12,918 nt of DNA from a virus (Duplodnaviria > Heunggongvirae > Uroviricota > Caudoviricetes > Schitoviridae): positions 1-12,918 of the IMG/VR virus record IMGVR_UViG_2974672511_000001; one strand, given 5' to 3'. The notes beneath the pieces are model-generated. The model had not been told where the DNA came from. It made no database searches and was given only the letters and a program-made list of their open reading frames with translations. Position numbers and translations under genes: made by a program. Of the stretch, positions 1-12,918 are shown piece by piece (the stretch's first letter is position 1; every line of letters starts with the position of its first letter).

Positions 1-39
1 GAAGATAGCTCTGAATAGTTGACCGATTGATGCGAACAT
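1..39 (-). CDS. 5' end of a small leftward (early-type) hypothetical protein, partial, MFASIGQLFRAIF...
   Basis: ATG at 39-37 with AAGGA Shine-Dalgarno about 8 nt upstream; frame is open to the window edge; amphipathic N-terminus. Not in the ORF track because it is truncated. Confidence 0.7.
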   Translation of the reverse strand, partial: MFASIGQLFRAIF

Positions 40-98
40 AATGTATTCCTTTGTAAGTTAATTGATTGTTCATCTTAACCTCGTAGAGGTTGCTCTTG

Positions 99-127
99 AT
101 CTTAGGGGGGGGGGTTCCGCTTTTGAA
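99..127 (-). promoter_or_regulatory. Candidate sigma70 promoter TTCAAA-N17-TAAGAT with a C10 run in the spacer
   Basis: Minus strand: -35 at 127-122, spacer AGCGGAA+C10 (exactly 17 nt), -10 at 104-99; points at the gene starting at 39. Both hexamers match consensus 4/6. Confidence 0.4.
105..114. repeat. G10 homopolymer tract
   Basis: Ten consecutive G in an otherwise AT-rich intergenic region. Confidence 0.95.
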
Positions 128-192
128 AGGCAAAAGGAGTATAGTACTGCTACCGTACGTAATAATTAAAAATTTCAAAATACCTGAGGTAT

Positions 193-219
193 AAAAAAAA
201 AGCCCCTTAGTTGGGGCTT
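193..219 (-). terminator. Rho-independent terminator of the clpP-like operon
   Basis: AAGCCCC-ttagtt-GGGGCTT stem (200-219) with an A9 run at 193-201 (U-tract on the minus strand), 15 nt past the stop at 235. Confidence 0.85.
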
Positions 220-234
220 AGTTTGTGGGAGAGA

Positions 235-561
235 TTATTCCTCTGGTTTGGCTTCTACCTTTTTCTTTCGTGGCTTACGCTTAACCTTGGTTTCAGTAGC
301 AACAGTCTCTTCTTGGGGGGCTACTACACCATCTTTGTTTAGGTCTTTAGGTTGCTCCACTGTTTCAAACAGTGCATTGAATGTTACTGGATCATAGATG
401 TTAATCTTACCTGCATCTGTTTTAGTAACAATATGGCCTTTAGATGGCATGATAAGGATTTGTTTCTTGCGGATAGCTGCTAAGAACCATAGAGGTTGTA
501 CATCTGTACCGAATTGGAATGCCTCTACTTTTACTGGTTTAGCTACAAATTGTTTACTCAT
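235..561 (-). CDS. Hypothetical protein (108 aa) with KPVKVEAFQF N-terminal motif and Lys/Arg-rich C-terminal tail
   Basis: ATG directly abuts the clpP stop (TAA-ATG); GAGGAG SD inside the clpP 3' end; N-terminus resembles the common phage 'KKPVxIEAxQ(F/W)' small-protein motif. Confidence 0.8.
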   Translation of the reverse strand: MSKQFVAKPVKVEAFQFGTDVQPLWFLAAIRKKQILIMPSKGHIVTKTDAGKINIYDPVTFNALFETVEQPKDLNKDGVVAPQEETVATETKVKRKPRKKKVEAKPEE

Positions 562-1122
562 TTACTTCTCCTCGTAGTAGGTTTTGTTTACAAGAGCTTT
601 AGTCTCGTTAGCTGAGAACCATAGATCAGTACCATCCATTAGACGTTCCATGTCTCGTTCATCTAGGTATTTTGAGTAGATGTCAGTGTAGACTTCGTTC
701 ATGTATTTCTTTTGGTACTCCATTTGTTTCTCTGTATCGGAGCCTTTACCTACTATACCACCTGATTCACGGTGAAGCATTAGTGAGCCGAATTTACCTA
801 CTTGTTTATTCTTACATGATAGGAAGATTAGGGAGCCTGCTGAGAAACCATCACCTACTAGGCGTGCTGTTACTTGGCCTTTACATTGTTCGATAGCATC
901 GATTAGGTGTACTGCTGTGTCTAGGCGACCACCCGGAGTGTTGATTGTTACTAGTACTTTGTCACCTTTACGTGCTTGACGAAGGATTTCGAATTCACGT
1001 TCATATTCACTAGGCTGTTCAATAGGTTCTAGTAAGTCGATATACCCTGTACGGTAGTCACCGTGGTCTGAAAATAGTGGGATGTCTTTGGTTGGTGCTT
1101 TTGGGATTAATAGATCGATCAT
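562..1122 (-). CDS. clpP: ClpP-like serine protease (peptidase S14 / crotonase-like fold), stand-alone, about 186 aa
   Basis: Motifs INTPGG, FSAGSLIFLS (catalytic Ser), LMLH (His), DLWFSA (Asp). Start moved from 1152 to ATG 1122 because TGAGGA SD lies 8 nt upstream and the promoter -10 sits at 1155-1160. Confidence 0.85.
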   Translation of the reverse strand: MIDLLIPKAPTKDIPLFSDHGDYRTGYIDLLEPIEQPSEYEREFEILRQARKGDKVLVTINTPGGRLDTAVHLIDAIEQCKGQVTARLVGDGFSAGSLIFLSCKNKQVGKFGSLMLHRESGGIVGKGSDTEKQMEYQKKYMNEVYTDIYSKYLDERDMERLMDGTDLWFSANETKALVNKTYYEEK

Positions 1123-1146
1123 AGGGTGTATCCTCATATTGTTTGG

Positions 1147-1175
1147 TTGCACTTACTATAAGGTTACTATATCTT
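1147..1175 (+). promoter_or_regulatory. Weaker candidate sigma70 promoter TTGCAC-N17-TATCTT for the packaging operon
   Basis: Correct 17-nt spacing, upstream of the start at 1210; only 3/6 and 4/6 consensus matches. Confidence 0.35.
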
Positions 1176-1184
1176 AAGTGTCAA
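1155..1184 (-). promoter_or_regulatory. Strong sigma70-type promoter TTGACA-N18-TATAGT driving the clpP-like operon
   Basis: Perfect TTGACA (1184-1179) and 5/6 -10 box (1160-1155), 18-nt spacer, about 30 nt upstream of the clpP start. Confidence 0.75.
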
Positions 1185-1209
1185 CAGATTATTATTGAGG
1201 GTTACCCGA

Positions 1210-1908
1210 ATGACTAAAATGACAGAAGAGGATTTTAAAGCAGCACTACCTGCACAGATGAAGAAGAATGTTAATACGGCATTGCTGGATAAGGTTAATG
1301 ACCTTATTGCTAACGATGACGCTAGAGAAGAGTTTAGAGATAATATTATTGGCATGAGCCACGTACTTAAAGAAGGTAAGTTTAAGTTAGATAGTTATGT
1401 TAATGCTGTTAGATACATTGGGTTTACTATGCAAGGTAAGAAGAATCAAGAAGCCTATGCTCTTACGTTCCCTGATAAGACTAAGAAGTGGGGCCAGATG
1501 GGTAAGACAGCTAAAGATATTAGCGCTGCTGTTAGTATTTATAATAAGAGTAAGTTGGTCAACTTGGTTCGGGAGGCCGCGATGATTCCGGCTGCAATTT
1601 ATAATGCTGATGTCTTTCAAGAAGCTGTTAATACTCAAGCCCACTTAATGCGTACTGCACATTCAGAGAAGGTACGTAGCGATGCAGCTGCTTGTTTGAT
1701 TAAAGAGTTACGTCCACCAGAGATCCAGAAAGTAGAACTAGATATCGCAGTTAAAGAAGATAGCGCTATTGCTAGCTTACGTGATACTACGGCTCAGTTA
1801 GTGGCTCAACAGCGAGCTATGCTCCAGTCACAAGAAGTGAGTGCGAGAGATATTGCAGAACAGAAGATGGTAGTTATTGAAGGAGAGTTTGATGAAGTTG
1901 CGGACTAA
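1210..1908 (+). CDS. N4 gp69-like protein, putative terminase small subunit
   Basis: GAGGG SD at 1197-1201 supports start 1210; sequence (FKAALP..., VLKEGKFKLDSYVNAVRY, SEKVRSDAA, VELDI) recalled as the conserved Schitoviridae gene upstream of terL; synteny fits. Confidence 0.75.
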   Translation: MTKMTEEDFKAALPAQMKKNVNTALLDKVNDLIANDDAREEFRDNIIGMSHVLKEGKFKLDSYVNAVRYIGFTMQGKKNQEAYALTFPDKTKKWGQMGKTAKDISAAVSIYNKSKLVNLVREAAMIPAAIYNADVFQEAVNTQAHLMRTAHSEKVRSDAAACLIKELRPPEIQKVELDIAVKEDSAIASLRDTTAQLVAQQRAMLQSQEVSARDIAEQKMVVIEGEFDEVAD

Positions 1909-2212
1909 GTTATTTGAAGATTATAAATCTTATACGTATTTTGGAGAGAAGAGTTTATTGCTAAAACTATGCTGGCCTTTTGTACATAAGAGCTTTGCTA
2001 CTAAGTTTGCTATAGATAGTCTTACCCACCAACTAAAGTTTCAACGTACCCTACACCTTGAGTATAAAAAGAAGTATCACTTACTCCATAAGGAGCATAA
2101 TAAACACCTCGCCCTATATGGGGAGGCTACTCAGTTTAATGTAGACTATGATCTACCTGTAAATGCTGCTTCAGCTGTACACGAATTATTTATGGAGGCT
2201 GACGATGATTAG
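1892..2212 (+). CDS. Hypothetical protein (106 aa)
   Basis: GGAG SD upstream of ATG 1892; overlaps the upstream stop by 17 nt. Confidence 0.7.
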   Translation: MKLRTKLFEDYKSYTYFGEKSLLLKLCWPFVHKSFATKFAIDSLTHQLKFQRTLHLEYKKKYHLLHKEHNKHLALYGEATQFNVDYDLPVNAASAVHELFMEADDD

Positions 2213-2444
2213 TTTTGTATTTGAATATGAAGATGGTTCCCTAGAGCTTCACGGTGAAGTTGAAGGTTGGGTGCATCCTTTGAAAGATATGGATATCCAA
2301 GGTGTATATCATCTAGGCCCACCTAACTACCACTTCTGGAAAGATGCCATGCATATGTTAGGTCCTAGTGAGCATTACTGTGTATTCCCTGTAGATCAGG
2401 AACGATTTGATCAGCTTAAAGTGGAGGCGATGTTATATGGGTGA
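2205..2444 (+). CDS. Hypothetical protein (79 aa)
   Basis: GGAGG SD at 2194-2198; ATGATTAG 8-nt start/stop overlap with the previous gene. Confidence 0.7.
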   Translation: MISFVFEYEDGSLELHGEVEGWVHPLKDMDIQGVYHLGPPNYHFWKDAMHMLGPSEHYCVFPVDQERFDQLKVEAMLYG

Positions 2445-2547
2445 GCCACGAACATTATGTCCTCATTGCGGTAGTACAGATGTAGGTTTAGTCTGGGGCC
2501 ACTTAAAATTTACTTATAGATGTAGGGAGTGTCGTCATGGATATTGA
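2437..2547 (+). CDS. 36-aa C4 zinc-ribbon microprotein (MGEPRTLCPHCGSTDVGLVWGHLKFTYRCRECRHGY)
   Basis: GGAGG SD at 2423-2427; ATGGGTGA 8-nt overlap upstream and 11-nt overlap with terL; CPHC-x17-CREC. Below the ORF-track cutoff. Confidence 0.75.
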   Translation: MGEPRTLCPHCGSTDVGLVWGHLKFTYRCRECRHGY

Positions 2548-4141
2548 TTTAGACATTAATGAAAAAACAGTTGAGGATTATCTCAACGAAGTGGTCTACA
2601 AAGACCAACTAACATACTGTCCTAGCGACTTTGCTTTGGCCTTTGTAACGTTTATCAAGCTGGTAAATGGAGCTGAGGGTGAAGAGAACAAGACACCAGT
2701 AGTACATTACAAGATGTTGGACACTATTACTGAAGGTAAACGACGTATCTGTAACCTATGTCACCGTGGCATTGCTAAGACAACAGTTATGGGTGAGTAC
2801 TTGTTCCTGTATCTAGCGGTATATGGCGAATTACCTGGGTTTGGTAAGATCGATCTTTGTTTATATGTGTCGGATTCCATTGAGAATGGTGTGAAGAACA
2901 TGCGTAAGAACTTAGAACACCGTTGGGATAGCTCAGACTTCCTTAAACACTATGTACCTAACACCCGATTCACAGATGTTCGTTGGGAATTCAACAATAT
3001 CGATGGTAATAAGATGATCGTTAAAGGATATGGTGCTAAAACAGGTGTTCGTGGTGCGAAAGAGATGGGTAAACGTCCACAATTAGCTATTCTCGATGAC
3101 TTGTTCTCGGATGAAGATGCTAAATCACCTACAGTTATTGAGAACGTAGAGGCAACAATCTATAAGGCGGTAACATACGCACTTCACCCTGCTAATAACA
3201 TTATAATCTGGTCAGGTACTCCCTTTAATGCTAAGGATCCTCTATATAAAGCGGTTGAATCTGGTGCATGGGCAGTAAACGTGTTCCCTGTGTGTGAACA
3301 ATTCCCTTGTACTAAGGAAGAGTTTAGGGGTAGCTGGCCTGACCGTTTCACTTATGAGTATGTCTCTGAACAATACTCTACAGCAGTTAAGACTGGTAAG
3401 GCGGATACGTTTAACCAAGAGCTTATGTTGCGAATCATGTCGGATGATGACCGTCTGATCCTTGATTCAGATATTAGTTGGTACAAGCGTTCTAGCCTGT
3501 TAAGTAATATGGAAGCATATAACTTCTATATCACTACCGACTTTGCAACCGGTGCAGAGAAGCACAATGACTACTCAGTTATTAGTGTGTGGGCTTACTC
3601 CTCTAACGGTGATTGGTATTGGGTAGACGGTGTAGTGAAGAAGCAGGACATGTCTAAGAACGTTAATGACCTATTCCGCTTGGCCCAGATGTACAAACCA
3701 CAATCAGTAGGTGTGGAAGTGAGTGGTCAACAAGGCGGTTTCATTAACTGGATACAAGATGAGATGATGCGTAGACGTTGTTGGTTTGCATTGGCTTCAG
3801 AGAACAATTCCAATAAACCGGGTATTCGTCCTGTACCTTCGCAGAAGAAGATCGACCGATTCCAAGTAGTAGTTCCATGGTTCAAAATGAATAGAGTTTT
3901 CTTCCCTCAGGAACGTAAACATTCACCTGAGATTACACAGGCTATGAACGAGCTGACTTTGGTATCTAAACAAGGCTTTAAATCGAAGCACGATGACTTC
4001 TCAGACACGATCTCTATGCTATCGGTACTATCGCCTTGGAAACCTTCAGCGGAGGTCTCAGGGGGTTTTACGGACGGTGTGTACGAGATAGATGATGAGG
4101 AGTATTTAGGCAATACAGGTATGTCATCATATTTACCTTAA
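2537..4141 (+). CDS. terL: Terminase large subunit (N4 gp68-like)
   Basis: ATPase motifs HRGIAKTT (Walker A-like) and AILDD (Walker B), SGTP coupling motif, RNase H-like nuclease acidic residues (TTDFAT, DYSVISVW, HDDFSD); GGGAG SD. Confidence 0.93.
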   Translation: MDIDLDINEKTVEDYLNEVVYKDQLTYCPSDFALAFVTFIKLVNGAEGEENKTPVVHYKMLDTITEGKRRICNLCHRGIAKTTVMGEYLFLYLAVYGELPGFGKIDLCLYVSDSIENGVKNMRKNLEHRWDSSDFLKHYVPNTRFTDVRWEFNNIDGNKMIVKGYGAKTGVRGAKEMGKRPQLAILDDLFSDEDAKSPTVIENVEATIYKAVTYALHPANNIIIWSGTPFNAKDPLYKAVESGAWAVNVFPVCEQFPCTKEEFRGSWPDRFTYEYVSEQYSTAVKTGKADTFNQELMLRIMSDDDRLILDSDISWYKRSSLLSNMEAYNFYITTDFATGAEKHNDYSVISVWAYSSNGDWYWVDGVVKKQDMSKNVNDLFRLAQMYKPQSVGVEVSGQQGGFINWIQDEMMRRRCWFALASENNSNKPGIRPVPSQKKIDRFQVVVPWFKMNRVFFPQERKHSPEITQAMNELTLVSKQGFKSKHDDFSDTISMLSVLSPWKPSAEVSGGFTDGVYEIDDEEYLGNTGMSSYLP

Positions 4142-4175
4142 TCAGGTAAATTTTTATCAATAATTGGAGGTAATA

Positions 4176-4643
4176 ATGAAATTAGTTTTAACGTTAACAC
4201 TAGTATTGGGAATGTTAGTTGGGTGTACTATATCTAAGCAAGCAACCCATATTCGAGGAGATATTACTGTAGTGTCTGAGAACGTGGACAAGGTACATAC
4301 TAGTATTGGGGAGTACTCAAATAATCAGGAGGTACTAGCAGAGTTGGATGAGTTACAGGAGAGTTTACTTGCTGCATTGGATGGAGGTCCTGAGCTACTT
4401 AACTTGGATATCTATTATGCTCAAGCCACTGACATATATCATGTGCTTAAGGCTGAGGCAGTTGAACGTGACAGTGAGTTAACTGATGCCCAACGCAGGG
4501 AACTGCAAGTATTAGATGCACAGGTGCTTCATCTTAATGAGGAGGTGGTACAGTTTAAAGAGGATACCTTTTTATTGGATAAGCTAGGTCTTGTACGATA
4601 TCTTGTAGAGTTTACTAGCAAAATAAGGGGTTATAATGAGTAG
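4176..4643 (+). CDS. Predicted lipoprotein (155 aa), acidic and alpha-helical
   Basis: GGAGG SD before ATG 4176; MK + hydrophobic stretch + lipobox LVG-C17. Confidence 0.8.
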   Translation: MKLVLTLTLVLGMLVGCTISKQATHIRGDITVVSENVDKVHTSIGEYSNNQEVLAELDELQESLLAALDGGPELLNLDIYYAQATDIYHVLKAEAVERDSELTDAQRRELQVLDAQVLHLNEEVVQFKEDTFLLDKLGLVRYLVEFTSKIRGYNE

Positions 4644-5040
4644 CTTAAAAGATTTATTACATGCTCAGGAGTTAGCTAGGATAGGTGTGGTGTATGCACC
4701 TGCTTGTTTCCTTGTAGCCTCGGAGCAAGAGTTACTGGATACCTGTAATGGGTGCGGTGCTGCAGGCAGTTGGTTTAGACCTCCATCTACAATGTGGGGT
4801 ACTTGCATTAAGCCAGCATGTAATATCCATGACTGGATGTATCACAAGGGGTACACTATTGAGGATAAACACCAAGCAGACGAAACCATGCAGAATAATC
4901 TTGATCGTCTTATAGATAGGGATGCCCATAAGTGGTATAAGCCAACTATACTTCAGCATATTAGGAGTAGAATATACTTCATTGGAGTCTCCTGGTTTGG
5001 TGGTTCTGCTTACTGGAAAGGTAAGAATGGTGTAGTATAA
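4636..5040 (+). CDS. Phospholipase A2-like / DUF1353-like His-Asp protein (134 aa)
   Basis: N38GCG, C62-N-I-H65-D66-W-M-Y69, second-helix D82 and an aromatic/basic C-terminal helix; ATGAGTAG 8-nt overlap with the lipoprotein gene. Confidence 0.65.
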   Translation: MSSLKDLLHAQELARIGVVYAPACFLVASEQELLDTCNGCGAAGSWFRPPSTMWGTCIKPACNIHDWMYHKGYTIEDKHQADETMQNNLDRLIDRDAHKWYKPTILQHIRSRIYFIGVSWFGGSAYWKGKNGVV

Positions 5041-5045
5041 TTATT

Positions 5046-5067
5046 AAGTCCCTTAGGGGACTTTTTT
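5046..5067 (+). terminator. Rho-independent terminator closing the terminase-lipoprotein-PLA2-like unit
   Basis: AAGTCCC-ttag-GGGACTT stem followed by T6, 5 nt after the stop at 5040. Confidence 0.88.
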
Positions 5068-5142
5068 ATTACGTGTAAGTAATATCTTATCCTACATCCT
5101 TGATGTATGATTAGGCTTTGGCAATTAACATTAGGAGACATA

Positions 5143-5850
5143 ATGAAACTTTCTGAACTGTTCAGCTACTTGACGTACGGTGAACTAAATAACCTCAAGG
5201 TTGGAGGTAAGGAGGATGGTGGTATATATCCCAAGTATAGTGATGAGGTGGTCACCTATATTACTCAAGGGTTATCTGCACTCCATTCCAGATTTGAACT
5301 TAAACAAAACGAACTTGTAATCCAACAGTTTGAAGAGATTACTGATTATATTATTCAACCCGAATATTCACAATATAACGAAGACTCTACAGAACCTAAA
5401 CGTTGGATAATGGATTTACCTAACTCACCTTACTCAGGAGATCTAATTAGAATCTCAGAAGTATTTAATGAAGGTGGGGTACGTATGCCTTTGAATGACA
5501 GTATGAAACCAAATAGTATGACTACTCCAAGGTTCGATATACTTCAGATGCCTATGCCTGATCCAGAGAATGCTTATGCTGTACTCTATGTTGCTGATCA
5601 TGATCCTATTGATCTAACTAACTTAGCACCTAAATACATTAATATTAGTATACCTACTCCATTAGTTAGGGCACTAGTACTTTATGTGTCATCTCTGGCA
5701 CACACTGCAGTAGGCAGCCCTGAAGGTGTTAATACTGGGTTTGCAAAGATGCAGGAATATGAGGCGGTATGTATAGGTATGGAAGTACAAGGTACAATCG
5801 CAAAAGAAACTTGGGAACTTAATAAGATAAGGAGAGACGGATGGGTATAA
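5143..5850 (+). CDS. N4 gp67-like virion structural protein (head-tail adaptor type)
   Basis: AGGAG SD supports ATG 5143; N-terminus MKLSELFSYLTYGEL.NL..GG and position between terL and the fibre genes match N4-like gp67. Confidence 0.75.
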   Translation: MKLSELFSYLTYGELNNLKVGGKEDGGIYPKYSDEVVTYITQGLSALHSRFELKQNELVIQQFEEITDYIIQPEYSQYNEDSTEPKRWIMDLPNSPYSGDLIRISEVFNEGGVRMPLNDSMKPNSMTTPRFDILQMPMPDPENAYAVLYVADHDPIDLTNLAPKYINISIPTPLVRALVLYVSSLAHTAVGSPEGVNTGFAKMQEYEAVCIGMEVQGTIAKETWELNKIRRDGWV

Positions 5851-8519
5851 ATAGTGGTTCACCTACTGCAATAGTGGGTAGATATATAAATACAGCATAT
5901 GACAATGTTAAGTTAGTGGCAGATAATATTGATGTAGTAATTGAAGTAGGTGATAACTTAGATAACTCACTTAAGTATTTAGGGGCTGCTACTGTTGCGC
6001 CTACAGAACGTCTAGATGGTAATCCAATAGAGGATGGTGATTATTTCTTCGATACTAACTTAAATGGTTTAACATACTATAAGGCTTTAGACTCAACATG
6101 GTTTACTATAGATCCTTCTGTTGTACTAGATGCCGCTGATGCAGCCGTACAGGCAGCTACAGACTCGTCTGATAGTGCTACCGCATCTACAGAGCAAGCT
6201 GTTATATCTACAGCACAGGCAGTGATTGCTACTGAACAAGCTACCATATCAACCGAGCAAGCAGTACTTGCTGCAGCTTCTGCACAATATGCAGAGGATG
6301 TCTCTCTCAATGACTTGGAGGCTATAACTAGATCACTTAATATATTAGATTCAGATATTATTTATGACACTGACACGGTAACACCGATTCCATCATATAT
6401 TTACTCGGTATCACAGCAAAAAACTTACTCCGTACCTGCTGGTGCAATAGGTAAAACTATTGTTAGTGTTGTTGGTGATGTTCTGGAGACTAGCGGTGGT
6501 AGTTATACGCTTAACATGGTGGTTACTGGACGGGTAAATAAAAGCGAATCTGAAATCGTAGCCGGTACACCTGCTGTAGGTGAAATGTGGTTTAACACCA
6601 CTGACAGTACGATTCACATGGGCGACGGTATAACTCTTGGCGGCATTAAATACCTTAATGAGAGCACAGCCAAAGTGGTCTACAAGAAAGTAGGTGCTGA
6701 CTCTGCGGTTCAGAACATGATTGATGGCTTACCTGCTGTTGCGAAAGAAGGTGACACTGTATCTACAGGTAACACTGACTGGAAGATTGTTGCTAACCAA
6801 CCTAATACCTTTGTACAACTAGATTCAGGGCTGTATGCTATACCACTTAATGGTGTTCATGTTGATGATTTTGGTGCAACGGCTTATGACGGTGACTGGA
6901 CTGTTGATACTGAAAGTCGCGTTGATTCTACCGAAATGGTTAACCAAGCGCTAGATACAGGCGGAACAGTGGTACTAGGCTACGGCACGTATTTATTCAC
7001 AGATGAATTATTAATGTTTACGTTAGGTCAAACAATGCGTGGACAGGGCGGGGGTAAATATGAGGGGGGTATTAACTACAAATTACGAAGCGGTTGGAAA
7101 ACGCGCCTGTTTTTCCACGGCTCACCAACTAAATACACTAAAACTAGACGAAATGCACGCTCGTCCTCTTCTGATCCTGTTGATACTCCAACTGCGGTAG
7201 GTGTAAATATTCAGCAAGAGCAAGTTACCTTACAAGGCGTTTTTGTTGACTTGTCGTGTGATTACACAAATGCATCACCATCAAATTTAGGTGCTGATTA
7301 TGACGTAGGTATTAATATCGGTTGCCGTCTATCCTCTGCGCTGCTAAATGTGAATGTGCGCGGTTATTGGAGACAAGCAGGCGTGTTGCTTGATGTTACG
7401 CGCCTAGGTTCGATTGGTGAATTCTCAACGCCAGGGGGTAGAGAGTACCCTTCTACTGGAGCAAACGGTGCAGATAAATGCCGTATTGACCGCTGTGTGT
7501 TTGGTGGACAAAAAGGGCTCTTTGTGGCTGGTCCAATTAAAAATGGGCTGGGTACATACTACGATGATGTAGCAGGGCTGGTTTCTGATGGTCGAGGTGG
7601 TTACGGTGCATCGGACTTACTAGCTACACAATCATACTTCTACGGGCGAGATCATCATTCCGGCTACCGCGCTTATGACGCGCCTATTGATAGTGGCACA
7701 GGTACGCTTAACCCTGAACTTGTTGATGTGAACATGCTTTCAGCGCCATTAGTTATAGATGCGTCTAGAGGTTCAGATTCTCAGCCCCGGGTTCGTCGTT
7801 TGAAATTTGACGCTTGCCGTTTTGTTACTATTGAAGCAGCTAGAATATTTATAGACAGGGCTCACGAGGTTGTATTTGATTTTCCGACAACTGAGTCATT
7901 ATCTGGAACTGTGTATTCAACAGGTGGAGCGGTTGTCGATCAGTACGATTACTATATTTCGTCATTTAAAGATATCGCATGTAAACCTACTGATTGGGAC
8001 GGGGCAGGGACAGGTGCGACTAGAATATCATTTTTGGAGTCTGCTGGATTTCCATTCTCACGTTATTTTGAAGATGTGGTTTATCAGTATCGCTTAACGA
8101 TTACGGGCAGACAAGAACCCGAAGAACAAGAGCAAACAGCGGAGCTGTCATTCCTATTCGGAGGTGGCTCAGAAGTATTCACAACTAATAGACTTATTTA
8201 TATGTCAAGCGGCACGTTAACAACGATGTCTGTAGCTATTGCATTTTCTGGTGTTGATACAGCAGATTTATCAACCGTTACGCTCACAGCTCCCATAAAG
8301 GTTGGTGATAATGGCATTTTAAATATCGACCCTGTAAAATCTACAGCGCTTAACTTTTCCGATGGGGATGAGTATAGAATGCGTGTAATTGATACTGCCA
8401 CATATCTTCGACTTGAGATAGATAAAAATGGATCACCTATCACCTATCACTCAGGTGATATCAACGAGAGCGGCTCGATAGTGGCGTGCGGTATTGCCAG
8501 CGATAGTGGGTTCTCATAG
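5841..8519 (+). CDS. Receptor-binding protein 1: tailspike with N4-type anchor and pectate-lyase-like beta-helix (putative depolymerase), 892 aa
   Basis: AAGGAG SD, 10-nt overlap with the gp67-like gene; YINTAYDNVK anchor, heptad stalk, Mtd_N-like GE.WF.T.....GDG.T.GG, then VHVDDFGA...DST..VNQALD..GTV.L..GTY beta-helix cap. Confidence 0.85.
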   Translation: MGINSGSPTAIVGRYINTAYDNVKLVADNIDVVIEVGDNLDNSLKYLGAATVAPTERLDGNPIEDGDYFFDTNLNGLTYYKALDSTWFTIDPSVVLDAADAAVQAATDSSDSATASTEQAVISTAQAVIATEQATISTEQAVLAAASAQYAEDVSLNDLEAITRSLNILDSDIIYDTDTVTPIPSYIYSVSQQKTYSVPAGAIGKTIVSVVGDVLETSGGSYTLNMVVTGRVNKSESEIVAGTPAVGEMWFNTTDSTIHMGDGITLGGIKYLNESTAKVVYKKVGADSAVQNMIDGLPAVAKEGDTVSTGNTDWKIVANQPNTFVQLDSGLYAIPLNGVHVDDFGATAYDGDWTVDTESRVDSTEMVNQALDTGGTVVLGYGTYLFTDELLMFTLGQTMRGQGGGKYEGGINYKLRSGWKTRLFFHGSPTKYTKTRRNARSSSSDPVDTPTAVGVNIQQEQVTLQGVFVDLSCDYTNASPSNLGADYDVGINIGCRLSSALLNVNVRGYWRQAGVLLDVTRLGSIGEFSTPGGREYPSTGANGADKCRIDRCVFGGQKGLFVAGPIKNGLGTYYDDVAGLVSDGRGGYGASDLLATQSYFYGRDHHSGYRAYDAPIDSGTGTLNPELVDVNMLSAPLVIDASRGSDSQPRVRRLKFDACRFVTIEAARIFIDRAHEVVFDFPTTESLSGTVYSTGGAVVDQYDYYISSFKDIACKPTDWDGAGTGATRISFLESAGFPFSRYFEDVVYQYRLTITGRQEPEEQEQTAELSFLFGGGSEVFTTNRLIYMSSGTLTTMSVAIAFSGVDTADLSTVTLTAPIKVGDNGILNIDPVKSTALNFSDGDEYRMRVIDTATYLRLEIDKNGSPITYHSGDINESGSIVACGIASDSGFS
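6186..6269 (+). repeat. Four 21-nt in-frame repeats (STEQAVI-type heptads, coiled-coil stalk of RBP1)
   Basis: STEQAVI / STAQAVI / ATEQATI / STEQAVL. Confidence 0.85.
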
Positions 8520-8528
8520 GTAGTAGTT

Positions 8529-8564
8529 GATATCGTGGCTTCTTATAAGGTCACGATATCTTTT
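8529..8564 (+). terminator. Probable intrinsic terminator after RBP1
   Basis: GATATCGTG...CACGATATC, extendable to 13 bp with two G-U pairs, followed by TTTT. Confidence 0.65.
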
Positions 8565-8639
8565 ACGTTCTAACTATCCAAAGCATTTTGAACTAAGTGC
8601 ATGATCGTTAACTCGTGACCGCGTGATAGGTCGCGGTAT

Positions 8640-8669
8640 TTGCTAACATATTTAATAACTACCTATAAC
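8640..8669 (+). promoter_or_regulatory. Candidate sigma70 promoter TTGCTA-N18-TATAAC for RBP2
   Basis: Hexamers at 8640-8645 and 8664-8669, downstream of the terminator and about 45 nt upstream of the RBP2 start. Confidence 0.45.
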
Positions 8670-8714
8670 CTAAGCATTGCTTACTAACGTTTAACAAATT
8701 ATTAAGGAGAAACA

Positions 8715-11700
8715 ATGAGTAGAACATCAATTTTTAGTGGCCCCGGTAGTCCTACCGCAGAGACAGCCACTTATATTAATACATCTTACGACAACGTTAA
8801 GGTGGTCTCTGACAACATAGAGGACGTACTTATAGTAGCTACAGCTATTACAAACGGAGATCTTGATTCAGTTTTTGACAACATAGATTCTGTGATACTT
8901 GTTGCTGCGGATATTACATCTGTAGTTGCAGTAGCGGATGAGCTACCTGAACTGTTAGCGGTATCTGGTGCATTACCTGAACTGCAAATAATATATGACA
9001 ATATGGATGCCTTGCTTTTAGTGTATGCTAATTTAACTATGCTGCAGGTTATCGCAGATAATATGGAACTTCTTGAAGAAGTGGCAGCAAATATTCCTTA
9101 CTCCCTTAAGTACTTGGGGGCACATATCGATCCTCCTACTGCACGACTGGATGGAAGTGACCTAGAAGACGGGGATTATTATTTTGACTCTGATGCTTCA
9201 GCATTAGTATATTACCAGTTATCAGATGACTCTTGGTTCCATGTTGATCCAGGTGAGGTTTTATTAGCTCGTGACGAGACTATTGCTTTACGTGATGAAA
9301 CCATAGGGTTACGTGATACAACAGAAGGTCTGAAAGACACTACTGAAGTACTTAAGGATGATGCTAGCGATTACGCTGATAAAGCAGAAGAGGAGGCAGA
9401 CAGGGCTGAGAGTGCTGCAAGTATTCTAGTACTAGCTAGTCATGCCATGACTAAAGCTGAGTTCTTTGCTAATGCAGAACAACGCAAACGTGACAATGCA
9501 GGTAGTGGATTCTTGGAGTGTGGGAAGCATCGGTCAGGGAGAGTACCAATCAACCAAGGCTTATATAATTCAAGCGTACCTACTCTAGCTAACAGTCTAT
9601 ATCTTGGTAATGGCAACCTGTCTGAGGATACAAGTTCATTATCACGAACAGAGTACCCTCTTGCAGTAGTAGATGGAGTGATGCATCGTATAGACCAAGT
9701 TGCTCATACAGGCTTAGACTATCAGCGTAATGTAATCAAATTCCCCGATGCAGAGCAGGGTACTCGTTCATACGATACAGCAACAGGTGAAGTAATTGAT
9801 TACCTAACTGATGTTGACCCTAAATATGGTGATGTGGCTAGTGACTTGAATGAAGCGGTTGCAAGGAACTTTGAGGGTAGTGTTAAGAATGGTGATTTTA
9901 GGTTTGGTGATGATGGGAATTGGAACGTAAATGAAAATGCGTCAATATCCACAGATGGTATTTTATTATATGCCGTAGATGATTCGGTATTTTCATATGC
10001 TACCCAAACTATTGTAAATTCAGAAACAGAGGTTGAATATGAAATTGAATTCTATGCTGATGTACGTTTAGGTGCTTTTAGTCTTGCCTACAGAGATAAT
10101 ACAACAGTTTATATAGCTCAAGACGTAACAGAGTCGGGTACTCATAAATATAGATTTACTATAGATGCTGCTAACCCTAATGCGTATATACGTTTTAGTA
10201 GACAGACTGGGTATGATACATATGATATGTCATTTACTAATATCTCTATGCGCAAAGTAACCAACCAACCAATTCTCTCTCGTCAAGATTACTGTTTCTT
10301 AGAAACATTTCATGAAGTAATTTCTGACAAAGGTGTAGTGTTCCCATTGGGTAACGTACAGTATGGCGCAAATGCTTATGAAGGTATTCCACTACAAGCA
10401 ACCAATACGCTACAAGGTTACTCAGCCTTTGGTGAGTGGGATAGTGAAACAGTTGGTTATTCTGCTGTATGGGCTAACTTAACTGCTGAACATCAAAAAG
10501 TATTCTTAGATGATCCCGATAACAACTTGTACTTTGATGCAGGAGCTAATGAGTTAATTCAGGTTCGTTATCGTGTACGTGTTATTGAGGGTGTTGGTGA
10601 TAATTGGGAGAATGTGTCGCAAGGTCGCTATACAGGTGACGGGTACATGGCATATAAAACTGGCTTTTCATACCCAAACCTAGTTAATCCACAAGGTCAG
10701 CAGGACATTACAGGAGGGTTGGGACTGTCTGCAGGTGGGGTATTTGATAGTATACACACGGCACAGGCACATACACAATCCCCTTTAATAGATGGGGGAT
10801 ATGCTATTCGAAACACATCTATACCTGTTGGGCATAATCAACTTTGCTTCGCTCTACCCCTCTGTCTTGTACAACGTGGAAACCAAGGTGCATACCACCC
10901 TGTTTATAATTCTGATGGTTGTGCAAAATTCCGTTCATCTACGCTAGTTTCACAAAATAATTGGTATGATAATAACGCATATCAACCAACCTCGAAGGGT
11001 GAGTGTTTCAATAGAGGTCCTTCTGGTTTTCCCGTTGCAATAGATACGGGTTATATAGGACAACCCACAGGTCGCTCAGACCAGTATGAGTTCTATGATG
11101 CAATCTACGCAGGACAGGTACAAGACCTATGTCTAAATGCTAATAAGCAAGATGCTAATCGTTTACTAGAAGATAGTATTCGTAAAGCTGTTGCAGGGGA
11201 AACTCGCGGTGTTGGTAAGGTTCCTTTCTCCACTGTGTACGATGATGCAGGGAGTGGTGGTAGTAGTAGTGCAGATCTACTCTGGGCTATGAATGTAAAC
11301 AGTGACTACCTGACTATGTACGCGGATTTCTCAACCAAGAATGTGGTAAGTGGGGACTGGTGCATTTTATACGATGCAACACTAGAGTTCGCATTAAGGA
11401 TGCGTATGGATGTAATAGGGTCTACAGGAGATACAATTCGACGTACCAATATGACAGGTACTCAAGGATTGGACTGGGAGGTGTTGTTTGGTACATTCGA
11501 CATTACGGAGGCAACTAACGGTACAGGTAACGAAGTCTACTACATTCTTGAGAAGGAACTCACTCCTGAATACGATTCTCTACCTTGGGTAGATATCATT
11601 GGTTCACCTGAAAATATCCTAGCTACGTTCCCTAATGGTGTTATTGGGCAGTGGATTCCTCAGTTACCTGACGGTACTTCTCAAAAGTATAGTCTTAATA

Positions 11701-12362
11701 AGAAACTTGCATCAGGTAACTTAGTGCGTATTAAAAAAGACTCACTTGATGATACTTGGGATTATCTGGTAGTAACTTTCAATGAATCCATGAATACGAC
11801 TGTCGTGACCTCTGCTTCTGACTCCATAGTGTTACTCCATTACGAAACACTCTCTGATTTCACCGAACCAGATTTTAATGGCGTGGTTTATGGTGATTTA
11901 GGTGATGTATTTGCAGCTCAAGACTACCGTGTTGATGTGGGCAGTAGGCTAAATAGCTCATTATTAAACACTGTGATTGTTGGAGATGTCCGTAGATTCA
12001 GAACAGTGAGTCTTCTAGGGAGTGCTCTTGAATCGCAAGCAGGTCATGTACATAAAGGTAAGCTAATTATGTCTGCAGCATATGCACCTGAACATGCACC
12101 TTTAGAACACTTAGAACCCCCAGTAGATGGAAACACTGCATTTAAATCCCTGTACGGGTTAACGGTTAAAGATGGGCTTATCTATCCTATATATTGGGGT
12201 AGACAGCTTGTGTATACTATTGATAATTGGGGAGATGATAATACAGTGCCTGTAAATCATAGCGATTACACCATGACTGACTTGAATGGTGTTACTGTTA
12301 AGGCATTCTGCCATATAGGAAAGAACCCTATTGGTATTGCTGATTACACCCAAACTAACTAA
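8715..12362 (+). CDS. Receptor-binding protein 2: long tail fibre with N4-type anchor, coiled-coil stalk and CBM-like domain, 1215 aa
   Basis: AAGGAG SD; N-terminal blocks homologous to RBP1; heptad repeats; NGDF...W jelly-roll segment (9882-10259); MTKAEFFA.AE.RKRD.AGSGF and C-terminal WGDD...TDLNG..V...CH motifs recalled from Vibrio-type phage fibres. Confidence 0.85.
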   Translation: MSRTSIFSGPGSPTAETATYINTSYDNVKVVSDNIEDVLIVATAITNGDLDSVFDNIDSVILVAADITSVVAVADELPELLAVSGALPELQIIYDNMDALLLVYANLTMLQVIADNMELLEEVAANIPYSLKYLGAHIDPPTARLDGSDLEDGDYYFDSDASALVYYQLSDDSWFHVDPGEVLLARDETIALRDETIGLRDTTEGLKDTTEVLKDDASDYADKAEEEADRAESAASILVLASHAMTKAEFFANAEQRKRDNAGSGFLECGKHRSGRVPINQGLYNSSVPTLANSLYLGNGNLSEDTSSLSRTEYPLAVVDGVMHRIDQVAHTGLDYQRNVIKFPDAEQGTRSYDTATGEVIDYLTDVDPKYGDVASDLNEAVARNFEGSVKNGDFRFGDDGNWNVNENASISTDGILLYAVDDSVFSYATQTIVNSETEVEYEIEFYADVRLGAFSLAYRDNTTVYIAQDVTESGTHKYRFTIDAANPNAYIRFSRQTGYDTYDMSFTNISMRKVTNQPILSRQDYCFLETFHEVISDKGVVFPLGNVQYGANAYEGIPLQATNTLQGYSAFGEWDSETVGYSAVWANLTAEHQKVFLDDPDNNLYFDAGANELIQVRYRVRVIEGVGDNWENVSQGRYTGDGYMAYKTGFSYPNLVNPQGQQDITGGLGLSAGGVFDSIHTAQAHTQSPLIDGGYAIRNTSIPVGHNQLCFALPLCLVQRGNQGAYHPVYNSDGCAKFRSSTLVSQNNWYDNNAYQPTSKGECFNRGPSGFPVAIDTGYIGQPTGRSDQYEFYDAIYAGQVQDLCLNANKQDANRLLEDSIRKAVAGETRGVGKVPFSTVYDDAGSGGSSSADLLWAMNVNSDYLTMYADFSTKNVVSGDWCILYDATLEFALRMRMDVIGSTGDTIRRTNMTGTQGLDWEVLFGTFDITEATNGTGNEVYYILEKELTPEYDSLPWVDIIGSPENILATFPNGVIGQWIPQLPDGTSQKYSLNKKLASGNLVRIKKDSLDDTWDYLVVTFNESMNTTVVTSASDSIVLLHYETLSDFTEPDFNGVVYGDLGDVFAAQDYRVDVGSRLNSSLLNTVIVGDVRRFRTVSLLGSALESQAGHVHKGKLIMSAAYAPEHAPLEHLEPPVDGNTAFKSLYGLTVKDGLIYPIYWGRQLVYTIDNWGDDNTVPVNHSDYTMTDLNGVTVKAFCHIGKNPIGIADYTQTN
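8805..9101 (+). repeat. Ten tandem ~10-aa (30-nt) degenerate repeats in the RBP2 stalk
   Basis: Units start at V31, V41, V53, V63, V73, V83, I93, V103, I113, V123 (consensus V.DN[IL]..[VL]..). Confidence 0.8.
9267..9371 (+). repeat. Five heptad repeats (LRDETIG-type) in RBP2
   Basis: ARDETIA / LRDETIG / LRDTTEG / LKDTTEV / LKDDASD. Confidence 0.8.
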
Positions 12363-12397
12363 TGGAGATTGGGGGAGTAATCCCTCTCTAATAAAAT

Positions 12398-12918
12398 ATG
12401 TTTAATGAAACACAAGGTTATGTAAAAGATTTACCTGTAGTGATGCAACCCTTCTATCAAGATGAGTTACGTCGTGAACCTACAGGTGAACAGATTGAAG
12501 AAACCTACATTGGTTTTGATGCAGATGGTAATAAAGTTGAATTGGTTCGTATGGTTGATGAATATGTTGATGTTAACTACGTAGTAGAAAAACCTCGATA
12601 TGATCTGAAGTCATGGGATTATGTTGAGAAAGCTCAAAACTACGAAGCTAAGATTAACGGTATCTATAAAGCATGTGAGGCTGAACAGTGGGCTTACCAT
12701 GATGAATACGTTGAATGGTACTTTAGACCTGAACCTAAACGTGCTCAAGATGAGAATGGCCAGTTCATTGGTGACGATCCTGAAACTCCTGAGAATGAAG
12801 CTTGGGAGAATGGTTTTACTCCTGAAATGTATGATGCCCAACCTGAACCGATTGATACTTCTACTAAACCTGAACCGGTTATTGAAGAATTGCACCAAGA
12901 GTTAGCTATTCAAACCCG
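12398..12918 (+). CDS. Acidic fibre-associated protein (possible assembly chaperone), partial at 3' end
   Basis: Frame open from ATG 12398 (MFNETQGYVKDLPVVMQPFY...) to the window edge with phage-like codon usage, immediately after RBP2; no close SD, so the start is uncertain. Confidence 0.7.
   Translation, partial: MFNETQGYVKDLPVVMQPFYQDELRREPTGEQIEETYIGFDADGNKVELVRMVDEYVDVNYVVEKPRYDLKSWDYVEKAQNYEAKINGIYKACEAEQWAYHDEYVEWYFRPEPKRAQDENGQFIGDDPETPENEAWENGFTPEMYDAQPEPIDTSTKPEPVIEELHQELAIQT

Follow-up and report, generated by a model that had tools for sequence, protein, structure and literature searches.

TtaP, which is encoded in the Salmonella typhoid-toxin islet and is the founding member of DUF1353, is a proven phospholipase A2 (PLA2) that has no signal peptide and stays in the cell, and its authors prefer the idea that it perturbs the outer membrane beside a muramidase (PMC11525133). 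Group XIV PLA2s are represented by the solved structures from Streptomyces violaceoruber (1faz, 1lwb) and Tuber borchii (4aup). A parallel in concept is offered by mycobacteriophage LysB, a lipid-ester hydrolase encoded with the lysis genes of the phage and directed against the outer lipid barrier (10.1101/2025.06.24.661397); it cleaves mycolate-arabinogalactan links in Mycobacteriales and has no lipoprotein partner. The spanins, such as lambda Rz/Rz1, Mu gp23/23.1 and T1 gp11, are fusogens that include an outer-membrane lipoprotein encoded in a late operon (PMC6139136, PMC9239132), and 91 of 677 (~13%) phages of Gram-negative hosts had no recognisable spanin in one survey (PMC6139136). In T6SS loci, the genes of Tle lipase effectors adjoin those of Tli immunity lipoproteins; what the secretion machine delivers, the Tle enzymes, are large lipases of the Ser-nucleophile or HKD kind. 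LysB has an alpha/beta-hydrolase fold, unrelated to PLA2. The enzyme class (TtaP, group XIV) and a lipolytic lysis helper of mycobacteriophages (LysB) are already known, and our search of the openly accessible literature yielded no account of a PLA2-lipoprotein pairing in the lysis of Gram-negative hosts by phages.

The pair analysed here lies in a window that spans the first 12,918 bp of a phage genome 76,918 bp in length (Table 1). Both proteins are 100% identical to entries of Vibrio phage 1.097.O._10N.286.49.B3 in a viral structure library; this phage (Dorisvirus, Schitoviridae) is marine, lytic, cultured and N4-like. A tblastn search with both proteins against cultured phages gave no match, and among 50,697 phage records only one other, distant homologue of the enzyme was found.

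Table 1. Features of the lipoprotein-PLA2 locus and its flanks (window coordinates)
Feature	Positions	Strand	Remarks
Terminase large subunit, N4 gp68-like	2537..4141	+	phrog_38, E 3e-98; upstream flank of pair
Ribosome-binding site of lipoprotein gene	4166..4171	+	GGAGGT; conserved in L005
Lipoprotein gene, 155 aa	4176..4643	+	signal peptide II, Cys17; outer-membrane-type (predicted)
Phospholipase A2-like gene, 134 aa	4636..5040	+	H65-D66, Y69, D82; NGCG motif; C62
Intrinsic terminator closing the pair	5046..5067	+	7-bp stem, U6
N4 gp67-like virion protein	5143..5850	+	phrog_2125, E 3e-69; downstream flank of pair

The sequence-only reading of this DNA had described an 8-nt overlap between an acidic lipoprotein gene and a basic-tailed PLA2-like gene, closed by a strong terminator. 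The overlap is exact (4636 versus 4643), and the ATG of the lipoprotein gene lies 4 nt past the GGAGGT site at 4166-4171. In close relatives the overlap is 1, 4 or 0 nt; hence translational coupling is conserved and the 8-nt figure itself is not. The terminator, with its stem at 5046-5063 and U run at 5062-5067, reaches -10.7 kcal/mol (z -3.3), and a compensatory U-A to C-G double change is present in one relative. It is nevertheless typical rather than exceptionally strong, because it has only 4 G-C pairs, and a terminator directly behind the enzyme is not a family trait (2 of 26 loci). Compared with the relatives L001 and L005, both genes are under purifying selection (dN/dS 0.12-0.32 and 0.03-0.15), and the pair is a real, conserved feature. 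In the same comparison (window 2537-5040 versus L001 and L005) dS of the PLA2 gene is about 0.46, far below that of the lipoprotein gene (0.7-2.3) or terL (1.6), which hints at recent recombination inside the pair. A palindrome of 6 bp with a 3-nt loop (window 5093-5107) lies between the terminator and the gp67 gene and is kept or varied in L001 and L005; it may serve the genes 3' of the insert as a promoter or restart signal. Elsewhere in the window, a ClpP-like protease gene (562-1152, minus strand) is divergent from the late operon and conserved in relatives.

The model of the enzyme (pLDDT 91.6) finds its best solved-structure matches in fungal and actinobacterial group XIV PLA2s, with Z 10.2 and rmsd 3.4 over 101 residues for the Tuber enzyme 4aup and Z 5.7 for the next match. 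In a profile search, C62, H65, D66, Y69 and D82 align with the catalytic set of the Streptomyces PLA2 (E 1e-4). Across 149 distant representatives of a family that comprises 1,803 clusters at 50% identity, H65 and D66 occur in all 149, D82 in 144 (97%), and C40 and C62 in 135 (91%) each. By sequence and fold the protein therefore falls within the PLA2 His-Asp superfamily and is group XIV-like, with a common helical core, the catalytic residues and a Cys three positions before the His. It is not a group XIV secreted PLA2 proper: identity is about 15%, secretion signal and propeptide are missing (a hydrophobic N-terminus was seen in 0 of 119 non-redundant enzyme loci), the N-terminal helices are different, and in place of two disulfides the cysteines allow one likely bond. 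By analogy with group XIV enzymes this bond is presumably C40-C62, the Streptomyces alignment stopping short of C40, and N38 presumably replaces the Ca2+-binding Asp. The C-terminal 40 residues are basic (+6, pI 10.4), as the sequence-only reading had noticed.

DUF1353 (PF07087) is weakly matched by 20 of 30 close homologues of the enzyme (best E 6e-6), the prokaryotic PLA2 family by 7 of the 30, and the 134-aa enzyme itself has no match in Pfam, PF07087 included; its profile aligns with a true DUF1353 protein at E 1e-4 and a probability of 55%. Common to both are a small stand-alone PLA2 domain, the His-Asp...Asp set, the absence of a signal peptide and a place beside a phage-type muramidase. 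However, TtaP is without the group XIV cysteines, whereas the window enzyme has the NGCG motif and C62, is encoded by a lytic phage and is coupled to a lipoprotein. Judged from the sequences, the enzyme family is probably a cysteine-bearing sister group of TtaP. The catalytic helix pair also resembles, with weak scores, that of densovirus VP1 domains, and some homologues are encoded behind tail genes, as expected if the enzyme were a virion-borne entry aid or a eukaryote-directed toxin (parvovirus VP1u-like or SlaA-like). Such a role is very improbable for a protein of a lytic phage that carries neither a signal peptide nor a fusion to a structural protein and whose dominant neighbours are endolysins and lipoproteins.

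The partner protein is, as had been proposed, an acidic helical lipoprotein with the lipobox LVGC, Cys17 and Thr at +2; its mature form has a net charge of about -15 and a pI of 4.5. Fifteen homologues, with identities down to ~22-30%, were collected, and in an alignment of 16 sequences the lipobox Cys is invariant and Asp never occurs at +2. Signal peptide II, lipobox Cys and a non-Asp +2 residue together predict a Lol-sorted outer-membrane lipoprotein. The predicted model is an all-helical four-helix bundle (pLDDT 69.5) whose fold matches, many of them scoring close to the best Z of 11.8, are four-helix bundles of a generic kind, and no specific relative was found in Pfam, PHROGs, NCBIfam, the ESM Atlas or fold searches. 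An amphipathic C-terminal helix common to the partner lipoproteins was sought and is not general.

As in the spanins, an outer-membrane lipoprotein is encoded in a late operon, and homologous enzyme-lipoprotein pairs occupy the spanin slot of Mu-like cassettes; the differences are that the window pair has neither a linked i-spanin nor a C-terminal transmembrane helix, and that the partner is a hydrolase, not a fusogen. Peak 17-residue hydropathy of the mature protein is 0.85 (family 0.8-1.6), so a C-terminal transmembrane helix is lacking, and with its all-helical predicted model the protein does not correspond to a unimolecular spanin of the T1 gp11 type, whose periplasmic domain is beta-rich. 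Nor does its gene sit as that of a two-component o-spanin would, inside, overlapping or behind a type II transmembrane (TM) coiled-coil gene: terL lies upstream, and a 105-aa TM-coil candidate is ~12 kb off and has no linked lipobox ORF. No canonical spanin pair could be recognised in the genome with a detector that recovered the lambda and P2 pairs, and PF03245 is absent. Credible lipoproteins of the genome are only the 155-aa protein and a 61-aa one in the middle region (98% in relative 1.026.O).

It had also been stated that the window holds no holin, endolysin or i-spanin. This is correct and yet misleading, since the lysis genes lie 3.4-4.3 kb past the window end, ~11 kb from the pair. 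Genome positions 16352-17267 encode two small proteins of membrane type, a 59-aa phrog_402 protein and a 105-aa protein with TM segment and coiled coil, and an M15 endolysin (E 1e-31). The whole core lysis region (16352-17994; L207:3453-5095) includes a convergent PhoH-M15 endolysin unit and is kept in four cultured relatives. The 105-aa gene (16546-16863) has an i-spanin-like layout and a faint match to an Rz-like family (E 0.0036), and in L210-L213 TM-coil genes come after the pair; the lipoprotein might accordingly be an atypical, separated o-spanin of this N-terminal-TM coiled-coil protein, with the phospholipase as an independent passenger. We regard this arrangement as unlikely. The 105-aa protein matches a DUF2730-type family equally faintly and is retained at 44-71% identity in relatives without the lipoprotein. 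The lipoprotein is predicted to fold as a compact bundle, lacks additional Cys residues and any Pro-rich tract, and has the enzyme, not the TM-coil gene, as its nearer neighbour.

The relatives with and without the insert define its status. In pVa5, 1.026.O, PJN101 and pYD6-A, whose terminases are 80-96% identical to that of the window phage (95-96% in the nearest cultured relatives without the insert), both genes are absent genome-wide under positive controls that worked, and the 59-aa, 105-aa and M15 genes are kept in all four. The pair is accordingly an accessory insert and not an essential outer-membrane step of the phage group, because four cultured relatives share the core lysis genes and have neither gene; for the same reason outer-membrane disruption in the group cannot depend on the module alone. 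A likelier candidate for the essential outer-membrane or holin factor is the 59-aa or the 105-aa gene. Of the spanin-independent disruption system suggested from the sequence alone, the lysis context and the want of a recognisable canonical spanin pair have held, and the role of sole disruptor has not.

In three of the four cultured relatives gp67 lies directly behind terL, and the terL-gp67 slot is an insertion hot spot in Pontosvirinae. In pVa5 (L203:3014-7230) three unrelated genes are found there, together with a hairpin that resembles a terminator. Elsewhere in its genome, 1.026.O encodes a 158-aa lipoprotein with an HTHP motif (L209:24395-24871), of which only the C-terminal 95 residues (88% identical) are left in 1.097.O (genome 63981-64687), a GIY-YIG-like endonuclease gene standing in the position of the signal peptide. 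Small, diverse lipoproteins are typical of receptor blockers. Together with the accessory status, the own terminator and the unrelated genes found in the variable slot of pVa5, this would suit protection of the progeny, the lipoprotein blocking the receptor from inside (lytic conversion of the Llp/Cor type) and the enzyme digesting virion-trapping debris. That function is doubtful, given that in L210 and L211, which represent a different phage type, the same lipoprotein family lies with the enzyme away from tail genes and directly behind a GH108 or DUF5675 endolysin, and that the enzymes are concentrated near endolysins and take the place of the spanins in Mu-like cassettes.

Co-occurrence of the two genes, proposed earlier as a check, is borne out: the enzyme is found one to two genes 3' of the lipoprotein family (31-63% identity) in all 10 loci with readable downstream DNA (L001, L005, L006, L165, L210-L215). 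Wider counts were made with a purpose-made gene caller and a lipobox rule that overlooks some lipoproteins recognisable by eye, on loci that share ancestry and are not phylogenetically independent. Among 109 non-redundant loci in which both neighbours of the enzyme were visible, an endolysin lay within three genes of the enzyme in 57 (versus 6 of 960 genes further away) and a lipoprotein adjoined it in 35; adjacent small genes were lipoproteins in 35 of 165 cases, compared with 6 of 482 further away. Where enzyme, lipoprotein and endolysin were all present, the lipoprotein touched the enzyme in 21 of 26 loci and the endolysin in 9 of 26, and lipoproteins were more frequent at endolysin loci with the enzyme (25/53) than without it (6/39, p 0.002). 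In about half of the enzyme loci no gene nearby is labelled as an endolysin, and some enzymes stand behind tail genes; about two thirds of the enzyme genes have no adjacent lipoprotein detected. A classical DUF1353 gene likewise adjoins a 152-aa lipoprotein and a GH108 endolysin (L227:2586-3501), which extends the pairing beyond the cysteine-bearing subfamily. The pair probably helps to break the host outer membrane, because relatives of it are placed within the sets of lysis genes of many other phages.

The partners themselves are heterogeneous. They form 23 sequence clusters, helical and beta-rich, mostly without detectable kinship; profile comparison of the main families links only D, J and K and ties the 155-aa family to none. 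The enzymes of L002 and L004 are 80% identical, and their partners, one helical and one beta-rich lipoprotein, are unrelated; other well-supported sister enzymes also have different partners. The enzyme tree behind this was built quickly from few columns and is weakly supported overall, and only its starred sister pairs were used. Families G and H occur also without the enzyme, in L366 next to a gene with a weak match to C92 (permuted papain). This swapping is better explained by a functional neighbourhood than by a lock-and-key inhibitor, and it tells against the effector-immunity reading put forward earlier, in which the lipoprotein would block the phospholipase in the manner of T6SS Tle-Tli pairs, timing the damage or shielding still-infected cells from their neighbours' enzyme. 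Tight translational coupling, the unbroken co-occurrence of the 155-aa family with the enzyme, the opposite charges of the two proteins and their joint insertion as a unit speak for it, and a lipase gene next to a lipoprotein gene recalls Tle/Tli. We nonetheless consider inhibition improbable: partners are not family-specific and are often missing, until lysis a lipoprotein in the periplasm has no access to an enzyme in the cytoplasm, the context is a phage late operon with no VgrG/PAAR in the window, and neither an immunity match nor a known Tle/Tli family or T6SS context was found with Pfam, PHROG and NCBIfam.

In the cassettes of Mu-like phages the enzyme is flanked by the endolysin on one side and by homologues of gp25, gp26 and terS (gp27) on the other, a position held in Mu by the spanins gp23/23.1. 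Spanin-like pairs, partly scored by eye, occur in 0 of 13 such cassettes with the enzyme and in 6 of 24 without it. The expected anticorrelation with spanins thus has the predicted direction and is suggestive but not significant (p 0.07, or 0.14 without Mu). A stronger contrast of 0/13 versus 17/24 was set aside, as 11 of the 17 were C-terminal-TM proteins, one of them called a holin by Pfam and PHROGs. In the endolysin-selected marine control, detectable spanins were almost absent whether or not the enzyme was present, and with a detectable spanin pair in only 1 of 39 loci without the enzyme it offers no contrast; 33 of these 39 have neither spanin nor lipoprotein nor enzyme. In L003, another N4-like contig, the enzyme and a different lipoprotein fill the lysis slot, ahead of the genes for the M15 endolysin and the portal, and no 59-aa or 105-aa homologue was detected within the contig DNA examined. 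Some Mu-like cassettes without PLA2 (L366:2946-3976; L409:3024-3802; L009:5568-6405) carry a papain-like gene 5' of a PLA2-pairing lipoprotein family. It is of the permuted, C92/YiiX type, with a weak Pfam match in L366 and L009 and none in L409, and possibly marks the swap of one lipid-acting enzyme for another. The gene after PLA2 in Mu-like phages (L075:6382-7014 and its cluster 13 homologues) often joins a two-TM holin-like peptide to a lipoprotein-like domain that also occurs alone.

We favour, at somewhat better than even probability, an accessory, enzyme-based lysis aid that weakens the envelope. The module would have been acquired from the pool of lysis-cassette genes and inserted behind terL as a unit with its own terminator, and it would be expressed late on the terminase transcript. 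The enzyme would be stored inactive in the cytoplasm; once the inner membrane is breached, it would meet periplasmic oxidation and seawater Ca2+ and become active, a control by Ca2+ and disulfide that we infer from known group XIV enzymes. It would then cut phospholipids to lysolipids and fatty acids, and, with the wall already removed by the M15 endolysin, the lysolipids would weaken the outer membrane, which is stabilised by divalent cations (10.1101/2025.06.24.661397). The lipoprotein may serve as an exchangeable helper on the outer-membrane side, recruiting the basic enzyme or stressing the membrane rather than inhibiting it, and the pair would add to the core 59-aa, 105-aa and endolysin genes without replacing them. 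Deletion of ttaP produced no envelope or secretion phenotype (PMC11525133), which counts against a lysis aid. A bolder version, in which a cytoplasm-stored, Ca2+- and disulfide-gated PLA2 and an exchangeable lipoprotein form a widespread enzymatic route that does the work of a spanin, entirely so in some phages (Mu-like and marine ones) and as a booster here, is put forward only tentatively.

Cultured lytic 1.097.O with the insert and its cultured near relatives without it provide a natural comparison, which also caps the claim: the pair is not essential here. If true, a route based on lipid hydrolysis would give phages of Gram-negative hosts their equivalent of LysB, and it would hint at the role of TtaP beside the typhoid-toxin muramidase.
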